Positions 1-36,269 of a DNA stretch of 36,269 nucleotides are shown in pieces. Both the position numbers and the translations under genes were made by a program. Numbering within the stretch: the stretch's first letter is position 1; each line of letters begins with the position of its first letter. The notes under the pieces are model-generated. The model searched no databases. It saw nothing but the letters and a program-made list of their open reading frames with translations, and had not been told where the DNA came from. The DNA is from Thermoleophilia bacterium (lineage in GTDB: Bacteria; Actinomycetota; Thermoleophilia; Gaiellales; Gaiellaceae), in NCBI GenBank assembly GCA_043739205.1, contig JAYUEQ010000051.1, positions 1 through 36,269 of the forward strand, in the 5' to 3' direction.

Positions 1-1
1 C

Positions 2-1021
2 ATGAACGTGGCGACGCAAACCGTCAGCAATGTCCACCACTTCCGGCCCATCACGGCAACCTACACTGCACCCGTGCAGGAAACGCTGGATGTATCGAAT
101 GCGGTCGCGGCCGAACTGGCCGGGATCTCGGATGGGGTGCTCGACGCGCTCAAGGAGCGTCTCGGCGCCAGCGTGCGTCTGCGCGGCAACCAGCTAACCC
201 TCGAGGGCGACGACACCCAGATCGCCGAGGCCCGCGCCGTGATCGACGAGATCGTCGACCTCGTCGAGGCAGGCACGCAGATCGGCTCGCACACCGTCGA
301 CGCGGTGCTCGGCACGCTCGCAGCGGGCAAGGACGTGCGCGAGGTCTTCGACGCAGTCGTCTGGCGGCACCGCGGGAAAAAGATCGCACCGAAGACGCTG
401 ACGCAGAAGGAGTACGTCGACTCCATCCGCCGCGCCACGGTCACCTTCGGGATCGGCCCGGCCGGTACTGGCAAGACGTATCTCGCAATGGCGCTCGCCG
501 TCGCCGCGCTGCACGAGCGCGAGGTCGCGCGAATCATCCTGACGCGCCCCGCGGTCGAGGCCGGCGAGCGCCTCGGCTTCCTGCCCGGCGATTTGATGGC
601 CAAGGTCGATCCATATCTGCGCCCGTTGTTCGACGCGCTCTACGACATGCTGGACCCCGACAAGGCGAACAACCTGATCGAGCGCGGGACGATCGAGGTC
701 GCCCCGCTGGCATTCATGCGCGGAAGAACTTTGAATGACAGCTTCATCATCCTCGACGAGGCGCAGAACACCTCGCCCGAGCAGATGCAGATGTTCCTGA
801 CGCGGCTCGGGTTCGGGTCGAAGGTCGTCGTGACGGGCGACATTACGCAGATCGACCTGCCGAAGGAAAACCGGTCGGGCCTCGTGCACGTGCGCGACGT
901 TTTGCAGGACATCGACGGGATCCAGTTCGTCGAGTTCAACCACAAAGATGTTGTGCGCCACAAACTCGTGCAGCGGATCGTCGAGGCCTACAAGGATCAC
1001 ACCGACGAGCGGAACCGGTGA
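2..1021 (+). CDS. phoH: PhoH-like ATPase (PhoH/YbeZ family)
   Basis: 339-aa ORF with Walker A GPAGTGKTYLAMA, Walker B IILDEAQN and the VVTGDITQIDLP PhoH signature. Its stop overlaps the next start (GTGA). Confidence 0.9.
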   Translation: MNVATQTVSNVHHFRPITATYTAPVQETLDVSNAVAAELAGISDGVLDALKERLGASVRLRGNQLTLEGDDTQIAEARAVIDEIVDLVEAGTQIGSHTVDAVLGTLAAGKDVREVFDAVVWRHRGKKIAPKTLTQKEYVDSIRRATVTFGIGPAGTGKTYLAMALAVAALHEREVARIILTRPAVEAGERLGFLPGDLMAKVDPYLRPLFDALYDMLDPDKANNLIERGTIEVAPLAFMRGRTLNDSFIILDEAQNTSPEQMQMFLTRLGFGSKVVVTGDITQIDLPKENRSGLVHVRDVLQDIDGIQFVEFNHKDVVRHKLVQRIVEAYKDHTDERNR

Positions 1022-1395
1022 TCTCGGTCGACGTGGAGAACCGAAGCGGCACCGAGGTCGACGAGACCGGGGCCGTCGATCTGGCGGGGCGCGTGCTGCG
1101 GGCGGAGGGAATCGAAGAAGGTGAGCTCGGGATCGCGTTCGTCGACGAAAACGAGATGCGTGTGCTCAAGCGCGAGCATCTCGGGATCGACGAGACGACC
1201 GATGTGCTCTCGTTCCCGATCGACGGGCGCGACGAGGTGCCGGAAGGCGTGCCGCGCGCGCTCGGCGACGTCGTGCTCTGCCCACAGGTGGTCGGCGACG
1301 AATGGCGCTGGCCGTTGACGCACGGGCTGCTGCACCTGCTCGGCTACGACCACGGGGACGAGATGGAAGCGCGCGAACAGGAACTTCTCGCATGA
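1018..1395 (+). CDS. ybeY: Endoribonuclease YbeY (rRNA maturation metalloprotease)
   Basis: 125-aa ORF with the zinc motif HGLLHLLGYDH. GTG start overlaps the phoH stop. Sits in the conserved phoH-ybeY-era neighbourhood. Confidence 0.85.
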   Translation: MISVDVENRSGTEVDETGAVDLAGRVLRAEGIEEGELGIAFVDENEMRVLKREHLGIDETTDVLSFPIDGRDEVPEGVPRALGDVVLCPQVVGDEWRWPLTHGLLHLLGYDHGDEMEAREQELLA

Positions 1396-2108
1396 ACGCG
1401 CGCCGCGCCCCGACGATGTTCGATTCGTTCAACAACGCGGCCGAAGGGATCATTCACGTCGTTCGCACCCAGCGGAACATGCGGATTCACTTCGCGGTCG
1501 CTTTCGTCGTGATCGTCGCAGCGCTGATCGTCAACGTCACCAAGCTCGAGTTGATAGCGCTCTGCATCTCGATCACCTTCGTGTTGATCGCGGAAATGTT
1601 GAACACCGGCATCGAGTCGGCGATCGACATCTCGACGACGTCGTTCGACCCGATGGCGAAGATCGCGAAGGACATCGCCGCCGGCGCGGTTTTGATCGCG
1701 TCGATCAACGCGCTGATCGTCGGCTACTTCGTCTTCTCGGGAAAGGTCGCCGACCGCTCGTCGCACCTGCTCGACCGGCTGCGCCAGGCGCCGGCGGAGA
1801 TCACAATCGTCGCCCTCGTGCTGACGGTGATCATCGTGGTCGCGACGAAGGCCTACACCGGCCGCGGCACGCCCCTCCGCGGCGGCCTCCCGTCGGGCCA
1901 CGCCGCGCTGGCGTTCGCCGGCTGGATGGCGATCACCTACGTCACCGGGGGCGATCACCGCTTCGTCGTCTCGTCCGTCGCGCTCGTGCTCGCGTTCCTC
2001 GTTGCGCAGACCCGGATCGAGTCAGGCGTGCACTCGACACTCGAGGTCACCTACGGTGCGCTCGTGGGAGCCCTCGCAACCCTTGTCGTCTTCCAGGTGT
2101 TCTCGTGA
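1392..2108 (+). CDS. Fusion protein: DgkA-family lipid kinase (N-terminal) plus PAP2 lipid phosphatase (C-terminal)
   Basis: ATG at 1392 overlaps the ybeY stop (ATGA). The ORF-track start at 1302 lies inside ybeY and is rejected. The N-terminal half resembles DgkA/undecaprenol kinase (FNNAAEGIIHVVRTQRNMRIH, EMLNTGIESAID, KDIAAGAVL). The C-terminal half carries PAP2 motifs (PSGH, TRIESGVHSTLE). Confidence 0.75.
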   Translation: MNARRAPTMFDSFNNAAEGIIHVVRTQRNMRIHFAVAFVVIVAALIVNVTKLELIALCISITFVLIAEMLNTGIESAIDISTTSFDPMAKIAKDIAAGAVLIASINALIVGYFVFSGKVADRSSHLLDRLRQAPAEITIVALVLTVIIVVATKAYTGRGTPLRGGLPSGHAALAFAGWMAITYVTGGDHRFVVSSVALVLAFLVAQTRIESGVHSTLEVTYGALVGALATLVVFQVFS

Positions 2109-2470
2109 GCGATCTGGTTGAGAAAGCGGAGCAAATCGCCAAGCAGGCGTATGCGCCGTACTCGAACTACCTCGTCGGCGCGGTCGTGCGCATGAACGAC
2201 GGCACGGAGTTCGCCGGCACGAACATCGAGAACGCCGCCTACCCGCTCACGCAGTGCGCGGAGAAGACCGCGATCGGCGCCGCGTCCACCGCGGGCTATC
2301 GCCCAGGTGACATCGCCGTTATTGCCGTCAGCGCCTCTCCCTGTGGTGGGTGCCGGCAATGGCTCTTTGAGTGGCGGGTGCCGCGGGTCGAGTATCGCCG
2401 GGCGGACGGCACGATCGGTTCGGCGAGCGCCGCCGAGCTTCTGCCGGACACCTGGGAACTGCCGGAATGA
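2105..2470 (+). CDS. cdd: Cytidine deaminase
   Basis: 121 aa with CAEKTAIGAA and SPCGGCRQWL zinc-binding motifs. GTG start overlaps the upstream stop. Confidence 0.88.
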   Translation: MSDLVEKAEQIAKQAYAPYSNYLVGAVVRMNDGTEFAGTNIENAAYPLTQCAEKTAIGAASTAGYRPGDIAVIAVSASPCGGCRQWLFEWRVPRVEYRRADGTIGSASAAELLPDTWELPE

Positions 2471-3333
2471 AGTCGGGCTTCATCGCCGTCGCCGGACGCC
2501 CGAACGTGGGCAAGTCGACACTCGTCAACGCACTGACCGGCACGAAAGTCGCGATCGTCTCCGATAAGCCGCACACCACAAGGCACCGCATCCGCGGCGT
2601 CCATACGACCGACGACGCGCAGCTCATTCTCGTCGACCTGCCGGGGTGGCAGAAACCGGTCGACATGATGACCGAGCGTATGCAAGACACCGTCAACGAC
2701 ACGATGAAGGACGCGGACGTCGACGCAGTGCTACTCGTTGTCAATGCGCGCGAGCGGATCGGCGCGGGCGACCGTCATGTTGCGCGGAGCGTCTTTGCCC
2801 TCGGGGTGCCCGTAGTGATCGTCGTCAACAAGATCGATCGACTCAAGCCGGGGCACGTCGTGACGCAGATGAAAGCGGCGGCCGCGCTCGGGCCGTTCCA
2901 TGCACTGCATCCGGTGAGCGCGCTGTCGAACGACGGGATCGACGAATTGCGTGGCGACCTGATCTCACTGCTCCCGGAGGGGCCGATGTACTACCCGGCG
3001 GGCACGGATACCGATATGCCGCTCGAGGCGCGGATCGCCGAGCTCGTCCGCGAGCAGGCGCTCCATCGAGTGAAGGAGGAGCTCCCGCACGCGATCACGG
3101 CCGAGGTGGTGGAGATGGACGAGAAGCTCGTCCACGTGCGGCTCTACACGGAGACGGAGAGTCAGAAACAGATCCTGATCGGCAAAGGCGGGAGCGTCGT
3201 CCGCGACATCGGCCGTGCGGCGCGTCCGTTCGTCGAGAAACTCGTCGGCCACAAGGTGTACCTCCAGATCCAGGTGAAGGCGTCGCCCAAGTGGCGCCGC
3301 AACCAGACGATGCTGGAACGTCTCGGGCTGTAA
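2467..3333 (+). CDS. era: GTPase Era
   Basis: ATG at 2467 overlaps the cdd stop (ATGA). G1 motif GRPNVGKSTL, then DLPG, NKID and a C-terminal KH domain (VKASPKWR). The ORF-track start at 2371 lies inside cdd and is rejected. Confidence 0.92.
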   Translation: MKSGFIAVAGRPNVGKSTLVNALTGTKVAIVSDKPHTTRHRIRGVHTTDDAQLILVDLPGWQKPVDMMTERMQDTVNDTMKDADVDAVLLVVNARERIGAGDRHVARSVFALGVPVVIVVNKIDRLKPGHVVTQMKAAAALGPFHALHPVSALSNDGIDELRGDLISLLPEGPMYYPAGTDTDMPLEARIAELVREQALHRVKEELPHAITAEVVEMDEKLVHVRLYTETESQKQILIGKGGSVVRDIGRAARPFVEKLVGHKVYLQIQVKASPKWRRNQTMLERLGL

Positions 3334-3335
3334 CC

Positions 3336-3443
3336 GGTGTCTGACACCCGTTCGAAGTACGGACGCGTGTCGAGCTTCGGACAGGTGTCTGACACCAGTT
3401 AGGGGCGCGCGCCCGGGTCGAGCGGAGAACAGTGTCAGACACC
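3336..3443. repeat. Palindromic repeat locus 1: three copies of GGTGTCWGACACC phased 48 and 47 bp apart
   Basis: Exact GGTGTCTGACACC at 3336-3348 and 3384-3396, and AGTGTCAGACACC at 3431-3443. The first copy begins 3 nt after the era stop. The locus lies between era and the ABC ATPase gene. Confidence 0.9.
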
Positions 3444-3495
3444 TGTCAGCCGGGCAGGCGCCGGCGCTCGAGTGCAAGAGATACTCCAAAGCACG

Positions 3496-4206
3496 ATGAG
3501 CTCCGCAGCCGTAGAGATTCGTGACCTGCGCGTGAACCGCGGCGGCAAGGTCGTGCTGCCGGGGCTCTCCCTGGAGGTTCCGGCCGGCTCGGTGACAGGG
3601 CTGCTCGGGCCGAGCGGCAGCGGCAAGACCACGCTCCTGCGCGCGATCGTCGGCGTCCAGCGCATCGAATCCGGCGGAGTGCTCGTGCTCGGCGAGCCCG
3701 CCGGCACGCCGGTGCAGCGTCGGCGCGTTGCGTACGTGACGCAGGCCCCGTCGGTCTACGCGGACCTCACGGTGCGCGAGAACCTTCGCTACTTCGCAAG
3801 GATCGTCGACGCAGATCGGTCTCGTGTCGACGCAGTGGCCGACGCGGTCGGTCTCACGCCGCACCTGGCGACGCGCGTCGGTTCGTTGTCGGGCGGCGAG
3901 CGCTCGCGTGCCTCGCTTGGCGTCGCGCTGCTGGGCAAGCCGAAGCTGCTCGTGCTCGACGAGCCGACGATCGGTCTCGACCCGATGCTGCGCCGAGAGC
4001 TCTGGCAGCTGTTCCATGGCCTGGCCGACGACGGCACGACGCTGCTCGTGTCGAGTCACGTGATGGACGAGGCGGAGCGCTGTGACCACCTCGTGTTCAT
4101 GCGTGAAGGGCGAATCATCGCCTCGGCTACGCCCAACGAGATTCGCCGCCAGACAAACGAGGACGATCTCGAAGTCGCATTTATCGCGCTGGCAGGGGAA
4201 CGATGA
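3496..4206 (+). CDS. ABC transporter ATP-binding protein (ABC-2/DrrA-like exporter)
   Basis: Walker A GPSGSGKTT, signature LSGGERSR, Walker B LLVLDEPT. ATG at 3496 gives the typical N-terminus MSSAAVEIRDL. An alternative GTG start lies at 3472. Confidence 0.85.
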   Translation: MSSAAVEIRDLRVNRGGKVVLPGLSLEVPAGSVTGLLGPSGSGKTTLLRAIVGVQRIESGGVLVLGEPAGTPVQRRRVAYVTQAPSVYADLTVRENLRYFARIVDADRSRVDAVADAVGLTPHLATRVGSLSGGERSRASLGVALLGKPKLLVLDEPTIGLDPMLRRELWQLFHGLADDGTTLLVSSHVMDEAERCDHLVFMREGRIIASATPNEIRRQTNEDDLEVAFIALAGER

Positions 4207-4937
4207 GCCTGACCAACGTGCTGGCGACGGCGCTGCGTGTGCTCGAGCAGTTACGACACGACCGGCGCACCCTCGCACTCGTGCTCGTCGTGCCGCCCGG
4301 GCTGCTGACGTTGCTGCGGTACGTGTTCGACGCGTCGCCCGGTACGTTCGACCGCATCGGACCGCCGCTTGTCGGCCTGTTCCCATTGATCGTGATGTTC
4401 CTAATCACGTCGATCGCGATGCTGCGCGAGCGAACGAGCGGCACGCTCGAGCGATTGATGTCGCTGCCGATCGCGAAGCTCGATCTGCTGCTCGGCTACG
4501 GGTTCGCGTTTGCGCTCCTTGCCGCGGTTCAGGCCGCCGTGACGAGCACCGTCGCGTTCTGGTGGCTCGGCCTCCATACCTCCGGGTCGGTGCTGGCCGT
4601 GGTTGCACTGGCGATCGCGAACGCTGTCCTCGGGATGGCGCTCGGCCTGTTCCTGAGTGCGTTCGCGTCCACCGAGTTTCAGGCCGTTCAGTTCATGCCG
4701 GCGGTGCTGTTCCCCCAGGTGCTGCTGTCGGGCCTGCTCGCTCCGAGGGAGCGCATGCCGCACGTCCTGCAGATCGCCTCGGATGCGCTCCCGGTCACTT
4801 ACGCCTACGACGCGCTCGCCCACGTGACGAGCGGCCTGGGCGGTGCGCGCCTCCGACTCGACATCGGCGTCACAGTGGGCGCGATCCTGCTCGCGTTGTT
4901 GCTCGGGGCCGCGACGCTGCGCCGGCGTACCCCATAG
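4203..4937 (+). CDS. ABC-2 type transporter permease
   Basis: 244 aa and multi-pass hydrophobic, with an ABC-2 style N-terminus (LRVLEQLRHDRRTLALVLVVP). Start overlaps the ATPase stop (ATGA). Confidence 0.8.
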   Translation: MSLTNVLATALRVLEQLRHDRRTLALVLVVPPGLLTLLRYVFDASPGTFDRIGPPLVGLFPLIVMFLITSIAMLRERTSGTLERLMSLPIAKLDLLLGYGFAFALLAAVQAAVTSTVAFWWLGLHTSGSVLAVVALAIANAVLGMALGLFLSAFASTEFQAVQFMPAVLFPQVLLSGLLAPRERMPHVLQIASDALPVTYAYDALAHVTSGLGGARLRLDIGVTVGAILLALLLGAATLRRRTP

Positions 4938-4963
4938 AAAGGGGCGGAGCTACACTCGGACGA

Positions 4964-5902
4964 ATGGCAAAGGCGCCCGCACTTCCGCGCGGTTTCGAGT
5001 TGCCGCTCAAACAGCGGCTTCCGCGCATCGGCTCGATCGACCAGGTGGGCGTCGAGCAGCGCGCAGCGGATCTCGCCAAGCGCAGCATCAAGAAGGACTC
5101 CAAGGTCTGGGCGCTCGAGCTTGCGCTCCGCTGCTGCGACCTGACAACGCTTGAGGGACAGGACACGCCGGGGAAGGTGGCCGCGCTCTGTTCGAAGGCG
5201 ATCCGGCCGGACCCGAGCGACCCGACTGTTCCGTCCGTGGCCGCGGTTTGCGTCTACCCGAACCTCGTCCCGACTGCGGTGGAGCGCCTCGCCGGCTCCG
5301 GGGTGAAGGTCGCGAGCGTCGCGACCGCATTCCCGTCCGGCCAGAGCCCGCTTGACGTGAAGCTGCGCGACGTCGAGGACGCCGTTGCGATGGGCGCCGA
5401 CGAGATCGACATGGTGATCGACCGCGGTGCGTTCCTCTCCGGTCGCTACTCGAGCGTCTTCGATGAGATCGTGAAGATCAAGGAGGCCTGCGGCGACGCG
5501 CACCTGAAAGTGATCCTCGAGGTGTCCGAGCTCGGCACCTACGACAACGTGCGACGCGCCTCGCTCCTCGCGATGGCAGCGGGCGGCGACTTCATCAAGA
5601 CGTCCACCGGGAAGCTCCCGGGTGCCGCGACGCTCCCCGTGCAGCTCGTGATGCTCGAGGCGATCCGCGATGTCTATGAGGAGACCGGCCGCAAGGTCGG
5701 CATGAAGCCCGCCGGCGGCATCCGCACTTCGAAGAATGCGATCCAGTACCTCGTGCAGGTGCACGAGACGCTCGGCCCCGACTGGTTGACACCCGACCTC
5801 TACCGGATCGGCGCGTCGAGTCTCGTCAACGACATCCTCATGCAGTTGCGTACGCAGAAGACCGGCCGTTACCAGTCGAAGGACTACTTCACGAATGACT
5901 GA
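4964..5902 (+). CDS. deoC: Deoxyribose-phosphate aldolase (long actinobacterial type)
   Basis: ATG at 4964 (MAKAPALPRG). Motifs CCDLTTLEG, VAAVCVYP, TAFPSGQ, GADEIDMVI, DFIKTSTGK (Schiff-base Lys region) and KPAGGIR. The ORF-track start at 4082 overlaps the permease gene and is rejected. Confidence 0.88.
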   Translation: MAKAPALPRGFELPLKQRLPRIGSIDQVGVEQRAADLAKRSIKKDSKVWALELALRCCDLTTLEGQDTPGKVAALCSKAIRPDPSDPTVPSVAAVCVYPNLVPTAVERLAGSGVKVASVATAFPSGQSPLDVKLRDVEDAVAMGADEIDMVIDRGAFLSGRYSSVFDEIVKIKEACGDAHLKVILEVSELGTYDNVRRASLLAMAAGGDFIKTSTGKLPGAATLPVQLVMLEAIRDVYEETGRKVGMKPAGGIRTSKNAIQYLVQVHETLGPDWLTPDLYRIGASSLVNDILMQLRTQKTGRYQSKDYFTND

Positions 5903-7361
5903 CGTAGAAAAACGCCAGGACCGTTCGCCTGTTCCGACGGACTGGACGTACGCGCCCGCGCCCGAGAGCACGGACATCGTGAAGCTGCAGGACCGCTACG
6001 AGCTCTTCATCGGCGGCAAGTGGGTCGAGGCGAAGGAGCACTTCACCACGCTCTCGCCGCGCGACGAGTCACCGCTCGCCGAGGTTGCGCAGGCGAGCGA
6101 GGCTGACGTGCACAAGGCAGTCGCCGCTGCGCGCGAAGCCTTCCCTGCCTGGTCGAAGCTGCCCGGCTCGGAGCGCTCGAAGTACTTGTTCCGGATCGCA
6201 CGCATCCTCGCCGAGCGCGCCCGCGAGTTCGCGGTGCTCGAGAGCTTGAACGGAGGCAAACCGATCAAGGAATCGCGCGACGTCGACCTGCCGCTCGCAT
6301 CGGCGCACTTCTTCTACTACGCGGGCTGGGCCGACAAGCTCGAGTATGCGTTTCCGAACCGCAAGCCGAAGCCGATCGGGGTCGCCGGGCAGATCATCCC
6401 GTGGAACTTTCCGCTCCTGATGCTGTCGTGGAAGATCGCACCCGCGCTTGCGGCAGGCAACACCGTCGTGTTGAAACCCGCCGAGACGACCCCGCTCACG
6501 GCATTGCTCTTCGCCGATGTGCTCCGCCAGGCCGAGTTGCCGCCGGGCGTCGTCAACATCGTCACCGGCGACGGCCGAACCGGCGCGGCGCTCGTTGACA
6601 GTGACGTCGACAAGATCGCGTTCACCGGCTCGACCGAAGTCGGCAAGGCGATCCAGCGTCACGTCGCGGGCACCGGCAAGAAGCTGACGCTGGAGCTCGG
6701 CGGCAAGGCCGCGAACATCCTCTTCGACGACGCGGCGCTCGACCAGGCGGTCGAGGGGATCATCAACGGCATCTACTTCAACCAGGGTCACGTCTGCTGC
6801 GCCGGCTCGCGCCTGCTCGTGCAGGAGTCGATCTATGAACCCGCGATCGAGAAGCTGAAGAAGCGGATGGCGACGTTGCGTGTCGGCGACCCGCTCGACA
6901 AGAACACCGACGTGGGCGCGATCAACTCGCGCGAGCAACTCGACCGAATCACAGCGCTCGTCGAGGCCGGCAAGGAAGAGGGTGCGGAGATCTACCAGCC
7001 CCCGTGCACGCTGCCGGAGAAGGGCTACTGGTTCGCGCCGACAGTCTTCACGAACGTCGCGCAGAGCTACCGCATCGCGCAAGAGGAGATCTTCGGCCCA
7101 GTGCTGAGCGTGCTCACGTTCCGCACACCTGAGGAAGCCGTCGAGAAGGCGAACAACACGCCGTACGGCCTGTCCGCCGGCGTCTGGACGGAGAAGGGCT
7201 CGCGCATCCTCTGGATGGCGCAGCAGTTGCGCGCCGGCGTCGTGTGGGCGAACACCTTCAACCGCTTCGATCCGACGAGCCCGTTCGGCGGGTACAAGGA
7301 ATCCGGCTTCGGTCGCGAGGGTGGACTGCACGGCCTCGAGCCGTACATGGACTTCGAATGA
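5895..7361 (+). CDS. NAD(P)-dependent aldehyde dehydrogenase
   Basis: 488 aa with the catalytic motifs ELGGKA and FNQGHVCCAGSRLLV, plus GSTEVG. Start overlaps the end of deoC. Confidence 0.9.
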   Translation: MTDVEKRQDRSPVPTDWTYAPAPESTDIVKLQDRYELFIGGKWVEAKEHFTTLSPRDESPLAEVAQASEADVHKAVAAAREAFPAWSKLPGSERSKYLFRIARILAERAREFAVLESLNGGKPIKESRDVDLPLASAHFFYYAGWADKLEYAFPNRKPKPIGVAGQIIPWNFPLLMLSWKIAPALAAGNTVVLKPAETTPLTALLFADVLRQAELPPGVVNIVTGDGRTGAALVDSDVDKIAFTGSTEVGKAIQRHVAGTGKKLTLELGGKAANILFDDAALDQAVEGIINGIYFNQGHVCCAGSRLLVQESIYEPAIEKLKKRMATLRVGDPLDKNTDVGAINSREQLDRITALVEAGKEEGAEIYQPPCTLPEKGYWFAPTVFTNVAQSYRIAQEEIFGPVLSVLTFRTPEEAVEKANNTPYGLSAGVWTEKGSRILWMAQQLRAGVVWANTFNRFDPTSPFGGYKESGFGREGGLHGLEPYMDFE

Positions 7362-8155
7362 GCCGGCTTCCCGTCAACAAGACCTACAAGCTGTTCATCG
7401 GCGGCGCGTTCCCGCGCAGCGAGAGCGGACGCACCTATGAAGCGCAGGGTGCGAATGTCGCGCGCGCGTCGCGCAAGGACGTCCGTGACGCGGTGCAGGC
7501 AGCGCGCGGCGCGCAGCCGAAGTGGGGCAGCGCAACCGCGTACAACCGCGGCCAGGTGCTCTACCGCATCGCCGAGATGATGGAAGCGCGCCTGCCCGAA
7601 TTCGCCGCACTGTGCACCGGCAAGGCCGAGGTGGAAAAGGCGATCGACCGTTGGGTTTGGTACGCCGGCTTCGCCGACAAGCTCGCGCAGGTGCTCGGCT
7701 CGTCGAACCCGGTCGCCGGTCCGTACTTCAACTTCACGATCCCGGAGCCGACGGGCGTCGTCGGGATCGTCGCGCCGCAGGAGCCGCCGCTCCTCGGGTT
7801 GGTCTCGCGCCTCGCGCCGGCGCTCACCGGTGGGAACGCTGTCGTCGCGCTCGCCTCCGAGACCGAGCCGCTCGCCGCGATCGAGCTCGCCGAGGTGATC
7901 GCAACGAGCGACGTCCCCGGCGGCGTCGTCAACCTGCTCACCGGCCAGCAGGCGGAGCTTGCGCCATGGCTCGCCTCGCACATGGACGTGAACGCGATCG
8001 ACATCACCGGTGCGAACGGATTGAGGGCCGACCTGGAGGTCGCCGCGGCAGATAACGTCAAGCGGGTCGTGGTCGCCGAGCCCGACGCACAATCGCTCTA
8101 CGAGATCTCGGCGTTCCTCGAACTGAAGACCGTCTGGCACCCGATCGGCCAATGA
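7358..8155 (+). CDS. Short aldehyde-dehydrogenase-like protein lacking the catalytic domain
   Basis: ATG at 7358 overlaps the ALDH stop (ATGA). It aligns by eye to the ALDH N-terminal cofactor-binding half (KTYKLFIGGAFPRSESG, PTGVVGIVAPQEPPL, GGVVNLLTG, VNAIDITGANG) and then jumps to a C-terminal tail (LELKTVW). No ELGGK or catalytic Cys motif is present. Confidence 0.7.
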   Translation: MSRLPVNKTYKLFIGGAFPRSESGRTYEAQGANVARASRKDVRDAVQAARGAQPKWGSATAYNRGQVLYRIAEMMEARLPEFAALCTGKAEVEKAIDRWVWYAGFADKLAQVLGSSNPVAGPYFNFTIPEPTGVVGIVAPQEPPLLGLVSRLAPALTGGNAVVALASETEPLAAIELAEVIATSDVPGGVVNLLTGQQAELAPWLASHMDVNAIDITGANGLRADLEVAAADNVKRVVVAEPDAQSLYEISAFLELKTVWHPIGQ

Positions 8156-8517
8156 GCGCATTCGACGAGCTGAAGAACATGGGGCCGCTGCAGATCTGGC
8201 CAGGGCTGATCGCCCGAGCGCTGACCGGCGCCGAGGCGACGTTGGCACAGATCGAGCTCGAGCCGGACGTCGACGTGCCTGAGCACTCGCACGTCAATGA
8301 GCAGATCGGGATCCTCCTCGGCGGATCGATGACCTTCCGGATCGGCGACGAGTCACGCGACCTCGAACCGGGCGGCACCTGGATCATCCCGGCCCACGTC
8401 CCCCATTCCGTCACGGCAGGCCCGAACGGCGCCATGCTGATCGAGGTCTTCGCGCCGGCCCGAGACGACTGGGCCGACCGGGAGATTCTCGAGCCGCGCC
8501 CTCCCGCCGGCCTCTAG
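8152..8517 (+). CDS. Cupin domain protein
   Basis: 121 aa with a cupin_2-like pattern (EHSHVNEQIGILLGG ... GGTWIIPAHVPHSV). Start overlaps the upstream stop (ATGA). Confidence 0.75.
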   Translation: MSAFDELKNMGPLQIWPGLIARALTGAEATLAQIELEPDVDVPEHSHVNEQIGILLGGSMTFRIGDESRDLEPGGTWIIPAHVPHSVTAGPNGAMLIEVFAPARDDWADREILEPRPPAGL

Positions 8518-8540
8518 CCCGGTTACAGTCGAGTCAGCAC

Positions 8541-9077
8541 GTGCCCGGGTCCCGCCGCCTCAGCCAACGCATCTCCGAAGGAGATGGCATTGCGATCATC
8601 GTTTGCGTCAACGACGCAGACGGTGCGCGAGACGCCGAGCAGCAAGGCGCGAAGGCGATCGCGATCTACAACGCGATTGACGGGATCCGCGAAGCGACCA
8701 CGCTGCCGCTGCTCTGGATCGGCGCGGGCACGCCGAGCGAGGCGGACGCGGTGAGGATCCGCCCCGAGGAAGAGACGATCGCCCACCTCGAGAACGTGGT
8801 CGACGTCCGCGACGACGAGGAGCTCGAGCTCGCTCTCGAGCGGCTCGATCCGGAGATCTTCCTGCTCTCCTCGCGCGAGATCGACGAGGACGCCGACCCG
8901 CTCGACGCGGTGCTCGAGTTGCTGCCCGATGTTCCGGCAGGCAAGCTGGCCATTGCGCAGGTAGACGTCGGGAACCGTGACGATGTGCTGGCGCTCGAGC
9001 GCGCTGGCATCGACGCGGTGCTGGTCCCGGCGCGCCATGTCGGCGATCTGGTCGGCCACCTGCCCCTCGACGTGTAG
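8541..9077 (+). CDS. Indole-3-glycerol-phosphate-synthase-like (TrpC-like) degenerate TIM-barrel protein
   Basis: 178 aa, GTG start. Collinear by eye with IGPS blocks (VVDVRDDEELELALE, LELLPDVPAGKLAIAQVDV, AGIDAVLV), but the conserved catalytic positions appear substituted. Competing minus-strand ORFs have Arg/Ala-rich shadow composition. Confidence 0.5.
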   Translation: MPGSRRLSQRISEGDGIAIIVCVNDADGARDAEQQGAKAIAIYNAIDGIREATTLPLLWIGAGTPSEADAVRIRPEEETIAHLENVVDVRDDEELELALERLDPEIFLLSSREIDEDADPLDAVLELLPDVPAGKLAIAQVDVGNRDDVLALERAGIDAVLVPARHVGDLVGHLPLDV

Positions 9078-9094
9078 CTGGCTACCATGGCGCC

Positions 9095-9712
9095 GTGAGA
9101 GGGCTCCTCGCGTTTTTCGTGCTCGCGGGCATGTGCGCGTTGCTCGCGTCCGGTTGCGGTTCGGCAAAGAAGGCCGCTGCTCCCGTGCCGGTCGTGACCC
9201 ACACGCCGCCGTGCGCGTATCCGGTCGGCTGGGAGAAGCTCGCCCGGAAGGTCAAGGCGCCGGTGTACTGCCCCGGCTGGCTGCCTGATCCGCTGACGAG
9301 TCAGATCGACGGCAAGTGGAGCAACGGCAACGACACCTCGCCCGACCGCAGCTACCTCGAGAGCTTCGTCTGGCAGGAGACGGGCGCCGGCGCCGCGGGC
9401 GGCGAACTGCACGTCGTGCTCCGCGGCTATCCGGGCGTGACGAAGATCCCGACGTGTCGTACCGGCGGTGTCGACAGTAAGAACGTCCCGTGCTTCGACG
9501 GCCTCCGTGGGACGGTCAAGGCGGGCACGATCACGGCGCAGCTCTACTCCGGCCCGAACCAGGACATGGACGCCTGGCATGCCGTGCTCCTGTGGCGGAA
9601 GGACGGAACGCTCTACACGCTGTCCGAGCACGTCGCGCCGCCGCTGACCTACAACAAGGTCGTCAGCTACTTGAAGCGCGAGCTCGCGTCGCTCGTCCTG
9701 ATCGAACCGTGA
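9095..9712 (+). CDS. Hypothetical lipoprotein
   Basis: N-terminal signal peptide with lipobox (LLASGC). No recognisable enzymatic motif. The last base of its stop is the first base of the next gene's ATG (TGATG). Confidence 0.7.
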   Translation: MRGLLAFFVLAGMCALLASGCGSAKKAAAPVPVVTHTPPCAYPVGWEKLARKVKAPVYCPGWLPDPLTSQIDGKWSNGNDTSPDRSYLESFVWQETGAGAAGGELHVVLRGYPGVTKIPTCRTGGVDSKNVPCFDGLRGTVKAGTITAQLYSGPNQDMDAWHAVLLWRKDGTLYTLSEHVAPPLTYNKVVSYLKRELASLVLIEP

Positions 9713-11085
9713 TGAAGTTCACGCGGAGGCAAGTGATCGTCGGCGCCGCGGCCGGCGCCGTCGGCGCAACGGGAATCTACGAGCTCGTCGACCAGTTCAC
9801 CGGCGGCTCGCCCGCGCGACTGAACGCCGCTGCGGTCTTTCCGGAGCAGCATCTGCTCGACGGCGTGCGCAGCGTCGACTCGGAGGGCATCGAGGTACTC
9901 GTCCCGCCGCTCCATCACGAGATCCTCACCGCGCGCGTCACCGCCGGCCGCAGCGATCTGCGCAGCGCGCAAGCGGAGCTCGAGCACGTCCTCGCGCGCC
10001 TCGACCTGGACTACGCCCCGTCGCCGGCCGGGCTCGGCGTGACCTTGGCGTGGGGGCTGCCCTACTTCCACCGCCTGACGCCGGACGCATTGCAGCGCGT
10101 TCTCCCGCACGACCGGCGCGCGGGCAAGCCCGTCATCTTCGATGCGGAACGGTTCCAGAGCGACCCCTTCGACACACGTCTCGAATCGAACGACGTCGCG
10201 ATCCTGTTGCGCTCCGACGTGCGGGCGAACATCGACGACGCGACGAAGCGCATCCGCGACTCGAAGCTCTTCGAGCTGACGTCGATTCGCCGCGGCTTTG
10301 CGGGCGGCGGCTTCGAAGGCGCGCGTTCGCTCCCGAAGCAGATGGCCGTCGCTGCACAGATCCCCGGGGCCGATCTGATTCCCGAGACGGCCGAGCTCTT
10401 TCTCGGCTTCACCTCGACGCAGCGCGCCGGTCTTGGGCCGGGAACGATTGCGAACTTCGAAACGCTCGGCTACGTCGATTTCCGCGGCCACGATTACTTC
10501 CGGCAGGGAACGCACATGCACCTCTCGCACATCCATGAGGACCTCGAGGCGTGGTACCTCAACTTCGACTTTGACGAGCGCGTCGCGACCGCGTTCCGTC
10601 CGGGGCTGAACGTGAAGCAGAACGCCCAGACCGTCCGCCAGGGGCCGAAGGATGTTTCGACGGAGGCCGACGTGCACCGGGACTTCAAGCGCTCGGGGCA
10701 GATGGGTCACAGCGCGTCGATCCAAACGGCGTCGCGCCTCGATCACGACGTGGTCGCACACGACGGCACGGTATTCCCTAAAGGCACCGCGATCCCGCAG
10801 CGCGCGGACTTCAACACGCTCGACAACCCGTACTTCTGGTCGGAGAAGCCGGACGAGATCGGCGTTCTACCGGCCGCGGGCGTGCATTTCGTCGTCTTCA
10901 ACCCGACGGGCGACGACTTCCGCCGCAACCGTCGTGCGATGGACGGCCAGCTGGAGCAAAAAACGATCGAGCTCCAACCGCGCACCCGCCCGCAGGGTTT
11001 CAACGAGGTGTTGTCGACGACTCATCGCCAGAACTTCCTGGTCCCGCCGCGTCGGCACCGCTCGTTCCCGTTGGCCGAGCTCTAG
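9712..11085 (+). CDS. Tat-exported DyP-type peroxidase-like protein (divergent)
   Basis: ATG at 9712. Twin-arginine signal MKFTRRQVIVGAAAGA. DyP-like blocks by eye (GVTLAWGLPYF, NDVAILLRSD, LFLGFTSTQRA in place of GFxDGxxN, GVHFVVFNPTGDDF, NFLVPP). The ORF-track start at 9490 lies inside the lipoprotein gene. Confidence 0.45.
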   Translation: MKFTRRQVIVGAAAGAVGATGIYELVDQFTGGSPARLNAAAVFPEQHLLDGVRSVDSEGIEVLVPPLHHEILTARVTAGRSDLRSAQAELEHVLARLDLDYAPSPAGLGVTLAWGLPYFHRLTPDALQRVLPHDRRAGKPVIFDAERFQSDPFDTRLESNDVAILLRSDVRANIDDATKRIRDSKLFELTSIRRGFAGGGFEGARSLPKQMAVAAQIPGADLIPETAELFLGFTSTQRAGLGPGTIANFETLGYVDFRGHDYFRQGTHMHLSHIHEDLEAWYLNFDFDERVATAFRPGLNVKQNAQTVRQGPKDVSTEADVHRDFKRSGQMGHSASIQTASRLDHDVVAHDGTVFPKGTAIPQRADFNTLDNPYFWSEKPDEIGVLPAAGVHFVVFNPTGDDFRRNRRAMDGQLEQKTIELQPRTRPQGFNEVLSTTHRQNFLVPPRRHRSFPLAEL

Positions 11086-11093
11086 CTCGAACT

Positions 11094-11154
11094 GGTGTCT
11101 GACACCGGTTCGAGCCGCGGGCTCATTTCGCGCTCTGCCCAGGTGTCAGACACC
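11094..11154. repeat. Palindromic repeat locus 2: two copies of GGTGTCWGACACC 48 bp apart
   Basis: GGTGTCTGACACC at 11094-11106 and its exact reverse complement GGTGTCAGACACC at 11142-11154. Lies between convergent genes (stops end at 11085 on + and start at 11166 on -). The spacer contains a small GC hairpin, GAGCC-GCG-GGCTC (11112-11124), followed by ATTT. Confidence 0.9.
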
Positions 11155-11165
11155 TGGTTTCGTCT

Positions 11166-12185
11166 CTAACCGAAGAACGCTTTAGCGACGTCGTACCACT
11201 CGGGCGTCACAGTCTTGAGCTCGGCGGTCGCCTCCTTGAGCGAGCACGCGATCACGTCGTCGCCGCGGAGTGCTGCCATCTGACCGAACTCGCCGGCCTC
11301 GACGAGGTCGGCTGCCTTGAGCCCGAAGCGCGTCGCGAGGATGCGGTCGCGCGGAGTGGGTGAGCCGCCGCGCTGTACGTGGCCGAGCACGGTGACGCGC
11401 GTCTCGAAGCCGGTGCGCTCCTCGATCTCGTCGCCGAGTTGCTCACCGACGCCACGCTTCGCAAGCAGCTTGTGACCGAACTGGTCGACGTCGCCCTTGT
11501 CGTCTGCCCCGGGCAGCTCGCAGCCTTCGCTGATCACGACGATCGAGAAGTTCTTGCCGCGTCCGTGGCGGCGGCGGATCTCCTCGCAGACGTCTTCGAC
11601 GACGACGGGCCGCTCGGGAATCAGAATCACGTCCGCGCCGCCGGCGATGCCGGAGTGCACGGCGATCCAGCCCGCGTGACGGCCCATCACCTCGACCACC
11701 ATCACGCGGTTGTGCGCTTCGGCGGTCGTGTGTAGGCGGTCGATCGCCTCCGTACAGATCGAGACGGCGGTGTCGAAGCCGAACGTGTAATCGGTGCCGT
11801 TGAGGTCGTTGTCGATCGTTTTCGGCACGCCGACGATCGGGAGCTGGAACTCGTCGTGCAGCTTCGCGGCCACCCCGAGGGTGTCTTCGCCGCCGATTGC
11901 GACGAGCGCGCCCAGCTCCTCGAATGCGGCGCGGACACGGTCGACGCCTCCCTCGACCTTGTAGGGGTTCGTCCTCGAGGTGCCGATGATCGTTCCGCCG
12001 CGGGGCAGGATCCCGGAGATCTGCGGTGGCCCGAGCGGCTGGAAGACGTGCTCGATCATTCCCCGCCACCCTTCGCGCACGCCGACCACCTCGTGCCCGT
12101 TCGCCCACGCGCGCCGCGCAACAGCGCGGATCACTGCGTTGAGGCCGGGGCAGTCGCCGCCGCCGGTTAGGACTCCGATCCGCAT
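11166..12185 (-). CDS. pfkA: 6-phosphofructokinase (ATP- or PPi-dependent, actinobacterial type)
   Basis: 339 aa. Motifs MRIGVLTGGGDCPGLNAVIR, IGGEDTLGVA, PKTIDNDL and MGRHAGWIA. Phosphoryl-donor specificity cannot be decided from the sequence by eye. Confidence 0.9.
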   Translation of the reverse strand: MRIGVLTGGGDCPGLNAVIRAVARRAWANGHEVVGVREGWRGMIEHVFQPLGPPQISGILPRGGTIIGTSRTNPYKVEGGVDRVRAAFEELGALVAIGGEDTLGVAAKLHDEFQLPIVGVPKTIDNDLNGTDYTFGFDTAVSICTEAIDRLHTTAEAHNRVMVVEVMGRHAGWIAVHSGIAGGADVILIPERPVVVEDVCEEIRRRHGRGKNFSIVVISEGCELPGADDKGDVDQFGHKLLAKRGVGEQLGDEIEERTGFETRVTVLGHVQRGGSPTPRDRILATRFGLKAADLVEAGEFGQMAALRGDDVIACSLKEATAELKTVTPEWYDVAKAFFG

Positions 12186-12358
12186 CGCTTCGAGTCTACG
12201 CGGGGAAGCATTCGGTCGATTCCATCAGTTCGATACTACAAAAAAGATAGTCAGCCGCCGTTTCTGAACAGTCCGTGAAATGCACCGCTGTTTACTGGCG
12301 CGTGGCGATACCCGCCCGTAGAACGAGGCGACAGACAATCCCGAACCAAGGAGATCGC

Positions 12359-12772
12359 ATGCGCCGCCTCGTACTCCCATTGCTCGTCCTCGCTGCCGCG
12401 GTGCTTGCCGCGTCGGCGCTCGCGTCGACCCGCGACAGCACGCCGGTCGTGAAGTGGAAGACCGCGCAGTTTGGCTCGATCCTCGCAACGAACGGGCACC
12501 TCGCTCTCTACACGTGGAACCAGGAGAAGGCCCTCAAGGTCAAATGCACCGGAGCCTGCGCGAAGACGTGGCCGCCGATCACGATCCCGCATGGAACGAT
12601 GACGCCCAAGCACATCGCCGGCGTGATGGGGACGTTCGGAGAGGTCATGCGTCCGGACGGCAAGACACAGCTGACCTACAACGGCCACGCGCTGTACACC
12701 TTCCACGGCGACACCGCGACGAAGATCCTCTGCAACGGCGTCGACGGCTGGTTCGTCGTCAAGGTGCACTAG
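12359..12772 (+). CDS. Secreted protein with two Yx(FWY)xxD repeats (COG4315 / Lipoprotein_15-like)
   Basis: ATG at 12359, preceded by AAGGAG at 12348-12353. Signal peptide MRRLVLPLLVLAAAVLAASALA. Two repeats (GHLALYTWNQE and GHALYTFHGD). Confidence 0.75.
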   Translation: MRRLVLPLLVLAAAVLAASALASTRDSTPVVKWKTAQFGSILATNGHLALYTWNQEKALKVKCTGACAKTWPPITIPHGTMTPKHIAGVMGTFGEVMRPDGKTQLTYNGHALYTFHGDTATKILCNGVDGWFVVKVH

Positions 12773-12775
12773 CGG

Positions 12776-13432
12776 ATGAAACCCCGTGAGACCCGCTTGT
12801 ACGGCCGTCGCGCCTTCCTCGGCGTGACGGCCGTCGGGCTCTCGTCACTCGTCTGGGGGCGTGCGGCATGGGATGCGTTCGTCGCAGTCGCGCCGTCCGG
12901 GCTGGTGTCCGGCTGGCGGATCTACACCGTCGCGTCGACGATGCCGCGTTTCGACCCGACCACGTGGCGGCTGACGATCGACGGGTTGGTGGCCGCACCG
13001 CAGAGCCTCAGTTACGACGAGCTGCGTGCCCTTCCGAGTGCGGAGCAGGTGTCGACGTTTCACTGTGTGACCGGATGGACGGTCAGCAACGTCCACTGGC
13101 GCGGAGTGCGGTTTGCCGATCTGCTGGCCGGTGCGCAGCCTCATCCCGAGGCTCAGGTGCTGACGTTCACGTCGGCTGAGAAGCCGTACGTCGACACGCT
13201 CACCCTCGCGCAGACCCAGCTCGCCGATGTGATGCTCGCCTACGAGATGGACGGGAAGCCGCTGGCGCGGGAGCACGGGGCGCCGGTGCGCGTCGTGATC
13301 CCCGACATGTACGGCTACAAGGGTGTCAAGTGGGTCGAACAGATCACGCTCGGCGTCGACGCTCAGCCGGGCTACTGGGAACAGCGCGGGTACGACCTGG
13401 ACGCGTGGGTGGGGCGCTCGAATGGCGCCTGA
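12776..13432 (+). CDS. Tat-exported molybdopterin-dependent oxidoreductase (sulfite-oxidase/MsrP-YedY fold, catalytic domain only)
   Basis: Twin-arginine signal (YGRRAFLGVTAVG). Motifs FHCVTGWTVSNVHWRGV and HGAPVRVVIPDMYGYKGVKW, typical of the Oxidored_molyb domain. Confidence 0.8.
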   Translation: MKPRETRLYGRRAFLGVTAVGLSSLVWGRAAWDAFVAVAPSGLVSGWRIYTVASTMPRFDPTTWRLTIDGLVAAPQSLSYDELRALPSAEQVSTFHCVTGWTVSNVHWRGVRFADLLAGAQPHPEAQVLTFTSAEKPYVDTLTLAQTQLADVMLAYEMDGKPLAREHGAPVRVVIPDMYGYKGVKWVEQITLGVDAQPGYWEQRGYDLDAWVGRSNGA

Positions 13433-14027
13433 GTACGTCGAGCGTTTCTCTGCTACCGAGCGCGCCGTGCATTGGGTACACGCGACGGCGTTCCTTGTGC
13501 TGCTTGCGACCGGGCTGGCGCTCTATATCCCGGCGCTCAGCGTCGCGGTCGGGAGACGCCCTTTGCTCAAGGACATCCATGTGTACACGGCCGTTGCGTG
13601 GATCGTTGGGCTCGTCCTCGTCGTCGTGCTCGGCGACCGTCGTCGCCTGCGCGCGACGGTTCGCGAGCTCGACACGTTCGACGCGGACGACATGTTGTGG
13701 TTGCGCAGGTACCCGCGCCCGCAGGGACGGTTCAACGCCGGGCAGAAGGTGAACGCCGCGCTGACCGCCGCTTTTGCATTGCTCTTTGCGGTTTCCGGCT
13801 CCCTCCTATGGCTCGGCGAGCGCGATCATCGCTTTCAGCTCGGGAGCACGATTCTGCTCCACGACTGGCTGACGCTGATTTCGCTCGTCCTGCTCGTAGG
13901 CCATCTCTACCTGGCGCTGATCTACCCGGCGACGCGGCACGCGCTGCGCGGAATGACTGTCGGCACGGTGCGTCGCGACTGGGCCGAGCGTCATCACCCC
14001 AAATGGGTGCGCGAGGAACGACAATGA
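13422..14027 (+). CDS. Membrane cytochrome b (cytochrome b561 / Ni-hydrogenase CYTB-like family)
   Basis: ATG at 13422, overlapping the Mo-enzyme gene by 11 nt. ERAVHWVHATAFLVLLATGLAL and further His-containing helices (TILLHDWLTLISLVLLVGHLY). About 4 TM segments. Confidence 0.7.
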   Translation: MAPEYVERFSATERAVHWVHATAFLVLLATGLALYIPALSVAVGRRPLLKDIHVYTAVAWIVGLVLVVVLGDRRRLRATVRELDTFDADDMLWLRRYPRPQGRFNAGQKVNAALTAAFALLFAVSGSLLWLGERDHRFQLGSTILLHDWLTLISLVLLVGHLYLALIYPATRHALRGMTVGTVRRDWAERHHPKWVREERQ

Positions 14028-14710
14028 GCGAGATGGCCACTGTTCTCGTTGTCGACGATGAGCCGATCGTGCGTGACGTCGTCGTTCGCTACCTCCAGCG
14101 GGACGGCTTCGACACGCTCGAAGCCGGGGATGGCGACGCGGCGCGCACGATCATCGAGAGCGGGGCGCCGGACATCGTCGTGCTCGACGTGATGTTGCCC
14201 GGCACGGACGGGCTCTCGCTGTGCCGCTGGATCCGTGCGAGCAGCGACCTACCGGTGATCATGCTGACGGCGCGCGGTGAGGCCGCGGACCGCATCGTCG
14301 GGCTCGAGATCGGCGCCGACGACTACGTCACGAAGCCGTTCTCGCCGCGCGAGCTTGCGATTCGTGTTCGCAATGTCCTGAAACGCGCCGAGACCCCGCC
14401 GCCCGCAGCCGAGACATTGTCGTTCGACGGTTTGACGATCGACGGCAAGACGCGCGAAGTGACGCTCGACGGCAAGCCGGTACGCCTCACCGGCAAGGAG
14501 TTCGACCTGCTCCACTTCCTCGCCTCGAACCCGCGCGAGGTGTTCTCCCGAACGCAGCTGATGGATCGCGTCTGGGGATACGAAGCGGCGCTCGACACCG
14601 GCACCGTGACGGTGCACATCCGGCGGCTGCGTTCGAAGACCGAGCGCGACCCGTCGATGCCCCAGCATCTCGAGACGCTGTGGGGCGTCGGCTACAGGTT
14701 CGTCCCGTGA
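14024..14710 (+). CDS. OmpR/PhoB-family response regulator
   Basis: ATG at 14024 overlaps the upstream stop (ATGA). Receiver domain (VLVVDDE, DIVVLDVMLPGTDG, KPF) plus a winged-helix output (LTGKEFDLLHFL, VWGVGYRF). Confidence 0.92.
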   Translation: MSEMATVLVVDDEPIVRDVVVRYLQRDGFDTLEAGDGDAARTIIESGAPDIVVLDVMLPGTDGLSLCRWIRASSDLPVIMLTARGEAADRIVGLEIGADDYVTKPFSPRELAIRVRNVLKRAETPPPAAETLSFDGLTIDGKTREVTLDGKPVRLTGKEFDLLHFLASNPREVFSRTQLMDRVWGYEAALDTGTVTVHIRRLRSKTERDPSMPQHLETLWGVGYRFVP

Positions 14711-15768
14711 TCCAGCTTGCGGTCGTCGTCGTGGCGGCAACGCTTCTCGTCGGGGTTCTCGGTGCTGTGGTCCTCCGTCGACTGCCCACCGTGCGCTCCC
14801 AGCTCGCGGCGTTCGGGCTGCTCGCGGTTGTGTTGCCGCTCGGCGCGGTGCTCGCCTCAGGGTGGGTGATGTTCCACATGGGCGCCGACCTGAAGATCCT
14901 CGCGGTCGCCGCCGGGGCTGCGGCAAGCGCCATCGCCGTCGCTCTCGCGCTTGCCGCATCGATCACGAGACGGGTCGAGCACCTCAGCGCAGCCTCCGTG
15001 AGCCTGGCGGGTGGCGATCTCAGCGTGCGTGCACCGACCGACGGACCGCGCGAGCTCGCAAAGCTCGGCCACTCGTTCAATGCGATGGCATCGGAGCTCG
15101 AGAGCCTGTTCGACGCACGCCGCGAGCTCGTCGCCGCCGCAAGTCACGACCTGCGGACTCCGGTCGCGTCGATCACCGCGATGCTCGAGGCGATCGAGGA
15201 CGGGCTCGCCACAAGCGAGGAGTACCTGGCGCCGCTGCAGGAACACGCGCGCAGGTTGAGCACGCTCGTCGACGACCTTTTCGAGCTCGCCCGCATCGAC
15301 GCCGGCGCGCTCTCGCACGAGCTGCAGGTTGTCGCGATGGGGCCGCTTGTCGCGTCGTGCGTTCGTGGCGTCGAGGCAGAAGCGCGCGCACGTGGCGTGA
15401 CGCTGGATCAGCGGCTCGAGGAGACACCGCCCGTTCGTTGCGCGCCCGATCAGGTTGAGCGCGTCTTGCTCAACCTGCTCACGAATGCACTGCAGCACAC
15501 ACCGTCTGACGGTTCGATCGCCGTCATCCTCGACACTGCTGATAGTCACGTCACCGTCAGCGTGGAAGACACCGGCACCGGGATCACCCCGGACGCGGCA
15601 CGTCGCATGTTCGACCGCTTCTGGCGTAGCGACCCTGCTCGCACCGGCGGCGCGGGTCTCGGGCTTGCGATCGCGCGAGGTCTCGTCGAAGCGCAGGGCG
15701 GACGGATCTGGGCGGAAGGAGCGGCCACGGGCGGAGCCCGCGTCTCCTTCACCCTCCCGGTTGCTTAG
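14707..15768 (+). CDS. Sensor histidine kinase with little or no extracytoplasmic domain
   Basis: GTG at 14707 overlaps the regulator stop (GTGA). Three closely spaced hydrophobic helices, a HAMP-like linker, the H-box AAASHDLRTP, and N/G boxes (LLNLLTNALQHT, DTGTGI, GGAGLGLAI). Confidence 0.88.
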   Translation: MIQLAVVVVAATLLVGVLGAVVLRRLPTVRSQLAAFGLLAVVLPLGAVLASGWVMFHMGADLKILAVAAGAAASAIAVALALAASITRRVEHLSAASVSLAGGDLSVRAPTDGPRELAKLGHSFNAMASELESLFDARRELVAAASHDLRTPVASITAMLEAIEDGLATSEEYLAPLQEHARRLSTLVDDLFELARIDAGALSHELQVVAMGPLVASCVRGVEAEARARGVTLDQRLEETPPVRCAPDQVERVLLNLLTNALQHTPSDGSIAVILDTADSHVTVSVEDTGTGITPDAARRMFDRFWRSDPARTGGAGLGLAIARGLVEAQGGRIWAEGAATGGARVSFTLPVA

Positions 15769-16580
15769 GTGTCGCGGCGCACGAGCAGGACTGCCGCGAC
15801 GGCCAGCGAGAGTGCCGCGTACCCAGCGAAGAGACCGAACCCGGTCCACGGCGCGAGGCTGTGCGGGTCGGGCGTGATCGAGAAGATCGCGCGGCCGGCG
15901 TTGCTGGGGAGGTACGGCGTGATCGCGTCGTTCCAACTCGTCGGGAGGACGTTCATCAGCGGCGGGATGACAAAGAAGATTGCGGCGAAGGTGGCGATCC
16001 CGCCCGCGGTGTTGCGCAGGATCGTGCCGAGCCCGAGCGTCATGACGGCGATCACCGTCAGGTACAGCGACGCACCGATCACCGCTCGTGCGACACCCGG
16101 ATGCGACCAGGCGATGTTCGCGTGGTGAGCCGAGAGGATCGACTGGCTCGAGAAGAACGCGATGAGCACCGACGGGAGCATCAGGGCGAACGTCACGAAT
16201 GCGAACACGACCGCCTTCGCCCACAGCACCGGCAGGCGCTTCGGGACGGCCGTGAATGTGGCGCGAATCATCCCGGTCGAGTACTCCGCGGTCATCACGA
16301 GGACGCCGAGGATGCCGATCGCGAGCTGGGCGATCTGCGATCCGATCAGCGCCGGGTCGAGCGGGTTGAAGCTTGCGCGCTCGCCGGGGCTGCGATGGCT
16401 CCAGTGCGATGAGATCACGGCCGAGGCCAGAATCGGGAAGCCGATCGTCAGCACGGTGGCCGCGAGCAGGGACCAGCGCGTCGAACGGACGCTACGCAGC
16501 TTCGTCCACTCGGAAAGGATCACCCGGGCTTGCGTCACCTTCCCACGGAACTTGAATCTCGGAATCGCGACGGAGCTCAT
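15765..16580 (-). CDS. ABC-2 family transporter permease
   Basis: 271 aa and multi-pass hydrophobic. Start overlaps the stop of the upstream ATPase gene. Its stop overlaps the kinase stop on the opposite strand (TTAG). Confidence 0.75.
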   Translation of the reverse strand: MSSVAIPRFKFRGKVTQARVILSEWTKLRSVRSTRWSLLAATVLTIGFPILASAVISSHWSHRSPGERASFNPLDPALIGSQIAQLAIGILGVLVMTAEYSTGMIRATFTAVPKRLPVLWAKAVVFAFVTFALMLPSVLIAFFSSQSILSAHHANIAWSHPGVARAVIGASLYLTVIAVMTLGLGTILRNTAGGIATFAAIFFVIPPLMNVLPTSWNDAITPYLPSNAGRAIFSITPDPHSLAPWTGFGLFAGYAALSLAVAAVLLVRRDT

Positions 16581-17506
16581 GCGGCCTCCTCGCCTGCAGC
16601 TGCAAACTCGACTTCGCCGCGGGTCAGATCCATGAACGCTTCCTCGAGCGATGCCTGGTGCGGCGCCAACTCGTGCAGCACGATCGACTGTGCAGCCGCG
16701 GCTTCACCGATCTGTTCGGCGGTCAGCCCACTCACCTCGAGCAGGCCTGCCTCGGTGTCGCTGACGGTTCCGCCGAGGCCGGCGAGGATCTCGCGCAGCG
16801 CGGGGGCCTGAGGCGTGCGCACGTGGACGAGCTGCTTCGACGCGCCGGCGAGGAAGTCGTCGACGCTCGTGTCCGCGATCAACTTGCCTCGGCCAATCAC
16901 GATCAGATGGTCGGCGGTCAACGACATCTCGCTCATCAGGTGCGAGGAGACAAAGACCGTGCGACCCTCCGCTGCGAGGCTCTTCAGCAGGTTGCGAATC
17001 CAGTGGATTCCTTCGGGATCGAGGCCGTTGACGGGCTCGTCGAGCATGATCGTCTCCGGGTCACCGAGCAGGGCCGTTGCAATGCCAAGGCGCTGTCCCA
17101 TGCCGAGCGAGAACTGGCCGGCGCGCTTCTTGGCGACGTCGTGCAGGCCGACGACGTCGATCAGTTCGTCGACGCGGCTGCGTGGAATGCCGTGGGTCTG
17201 GGCGAGCGCCAGAAGGTGATTGCGTGCCGAGCGACCCGTGTGCACCGACCGCGCTTCGAGCAGCGCGCCCACCTCGTGCAGGGGCGAAGGATGGTCGCGG
17301 TAGTGCTTGCCGTTGACGGTGACGTCGCCCTTCGTTGGGCGGTCGAGCCCGAGGATGAGTCGCATCGTCGTCGACTTACCGGACCCGTTCGGGCCGAGAA
17401 ACCCGGTCACGATCCCAGGGTGAACCTCGAAGGAAAGGTCGTCGACGGCGCGCTTGTCGGCGTAGTCCTTGGTCAGCCCGCGCGCCTCGATCACCTCGGT
17501 ACACAA
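16577..17506 (-). CDS. ABC transporter ATP-binding protein
   Basis: Walker A GPNGSGKST, signature FSLGMGQRL, Walker B IMLDEPVNGLD, plus a C-terminal extension domain. Confidence 0.88.
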   Translation of the reverse strand: MCTEVIEARGLTKDYADKRAVDDLSFEVHPGIVTGFLGPNGSGKSTTMRLILGLDRPTKGDVTVNGKHYRDHPSPLHEVGALLEARSVHTGRSARNHLLALAQTHGIPRSRVDELIDVVGLHDVAKKRAGQFSLGMGQRLGIATALLGDPETIMLDEPVNGLDPEGIHWIRNLLKSLAAEGRTVFVSSHLMSEMSLTADHLIVIGRGKLIADTSVDDFLAGASKQLVHVRTPQAPALREILAGLGGTVSDTEAGLLEVSGLTAEQIGEAAAAQSIVLHELAPHQASLEEAFMDLTRGEVEFAAAGEEAA

Positions 17507-17569
17507 GCACGCGATCTCTGAAGGTCTTCTGAATGGACGCCGATCGTCCCGACGAGGAAGAATGCGGGT

Positions 17570-18349
17570 ATGTCATCTACGGAATCGGGCGACCTCGCAG
17601 GCAAGGTGGCGATCGTCACCGGCGCGAGCAGTGGTATCGGCTACGCGATCGCACAACTCTTCGCCAAGCATGGCGCGGCGGTAGCGATCAACTATCTCGC
17701 GCACGCGGACGACGCGAAGAGGTTGGTCGGGGAGGTCGAAGCGTCAGGCGGCCGCGCGATCGCGGTCAAGGGCGACGTCTCGGACGCGCAGGCAGTCGAG
17801 GCGCTCGTCGCGACGACGGTCGAGACCTTCGGGCAGCTCGACGTCCTCGTTAACAACGCCGGCATCGAGCAGCACACGCCCCTACTCGAGATCGCCGAGG
17901 AAGATTGGGACCGCACGATCGCCGTCGATCTGAAAGGGCCGTTCCTCTGTCTGCAGGCCGCGGCGAGACAGATGCAGAAGAACGGCGGCTCGATCGTGAA
18001 CATCTCGTCGATCCACGAGGACTTTCCGTTTCCCGGGTCCACGCCGTATGTGGCGGCAAAGGGCGGGCTGCGGATGGTGATGCGCAACGCGTCGCTCGAG
18101 CTCTCACAGTACGGGATCCGGGTCAACAATGTCGCGCCGGGTGCGATCGCAACACCGATCAACGCGGCCACGCTCGACGATCCCGCCAAGGTGAAGGAGG
18201 TGCGGCGGATCGTGCCGCTGCAGCGGTTCGGCGAGCCGGCCGAGGTTGCAGAGGTCGTCCTGTTTCTCGCGTCGGACCGTGCGTCGTACGTGACCGGGTC
18301 GACCTACTACGTCGACGGTGGCTATGTGCGCTTTGCGGAGCCGCTCTGA
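17570..18349 (+). CDS. Short-chain dehydrogenase/reductase (glucose 1-dehydrogenase / 3-oxoacyl-ACP reductase-like)
   Basis: Motifs TGASSGIG, NNAG, catalytic YVAAK and PGAI. GAGGAAG lies about 10 nt upstream of the ATG. Confidence 0.88.
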   Translation: MSSTESGDLAGKVAIVTGASSGIGYAIAQLFAKHGAAVAINYLAHADDAKRLVGEVEASGGRAIAVKGDVSDAQAVEALVATTVETFGQLDVLVNNAGIEQHTPLLEIAEEDWDRTIAVDLKGPFLCLQAAARQMQKNGGSIVNISSIHEDFPFPGSTPYVAAKGGLRMVMRNASLELSQYGIRVNNVAPGAIATPINAATLDDPAKVKEVRRIVPLQRFGEPAEVAEVVLFLASDRASYVTGSTYYVDGGYVRFAEPL

Positions 18350-19023
18350 TGGCCGTTGAGCGCGTCGCGATCCTGTTCGACATCGACGGGACGCTGATCA
18401 CCACGGGCGGCGCGGGCGCCACGTCCTGGAGGCTGGCGTTCGACGAGCTGTACGGGATCCCGGCCGACATCGGCGAGTTCACGGACGCGGGGCTGACAGA
18501 TCCCGACGTCGGGCGCAAGACGTTCGAAGGCGTGCTGAAGCGAGAGCCGGAGCGCAAGGAGTTCGCGCGCCTGCTCGAACGGCGGCTGCATTACTTGCAC
18601 GCGGCGGTCGAGGAGTCGGAGGGTTACAAGGTCTTCCCGGGCGTCGAGGACCTGCTGCCGAAGCTGATCGAGGACGGGTATCTCGTCGGCCTCGTCACCG
18701 GGAACGTGGAAGCCGCGGCGCACATCAAGCTGCATCGCGCAAAGTTGAACCGTTTCTTCTCGTTCGGGGGCTATGGCTCCGACGCAAGCGACCGAGGCGC
18801 GCTGACGAAGATCGCCCTCCGCCGCGCCGCGCTCGTCTATGGCGAACGGGTGACCCCCGACCAGGCGCTCGTCGTCGGCGACACCCCGCACGACGTCGAG
18901 GGTGCCCACGCCGCCGGGATCGAGTGTGTCGGCGTCGGCGCCTATCACTTCACCGCGCAGCAACTGCGCGACGCCGGCGCCGACTACGCAATCGACTCGC
19001 TGGCCGACGGGCTCCCGCTCTAG
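18349..19023 (+). CDS. HAD-superfamily hydrolase (phosphoglycolate phosphatase-like)
   Basis: ATG at 18349 shares a base with the SDR stop (TGATG). Canonical motif I FDIDGTL, motif II VTGN and motif IV VGDTPHD. The ORF-track start at 17905 lies inside the SDR gene. Confidence 0.85.
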   Translation: MAVERVAILFDIDGTLITTGGAGATSWRLAFDELYGIPADIGEFTDAGLTDPDVGRKTFEGVLKREPERKEFARLLERRLHYLHAAVEESEGYKVFPGVEDLLPKLIEDGYLVGLVTGNVEAAAHIKLHRAKLNRFFSFGGYGSDASDRGALTKIALRRAALVYGERVTPDQALVVGDTPHDVEGAHAAGIECVGVGAYHFTAQQLRDAGADYAIDSLADGLPL

Positions 19024-19931
19024 GCATGAGTCGTGTCGCCCCGCCGGTCGGGAGGGACGTCGATCCGGGCAAGTGGCACGAAGATCCGTGCGAGGCGACG
19101 AAGCGCTGGGGACGTTCGGATTGGCATGAAGCTCACCGGTCGCAGCGGCTCGTCGGGATCGCGGCCGAAGGCGATGCTGGGTGATCCGTCGAGAATCCAC
19201 GTCGAGAAGATCCACAGGAGCTCGGTGAGGAAGCCGGCGATGATGATCCCGATCGCAGCGCCGCGCATGACGCCGAGCGCGCCCGCTGGAACGAGCGCAA
19301 CGGTCATGCCGCACAGCAAAGCCAGGATCCCGATGCGGTAGCTCTTGTTCATCCGCGCCACCCAGCGCCTGAAGTTGAGCTGGTGGGCGCGTTGATAGGC
19401 GATCTTGTCGTGCTTGCTCATGTCTTCGTACCAGGTGTCGAGATCGCCGGGGCTGATTGCGTATTCCTTGGCCCAGAACGCGCACTGGACCGAGGCGACG
19501 AAGAGCACCGAGGCGAGCGCGAGAAGAAAGAGGCCGACGCCGGCCCAGCGGAACTTCGTCGTGTCCGGAACGATCAGCCCGATCAGGGTCAGGCTGAAGC
19601 CGGCGAAGAGCGCGGCCGCGACAGAGCCGGCGCTGTCAGCTGCGTTCGCCTGCCCGAGCGGGAACGGGCTGTCCCAGTCCCAAGTTCGCTCCGGCTGCTC
19701 TTGCGGGATCAAGGCAGCGCCTCCGGCGACGACTCCCCGGGTGGACGCGGGCGCGGCTCCGGATTCGGGGGAGACTGCGGCGGAAGCGGCTCGGGCCGCG
19801 GCGGACGCGGACGCGGTTCCGGGTTCGGCGGGCTCTCGGGGAAGCCGTCGCTCTGCGGGGGACGCGGGCGAGGTTCCGGATCGGGAGGACTGGGCTCTGG
19901 GACGTTCGAGACCGGTGACGCTCCACTCCAC
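19020..19931 (-). CDS. Hypothetical integral membrane protein (about 4 TM) with a low-complexity N-terminus
   Basis: The hydrophobic C-terminal two thirds looks convincingly membrane-embedded (AALFAGFSLTLIGLIV, GVGLFLLALASVLFVASV, IGILALLCGMTVALV, AAIGIIIAGFLTELLWIF). The N-terminal about 90 codons and the true start are uncertain because of an overlapping Pro-rich frame. Confidence 0.55.
   Translation of the reverse strand: MEWSVTGLERPRAQSSRSGTSPASPAERRLPREPAEPGTASASAAARAASAAVSPESGAAPASTRGVVAGGAALIPQEQPERTWDWDSPFPLGQANAADSAGSVAAALFAGFSLTLIGLIVPDTTKFRWAGVGLFLLALASVLFVASVQCAFWAKEYAISPGDLDTWYEDMSKHDKIAYQRAHQLNFRRWVARMNKSYRIGILALLCGMTVALVPAGALGVMRGAAIGIIIAGFLTELLWIFSTWILDGSPSIAFGRDPDEPLRPVSFMPIRTSPALRRLARIFVPLARIDVPPDRRGDTTHA
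19743..19888. repeat. Imperfect tandem repeat, three units with a 57-60 bp period
   Basis: About 29-bp cores GGACGCGGGCGCGGCTCCGGATTCGGGGG (19743), GGACGCGGACGCGGTTCCGGGTTCGGCGG (19803) and GGACGCGGGCGAGGTTCCGGATCGGGAGG (19860). In the minus frame of ORF 19709..19984 they encode PxPEPRPRPP three times. Confidence 0.8.
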
Positions 19932-20077
19932 ATGGCTCCTCCATTCGTCGCCTCAACGTTCGTGCCGTATGTAACCACGCCCACGAGCGAAATTCGACCA
20001 ATGCCGGCGCGCGTTCGGTGCAGCGGGGCTCCACCAAGCCGTCGCGACGACGACCACCCGCACGTTCTGCCACCTGC

Positions 20078-20335
20078 TCAGGCGTCGCGCGCAGCGACGA
20101 ACTCGGCCTCGACAGCGTCGAGGACGTCGTTCGGTGCTCCGTCGCGCGGGTCGAGCTCGCGCCACGCGAACTGCTCGAGATACGCGTCGCTGCCGACGAG
20201 GCCCTGCTCCATCGCCACCCGGTCGATCTCCTGCTGGAACCAGTCCGGGAGCTGGCGTGATTGCTGCGTTCCGTCGTCGAGTGTGACGCGGATCAGCGAC
20301 GGGATCTCCTGCCAGTAGAGAACGCGGACCTGCAT
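20078..20335 (-). CDS. Small conserved-looking protein of unknown function (85 aa), translationally coupled to the FDH Fe-S subunit
   Basis: ATG at 20335-20333 overlaps the stop of the upstream gene (ATGA). Sequence MQVRVLYWQEIPSLIRVTLDDG... The ORF-track start at 20524 lies inside the Fe-S subunit gene. Confidence 0.55.
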   Translation of the reverse strand: MQVRVLYWQEIPSLIRVTLDDGTQQSRQLPDWFQQEIDRVAMEQGLVGSDAYLEQFAWRELDPRDGAPNDVLDAVEAEFVAARDA

Positions 20336-21195
20336 CAGCGGCGGTTCTGCACGTACTGGTAGCCGAACCTGCCCTTGATGCAGAGGTTGCCCTCCGTCAC
20401 GTCGTGATCGTGCGGGGAGGTGACGTTCACGATCTCGTTGTCCTGCACATGGAGTTCGAGGTTGCAGCCGACACCGCAGTACGGGCACACCGTCGACACG
20501 ACCGTCTCGTTCTCCGCATCCCACGTGCCGGCCTGACGTTTCTCATACTCCGCCACCGACATCAGCGCGCCGGTCGGGCACACCGCAATGCAGTTGCCGC
20601 AGTACACGCACGCGGACTCGGGCAGCGCCACGTCGAGCTCCGTCGAGATGTGCGCGTCGAACCCGCGGCCGGCGACGGCGATCGCGAACGTGTTCTGATG
20701 ATCTTCACCGCACGCCGAGACGCACTTGTAACAGAGGATGCACTTCGAGTAATCGCGCACGTAGAGGTCGTTGTCGATCTTCACGTCCTGCGCGACCGTC
20801 GCCGCATCCGGGCCGAACCGATCGGGCTTGGCGTCGTACTCCTCGATGTAGGCAAGGGCTTCCGGTGCGGTCGAGAGGTCGACCGACGAGCCAAGGAGCT
20901 CGAGCACGAGGCGGCGTGAGGTGCGCACGCGTTCCGAGTCCGTGTGCACGACCATGCCCGGCTCCGCGATCCGCGAGCACGACGGGACAAGGGTGCGTGC
21001 ACCCTCGACCTCCACGACGCATACACGACAGACGTTCACCGGCGTGAGCGTGTCGCCGTAACAGAGTGTCGGCTGCTCGTTGCCGAGCATGCGGCACGCG
21101 TCGAGGATCGTCGAGCCTTCGAAGACCCGAACTGGCTGGCCGTCGACCGACAGCTCGATCATCTTCTTCGGCGCGGCGAGAACGACGCTGCTCAT
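20335..21195 (-). CDS. Formate dehydrogenase iron-sulfur subunit (NuoG-N-terminal-like)
   Basis: 286 aa. Carries a 2Fe-2S motif, two 4Fe-4S ferredoxin motifs and the 4Fe-4S domain normally at the N-terminus of the Mo subunit. 2Fe-2S region: CRMLGNEQPTLCY..VCRVCVVEV. Ferredoxin motifs: CILCYKCVSAC and CVYCGNCIAVCP. Mo-bisPGD-type cluster: CPYCGVGCNLEL...CIKGRFG. The ORF stops right after this cluster. Confidence 0.85.
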   Translation of the reverse strand: MSSVVLAAPKKMIELSVDGQPVRVFEGSTILDACRMLGNEQPTLCYGDTLTPVNVCRVCVVEVEGARTLVPSCSRIAEPGMVVHTDSERVRTSRRLVLELLGSSVDLSTAPEALAYIEEYDAKPDRFGPDAATVAQDVKIDNDLYVRDYSKCILCYKCVSACGEDHQNTFAIAVAGRGFDAHISTELDVALPESACVYCGNCIAVCPTGALMSVAEYEKRQAGTWDAENETVVSTVCPYCGVGCNLELHVQDNEIVNVTSPHDHDVTEGNLCIKGRFGYQYVQNRR

Positions 21196-22853
21196 GCGGC
21201 GAACACCTTCAAGTTCGCGATCGCCGACATGACCGCGCTCGCTGCCGTCTGGCCGAGACCGCAGATCGACGCGTCGCGCATCACTTGCGCGAGCTCCGCG
21301 AGTGTTTCAAGCTCGTTCTCGTGGGCGCGCCCTTCAGCGAGGCGGTGCAGCGCTTCCTCCTGCCGCACGGTGCCGACTCGACACGGGACGCACTGTCCAC
21401 ACGATTCGTCGCGGAAGAACTCTGCAATCCGGAGCAGCGCGGCCACCAGGTCGGCGCTCTCGTCGTAGACGATCACGACGCCGGAACCGAGCGTCACGCC
21501 CGCAGCGCGGGTGTCCTCGTAGGTGAGGCGCAGGTCGAGCAGGTCCGGGCCGACGAATGCGCCCGCCGCGCCGCCGAGGAGCACGGCCTTCGGCGGCTCG
21601 GCGCCCGCCAGGTCGAGCAGCTCGCGCAGCGTCGAACCAAAGGGAAGCTCGTAGAGACCCGGCTGCGCGACCGCGCCGGAAACGCAGAAGAGCCGTGTGC
21701 CCGTCGAGTCTTTCGTCCCCGTCTCGGCGTATGCCTCGCCGCCGTCGGCCACGATGTCGAGCACGTTGAAGAGCGTCTCGACGTTGTTTTCTGCGGTCGG
21801 CTTTCCGAACAGGCCGACCTCGACCGGGAACGGCGGCTTGTTGCGCGGCTCGCCGCGGAAGCCTTCGATCGACTGGAAGAGCGCCGTCTCCTCGCCGCAG
21901 ACGTAGGCGCCCGCGCCGATGCGCAGCTCGATGTCGAACCCGACGAGGAACTCGCGCGACCGTGCGAGATCGATCGCGTTCCGCAGCCGCCGGTGTGCGA
22001 GCGGGTACTCCGCGCGCACGTAGATGAAACCGTGGCTGCTGCCGGTCGCGAGCGCGGCGATCGCCATCGACTCGATCAGCGCGAACGGATCCTGCTCCAT
22101 CAGCACGCGGTCCTTGAACGTCCCAGGCTCGGATTCGTCGCCGTTGCAGACAAGGTAGTGCGGCTGGGCGGGCTGCTTTGCGACCGCGGCCCACTTGACG
22201 CCGGTCGGAAACGCCGCGCCGCCGCGGCCGAGCAGGTTCGACTCGGTGACCTCTTTCACGATCGCCTCCGGCCCGAGCTCGCGCGCGCGGCGCAGCGATT
22301 CGAAGCCGCCGGCCTGGATGTAGGCGTCGATCGATTCGGGATCGACACCCGCGGCGATGCGCCGCAGCAGGCGCAGGCCCGGCTGCCCCGCCTGCGGGAG
22401 CGGCGGGCCGGCGGCGGGGATCTGCTCCTCGACCGGATGCTCCCCGGCGATCGTGCGGTAGGCGGCAGGGGCGCGTTCGCAGAGGCCAAGGCACGGGGAC
22501 GGGAGGGCGCCCTCGGGCACGGTCGCGCCCTTCAACGCGCACGACAGGTCGGTGCAGACGTGCGTCACGTCCGCGGGCCGTTCGTCGAGTGCGATCAGTG
22601 CGTAGAAGCTCGCGACGCCGTAGGCCTCGGCGGGCGGCACTGCGAGCCGGCGCGAGGCGTAGCCGAGCGCGCCTTCGCTGACCCAGCCGACGCGCCGCTG
22701 GGCGGCGCGGAGTGCGGGCAGCAGCAGGTGACGCTTCGTGCGGTCGTCGCGCGTCGTGCGGCCGTTCGGGTTCGTTCCCGCGCCCAGCACCGCGTCGATC
22801 GCTGTCCGCTCGGCCTCGCTCGGCTCGGCATTCAGGAGCCGGAGGTCAGGCAA
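21192..22853 (-). CDS. NAD(H)-binding diaphorase subunit, fused NuoE-like plus NuoF-like (FdsG/FdsB type)
   Basis: 553 aa. N-terminal thioredoxin-like 2Fe-2S part (VCTDLSCALKG, CLGLCERAP), then NuoF motifs (GRGGAAFPTGVKW, NGDESEPGTFKDR, ESCGQCVPCRVG, ICGLG). Overlaps both neighbouring genes. Confidence 0.88.
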   Translation of the reverse strand: MPDLRLLNAEPSEAERTAIDAVLGAGTNPNGRTTRDDRTKRHLLLPALRAAQRRVGWVSEGALGYASRRLAVPPAEAYGVASFYALIALDERPADVTHVCTDLSCALKGATVPEGALPSPCLGLCERAPAAYRTIAGEHPVEEQIPAAGPPLPQAGQPGLRLLRRIAAGVDPESIDAYIQAGGFESLRRARELGPEAIVKEVTESNLLGRGGAAFPTGVKWAAVAKQPAQPHYLVCNGDESEPGTFKDRVLMEQDPFALIESMAIAALATGSSHGFIYVRAEYPLAHRRLRNAIDLARSREFLVGFDIELRIGAGAYVCGEETALFQSIEGFRGEPRNKPPFPVEVGLFGKPTAENNVETLFNVLDIVADGGEAYAETGTKDSTGTRLFCVSGAVAQPGLYELPFGSTLRELLDLAGAEPPKAVLLGGAAGAFVGPDLLDLRLTYEDTRAAGVTLGSGVVIVYDESADLVAALLRIAEFFRDESCGQCVPCRVGTVRQEEALHRLAEGRAHENELETLAELAQVMRDASICGLGQTAASAVMSAIANLKVFAA

Positions 22854-24735
22854 TAGCTTCCACCCGGATCGCCGTCGCCTTGAACTCGGCGGTGCCGCTC
22901 TTCGGGTCGGTCGCGTCGATCGTCAACACGTTCGTCTCGACGAGGTCGGGGAAGTGCAGGTTCATGAACGCGAGACCGGGGCGGAGGTTCTTGTCGAATG
23001 CGACCGGAGCCTCGACTGCACCGCGGCGCGAAGTGACGAGCGCCCGCCCGCCGTCGCGCAGTCCGTAGCGCGCGCCGTCTTCCGGCGAGACGAGCAGCGC
23101 CTCGCCTCCGGCGTGGAGCGGTGAGGAGAACCCGCCGGTCTGCACGCCGGTGTTGAACGACTCGAGGCGACGGCCGGTGGTGAGGCGTAGCGGGAAGTTG
23201 GCGTCGAGCACATCGACGGGCGGCGAGTGCTTGACGGGATGGAATGCCGCCGGCCGTTCGACGACGTCGTCCCAGAGCCGGCCGTGCAGGAACTGGTCGC
23301 CGGGATGCGTCTCGTCCCAGCACGGCCACTGAATCCCGCCGAGCTCCTCGAGCCGGGTGTAGGACATGCCCGCGTGCATGGGGGAGAGCGTACGCAGCTC
23401 GTTCCAGATGTCCTCCGGGCGCGGGCTGCCGAGGTCGACGCCGAGGCGGCTGCCGAGCTCGTAGACGATCTCGATGTCGTCGCGGGCCTCGCCGGGAAGG
23501 TCGAGCGCCTTGCGCACGCGCTGCACCCGCCGCTCGCTCGAGGTGACGGTGCCCTCGGCCTCGGCCCACGACGCCGAAGCAGGGAAGACGACGTCTGCCA
23601 GCTCCGCCGTCTTCGTGCGGAAGATGTCCTGCACGACGAGGCTGTCGAGGCTCTCGAGCAGTCGGCGCGCGCGGGTCTGGTCGGCTTCCGACTGCGCGGG
23701 GTTCTCGCCGATCACGTACAGCGCGCTCAGCTCACCCCGCTCGATCGCCTCGAACATCTCCGTGAGGTGCAGTCCGCTCTTCGGTGGGACTGTCACGCCC
23801 CAGGCTGCGTCGAACTTTGCGCGTGCAAGGTCGTCCTCCACCTCCTGGAAGCCCGGCAGATGCTTCGGGATCGCGCCCATGTCGCCGCCGCCCTGCACGT
23901 TGTTCTGGCCGCGCAGCGGCTGGAGCCCGGCGCCGTGGCGGCCGACGCCGCCGACGAGCAGTGAGAGGTTGATCAGCGCGAAGACGTTGTCGACGGCGTT
24001 GTGGTGCTCGGTGATCCCGAGCGTCCAGCACATCTGCGGGTACTTCGAATTGCCCCAGGCGTGTGCGAGTTCCCGGATCGCCTCGGCCGGCACGCCGGTC
24101 ACCCGCTCGGCTTCCTCGAGCGTCCACGGCTCGACCGACTCGCGATACGCGTCGTAGCCGGTCGTCGCGCGCGCGACGAACTCCTCGTTCACGAGCCCAG
24201 CCGTGATCACTTCGCGTGCAACGGCATTCGCGAGCGGGATATCGGTCCCGACGTCGAGCCCGAGCCACAGGTCGGCCCACTGCGCCGACGCGGTGCGGCG
24301 CGGGTCGACGACGAAGAGCTTCGCCCCGCGGTGCACGGCCTTCAGGACGTGGTGGAAGAAGATCGGGTGCGCGTCGCGCGCGTTCGAGCCCCAGAGGATG
24401 ATCAGGTCCGCAGACTCGCGCAGCTCTTCGTAGGAGCTGGTCCCACCGCCGGCACCAAACACCGTCGCCAGACCGACGACGCTAGGGGCGTGTCAGGTGC
24501 GGTTACAGCTGTCGATGTTGTTGGTGCGGAGAGCGACCCGGCCGAACTTCTGGGCAGCGAAGTTCAACTCGTTCGTGGCCTTGGAGCAACTGAAGATCCC
24601 AGCCTGTTTTCCCTGCTGTGCAGTGCGGCGGAAGCCGGCGGCGGCTCTGTCGAGTGCCTCGTCCCAGGTGGCGGTCCTCAGCTCTCCGGCGTCACGAACG
24701 AGCGGCTGGGTCAGCCGCGTGTACCTCGGAGGCAT
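22846..24735 (-). CDS. Formate dehydrogenase catalytic (Mo/W-bisPGD) subunit, selenocysteine-containing, lacking its own N-terminal Fe-S domain
   Basis: ORFs 24493..24735 and 22846..24462 are in the same frame, separated only by TGA (24493-24495) and 10 sense codons. The joined sequence reads NNIDSCNRT-U-HAPSVVGLATVFGAGGG, matching the FdhF Sec-site context. Downstream blocks are typical of FdhF (LRGQNNVQGGGDMG, VQDIF, TAEFKATAIRVE). ATG at 24735 is preceded by AGGA. Confidence 0.85.
24463..24481 (-). promoter_or_regulatory. Bacterial SECIS-like hairpin
   Basis: On the mRNA strand, 11 nt after the UGA, lies CGUCGUC-GGUCU-GGCGACG. This forms a 7-bp stem (one G-U pair) with a GGUCU apical loop. 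The GGUCUG occupies the same codon offset (+7/+8) as in the E. coli fdhF SECIS as I recall it. Confidence 0.7.
24493..24495 (-). other. In-frame UGA read as selenocysteine (codon 81 of the FDH catalytic subunit)
   Basis: The TGA sits exactly where E. coli FdhF has Sec (context C-x-R-x-U-H-x-PSV). The reading frame stays open and homologous on both sides. Confidence 0.8.
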
Positions 24736-24793
24736 GCGCCGATCCTAGACCGAAACGGTGGCGCGCTCGTTCCGCATTGTGGAACGCCCAAGA

Positions 24794-24853
24794 AGTGTCT
24801 GACACCCGTTCGGACTGCGGATTCAGGCCGGACTGCGAAAGGTGTCAGACACC
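24794..24853. repeat. Palindromic repeat locus 3: two copies 47 bp apart
   Basis: AGTGTCTGACACC at 24794-24806 and GGTGTCAGACACC at 24841-24853. The spacer contains a direct repeat of GGACTGCG. The second copy lies inside the last 31 nt of the glpD reading frame. Confidence 0.9.
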
Positions 24854-26244
24854 GTTCCGCCCTCGAGCCACACCGTTGTGCGCCGGCGGTAGACGTCTTC
24901 GTCGGTGCGCGCCCACTCGTGCTCGCGCGCGTAGAGCTCTTGCGCCCGAAGGTCGGGCCGGCCGGGAATGATCGGTTCGAGCAGTGCAGGGTCGTCGACG
25001 GCCGGCGCGAGCACCTCAGGCGCAAGAGAGCCGTAGAGGTGCAAGAGGTGCGTGCGTGTCGCGGGGTCGAGCTCGACGGGCCAGTCGATCTTGTTCAGCC
25101 CGGCTGCGCCCGGCAGCGGACGTGGCTTGCGGTCGAGGTTGCGCACGCCCAGATGCTCGAGCGCGTCGAGTGCGATGCGGCGATAGGTCGTCAGCTTGCC
25201 ACCGGCGACGCTCAACATTCCGTGCGCGCCGTGCGTGTAGACGGTCTCGCGGCGCGCGTTCGCGGTCGCGCCCGGACCGCCGGGCAGCACACGCAGCCCG
25301 TAGAACGATGCACGCACCTCGCCGATGTCGCGCACGGCGACGGCGGCCTCGTCGAGGATCGTCCGCGCGTCGTCGTCGGTCACGCGCGCGTCCTCGGGCT
25401 CGCCCTCGTGCAACGTGTCGGTCGTGCCGAGCAGGAGCTTGCCCTCCCACGGGATCGCAAAGCTCACGCGCACCTTGTCGTGCGGGATCGTCACCGCGGC
25501 GTTCCAACCCTCGCCACCGTCGGCGATCAGATGCACGCCCTTGCTGAGCCGGATCGACGCGGCGGCGCCGGGATCCTCGAGCCGGCGCACGCGGTCGAGC
25601 CAGGGGCCGGTCGCGTTGACGATCGCTCCCGCTTGCACCCGTACGGTCTCGCCGTCGACGAGAACGTCGGCACCGTCGCCGTGGATCGCCGTCACCTCCG
25701 CGTAGTTGAGGACGGTGGCGCCGCGGTCGGCGGCGGCGCGCACGTTCGCGAGCGTCAGCCGGCCGTCGTTCGTCCACGCGTCGGCATAGAGCGCCGAGGA
25801 GTGCAGTCCCTCAGTGCGGAGTTGCGGCACGAGCCTCAGGGCGCGCGTCTCGCTCACCCGCCCGTTCAGCTTCGCCCGCGCGAGTGCGGAGTACAGGAGC
25901 ACCCCGGTGCGCACGAACCAGGGGCGATGCGGCCCGTTGTCGTAGAGCGGGAACACGAACGGCAGCCGGTGGACGAGGTGCGGCGCGACGACCGACATCA
26001 GCGCGCGCCGCTCCTGGTGCGCCTCGCGCACGAGGCGGATGTCACCCATCTGCAAATAGCGCAGGCCGCCGTGGATGAGCTTCGACGATGCAGACGAGGT
26101 CGCCGAGGCAAAATCACCACGCTCGACCAGCGCGACCTTCATTCCGTGAGCGCTCGCCGCTTCCGCGATTCCGGCGCCGATGATCCCGCCGCCGATCACG
26201 AGCAGGTCGAACCGGGTGCCGGCGAGAGCTTCTACGCGATCCAT
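24823..26244 (-). CDS. glpD: FAD-dependent glycerol-3-phosphate dehydrogenase
   Basis: ATG at 26244 (MDRVEALAGTRFDLLVIGGGIIGAGIA). Motifs SSKLIHGGLRYL and GGKLTTYR. The ORF-track start at 27042 runs through the upstream PHP gene in another frame and is rejected. Confidence 0.88.
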   Translation of the reverse strand: MDRVEALAGTRFDLLVIGGGIIGAGIAEAASAHGMKVALVERGDFASATSSASSKLIHGGLRYLQMGDIRLVREAHQERRALMSVVAPHLVHRLPFVFPLYDNGPHRPWFVRTGVLLYSALARAKLNGRVSETRALRLVPQLRTEGLHSSALYADAWTNDGRLTLANVRAAADRGATVLNYAEVTAIHGDGADVLVDGETVRVQAGAIVNATGPWLDRVRRLEDPGAAASIRLSKGVHLIADGGEGWNAAVTIPHDKVRVSFAIPWEGKLLLGTTDTLHEGEPEDARVTDDDARTILDEAAVAVRDIGEVRASFYGLRVLPGGPGATANARRETVYTHGAHGMLSVAGGKLTTYRRIALDALEHLGVRNLDRKPRPLPGAAGLNKIDWPVELDPATRTHLLHLYGSLAPEVLAPAVDDPALLEPIIPGRPDLRAQELYAREHEWARTDEDVYRRRTTVWLEGGTVSDTFRSPA

Positions 26245-27173
26245 AGCGGGTTGCTCCAGGCCCTGTTTCCGTCGCGGTCGAGCACCTCGACGCGTCCGTA
26301 GGGCGCCTCGTAGGGGCGAAGGAGCCGCGCCGCGGTGATCAGGCCGTCGTCGTTGCGCTCGATGATCTCCGAATGGTTCGGGTAGCCGAGCCGGCCGGCG
26401 TTCGCCCGCGCGCCGCGCCAGCGCCCCGAATAGAGCGTCACCGCTTCGGCCGGGCTGCACCGAACGACGACATCGCCGTCGCTCACCTCGATGTCGCGGA
26501 TCTCCGGGCCGGTCGAGCCGTAGAACATCCCGCTGCGCAGCGCGTCGAGCACCGCCTCCTGCGTCTTCTCCTTGACCCGCACCCACGTCGAGGCAAAGCC
26601 GCTGTCGTAGCCGGGATGGTGCGAGTCGTCGGTCGCGAGCGCGAAGAACGGCCGCCCGTGCTCGAGCACCTCGTCCCAGTGGATCGAGGAATCGCCGCGG
26701 CCGAGCTCGAGCTCGCAGCCCGAGTTCCAGACCTCGATCCCATAGAGGCCGGGGCAGTCCCACCACTGCTCCGTCCGGAGGCCGCTCCAGTAGGTGTGAG
26801 CGAGGTACGGGACGCCGCCGTTCTCGGCGATCCAGGCGACGACCTCCTCGAGGGGCGCGAAGTTGCCCTCCGGCACGACGGGATCGACTGCAAGGCCCAA
26901 AGCGAGCACGTGAGCGTCGTGCTCCTGGGTCGGGGCATAGGCGTTCAGCTCGGTCGAGGGGATCACGAGCAGCTTCTTCGTCGAGGGCTCGACCGTCCGC
27001 ACCCAGTGATCCGTGATCGCGAGGACGTCGTAGCCCGCCCACTCGTAGTGCCGCACGAGCAGCTCCGGAGCCAGCTCGCCGTCGGAATTCGTAGTGTGCG
27101 CATGGAGGGCGCAGCGAAGCCAGCTGCCGTCTGTCTGGAACGGGTTCACGGAGAGAGCGTAACGACCCAACAT
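26232..27173 (-). CDS. PHP-domain metallophosphoesterase (CehA/McbA-like)
   Basis: ATG at 27173 (MLGRYALSV). Motifs HAHTTNSDG, AITDHW and DDSHHPG. Its 3' end overlaps the glpD start by 13 nt. Confidence 0.7.
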   Translation of the reverse strand: MLGRYALSVNPFQTDGSWLRCALHAHTTNSDGELAPELLVRHYEWAGYDVLAITDHWVRTVEPSTKKLLVIPSTELNAYAPTQEHDAHVLALGLAVDPVVPEGNFAPLEEVVAWIAENGGVPYLAHTYWSGLRTEQWWDCPGLYGIEVWNSGCELELGRGDSSIHWDEVLEHGRPFFALATDDSHHPGYDSGFASTWVRVKEKTQEAVLDALRSGMFYGSTGPEIRDIEVSDGDVVVRCSPAEAVTLYSGRWRGARANAGRLGYPNHSEIIERNDDGLITAARLLRPYEAPYGRVEVLDRDGNRAWSNPLWIA

Positions 27174-27270
27174 CGTTACCACCCGTTGCCAGAAAGTTAG
27201 GGCGCGGATAGCTTGAAATGAGAGAGCGTTACGTGATCCACTAGAGGACACCACGGACCGGGAGGAATGC

Positions 27271-28458
27271 ATGGAGGACTACGAGGCCCAAGAGGTCGAA
27301 TTCTGGGCAAAGCTCGAAGAAGAGGGCATCAGCCGCTCGTCGATGCTGCGCCGCAGCGCGGCGGCAGCGTTCGGCTTGACCGTGTTCAGCAGCGCGGGAA
27401 CGGCGCTTGGCGCGACGCGTTCGCGGTTTGCGGCACCGCCGGTGAAAGAGACGGCTGCCGGCATGGCCGAGCTGATCAAGAACGCGAAGAAGGAAGGCCA
27501 CCTCAACACGATCGCGCTGCCGCCTGACTGGGCGAACTACGGCGAGATGATGTCGACCTTCTCGAAGAAGTACGGCATCCCGATCACGAACGACAATCCG
27601 GATGGCAGCTCGGCGCAGGAGAACGAGGCGATTCGCTCGCTCAAGGGCGACTCACGGGCCCCTGATGTCGTCGACGTCAGCCTTGCCTTCGCGATCCCGG
27701 GCGCCAACGAGGGCCTGTATGCGAAGTACTTCAACACCAACTACAAGACGATCCCCCGTGCCCTCAAGGACACGCGCGGCTACTGGATGGGCGACTACTG
27801 GGGTGCGGTGTCGATCGGCTACAACAAGTCGCTCGTCAGCAATCCGCCCAAGACGTGGAAGGACCTGACGAAGCCCGAATACAAGGGCAAGGTCGCGATG
27901 AACGGGTCGCCCCTCTCGTCGGGCTCCGCAATCGCGGGTGTCTTCGCAGCGACGCTCGGCGCCGGCGGGTCGTTGTCGGATGTCGGCCCGGGAATCGACT
28001 TCTTCGCCGCACTGAAGAAGTCGGGCAACTTCATCCCGGTGCAGACCACGCCGCAGACCGTTGCGTCGGGCCAGACACCCATTTCGATCGACTGGGACTA
28101 CAACAACCTTGCGTACGTCAAGGAGTTCCCGGCCGCGAACTGGGGCGTCTCGATCCCGGCCGACGGTGTCTACGCGGGCTACTACGCCCAGGCCATCAAT
28201 GCAACCGCTCCGCACCCGTGGGCGGCTCGTCTCTGGGAGGAGTTCTGCTACTCCGACCAGGGTCAGCTGATCTGGCTGAAGGGCTTCTCGCATCCGGCTC
28301 GGTTCAATGATCTGGCGCAACGCAAGGCGCTTCCGAAGAACCTGCTGGCAGCTCTGCCCTCACCGGCGCTCTACGCGAAGGTGAAGTTCGCGAGCCTGTC
28401 GCAGTTGACCAACGCGAAGGCGAAGATCGCCGCCGAGTGGCCGTCGAAGGTCGGGTAG
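27271..28458 (+). CDS. ABC transporter periplasmic substrate-binding protein (PotD/Fe3+-type family), Tat-type signal
   Basis: GGGAGGA lies 6 nt upstream of the ATG at 27271. Twin-arginine region SSMLRRSAAAAFGLTVF is preceded by an unusual acidic 24-residue extension. An alternative start is ATG 27343. Confidence 0.8.
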   Translation: MEDYEAQEVEFWAKLEEEGISRSSMLRRSAAAAFGLTVFSSAGTALGATRSRFAAPPVKETAAGMAELIKNAKKEGHLNTIALPPDWANYGEMMSTFSKKYGIPITNDNPDGSSAQENEAIRSLKGDSRAPDVVDVSLAFAIPGANEGLYAKYFNTNYKTIPRALKDTRGYWMGDYWGAVSIGYNKSLVSNPPKTWKDLTKPEYKGKVAMNGSPLSSGSAIAGVFAATLGAGGSLSDVGPGIDFFAALKKSGNFIPVQTTPQTVASGQTPISIDWDYNNLAYVKEFPAANWGVSIPADGVYAGYYAQAINATAPHPWAARLWEEFCYSDQGQLIWLKGFSHPARFNDLAQRKALPKNLLAALPSPALYAKVKFASLSQLTNAKAKIAAEWPSKVG

Positions 28459-28504
28459 CCCGATCTCGACGGAAGCAGCACCTGAGGCGCTCCGGCCGGA
28501 CCCC

Positions 28505-29386
28505 GTGTCCGGCCGGAAGCGTCTCTCCTTGGCGTGGATCGGGACGCTCCCGTTCTTCGCGTACGCAATCGCATTTCTGTTCGTGCCCGCCGGGGCGGTC
28601 CTGCTCGGCGCATTCCAGGACAAGCACGACAACGCGACGTTCTCGAACGTCCGGTTGCTCTTCAATCACCCCTATATCGACGCGTACAAGACGAGCATCG
28701 AGATCAGCCTCGTCACGGCGGTCATGGGTGGGATCGTGGGTCTCTTCGTTGCCTACGCGGCGATTCGTGAGGGGACGCCGAAGTGGGTGCGCTCCGCGCT
28801 GACGACGTTCTCGGGCGTGGCGGCGAACTTCGGCGGTATCCCGCTCGCGTTCGCGTTCATCGCGACGCTTGGGCCGCTCGGGCTCGTGACGGTCTTCTTC
28901 CGCAACCACGTGCACTACGACCTGTATCAGCACCAGATCGACCCGTTCTCGAGCCAGAGCTTCAGTCTCTTCTCCAAGCTCGGCGTCGAGCTTGCCTACA
29001 TGTACTTCCAGTTGCCGCTGATGATCCTCGTGATCGCGCCCGCGATCGACGGTCTGCGCAAGGAGTGGCGTGAGGCCGCGTCAAATCTCGGCGCGAAGCA
29101 ATGGCAGTTCTGGCGGTACGTGGGAATCCCGGTGTTGATGCCGTCGCTCCTCGGCGCGATCATCCTGCTTTTCGGGAACGCGTTCGCCGCGTACGCCACC
29201 GCGTACAGCCTCACCTCCGGGTCCGTGAACATCGTCCCCATCCTAATCGGCGCCTACTACACCGGCAACGTGCTGGACAACCCGCACCTCGCGCAGGCGC
29301 TGGCCTTCGGCATGTTCGCCGTGCTCGCGCTGATGATGGTGCTCTACATTCCGCTGCAGCGACGTGCGGCCCGGTGGGCGAAGTGA
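28505..29386 (+). CDS. ABC transporter permease (PotB-like)
   Basis: 293 aa, six-TM pattern. EAA-like loop (REAASNLGAKQWQFWRYVGIPVLMP). Confidence 0.82.
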   Translation: MSGRKRLSLAWIGTLPFFAYAIAFLFVPAGAVLLGAFQDKHDNATFSNVRLLFNHPYIDAYKTSIEISLVTAVMGGIVGLFVAYAAIREGTPKWVRSALTTFSGVAANFGGIPLAFAFIATLGPLGLVTVFFRNHVHYDLYQHQIDPFSSQSFSLFSKLGVELAYMYFQLPLMILVIAPAIDGLRKEWREAASNLGAKQWQFWRYVGIPVLMPSLLGAIILLFGNAFAAYATAYSLTSGSVNIVPILIGAYYTGNVLDNPHLAQALAFGMFAVLALMMVLYIPLQRRAARWAK

Positions 29387-30186
29387 AGACGAGGCGTCAC
29401 ATTTCTCCCTCAGCGGTGATCTGGCTGCTGATCGCCACGCTCTATTTCCTCGTGCCGCTGCTTGCGACGCTGAACACGAGCCTCAAGTCGAACCAGACCG
29501 GGAAGTGCTGCACCGCCGCCAACTACGGGTGGGTGGTCCACAACGGCGATTTCTGGCACACGCTGAAGATCTCGTTCTTGCTTGCGATCGAGACGATCGT
29601 GATCAGCCTGCTGATCTTCGTGCCTACGATCTACCTCGTCCACCTGAAGCTGCCGAAGTTGCGGCCGGTGATCGCGTTCATGGCGTTGATCCCGTTCATC
29701 GTGCCGCCGATCGTGATGGTCGTCGGCCTGCTGCGTACGTTCAAGGGAACACCGAATTGGTATTACCAGCAGCCCTGGGGGTTCCTGGCGACGGCGTACG
29801 TAATCCTCGCGTTCCCGTACATGTTCTTCTCGCTCGACGCGGGCTTTCGCTCGATTGATGTGCACACCTTGACCGAGGCCTCGCAGAGTCTCGGCGCGCG
29901 CTGGACGACGACGCTTTTCCGCGTCATCCTCCCGAACATCCGCTCGGCTGCGCTCGCAGCGTCGTTCTTGACGCTCGCGATCGTGATGGGCGAGTTCACG
30001 ATTGCAAACCTCTCGGCGTTCCACACCTTCCCGATCTTCATCCAGTACGTGAACGAGTCGCAGGGCTTCCCGGCCGGCGCGGTCACGTTGATGAGCTTCG
30101 GCATAACCTGGGCGGCGATGTTGTCGCTGCTGGTTGTCGGTCGTCAACGAGGCGCGCGGAGCGCCCTGATTGCAGGAGCGAAATGA
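29383..30186 (+). CDS. ABC transporter permease (PotC-like)
   Basis: GTG at 29383 overlaps the upstream stop (GTGA). EAA-like loop (TEASQSLGARWTTTLFRVILPNI). The ORF-track start at 29101 lies inside the previous gene. Confidence 0.8.
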   Translation: MKTRRHISPSAVIWLLIATLYFLVPLLATLNTSLKSNQTGKCCTAANYGWVVHNGDFWHTLKISFLLAIETIVISLLIFVPTIYLVHLKLPKLRPVIAFMALIPFIVPPIVMVVGLLRTFKGTPNWYYQQPWGFLATAYVILAFPYMFFSLDAGFRSIDVHTLTEASQSLGARWTTTLFRVILPNIRSAALAASFLTLAIVMGEFTIANLSAFHTFPIFIQYVNESQGFPAGAVTLMSFGITWAAMLSLLVVGRQRGARSALIAGAK

Positions 30187-31289
30187 GTTACCTCCAGCTC
30201 GAGAATCTCCACCGCAGCTTCGGTACGTTCAAGGCGCTGAACGGCATCAACATCGAGCTCGCCCAAGGTGAGTTCCTGTCACTGCTCGGGCCGTCGGGCT
30301 GTGGGAAGACGACGGCGCTGCGGCTCGTCGCAGGCTTCGACCAGCCGAACGAGGGTCGGATTCTCGTCGAAGGCAAGGACATGACCGGCGTGCCGCCCAA
30401 CAAGCGCGACATGGGAATGGTCTTCCAGGCGTACTCGCTCTTCCCGAACATGAATGCGCGCCAAAACGTGGAGTTCGGTCTGAGGATCCGTGGCAAGCAC
30501 AAGGGAGACGGGCGCGGCCGCGTTGACGATCTCCTCGAGCTCGTTGGCCTGTCGCACGCGGTCGACCGTTACCCGCATCAGCTCTCAGGCGGCATGCAGC
30601 AGCGCGTTGCGCTCGCCCGCGCGCTGGCAATCGAGCCGCGGGTGCTGCTGCTCGACGAGCCGCTCTCGGCGCTCGACGCGAAGGTGCGCGTGCAGCTGCG
30701 CGAAGAGATCCGCCGGATTCAGCTCGACCTGGGGATCACGACGCTCTACGTCACGCACGACCAGGAAGAGGCGCTCGCGATCTCCGACCACGTGGCGGTC
30801 ATGTACGGCGGGGTGATCGAGCAGATGGGCACGCCTGCCGAGATGTACACCGCGCCCGCGACGCCGTTCGTCGCCGAGTTCATCGGGACCATGAACCGTC
30901 TCGACGCGATGGTGATCGACGGGAGCACGGGCGAGGTCGAGCACAGCGGGATGCGTCTGGTCGTCGACGCGGCAAAGGGACGCCGAAACGGCGAGCGCGT
31001 GCTCGTCCTGATTCGGCCGGAGTCCCTGGAGCTGGAGGCTGCGACGAACGGCAGCGGGCCGAACTCGTTCCAGGGCGAGGTGCTGACGCAGACGTTCCTC
31101 GGGCCGGTGACGCGCGTCAAGGTGACCGGGAGCGGCACGAACCTGATCGCCGACATGTCGACGGCGCGCGCCGCGGCGCTACCGGTCGGGGCTCGCGTCT
31201 CCGCGAAGATCCCGTCCGAGGGAGCGAAGCTGATCAGCTTGCCGGACGACGGTCCAGGACTGCCAGTGCTCGATCCGGACAATCCGTGA
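30183..31289 (+). CDS. ABC transporter ATP-binding protein (PotA/MalK-like with C-terminal TOBE-like domain)
   Basis: Walker A GPSGCGKTT, signature LSGGMQQRV, Walker B LLLDEPLSALD. Confidence 0.9.
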   Translation: MSYLQLENLHRSFGTFKALNGINIELAQGEFLSLLGPSGCGKTTALRLVAGFDQPNEGRILVEGKDMTGVPPNKRDMGMVFQAYSLFPNMNARQNVEFGLRIRGKHKGDGRGRVDDLLELVGLSHAVDRYPHQLSGGMQQRVALARALAIEPRVLLLDEPLSALDAKVRVQLREEIRRIQLDLGITTLYVTHDQEEALAISDHVAVMYGGVIEQMGTPAEMYTAPATPFVAEFIGTMNRLDAMVIDGSTGEVEHSGMRLVVDAAKGRRNGERVLVLIRPESLELEAATNGSGPNSFQGEVLTQTFLGPVTRVKVTGSGTNLIADMSTARAAALPVGARVSAKIPSEGAKLISLPDDGPGLPVLDPDNP

Positions 31290-31824
31290 AGATGCCGCTC
31301 ACGCCGAACCGCTGCAGTTCGAGCAGCCGCTCTTCGTCGTTCACGGTGTAGACCGTCGTCTCGAGGCCGAGCCGCTGCGCGGCGAGGATGCCGCGCTTCG
31401 TCACGCGCTCGTTCTGGAAGCCGGCCGCCCACGCGCCCTGCGCGGCGCGGCGGATGCTGACACCAAACCCGACGTGCTGCACCGTCCGGATCGCCGGCCG
31501 TAGCCGGCGCGCCTCCTCGAGCGGGGCGTGCTGGAAGCAGACGAGCACCGCGTCGTCGTCAAGGTGCTCCAGCGTGCGCTCTACGGTGTCGCCACGCGGG
31601 CGCTTGAGCTCGACCATCACGCCGATCCGGCCGCGGCAGAGCTCGATCACCTCGTCGAGTGAGGGGTAGGCGAGCCCGGGCTTCGGCCGGTCATGGGTGA
31701 CAGAAAGGTCGTTGTGCACGTCGAACTCGACGTAGTCCGCACCGACCTCGATCGCACGCTCGAACGCGGGGATGGTGTTCTCCGGAAAGTCGAAGGACGC
31801 GCCTCGGTGTGCAATCACGAGCAC
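31234..31824 (-). CDS. Glycerophosphodiester phosphodiesterase (GDPD family, short)
   Basis: GTG at 31824 (VLVIAHRGASFDFPENT, EFDV, GIFTDCP). The ORF-track start at 32640 runs through the HAD gene in another frame. The start overlaps the HAD stop region. The 3' end overlaps the convergent ATPase gene by 56 nt. Confidence 0.75.
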   Translation of the reverse strand: MLVIAHRGASFDFPENTIPAFERAIEVGADYVEFDVHNDLSVTHDRPKPGLAYPSLDEVIELCRGRIGVMVELKRPRGDTVERTLEHLDDDAVLVCFQHAPLEEARRLRPAIRTVQHVGFGVSIRRAAQGAWAAGFQNERVTKRGILAAQRLGLETTVYTVNDEERLLELQRFGVSGIFTDCPDRALAVLDRRPAS

Positions 31825-32450
31825 AGCAGGCGCTCCAGTAGTGCGAGGTCGACGCGCTCGACGAGCTCGTCGGCTGCGGCCATGCGCTCGGCGCCGAGCG
31901 TGCGGGTGAGTCCGACGACGCGCGCGCCTGCGGCCTTGGCCGCGGCGACGCCGACATCGGTGTCCTCGAAGACGAGCATCCCCGCCGGCTCGACGCCCAG
32001 CAGGCGTGCGGCGGTCAGATAGCACTCCGGATTGGGCTTGCCGTTCGTGACGTCGTCCTGCGAGACGATCAGCGCGATCAAGTCGCCGATCCCCGAGGCG
32101 GCAACGACGGGATCGATCTCGCTCCGCGCGGCAGCGGAGACGATCGCCACCGGGGCATGCGTCGCGGCGAAGCGGAGCGCTGCGCGCATCTCGTCGTCGA
32201 CGGTCGAGCCGTCGGCGGCGAGCCGGTTGTAGCGGGCGATCCGGTCCTCGATCTGCGCCGGGTCGGCGTGGCCGAACCAGCGCGTGAACATCTCCTCGTC
32301 CGTGTGTCCGGCCAGGTGCTCGTAGTACTCGGCTTCGGTGATCGGGCGTCCGAGCTCGGCGAACTGCTCCCGGTAGACCCGCGCGAGCAGCGGCTCGTCG
32401 TCCGAGAGCGTCCCGTTGAAGTCGAAGACAACTGCTTGCGTGTCGGCCAT
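31815..32450 (-). CDS. HAD-superfamily hydrolase (beta-phosphoglucomutase-like subfamily IA)
   Basis: Motif I is VFDFNGTL, with Asn rather than Asp at the D+2 position. Motif III region is NGKPNPE and motif IV is FEDTDVG. Confidence 0.8.
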   Translation of the reverse strand: MADTQAVVFDFNGTLSDDEPLLARVYREQFAELGRPITEAEYYEHLAGHTDEEMFTRWFGHADPAQIEDRIARYNRLAADGSTVDDEMRAALRFAATHAPVAIVSAAARSEIDPVVAASGIGDLIALIVSQDDVTNGKPNPECYLTAARLLGVEPAGMLVFEDTDVGVAAAKAAGARVVGLTRTLGAERMAAADELVERVDLALLERLLCS

Positions 32451-32475
32451 CCGCGCGTGAGCGTAGCGTCACGGC

Positions 32476-33300
32476 ATGCCGGTGACCGCCCTGGCCCTCG
32501 CGCTGATCGCGGCCTTCGTGCACGCGTTCTGGAACATCCTCCTTGCACGGGCCCGCGACATCGAGTCCTCCACGGCAGTGGCGCTGATCACAGCCGAGCT
32601 CGTCTTCGCGCCGGTCGTCGTCTTCACGTGGGACGCGCACCGGGCCGTCTGGCCGTTCCTCGTGGCAAGCGGGCTGCTGCAGCTCCTGTACTTCGTGCTG
32701 CTCGCGACCGCCTACAGGCTCGTGCCGCTCTCGGTCGTCTATCCGATCGCGCGCGGTGGAGCGCCGGTGCTCGTGTTGCTCTTCGGGGCGGTCGCGCTCG
32801 GCCGGACGACGTCAGGGACGCAGGTGGCAGCGGTCGTTCTCGTCGTGGCGGGGATCCTGCTCGTGCGCGGCCTGCGCGATGCCGACCCGCGCGGGGTCGC
32901 ATTCGGGCTTGCGATCGCAGCGTGCATCGCGGTCTACACGCTCGTCGACAAGGAAGGCGTGCGTCACGCCGAGCCGATCACCTACCTCGAGCTGTCGATG
33001 ATCTTCCCGGCGATCGCCTACGCAGCGGCCGTGATTCGTGTCAAGGGCTTCACTGCTGTGCGGCGCGCGGTCGGCCCTGCATCGATCCTCGCCGGCATCT
33101 GCACCTTCGGCGCCTATGCCCTCGTGCTGGCGGCGCTGCAGCGCGCGTCGGCTGCGTCCGTCGCAGCGGTCCGCGAGACGAGCGTCGTGATCGCCGCGCT
33201 GCTCGCGGGCGTCGTGCTGAAGGAGCGCGTGACGGCGACGCGGCTCGCGGGCGCCGTGCTGGTGGCGAGCGGCGTGGCGTTGCTGGCGCTTGGTGTCTGA
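32476..33300 (+). CDS. EamA-like (DMT superfamily) membrane transporter
   Basis: 274 aa, about 10 TM helices, with internal two-fold similarity typical of EamA repeats. Its stop codon lies inside a palindromic repeat copy. Confidence 0.7.
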   Translation: MPVTALALALIAAFVHAFWNILLARARDIESSTAVALITAELVFAPVVVFTWDAHRAVWPFLVASGLLQLLYFVLLATAYRLVPLSVVYPIARGGAPVLVLLFGAVALGRTTSGTQVAAVVLVVAGILLVRGLRDADPRGVAFGLAIAACIAVYTLVDKEGVRHAEPITYLELSMIFPAIAYAAAVIRVKGFTAVRRAVGPASILAGICTFGAYALVLAALQRASAASVAAVRETSVVIAALLAGVVLKERVTATRLAGAVLVASGVALLALGV

Positions 33301-33353
33301 CACCATTGAGGACGTTTGTCCCTGAATGACCGCTCGGCACGGTGTCTGACACC
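33292..33353. repeat. Palindromic repeat locus 4: two copies 49 bp apart
   Basis: GGTGTCTGACACC at 33292-33304 and 33341-33353, between convergent genes. The first copy contains the TGA stop (33298-33300) of the EamA gene. Confidence 0.9.
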
Positions 33354-33413
33354 TTTGGAAGTGCGAGGGGCGCCCCGAAGGACGCCCCACGCCACCCACA
33401 GCTCAGCCTGGTT

Positions 33414-34412
33414 CTACTTCCCGAACCAGGCCTTGACCTTCGCAGCGTTCGCGGCGATCCACTTCTGGCCGGCAGCGTCCGGCTTCATGTGGTCGCCTGC
33501 GATCCACTTCGCGACGATCTCCTGATCGGCGTTCGTCAGCTTGAAGTTCTTCAGCGCCGTGTAGGCCGGGCTGCCGCCCGTGGCGAACTTCTTGCTGAAG
33601 ACCTTCTCGATCACCGTGTTGTCGTACGCGCACTTGTACTGCGCGACGGCGCCGCCGGCCTTCGCGTCGTCCTGGCAGCCCTTGAACCGGGGCGGCAGCT
33701 TCACTTCAGAGAGCTGGTACTCCGTGTTCAAGTACTGCGGCGTGTACCAGTAGAAGATGACCGCCTTGTGCTGCTTGTAGAGCTGGCTCCAGCGCGCGAC
33801 CTGCGCCGGCTCGGCGCCGACGCTGACGAACTTGAGGTTCAGGCCGAGTGCCTTGATCAGCTGCTGGTCCTTCTGGACGTATGACGGGTCGCCGCCGAGG
33901 AACATCCCCTGCGAGCCGGACTCGGGGCTCTTGAAGAGCGACTCCTTGCCCTTCAGGCCCTTCCAGGTCGCGAACTCCGGATGCGCCTTCATCAGGTAGG
34001 TCGGGATGTACCACCCGATGTGCCCGACGACGCCGTTCGGCCCGCCCGCGACGACCGTGTGCTGCTTCTGGATGTACTGCTTGTACTGGTCGACGTGCTG
34101 CCAGTCCTCGAGCACCGCGTCCGTCTTGCCGTTCGCGAGCGCCTGGTAGACGGGGATTTCCGCGATCTGCGTGATGTTGATCTTGCAGCCGAGGTACTTC
34201 TCGAGCGCGGCCTTCGCGATGTAGGTGTTGGCCGTCGAACCGGCCCACGCCTGCTCGTTGAGCGTGACGGTCCCGCAGGCCGACTTTGCTGCGCCGGCAG
34301 TGCCGACGAGCATGACGGCGCTCGCCGCGACCGCAAGACCCGCCGCGGCAAGTGCAAACCTGCGGCTCCCTCTAACCCGATCCGACATCCGTGCCTCCTC
34401 TGTGATTGCCAT
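33414..34412 (-). CDS. Glycine betaine/proline-type ABC substrate-binding protein (OpuAC/ProX family)
   Basis: 332 aa with a signal peptide. Motifs LNEQAWAGSTANTYIAK, VLEDWQH and YWYTPQY. Starts immediately after the permease stop. An alternative ATG lies at 34388. Confidence 0.85.
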   Translation of the reverse strand: MAITEEARMSDRVRGSRRFALAAAGLAVAASAVMLVGTAGAAKSACGTVTLNEQAWAGSTANTYIAKAALEKYLGCKINITQIAEIPVYQALANGKTDAVLEDWQHVDQYKQYIQKQHTVVAGGPNGVVGHIGWYIPTYLMKAHPEFATWKGLKGKESLFKSPESGSQGMFLGGDPSYVQKDQQLIKALGLNLKFVSVGAEPAQVARWSQLYKQHKAVIFYWYTPQYLNTEYQLSEVKLPPRFKGCQDDAKAGGAVAQYKCAYDNTVIEKVFSKKFATGGSPAYTALKNFKLTNADQEIVAKWIAGDHMKPDAAGQKWIAANAAKVKAWFGK

Positions 34413-36269
34413 TTACGCCTGCTTCCTTACGCGTACGCGTCCCTGGGTGACGCGGTCGAGCGTGATGCCGAGCGCGAGAATCGCAACCGACGCGAGCACG
34501 CCCAGCCCGAATGCATTGCGCTGCAGTCCCGTTGCCACCTCGTAGCCGAGTGCGCCGGAACCGACGAGCCCGCCGATCACGACGACGGCAAGCACCATGA
34601 TGATCGCCTGGTTGACGCCGAGCATGATCGCGTCGCGGGCGAGTGGGATCTTGACCTTCAACAACACCTGTAGACGTGTCGCGCCGCAGGATGTTGCGGC
34701 CTCGACCGACTCAGGCGAAACGCCCTCGATCCCGCGCTGCACGAGCCGAATCATCACCGGCGACGCGTAGAGCACGGATGCGACGACCCCGGGGACGCCG
34801 GACACGGGCATCAGGTAGATGAACGGGATGATGTAGACGAGCTGCGGCAGCGTTTGCAGCACGTCGTTCACCGGTCGCAGGATGCGCGAGACACGGCGAT
34901 TCTCCGCGGCCCACACACCCATCACGAACCCGACGATCACGGTGAGCAGCGTCGCGACCAACACTTGGGAAAAGGTGTCCATAGCGTTCGCCCACTCACC
35001 GACGAGGCCGACGACGAAGAGCATCACGAGGGTCGTCAGCGCGGGGCGGAGGCCACTGAGCAAGAACGCGATCAGCACGAGCCCGATCAGCGTCACGGGC
35101 CACGGCGTTTCGATGAAGAAGCTGCGCAGCGGCTGGATGCCATGCTGCACGATGAAGTTGCCGGTCGGGTTCGTGATGTCGCGGAAGAGGAACGTGCCCG
35201 GGTTCTGGATGTAGTCGAGCCCACGCTGGGCGTACTGGCGGAGCCAGTCCTGTGCCGTCCAGCGCGACCAGTCCGCGCCCGCGTTCGCGACGTGCCCGAC
35301 GATCACCGCGCCGATCACGGCTGCCGCGCAGGCGGCGGTGTAGAGGCGCAGTTGTCGTGACTTCTGGGCGTCGAGATGGCGATGCGCGGGATCGGTGCGG
35401 TTCGCCATCGCCTCGGTCGCCCGGTCGAGAGCGATCGCCATGATCACGATCGCCGCGCCGGCGAAGATCGCCATCACGGGATCGGTGTAGAGACCGTTCG
35501 TCACCGAGTCGCCGAGCCCAGCGCCGCCGATCAGTCCGGCGATCACGACCATCGAGAGCGCGAAGAGGATCGTCTGGTTGACGGAAAGGAGCAACATCCG
35601 ACGTGCAAGCGGCAGTTGAACCTTCGTCAGCACCTGCCAGCGCGTCGCACCGATCGCGGTCGCCGCCTCCACGGTATTCGCGGGAACGCCGCGGATGCCG
35701 AGCGCGGTGATTCGGATCGCTGGCGGAACGGCGTAGATCATCGTCGTCACGACGGCGGCGCCAGGCCCGACCGAGAAGAGGATCACGACCGGCATCAGGT
35801 ACGCGAACGCGGGAATGATCTGCATTGCGTCGAGGATCGGCGTGACGATGCGGTTGAAGCGCGAGGAGCGGCCGGCCAGCACGCCGAGCGGCACGCCGAC
35901 CGCCAGCGAGAGCGAAACCGCGGCGAGCATCAGCGAGAACGTCTGGACCGACTCTTCCCACAGCCCGATCGCGGCGAAGCTCGCGAAGGCGACGAGCACA
36001 CCGAGCGCGGCTTTGCGGCCGCCGTAGCGCAGGACGACGAGCGTCCCGAGTGCGACGGTCCCGGCCCATGTGAGTTTGTGGAAGAAGCTCGTCAGCCAAC
36101 CGACGAGATGGTCGAGGAAGTTCGCGAAGCCGTTGAAGACACTGAACACGAGGTTCGGATGGGGCACGTTGCGGTTGTTGCTCAGCCAGACCTGGAAGCG
36201 GTCGAGGTGCGGAGAGAGCGAGTTCCAGGTGAGCGCGGTGGGCCAGTTCGCCTGGTTCTTCCAGCCGAG
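34413..36269 (-). CDS. Glycine betaine-type ABC permease with two tandem transmembrane domains in one chain (OpuAB/ProW-like); 5' end probably outside the window
   Basis: There are two homologous halves, each with an EAA loop (EAATAIGATRWQVLTKVQLPLARR and EAATSCGATRLQVLLKVKIPLARD). The frame stays open from the listed GTG (36167) to the window edge, reading LGWKNQANWPTALTWNSLSPHLDRFQVWL. The true start may therefore lie upstream. Confidence 0.8.
   Translation of the reverse strand, partial: LGWKNQANWPTALTWNSLSPHLDRFQVWLSNNRNVPHPNLVFSVFNGFANFLDHLVGWLTSFFHKLTWAGTVALGTLVVLRYGGRKAALGVLVAFASFAAIGLWEESVQTFSLMLAAVSLSLAVGVPLGVLAGRSSRFNRIVTPILDAMQIIPAFAYLMPVVILFSVGPGAAVVTTMIYAVPPAIRITALGIRGVPANTVEAATAIGATRWQVLTKVQLPLARRMLLLSVNQTILFALSMVVIAGLIGGAGLGDSVTNGLYTDPVMAIFAGAAIVIMAIALDRATEAMANRTDPAHRHLDAQKSRQLRLYTAACAAAVIGAVIVGHVANAGADWSRWTAQDWLRQYAQRGLDYIQNPGTFLFRDITNPTGNFIVQHGIQPLRSFFIETPWPVTLIGLVLIAFLLSGLRPALTTLVMLFVVGLVGEWANAMDTFSQVLVATLLTVIVGFVMGVWAAENRRVSRILRPVNDVLQTLPQLVYIIPFIYLMPVSGVPGVVASVLYASPVMIRLVQRGIEGVSPESVEAATSCGATRLQVLLKVKIPLARDAIMLGVNQAIIMVLAVVVIGGLVGSGALGYEVATGLQRNAFGLGVLASVAILALGITLDRVTQGRVRVRKQA

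Follow-up and report, generated by a model that had tools for sequence, protein, structure and literature searches.

A conserved operon for a putative NAD-linked selenocysteine formate dehydrogenase whose alpha subunit is divided between two genes in swapped order

We describe an operon that we consider likely to encode a three-subunit, cytoplasmic, NAD-linked and molybdenum- or tungsten-dependent selenocysteine formate dehydrogenase (FDH) of the FdsABG/MeFDH1 kind, in which the alpha subunit is divided just past its Fe4S4 domain and the genes are rotated. The operon lies within the window (the whole stretch of 36,269 nt that was analyzed; Table 1), which derives from a soil actinobacterium, and at least five bacterial phyla share its split layout. 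The original prediction, that the alpha subunit is split into two genes in swapped order, was thus borne out both by HMM and PDB mapping and by the conserved loci.

Table 1. Positions of the operon genes and associated sequence elements in the window
Feature	Position	Strand	Remarks
AGGA ribosome-binding site	24743..24746	-	7 nt 5' of the catalytic ATG; direct sequence reading
Catalytic subunit gene	22846..24735	-	629 codons + stop; Mo/W-bisPGD domains II-IV only
In-frame TGA at the Sec/Cys catalytic position, codon 81	24493..24495	-	Read as selenocysteine
SECIS-like hairpin CGUCGUC-GGUCU-GGCGACG	24463..24481	-	Stem begins 11 nt past the UGA; folding
Diaphorase gene (NuoE-NuoF fusion)	21192..22853	-	553 aa; TTG start
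Fe-S subunit gene	20335..21195	-	286 aa; ATGA start overlaps the diaphorase stop
PF13769 ("Virulence_fact") protein gene	20078..20335	-	85 aa; start overlaps the Fe-S gene stop

The four genes run head to tail from the catalytic gene through the NuoE-NuoF and Fe-S genes to the PF13769 gene, and the ORFs confirm the order proposed originally (catalytic part, NuoEF-like diaphorase, Fe-S part and small protein). The AGGA-ATG start assigned to the catalytic gene at 24735 was likewise confirmed; since an in-frame TAG lies 4 codons upstream, this ORF cannot be longer at its 5' end. Overlaps of 8, 4 and 4 nt had been claimed for the junctions. The first two were found at the catalytic/diaphorase (TTGCCTGA) and diaphorase/Fe-S (ATGA) junctions, but the Fe-S and PF13769 genes overlap by 1 nt (TGATG). 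A promoter and terminator scan of the region returned nothing useful, and no gene for FdhD, FdsC, FdsD or another maturation factor was found among the four operon products and ten flanking ORFs scanned (~14 of the ~31 candidate ORFs in the window).

The 85-aa protein is assigned to PF13769 by Pfam (E = 1.7e-12), and a PDB sequence search with it gave no match. Its gene is adjacent in many Gaiellales loci and displaced in some, and it was not detected in the loci of Amycolatopsis, Gemmatimonadaceae, Acidobacteriota, Chloroflexota or Verrucomicrobiota. The PF13769 protein is therefore a single-lineage accessory outside the conserved core. Clustering of the ORFs that flank the loci gave no universal fourth gene, the clusters being swamped by opposite-strand shadow ORFs.

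ORF calling and Pfam agreed with the earlier description of the 286-aa product as the Fe-S part plus the Mo-domain 4Fe-4S motif. Pfam places Fer2_4 at residues 11 to 87, a two-cluster ferredoxin domain at 146 to 211 and Molybdop_Fe4S4 at 231 to 284, and the protein ends in ...CIKGRFGYQYVQNRR-stop. The ligands are Cys45/56/59/73 for a [2Fe-2S] cluster, Cys152/155/158/162 and Cys196/199/202/206 for two ferredoxin-type [4Fe-4S] clusters, and Cys237/240/244/272, together with Lys274, for the proximal cluster of the Molybdop_Fe4S4 domain. Across 34 Fe-S subunit sequences from several phyla, all 16 of these cysteines are invariant and Lys274 is present in at least 90%. The domain for a His-ligated cluster that had been expected here (NADH-G_4Fe-4S_3, PF10588) had no Pfam match on the Fe-S protein, and a His/Cys motif is absent from residues 88 to 145 of all 34 homologues. 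Since this NuoG-type cluster is absent, the cofactor set matches that of Methylorubrum extorquens FDH1 (MeFDH1). A single-chain AlphaFold model of the Fe-S protein was of mediocre quality (pLDDT 67.5 overall and under 50 for the 25 C-terminal residues), and its fold matches the N termini of NAD-FDH alpha subunits with a TM score of 0.70.

The catalytic product carries Molybdopterin (PF00384, residues 7 to 429, E = 3.7e-65) and Molydop_binding (PF01568, residues 516 to 621, E = 3.7e-23), and Pfam finds no Fe4S4 domain on it, so that both Pfam and TIGR01591 mapping leave the 629-aa product without a 4Fe-4S domain of its own. As had been claimed, the catalytic protein begins at the next homologous segment: the Fe-S protein aligns to residues 25 to 304 of Rhodobacter capsulatus FdsA and the catalytic protein to residues 307 to 933, while positions 1 to 50 of the Fdh-alpha profile (TIGR01591, NCBIfam) fall on the former and positions 52 to 672 on the latter. 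The catalytic protein scores 602.9 bits against a cut-off of 666.25, a shortfall that fits the loss of the first 51 profile positions; the other two proteins likewise stay below the NCBIfam cut-offs. On the fused metagenome proteins P0247 and P0211, too, the two halves occupy contiguous stretches. Given that the catalytic protein scores higher by sequence against FdhF-type enzymes (469 bits for the FdhF of HDCR) than against FdsA (380 bits) in the PDB, a plain fission of FdsA may be too simple a history.

Secondary NCBIfam matches of the catalytic protein to NasC (383 bits) and NasA (354 bits) could point to a substrate other than formate, for example in an assimilatory nitrate reductase-like enzyme. 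We consider this very improbable, given that the match to the Fdh-alpha profile is much stronger (603 bits), that the residues marking FDHs are present (Sec81-His82 in CNRT-U-HAPS and the RGQ arginine, Arg275, in PLRGQNNVQG) and that all of the best PDB relatives are formate dehydrogenases.

Plain ORF calling breaks the catalytic frame into pieces of 80 aa and 538 aa at an in-frame TGA. Since this TGA occupies codon 81, the 629-aa product can arise only with selenocysteine insertion; the original prediction had the frame right but missed this requirement. At this codon, 52 related loci have TGA and 13 Amycolatopsis loci have TGC or TGT; TGA recurs in the loci of Acidobacteriota, Chloroflexota and Verrucomicrobiota. 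The hairpin that follows has a 7-bp stem and an apical loop, GGUCU, that contains both G and U. Among 52 distinct sequences, codons +4 to +9 show zero synonymous variation, compared with 1.0 to 1.8 bits in the flanking codons. Pairing is kept in 98% of cells in the covariation analysis, with compensatory changes of the basal pair from C-G to G-C and from C-G to U-A, and the Cys-type Amycolatopsis genes lack the hairpin. The alternation of TGA and TGC, the conserved SECIS and the suppressed synonymous change all support the prediction that the catalytic subunit is a selenoprotein.

Single-sequence folding of the hairpin region, which is GC rich, gave an uninformative z score of 0.13, and an Rfam search with the hairpin matched no family; the comparison across loci was what decided the matter. 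A 10-bp register corresponding to the minimum-free-energy fold was rejected, as 90% of cells were paired with no excess over shuffles. The window contains no tRNA gene, tRNA-Sec included, and no sel genes were found among the ~14 of its ~31 candidate ORFs that were scanned.

We surveyed 83 related loci from Gaiellales, Amycolatopsis isolates, Gemmatimonadota, Acidobacteriota, Chloroflexota and Verrucomicrobiota; they include complete genomes of cultured Amycolatopsis. The gene order is kept in all 83, including those of Acidobacteriota, Chloroflexota and Verrucomicrobiota. The catalytic, diaphorase and Fe-S genes follow one another on one strand in all 73 complete loci, and no violation occurs among 80; the same fission and order recur in three further phyla. 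An alpha subunit that merely looks split or rearranged through an assembly artefact, a frameshift or the decay of a pseudogene was a natural concern, given the stop codon inside the catalytic frame and an uncultured-type lineage whose closest relatives are Gaiellaceae metagenome-assembled genomes. Since the order is identical in 83 of 83 loci across phyla, the layout is neither an artefact nor a pseudogene, and the 73 identical orders in independent assemblies exclude the misassembly that had been raised as an objection. The break points and order are shared by 80 independent loci, the complete Amycolatopsis genomes included; all three ORFs have coding-type GC3 (0.87 to 0.90); and the stop is a TGA at the selenocysteine position, with a conserved SECIS and TGC in orthologues. 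These data leave such an explanation a negligible probability.

Split members from different phyla share 63 to 72% identity in the Fe-S protein and 65 to 69% in the catalytic protein, but at most 40% and 44%, respectively, with fused relatives, a difference that fits a single origin. A search of representative proteins returned mostly fragments, but it did supply fused relatives and a small number of divergent split proteins, and a plasmid collection held only fused fdhF-type genes (at most 38% identity) and no split form. One 1,405-aa protein (P0125) that was considered as a triple fusion proved to be two tandem alpha subunits. Only the Chloroflexota locus (L082) has an FdhD gene in its vicinity.

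The Fe-S protein resembles HoxU over residues 12 to 214 (NCBIfam model NF005745, 123 bits), and some Mo-bisPGD enzymes, namely, DMSO and TMAO reductases, have no proximal Fe4S4 cluster. One could therefore read the Fe4S4 domain of the 286-aa protein as a disconnected relic like N7 of NuoG, with a catalytic subunit that has no proximal cluster or another partner and a diaphorase/Fe-S pair that forms a separate HoxFU-like module. This reading is improbable on several grounds. The C terminus of the Fe-S subunit bears the FDH-type motif C-x2-C-x3-C...C-x-K-G, in which the four cysteines are invariant and the pterin-facing lysine is nearly so, which sets the protein apart from generic NuoG- or HoxU-like subunits. 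The three genes always occur together and in one order, the first residues of the catalytic protein correspond precisely to the end of the Fe4S4 domain in fused enzymes, with neither gap nor overlap, and an FDH catalytic subunit with no electron outlet would be functionless. The proximal [4Fe-4S] cluster is thus most likely supplied to the catalytic subunit by the separate Fe-S subunit.

On the single diaphorase chain, Pfam identifies 2Fe-2S_thioredx, Complex1_51K, SLBB and NADH_4Fe-4S, with Cys100/105/121/125 as ligands of the NuoE-like [2Fe-2S] cluster and Cys485/488/491/531 as ligands of the [4Fe-4S] cluster in the NuoF-like FMN/NAD domain. Its only full-length PDB match is the beta subunit of MeFDH1 (7e5z_B; residues 40 to 545 versus 48 to 556). 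The main role of the enzyme could nevertheless be something other than formate oxidation by NAD+, such as CO2 reduction, transfer to NADP+ or another acceptor, or bifurcation of the HylABC-FdhF2 type: NAD-linked metal FDHs are reversible (PMC7171172), nucleotide specificity is not readable from the diaphorase domain matches, and the bifurcating HydB and NfnB subunits are among the PDB relatives to which the diaphorase scores best. We nonetheless regard such a role as unlikely, as the length and layout of the diaphorase are those of the nonbifurcating MeFDH1 beta subunit and no cluster motif was found in it beyond one [4Fe-4S] and the NuoE-type [2Fe-2S]. Bfu-type NuoF homologues, in contrast, carry extra C-terminal ferredoxin-type clusters. 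Moreover, most members of the host lineages are aerobic heterotrophs of soil, and no Wood-Ljungdahl genes were found among the ~14 of ~31 candidate window ORFs scanned.

In the NAD-linked FDH that we propose, formate would be oxidized at the selenocysteine-ligated metal of the 629-aa subunit, and the electrons would pass via the pterin to the proximal [4Fe-4S] cluster. This cluster, with its Lys274, would be contributed by the C-terminal domain of the 286-aa Fe-S subunit. From there the electrons would move through the two ferredoxin-type [4Fe-4S] clusters and then the [2Fe-2S] cluster of that subunit to the diaphorase, which would reduce NAD+ by way of its [4Fe-4S] cluster and FMN. This path, the acceptor (NAD+) and the physiological direction (oxidation of formate) are predicted from sequence, and the two alpha-subunit fragments would be expected to assemble into the canonical fold. 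The genes stand in a cyclic rotation (catalytic part, NuoE-NuoF diaphorase, Fe-S part), and we speculate that this order arose when an ancestral diaphorase-alpha operon was duplicated once in tandem and the outer parts were then lost. More tentatively, and at slightly less than an even chance, this may be the first Mo/W-bisPGD family in which the proximal [4Fe-4S] cluster and its lysine reside on another polypeptide, with domain I built from two chains, in a single, mostly selenocysteine-containing clade that spans at least five soil phyla and possibly arose by cyclic permutation of an operon. Full-text literature searches and targeted reading yielded no description of this particular split, nor did the searches yield one of PF13769. 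To our knowledge, the characterized NAD-linked, oxygen-tolerant FDHs all have cysteine.

Metal-dependent FDHs are closely studied for CO2 reduction, where the wiring of the active site to the electron chain is central. The conserved separation of the proximal cluster from the pterin domain would mean that two polypeptides are able to build this interface between them, and it suggests that production of the catalytic subunit, its loading with cofactor or its wiring to other modules could be carried out independently. In gene calling, the alpha subunit appears as up to three fragments (286, 80 and 538 aa). Since these fragments reach no curated family cut-off, surveys of formate metabolism may under-count the split FDH in Gaiellales, Acidobacteriota, Gemmatimonadota, Chloroflexota and Verrucomicrobiota. 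The added selenoprotein would imply a selenium requirement in abundant, presumably mostly aerobic soil lineages. If our proposal is correct, much of the aerobic oxidation of formate in soil could proceed by this overlooked route, and the enzyme could serve as a natural template for engineering modular FDHs.

Among known systems, formylmethanofuran dehydrogenase also has a Mo/W-bisPGD catalytic unit on two polypeptides, FwdB and FwdD, but it is cut at the other end: FwdD is domain IV, and the Fe4S4 cluster stays with FwdB. The NAD-reducing [NiFe] hydrogenases likewise combine a NuoE-NuoF fusion (HoxF) with a small protein resembling the NuoG N terminus (HoxU), although a Molybdop_Fe4S4 domain is missing from HoxU and HoxFU works with a hydrogenase as its catalytic partner.

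The likeness to FdsA-type enzymes asserted in the original prediction holds for the mapping onto FdsA, but the cofactors and the fused NuoE-NuoF diaphorase are closer to MeFDH1 than to FdsABG. MeFDH1 (Fdh1AB; PDB 7vw6/7e5z/8j83) is a tungsten-containing, NAD-linked alpha-beta heterodimer that shares the cofactor set of bis-MGD, a proximal [4Fe-4S], two ferredoxin-type [4Fe-4S] clusters and one [2Fe-2S]; its beta subunit is likewise a NuoE-NuoF fusion with FMN, a [4Fe-4S] cluster and an off-path [2Fe-2S] cluster. Residues 69 to 341 of its alpha subunit match the Fe-S protein, and residues 372 to 978 match the catalytic protein. That subunit is one chain of 989 aa with a cysteine active site, whereas here there are two chains, rotated genes and selenocysteine. 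FdsABG(D) of R. capsulatus and Cupriavidus necator (PDB 6tg9) shares the NuoG-like N terminus, the Mo-bisPGD domain and the NuoF/NuoE-type diaphorase, and the Fe-S subunit matches it best in both sequence and fold. In contrast to the split protein described here, which lacks cluster A4, FdsA is a single chain with this extra His/Cys3 cluster at the dimer interface; FdsG and FdsB are separate, FdsD is present, the active site has cysteine and the gene order is fdsGBACD. The His-ligated cluster is off the main path in the R. capsulatus enzyme and absent from MeFDH1 (PMC7171172, PMC10869683).

The electron-bifurcating HylABC-FdhF2 of Gottschalkia (Clostridium) acidurici and relatives, in which the NuoG-like HylA is separate from the selenocysteine-containing catalytic subunit (PMC5736913), resembles the present system in placing the Fe-S module and the catalytic subunit on different polypeptides. 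It is cut before the Fe4S4 domain, so that the proximal cluster stays on FdhA, whereas here the Fe4S4 domain belongs to the Fe-S subunit. In addition, the His-ligated cluster is retained in HylA, HylB has additional clusters and HylC is a protein of its own.

The alpha subunit is cleanly split between two genes. Pfam matched only Molybdopterin (residues 7-429) and Molydop_binding (516-621) in the 629-aa catalytic product, and Fer2_4 (11-87), a two-cluster ferredoxin domain (146-211), and Molybdop_Fe4S4 (231-284) in the 286-aa Fe-S product. The NCBIfam TIGR01591 (Fdh-alpha) profile was likewise divided, its positions 1-50 matching the Fe-S product and the catalytic product taking up positions 52-672. 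In an alignment with Rhodobacter capsulatus FdsA, based on solved structures, the Fe-S protein corresponded to residues 25-304 and the catalytic protein to residues 307-933, and two fused metagenome relatives took up both halves contiguously (P0247, 3-271 and 273-892; P0211, 9-278 and 281-900). The original prediction of an alpha subunit divided in permuted order, with the proximal cluster and the active site on different polypeptides, is thus confirmed as an observation; none of the outcomes that had been named as refuting it was borne out, and its interpretation is supported with three corrections, which concern selenocysteine recoding, a missing His-ligated cluster, and the length of the last gene overlap.

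The 553-aa diaphorase is a NuoE-NuoF fusion (Pfam 2Fe-2S_thioredx, Complex1_51K, SLBB, and NADH_4Fe-4S). Its residues 100-125 carry a NuoE-like [2Fe-2S] motif, C-x4-C-x15-C-x3-C, where the Pfam match covers profile positions 9-81 of 145; the middle spacer is shorter than that of NuoE, which is roughly 35 residues. None of the three core proteins reached an NCBIfam cut-off, and their pipeline names are generic ("2Fe-2S iron-sulfur cluster-binding protein," "formate dehydrogenase alpha subunit," and "NAD-dependent formate dehydrogenase iron-sulfur protein").

The four genes form a head-to-tail run on the minus strand from 24735 to 20078, with coding-type GC3 values of 0.87-0.90. The catalytic ATG is preceded by AGGA 7 nt upstream and by an in-frame TAG four codons upstream. 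The junction overlaps had been given as 8, 4, and 4 nt; the first two stand, and the last, read from the sequence, is 1 nt.

Features of the formate dehydrogenase operon and two neighboring ORFs in the window
Feature	Position	Strand	Details
346-aa ORF	26232-27272	minus	Good coding signal; no Pfam match
Catalytic ORF	24735..22846	minus	ATG start; 629 codons; in-frame TGA at codon 81 (24495..24493)
SECIS-like hairpin	24481..24463	minus	CGUCGUC-GGUCU-GGCGACG; eleven nt past the TGA
Diaphorase ORF	22853..21192	minus	553 aa; TTG start; 8-nt overlap with the end of the catalytic ORF
Fe-S ORF	21195..20335	minus	286 aa; ATGA overlap with the diaphorase ORF
PF13769 ORF	20335..20078	minus	85 aa; single-base overlap (TGATG) with the Fe-S ORF
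303-aa ORF	19020-19931	minus	No Pfam match; Pro/Ala/Ser-rich N terminus

Upstream of the catalytic gene on the same strand lies a GlpD-like flavoprotein gene ending at 24823. A scan of ten other flanking ORFs identified products that include an ABC transporter, an SDR, and a HAD hydrolase, the rest being unrelated proteins, and revealed no gene for molybdenum-cofactor or selenium functions; with the operon genes, ~14 of the ~31 candidate ORFs in the window were covered. The GlpD-like ORF recurs in the flanks of ~22 related Gaiellales loci, and a homologue of the 346-aa ORF recurs in those of ~25. By eye, the C-terminal segments of the 303-aa ORF appear hydrophobic and membrane-like.

The 85-aa protein matched only PF13769 ("Virulence_fact") in Pfam and had no relative in the PDB, and no mention of the family was found in the full-text literature searched. 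Its gene is coupled to the Fe-S gene through the TGATG overlap. It adjoins the operon in many Gaiellales loci, is displaced by several kilobases in five others (L009, L015, and L021-L023), and was not detected in lineages beyond Gaiellales among the loci compared. The protein might take the place of FdsD, helping the enzyme to assemble or serving it in some other accessory way.

An in-frame TGA occupies exactly the catalytic Sec/Cys position (CNRT-U-HAPS), a point overlooked in the original prediction of a plain 629-aa product. Four lines of evidence support the reading of this TGA as selenocysteine. The catalytic codon is TGA in 52 related loci and in those of Acidobacteriota, Chloroflexota, and Verrucomicrobiota, and TGC or TGT in 13 Amycolatopsis loci. 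Among 52 distinct Sec-type (TGA) sequences, synonymous variation in codons +4 to +9 was zero, with Gly encoded by GGT in 52/52, and the third-position entropy of flanking codons was 1.0-1.8 bits. The hairpin has a GGUCU loop resembling that of the E. coli fdhF SECIS, and it is absent from Cys-type genes. Across 15 diverse sequences, 98% of hairpin cells were paired, with the basal C-G pair replaced by G-C in Chloroflexota and by U-A in Verrucomicrobiota. Given the in-frame TGA at the catalytic position and the conserved SECIS hairpin, the formate dehydrogenase is probably a selenoprotein. A longer minimum-free-energy hairpin register was unsupported by comparative pairing. No Rfam family matched the hairpin, and no tRNA-Sec was found in the window.

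The Fe-S subunit contains 16 ligand cysteines, equivalent to one [2Fe-2S] and three [4Fe-4S] clusters. None of the 16 varied among 34 homologues drawn from several phyla, at least 90% of which kept Lys274 of the C-I-K-G motif. The His-ligated cluster domain NADH-G_4Fe-4S_3, which had been listed among the profiles to be mapped on both products, had no Pfam match in the window protein, and the His/Cys motif (residues 88-145) was missing from all 34 aligned split-type subunits; several fused relatives keep the domain. In R. capsulatus formate dehydrogenase, the corresponding A4 cluster sits at the dimer interface, aside from the main route of the electrons (PMC7171172), and Methylorubrum extorquens FDH1 has no His-ligated cluster (PMC10869683). 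Since the His/Cys3 cluster is missing from the split members, the enzyme may well not form an FdsA-type dimer. At the site where fused enzymes hold this cluster, an insertion of ~24 residues (PPxPPAD..RxPGxHExPxG; columns 161-184 of A1, our alignment of Fe-S subunits) is present in the homologues P0377, P0386, P0388, P0397, P0434, P0464, and P0493. Modeled with AlphaFold at moderate quality (pLDDT of 67.5, and <50 for the last 25 residues), the Fe-S subunit superposed on the N-terminal third of the NAD-linked alpha subunits 9ktl_A, 6tg9_A, and 7vw6_A with a TM score of ~0.70.

The closest homologues of the Fe-S subunit are proteins of 282-296 aa from Gaiellaceae and Thermoleophilia metagenome genomes. 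A scan limited to one genome for each species yielded 80 related loci, which were then compared by tblastn with the four proteins of the operon; they come from Gaiellales, 13 cultured Amycolatopsis genomes, Gemmatimonadaceae, and one Streptosporangiaceae MAG. All three core genes were present in 73 of these, the other 7 being cut by contig ends, and none of the 80 departed from the order catalytic, diaphorase, Fe-S along a single strand. In every locus, the Fe-S ORF stopped 0 to ~40 residues past an RFGYQxVQNR motif, and the catalytic ORF started at M..Y.RLT without an upstream Cys motif. Pfam confirmed the layout in a complete Amycolatopsis genome (L071). Further searches added Lentzea, Kutzneria, Umezawaea, Streptacidiphilus, Thermopolyspora, Saccharopolyspora, Halopolyspora, and Streptosporangium and reached Acidobacteriota, Chloroflexota, and Verrucomicrobiota, on whose contigs the identical gene order was confirmed. 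The layout is therefore neither an artifact nor unique to the window; it represents a well-known enzyme class in a genuine variant form that is both conserved and widespread. Since split members share 63-72% (Fe-S) and 65-69% (catalytic) identity across phyla, versus at most 40% and 44%, respectively, with the nearest fused proteins, their sequences fit a single origin followed by spread.

Individual loci showed local variations. Four Gemmatimonadaceae loci (L059, L073, L076, and L078) encode a Gly-rich, low-complexity C-terminal tail of ~40 residues past the Fe4S4 domain of the Fe-S subunit (~7918-8035 in L059). In the Chloroflexota locus L082, a GYD-domain gene (1799-2119) separates the catalytic gene from the diaphorase gene, and ~0.8 kb downstream, on the other strand, lies an FdhD-NarQ gene (5988-6845). 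No other maturation gene was seen close to any of the operons.

These genes most likely encode an MeFDH1-like, NAD-linked Mo/W formate dehydrogenase composed of three chains rather than two. The analysis establishes domain content, ligands, contiguity, and linkage; assembly, electron path, acceptor, and direction we infer. Formate would be oxidized in the 629-aa subunit, at its Sec-ligated metal, and electrons would pass to the proximal [4Fe-4S] cluster in the C-terminal domain of the 286-aa subunit, then to its two ferredoxin-type clusters and [2Fe-2S] cluster, and finally through the diaphorase [4Fe-4S] cluster and FMN to NAD+. The gene order corresponds to diaphorase-[FeS.cat] after cyclic rotation. 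As a speculation from this topology, a tandem duplication of the operon with subsequent loss of its outer parts would yield fission and permutation in a single step. A metagenome protein of 1405 aa (P0125) carries two complete NuoG-like/FDH alpha units in tandem. It may be a genuine duplication-fusion or the product of a gene call that read through; in the former case, it would be a tandem intermediate of the kind that such a duplication-and-trimming model needs.

In the full-text literature searched, outside which most subscription journals lie, we found no description of this operon or of any Mo/W-bisPGD enzyme whose proximal cluster is carried by a different chain. Together with selenocysteine in this enzyme class, the separate location of that cluster is of specialist interest, noteworthy rather than revolutionary. 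The cited characterized NAD-linked enzymes (R. capsulatus, Cupriavidus necator, and M. extorquens) use Cys, whereas the window enzyme would use Sec. In the alpha-beta heterodimer MeFDH1, the beta subunit is a NuoE-NuoF fusion like the window diaphorase, and no other solved protein aligns with the full length of that diaphorase. In formylmethanofuran dehydrogenase (FwdB/FwdD), the split falls at the other end. HylA of HylABC-FdhF2 is a separate NuoG-like Fe-S subunit (PMC5736913). HoxU of NAD-reducing hydrogenases is likewise separate. In both of these systems, however, the proximal cluster resides with the catalytic subunit or is absent, whereas in the window it is encoded on the separate Fe-S chain.

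Follow-up and report, generated by a model that had tools for sequence, protein, structure and literature searches.

A predicted selenocysteine formate dehydrogenase with a divided alpha subunit in a soil Gaiellales-type actinobacterium

The DNA considered here is a window of 36,269 nucleotides (the whole stretch that was analysed) from a Thermoleophilia bacterium, and the region of interest lies on its minus strand at 24735..20078. Four genes in this region very probably form an operon that encodes a selenocysteine (Sec) formate dehydrogenase (FDH) of a soil Gaiellales-type actinobacterium; the enzyme would be metal-dependent, cytoplasmic and probably linked to NAD+. Its catalytic gene has been cut in two at an in-frame TGA that, judging from the sequence comparisons below, almost certainly encodes Sec. 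The cutting of a Sec gene at its UGA by annotation is a common and well-known artefact, and the selenoprotein reading itself is ordinary; the modestly novel variant is the architecture of the alpha subunit, which is split and permuted. The features of the region, with their evidence in brackets, are as follows.

24742..24747, minus strand: -10-like hexamer (TAGGAT) that precedes the ATG by 6 nt (comparison of relatives)
22846..24735, minus strand: catalytic (Mo/W-bis-pterin) part of the FDH alpha subunit (translation, Pfam, TIGR01591, FdsA/FdhF alignment)
24493..24495, minus strand: UGA predicted to be read as selenocysteine (residue 81), with the catalytic His next (alignment to FDHs, conservation)
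24464..24480, minus strand: SECIS-like hairpin with a 6-bp stem GUCGUC/GGCGAC and the loop GGUCU (frozen four-fold sites, pairing in relatives)
21192..22853, minus strand: NuoE-NuoF fusion, the diaphorase, with [2Fe-2S], FMN, NAD(H) site and [4Fe-4S] (Pfam, 7e5z_B alignment)
20335..21195, minus strand: Fe-S part of the alpha subunit, 286 aa (Pfam, FdsA alignment, TIGR01591, synteny)
20078..20335, minus strand: PF13769 protein, 85 aa (Pfam, E = 1.6e-12)

On the minus strand a single frame runs from the ATG at 24735 to the stop at 22848-22846, with the TGA at 24495-24493 as its sole interruption, and the joined product has 629 sense codons with the in-frame TGA counted in. The original prediction, that the 80-aa and 538-aa ORFs share one frame and are divided by the TGA plus 10 codons, agrees with the translation, and the peptide that it quoted, NNIDSCNRT-*-HAPSVVGLATVFGAGGGTSSYEEL, is exact. 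The 538-aa ORF as called starts at GTG 24462, ten codons 3' of the TGA, and this start does cost the enzyme its active site, as had been pointed out. The two ORFs are one gene, the catalytic part of an FdhF/FdsA-type formate dehydrogenase. In the joined product, a single Pfam Molybdopterin domain (residues 7-429, E = 3.7e-65) bridges the TGA and is followed by a Molydop_binding domain (residues 516-621, E = 3.7e-23). The product matches model positions 52-672 of the 672 of TIGR01591 (Fdh-alpha) with E = 6e-181, and aligns with residues 307-933 of R. capsulatus FdsA and 61-689 of E. coli FdhF, while NF041513/TIGR01553, models of a different subfamily, reach only 164-178 bits. In the 36-kb window, this TGA is the only one with coding-like GC3 and 60 stop-free codons on each side; because of these unique flanks and the one Molybdopterin domain that spans it, its position inside a gene is more than chance. 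The genetic code is standard, since TGA serves as the ordinary stop of 18 of the 29 genes in the window, more often than any other stop codon.

The alignment that had been proposed as a check places the TGA on the Sec/Cys metal-ligand column of the FDHs. In the HMMER alignment its column holds the Cys of T. kivui FdhF (7qv7_S) and the X (Sec) of the F420-dependent FDH 9t1s_L, with the 1aa6 family also among the matches of the joined product, and it corresponds to U140 in the actual sequence of E. coli FdhF (CCARV-U140-HGPSVAGL). The catalytic His that follows and the conserved Arg of RGQNNVQG are both kept. Among the relatives that can be read at this codon, the TGA is kept in 159 of 159 and replaced by Cys in none; the set is made of 80 species-level sequences from a genome scan (the window included; mostly Gaiellales) and 79 metagenome contigs, and the protein identity across it is 62-93%. 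Substitutions follow the order position 3 > position 1 > position 2 on both flanks of the TGA, with 78-79% amino-acid identity on each side. The ten codons that the annotation leaves untranslated (82-91) are 97.6% identical at the amino-acid level, and within this stretch only the third positions of codons 83-84 vary freely. The 120 closest database proteins listed have 82-96% identity to the joined product and lengths of 496-547 aa (537-539 aa in 118 of them), and must therefore all be cut at the same place. Together with two loci that carry gene calls, every call shows the gene in fragments of 80 aa and about 538 aa, with the active site lost. The reading of a Sec FDH gene divided by ORF calling passed every test that was run.

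We turn to the RNA just 3' of the TGA. Eleven nt past the UGA is the sequence CGUCGUC-GGUCU-GGCGACG, and the minimum free energy fold includes this hairpin. The 7-bp stem originally proposed is present in that fold, but its outermost C-G pair is not conserved, and the conserved stem has 6 bp. This conserved element begins 15 nt and ends 31 nt past the U of the UGA, inside the coding sequence, and the constrained stretch around it reaches about 24454-24483. Comparison with the real E. coli sequence bears out that GGUCUG lies at the same offsets as in the fdhF apical loop, +21..+26 from the U of the UGA in both. Over the 223 conserved four-fold codon columns, the entropy is zero in just five, codons 86-90, all of them in the hairpin and one of them a GGT Gly codon, while neighbouring four-fold sites vary freely. 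Of all runs of six columns in the gene, 86-91 has the lowest entropy (0.10 bit; the mean is 0.96 bit). Every one of the 127 distinct sequences can form the 6-bp stem, and 121 of them have GGUCU as the loop; the pairing persists through UG/CG/UA, UA/UG and GC/GU changes. In the same 127 sequences no compensatory two-sided change is found in the stem, so that its support comes from invariance and from changes on one side of a pair; what looked like C14-G32 / U14-A32 covariation disappeared in the larger data set, where the pair is often mismatched. The region's folding energy is unremarkable (z = -0.21), and the hairpin is therefore argued from its conservation and not from thermodynamics. Rfam at its gathering thresholds gives nothing in the whole window; in an E-value scan of 4227 families only SECIS_3 (14.5 bits, gathering 63) and SECIS_2 (13 bits, gathering 70) match the hairpin region, in the right register and far below threshold. 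The pattern of frozen sites indicates strong constraint on the hairpin at the level of the RNA, over and above that imposed by the protein.

The start of the gene carries a signal of its own. All 69 of the 69 relatives compared have the pattern TANNNT 6-8 nt before the start codon (68 of them at 6-7 nt), and no other offset from -30 to -6 shows it; the position of the TAGGAT hexamer therefore fixes the start codon at 24735. This hexamer is a candidate promoter of a leaderless mRNA. The AGGA before the ATG was rejected as a ribosome-binding site because it belongs to the conserved hexamer, and two upstream palindromes were rejected as an operator because they are not conserved.

The catalytic polypeptide has neither a Tat signal nor any Fe-S domain, and the absence of the N-terminal Fe-S domains from the joined protein was missed in the original prediction. 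The gene that follows overlaps its stop by 8 nt and encodes the NuoE-NuoF fusion, with the Pfam domains 2Fe-2S_thioredx, Complex1_51K, SLBB and NADH_4Fe-4S. Its residues 40-545 align with the beta subunit of the M. extorquens W-FDH (7e5z_B), and the protein stops just past the NADH_4Fe-4S domain; the additional ferredoxin domains that bifurcating HydB carries are absent. The start of the third gene overlaps the NuoEF stop (ATGA). Its 286-aa product holds a NuoG-like [2Fe-2S] cluster site, two [4Fe-4S] sites and a Molybdop_Fe4S4 cap with the conserved Lys (LCIKG); the Pfam domains are Fer2_4, Fer4_7 and Molybdop_Fe4S4 (231-284), and the C-terminus falls exactly at the domain boundary. This protein aligns with residues 25-304 of R. 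capsulatus FdsA, and its residues 235-284 are positions 1-50 of TIGR01591. The alpha subunit is divided, between the Fe-S protein and the Mo protein respectively, at TIGR01591 1-50 / 52-672 and FdsA 25-304 / 307-933. The gene order Mo / NuoEF / Fe-S is found in every relative with enough flank to read. Such a reversed order of the alpha halves would result from a tandem duplication and subsequent terminal deletions. The fourth gene is translationally coupled to the Fe-S gene (TGATG) and lies directly after it in 40 relatives. Its 85-aa PF13769 product is strongly conserved and may possibly be a small accessory subunit; no PDB relative of it was found, and its single-sequence structure model is poor (pLDDT 63.7). 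The window ORFs that were scanned give no family match to FdsD or to an FdhD/FdsC-type maturation gene.

According to the mechanism that we propose, the first gene (24735..22846) would yield the Mo/W-bis-pterin catalytic polypeptide, with UGA as its codon 81. SelB carrying Sec-tRNA(Sec) would bind the hairpin 15-31 nt past the UGA, and the ribosome would insert selenocysteine there and continue to the full 629-aa protein, in which Sec would bind the metal, flanked by the catalytic His and with the conserved Arg close by. By contrast, ORF calling halted at the UGA and resumed at the GTG ten codons on, giving the 80-aa and 538-aa pieces with the active site deleted. The N-terminal third of alpha ([2Fe-2S], two [4Fe-4S] and the [4Fe-4S] cap) is encoded as the separate 286-aa protein, third in the operon, and would assemble with the catalytic polypeptide. 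Electrons from formate at the Sec-Mo/W centre would pass to the cap [4Fe-4S] on the other polypeptide, to the NuoG-like clusters, and then through the NuoF [4Fe-4S] and FMN to NAD+. The acceptor, the assembly of the split subunit and the metal, Mo or W, are here what we infer by analogy with related enzymes.

It is useful to compare this enzyme with known systems. With E. coli FdhF it shares the TIGR01591 family, a predicted Sec metal ligand followed by His, and an in-frame UGA with a hairpin inside the gene. E. coli FdhF differs in having its own N-terminal Fe4S4 cap and no NuoG/NuoEF partners, and in feeding a hydrogenase; the stem sequence of the fdhF SECIS is also different, and its bulged-U geometry has no evident counterpart in the window. 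Domains on separate polypeptides are known in the Mo/W-pterin family from formylmethanofuran dehydrogenase (Fwd), where the C-terminal pterin-binding domain is the separate piece. Compared with FwdB/FwdD, the separate piece in the window is the N-terminal Fe-S portion with the cap, and the FwdB model TIGR03129 matches the Mo protein weakly. M. extorquens FDH1 (FdhAB) and the FdsABG(D) enzymes of R. capsulatus and C. necator have the same combination of a NuoG-like Fe-S N-terminus, a Mo/W-pterin part and NuoE/NuoF, and the NuoE-NuoF fusion resembles the beta subunit of Methylorubrum extorquens FDH1 end to end. Those enzymes have a Cys ligand and a one-piece alpha subunit, and Cys is likewise found in the NAD-linked FDHs characterised from aerobes (PMC13397495). 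In contrast, the alpha subunit in the window has a predicted Sec, is divided where the Fe4S4 cap would meet the Mo domain, and is encoded in the order C-part / NuoEF / N-part, with no FdsD found in the window and the PF13769 protein present instead. Another actinobacterial selenoprotein FDH annotated as two ORFs is the mycobacterial enzyme (the 'fdhA-fdoG' pair), which pipelines split at the UGA and which has its SECIS immediately 3' of the UGA (PMC13449736). That enzyme, unlike the present one, is respiratory, of the FDH-O/N type and about 1064 aa long, and thus of another subfamily, and sel genes are documented in the same genomes. The literature search on a split FdsA found nothing relevant.

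The next question is where the Sec-decoding machinery is encoded. As originally stated, no sel genes are visible in the window, which holds no selA, selB, selD or tRNA gene, and in 80 Gaiellales-type genomes none of selA, selB, selC and selD lies within 10 kb of the operon. When E. coli SelA, SelB and SelD were compared by tblastn with the flanks of 82 loci (L001-L082) and the window, L081 was the sole match. In L081 and 16 metagenome loci, the orthologous split operon is immediately preceded by selB, selA, a tRNA-Sec gene (Rfam 65 bits) and selD. The relatives of the L081 SelA are all from Chloroflexota, and these 17 loci belong to a sister branch, Chloroflexota-like. A search of a representative library gives one Actinomycetota SelA (P0288), the relatives of which form selA-selB(-selD) clusters in the soil MAGs WNGR01, WNGP01, DATDKU01 and DASYSE01; a tblastx comparison of the Actinomycetota selA-selB soil MAGs with carriers of the FDH operon found no informative shared genes. 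Long ARAGORN calls of 'tRNA-Thr/Ala/Arg' near some FDH loci were considered as tRNA-Sec-like genes and rejected for their poor structures. The earlier remark that Sec use is uncommon in high-GC Gram-positives is contradicted by a mycobacterial survey, in which about 40% of 244 genomes have the Sec machinery and a Sec-FDH with the same annotation split (PMC13449736). For Sec in Gaiella/Thermoleophilia, the literature search found nothing relevant.

Could the TGA be a genuine stop, with an 80-aa peptide and a separate 538-aa protein made from GTG 24462 and no selenocysteine? ORF callers in all public sources annotate it so, the alpha subunit here tolerates a split elsewhere, and sel genes are not found in the window. 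The codons between TGA and GTG would then be untranslated, yet they are 97.6% identical in amino acids; both fragments would be without the metal ligand and the catalytic His, and no conserved Shine-Dalgarno or promoter signal precedes the GTG, the stretch being the 3' arm of the frozen hairpin. We consider such a stop highly improbable. A pseudogene that arose when a Cys codon (TGC/TGT) became TGA in this genome would need only one transition or transversion, and FDH pseudogenes are known in some actinobacteria (PMC13449736). The comparative data effectively refute it: the TGA stands in 159 of 159 relatives at 62-93% identity with a Cys codon nowhere, both halves are under purifying selection, and the operon partners are intact and translationally coupled.

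The UGA might also be read through without Sec, by near-cognate Cys or Trp, or with Cys from a mis-charged tRNA-Sec at low selenium, leaving a sulphur ligand or none. The failure to find sel genes within 10 kb of the operon in Gaiellales carriers and the use of Cys by the NAD-linked FDHs characterised from aerobes (PMC13397495) speak for this. Inefficient near-cognate decoding, however, leaves a conserved hairpin in the E. coli SECIS register unexplained, a lineage for which Cys was good enough should now and then have fixed TGC/TGT, which is never seen, and the sister branch keeps a full sel set beside the operon; we regard read-through of this kind as quite improbable. It is unlikely, too, that the complex is something other than a simple NAD+-dependent FDH, whether a different oxidoreductase of the Mo/W-pterin kind or a complex that bifurcates electrons or reduces CO2. 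In the PDB, NuoEF matches best with HydB/NfnB/HoxF-type subunits of bifurcating or hydrogenase complexes, and the Mo part scores 602.9 bits, just below the TIGR01591 equivalog cut-off of 666.25 bits. That deficit is explained by the 50 model positions (1-50, 55.6 bits) that sit on the separate 286-aa protein. Moreover, the Sec-His pair and the RGQNNVQG Arg are FDH signatures, NuoEF lacks the extra HydB ferredoxin domains and matches the beta subunit of M. extorquens FDH1 from end to end, and the operon has no hydrogenase or ferredoxin partner gene.

Taken alone, the Sec, UGA and SECIS part extends the most widespread selenoprotein family of bacteria to a new lineage, the Gaiellales-type soil actinobacteria, and it matters mainly for annotation, the active site being lost in the gene calls. 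The operon is also a clean case of a conserved SECIS plus an apparently leaderless start. We hold it to be an even call whether the whole is an undescribed FDH architecture: obligately selenium-dependent and NAD-linked, with an alpha fission exactly at the Fe4S4-cap/Mo boundary, the halves reversed around the diaphorase gene, an apparently leaderless mRNA, and the arrangement fixed in Gaiellales and a Chloroflexota-like branch, lineages that abound in aerobic soils. In that case the cap through which electrons enter a Mo/W-pterin enzyme would be seen to act as a detachable module. The natural split of alpha at a domain boundary offers a ready test of electron-entry modularity in CO2/formate catalysts, which bears on FDH engineering. 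Because every member seen keeps the Sec codon and the lineage includes aerobes, a selenium requirement is predicted for formate use by abundant soil bacteria; were the architecture as proposed, some of the commonest uncultured actinobacteria of soil would need a supply of selenium to oxidise formate.

On the minus strand, one reading frame runs from an ATG at 24735 to a stop codon at 22848-22846, and a TGA at 24495-24493 is its sole interruption. The original prediction read this frame as a single selenocysteine (Sec) formate dehydrogenase (FDH) gene cut in two by ORF calling, and that reading is supported by the position of the TGA at the Sec/Cys column, its presence in 159 of 159 loci, the coding character of both flanks and the conservation of the adjoining hairpin. 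The 538-aa ORF reported by the ORF finder starts at a GTG (24462), ten codons 3' of the TGA. In the joined translation the active-site peptide around the UGA is T-U-HAPSVVGLATVFGAGGGTSSYEELR; this peptide and the hairpin, as quoted originally, match the window sequence exactly. Residues 7-429 of the joined product form a single Pfam Molybdopterin domain (E = 3.7e-65), which straddles the TGA and is followed by a Molydop_binding domain. A window-wide scan finds that this TGA is the only one with coding-like base composition and 60 stop-free codons on each side. The genetic code is standard, since TGA otherwise serves as the most frequent ordinary stop, ending 18 of the 29 genes in the window.

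Which residue would the UGA encode? Compared with solved structures using HMMER, it aligns with the Cys of T. kivui FdhF (CARL-C-HAPTVAGLA) and with the X (Sec) of the F420-dependent FDH, so that it lands on the Cys/Sec column of solved FDHs, and the PLRGQNNVQG motif with its conserved arginine is found in the joined product. The original comparison with E. coli FdhF proves correct against the real fdhF gene sequence (CCARV-U140-HGPSVAGL); GGUCUG occupies the same offsets, +21..+26 counted from the U of UGA, in E. coli fdhF and in the window gene.

The relatives share this arrangement. Among the matches listed, the 120 closest database proteins (82-96% identity) are 496-547 aa long, 118 of them 537-539 aa, and all 120 have the same truncation point. 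A genome scan with one genome per species gives 80 loci (69-93% identity), almost without exception from Gaiellaceae, Gaiellales or Thermoleophilia MAGs, and TGA is present in all 80 sequences covering the site, the window counted. Another 79 loci, from metagenomes scanned with the most distant branch as seed, likewise all have TGA; a Cys codon occurs in none of the pooled 159. Pairwise differences at codon positions 1/2/3 are 0.18/0.13/0.31 5' of the TGA and 0.15/0.12/0.34 3' of it, with amino-acid identity among relatives of 78% and 79% respectively, and the ten codons left untranslated by the ORF caller are 97.6% identical at the protein level. These comparative data on the TGA and on substitutions bear on two other readings. 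A pseudogene is excluded by the invariant TGA, the missing Cys codon, the codon-position pattern and the conservation of the ten codons. That the TGA is a true stop followed by re-initiation is very unlikely, because the TGA is kept throughout, the coding pattern is found on both of its flanks and the ten codons are nearly identical among the relatives.

We turn to the SECIS-like hairpin, which lies inside the coding sequence just 3' of the TGA. Over 223 conserved four-fold-degenerate codon columns in 77 distinct genes, the mean third-position entropy is 0.96 bit. Only five columns have zero entropy, and these are the consecutive codons 86-90 (GUC GUC GGU CUG GCG); the minimum six-column window of the whole gene is 86-91, at 0.10 bit, while the four-fold sites directly flanking the frozen codons vary freely. 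In the 127 distinct sequences of both scans, the six pairs +15..+20 / +26..+31 are always paired, and the loop is GGUCU in 121, GGGCU in 4 and GGACU in 2. Of the 7-bp stem originally proposed, the inner six pairs thus stand and the outer C-G pair, which is not conserved, does not; the lower helix of the MFE fold is not conserved either. Three stem pairs change, on one side only (UG/CG/UA, UA/UG and GC/GU), and no pair among the 127 sequences shows the changes on both sides that would constitute covariation. The folding energy of the region is unremarkable (z = -0.21), and SECIS_3 and SECIS_2, the only Rfam matches to it, are in the right register and far below threshold. Because the frozen sites and the pairing are seen and double-sided changes are not, the case for the putative element lies in its register and in strong purifying selection at the RNA level, not in covariation.

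The joined product is without any N-terminal Fe-S domain, and the usual N-terminal third of the alpha subunit is carried by a separate gene of the same operon.

Features of the window and, in the last line, of the related locus L081
24747..24742, minus strand, TAGGAT (TANNNT), the window's own upstream hexamer
24735..22846, minus strand, Mo part (catalytic Mo/W-pterin part) of the FDH, operon gene 1
22853..21192, minus strand, NuoE-NuoF fusion, operon gene 2
21195..20335, minus strand, Fe-S protein of 286 aa with Fer2_4, two [4Fe-4S] motifs and a Molybdop_Fe4S4 cap, operon gene 3
20335..20078, minus strand, PF13769 protein of 85 aa, operon gene 4
L081, 2351-7672, selB, selA, tRNA-Sec and divergent selD

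Consecutive operon genes overlap by 8, 4 and 1 nt, and both scans show the order Mo / NuoEF / Fe-S wherever a locus has enough flank. NCBIfam model TIGR01591 splits cleanly between two proteins, with positions 1-50 on the C-terminus of the Fe-S protein and 52-672 on the Mo protein; R. capsulatus FdsA is likewise covered at 25-304 by the Fe-S piece and at 307-933 by the Mo piece. The C-terminal end of the Fe-S protein is a domain boundary, and its cap keeps the Cys motif and the LCIKG lysine. The NuoE-NuoF fusion matches the tungsten-FDH beta subunit from M. extorquens end to end and, unlike bifurcating HydB-type subunits, has no extra ferredoxin domains. Most likely the enzyme is an NAD+-linked formate dehydrogenase of the cytoplasm whose alpha subunit has undergone fission; we infer NAD+ as the acceptor, the metal and the assembly from homology.

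The PF13769 ('Virulence_fact') gene has a start that overlaps the Fe-S gene stop (TGATG), and it directly follows the Fe-S gene in 40 relatives. Its product is strongly conserved (LYWQ.IPS...RQLPDWFQQEIDR.AMEQGL.GSDAYLEQW.W), has no solved relative and gives a poor AF2 single-sequence model; a role as a small accessory subunit is possible. Sister-branch loci often have 2-8 kb of additional genes between the Mo and NuoEF genes (L081, 12468-13136; L109, L112, L122, L150, L181), breaking the tight coupling typical of Gaiellales operons; the L081 insert holds a Phd/YefM-like antitoxin.

Among the loci L001-L082, 69 relatives have an ATG or GTG start that aligns; upstream of the operon, every one of them has a TANNNT hexamer 6-8 nt before the start codon (6-7 nt in 68) and at no other offset from -30 to -6. 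This suggests an actinobacterial -10 pattern spaced for a leaderless mRNA, and a promoter of its own for the FDH transcript, including in loci where the glpD-like gene upstream touches or overlaps the FDH start. The position of the hexamer supports ATG 24735 as the true N-terminus, and hence the alpha-subunit split as real.

Two palindromes, GTGTC-N-GACAC (minus strand, 24842-24852 and 24795-24805), lie inside an imperfect direct repeat of ~19 nt, one at the end of the glpD-like gene and one in the spacer that precedes the FDH gene; absent in the 75 relatives checked, they are strain-specific. The glpD-like ORF (24823-27042, minus strand, 739 aa) has DAO domains starting only at residue 279, and its first ~270 codons are overlapped by an ORF at 26232-27272 (minus strand) that has better codon statistics, no Pfam match and a conserved, separate counterpart in L001; the glpD-like gene itself probably starts near 26240. 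Further upstream is a ugp-like glycerophosphodiester uptake cluster. Elsewhere, a 303-aa ORF (7244-8155, plus strand) matches no more than the first half of an aldehyde dehydrogenase profile (20-234 of 461), and a full-length aldehyde dehydrogenase gene (5895-7361, plus strand) ends inside it; a truncated paralogue, a frameshift or an ORF-calling error may explain it.

Where is the decoding machinery? The window lacks tRNA genes, and none of its plausible ORFs has a SelA, SelB or SelD domain, in agreement with the original prediction. Within 10 kb on either side, the 80 genome loci are also free of Sec machinery genes, with the exception of L081, a MAG labelled Chloroflexi that has an FDH of 71% identity. 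There, selB, selA, tRNA-Sec (65 bits in Rfam RF01852, gathering score 47) and selD stand directly upstream of the same operon. Among metagenome relatives of the L081 branch, 16 loci have sel genes next to the FDH gene and 8 have tRNA-Sec there, and sel genes are present in 10 of the 31 loci having >3 kb of upstream sequence. Loci of this Chloroflexota-like sister branch in which selB, selA, tRNA-Sec and divergent selD stand immediately upstream of the split operon are L081, L121, L122, L127, L129, L139, L150, L158 and L175; the sole selenoprotein gene seen on them is thus packaged with its own decoding machinery, an arrangement reported for horizontally transferred Sec traits (PMC5029168).

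Actinobacterial selA-selB(-selD) clusters are abundant in soil MAGs and metagenomes, and a long search found no tie between them and the FDH-carrying Gaiellales genomes. A conserved neighbourhood of lactamase_B-like gene / selA / selB / clpS / DUF2017, with selD ~2 kb upstream in some, recurs in Actinomycetota soil MAGs and metagenome contigs (L086-L103) and is very abundant in soil metagenomes, in clusters of up to 139 sequences. ARAGORN calls of 90-97-nt 'tRNA-Thr/Ala/Arg' near FDH loci (L041 5300-5389, L047 14788-14881, L074 705-801) were rejected as tRNA-Sec-like, since the stems in their drawn structures are mismatched and the long arms unpaired; they have the look of spurious calls in GC-rich DNA.

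No bacterial selenoprotein is more widespread than the FDH alpha subunit, and the Sec trait is present in Actinobacteria (PMC5029168). The earlier remark that Sec is uncommon in high-GC Gram-positives does not hold, as ~40% of 244 mycobacterial genomes have Sec machinery and Sec-FDH, annotated as 'fdhA' + 'fdoG' and cut at the UGA (PMC13449736). From these surveys, both the phenomenon and the annotation artefact are well known. We found no literature joining Gaiella or Thermoleophilia to selenocysteine, and the Gaiella occulta genome paper lists FDH and leaves selenium unmentioned (PMC6741124); nor did we find literature on a split FdsA. According to a 2026 review (PMC13397495), characterised cytoplasmic NAD+-dependent FDHs are Cys-Mo/W enzymes with a one-piece alpha subunit, whereas the window enzyme has a predicted Sec and a split alpha subunit. 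Considered as a predicted selenoprotein, the enzyme adds one more ordinary member to a known kind; the modest novelty of the system comes from its split and permuted alpha subunit, which is fixed along with Sec in ~150 lineages of abundant soil bacteria.
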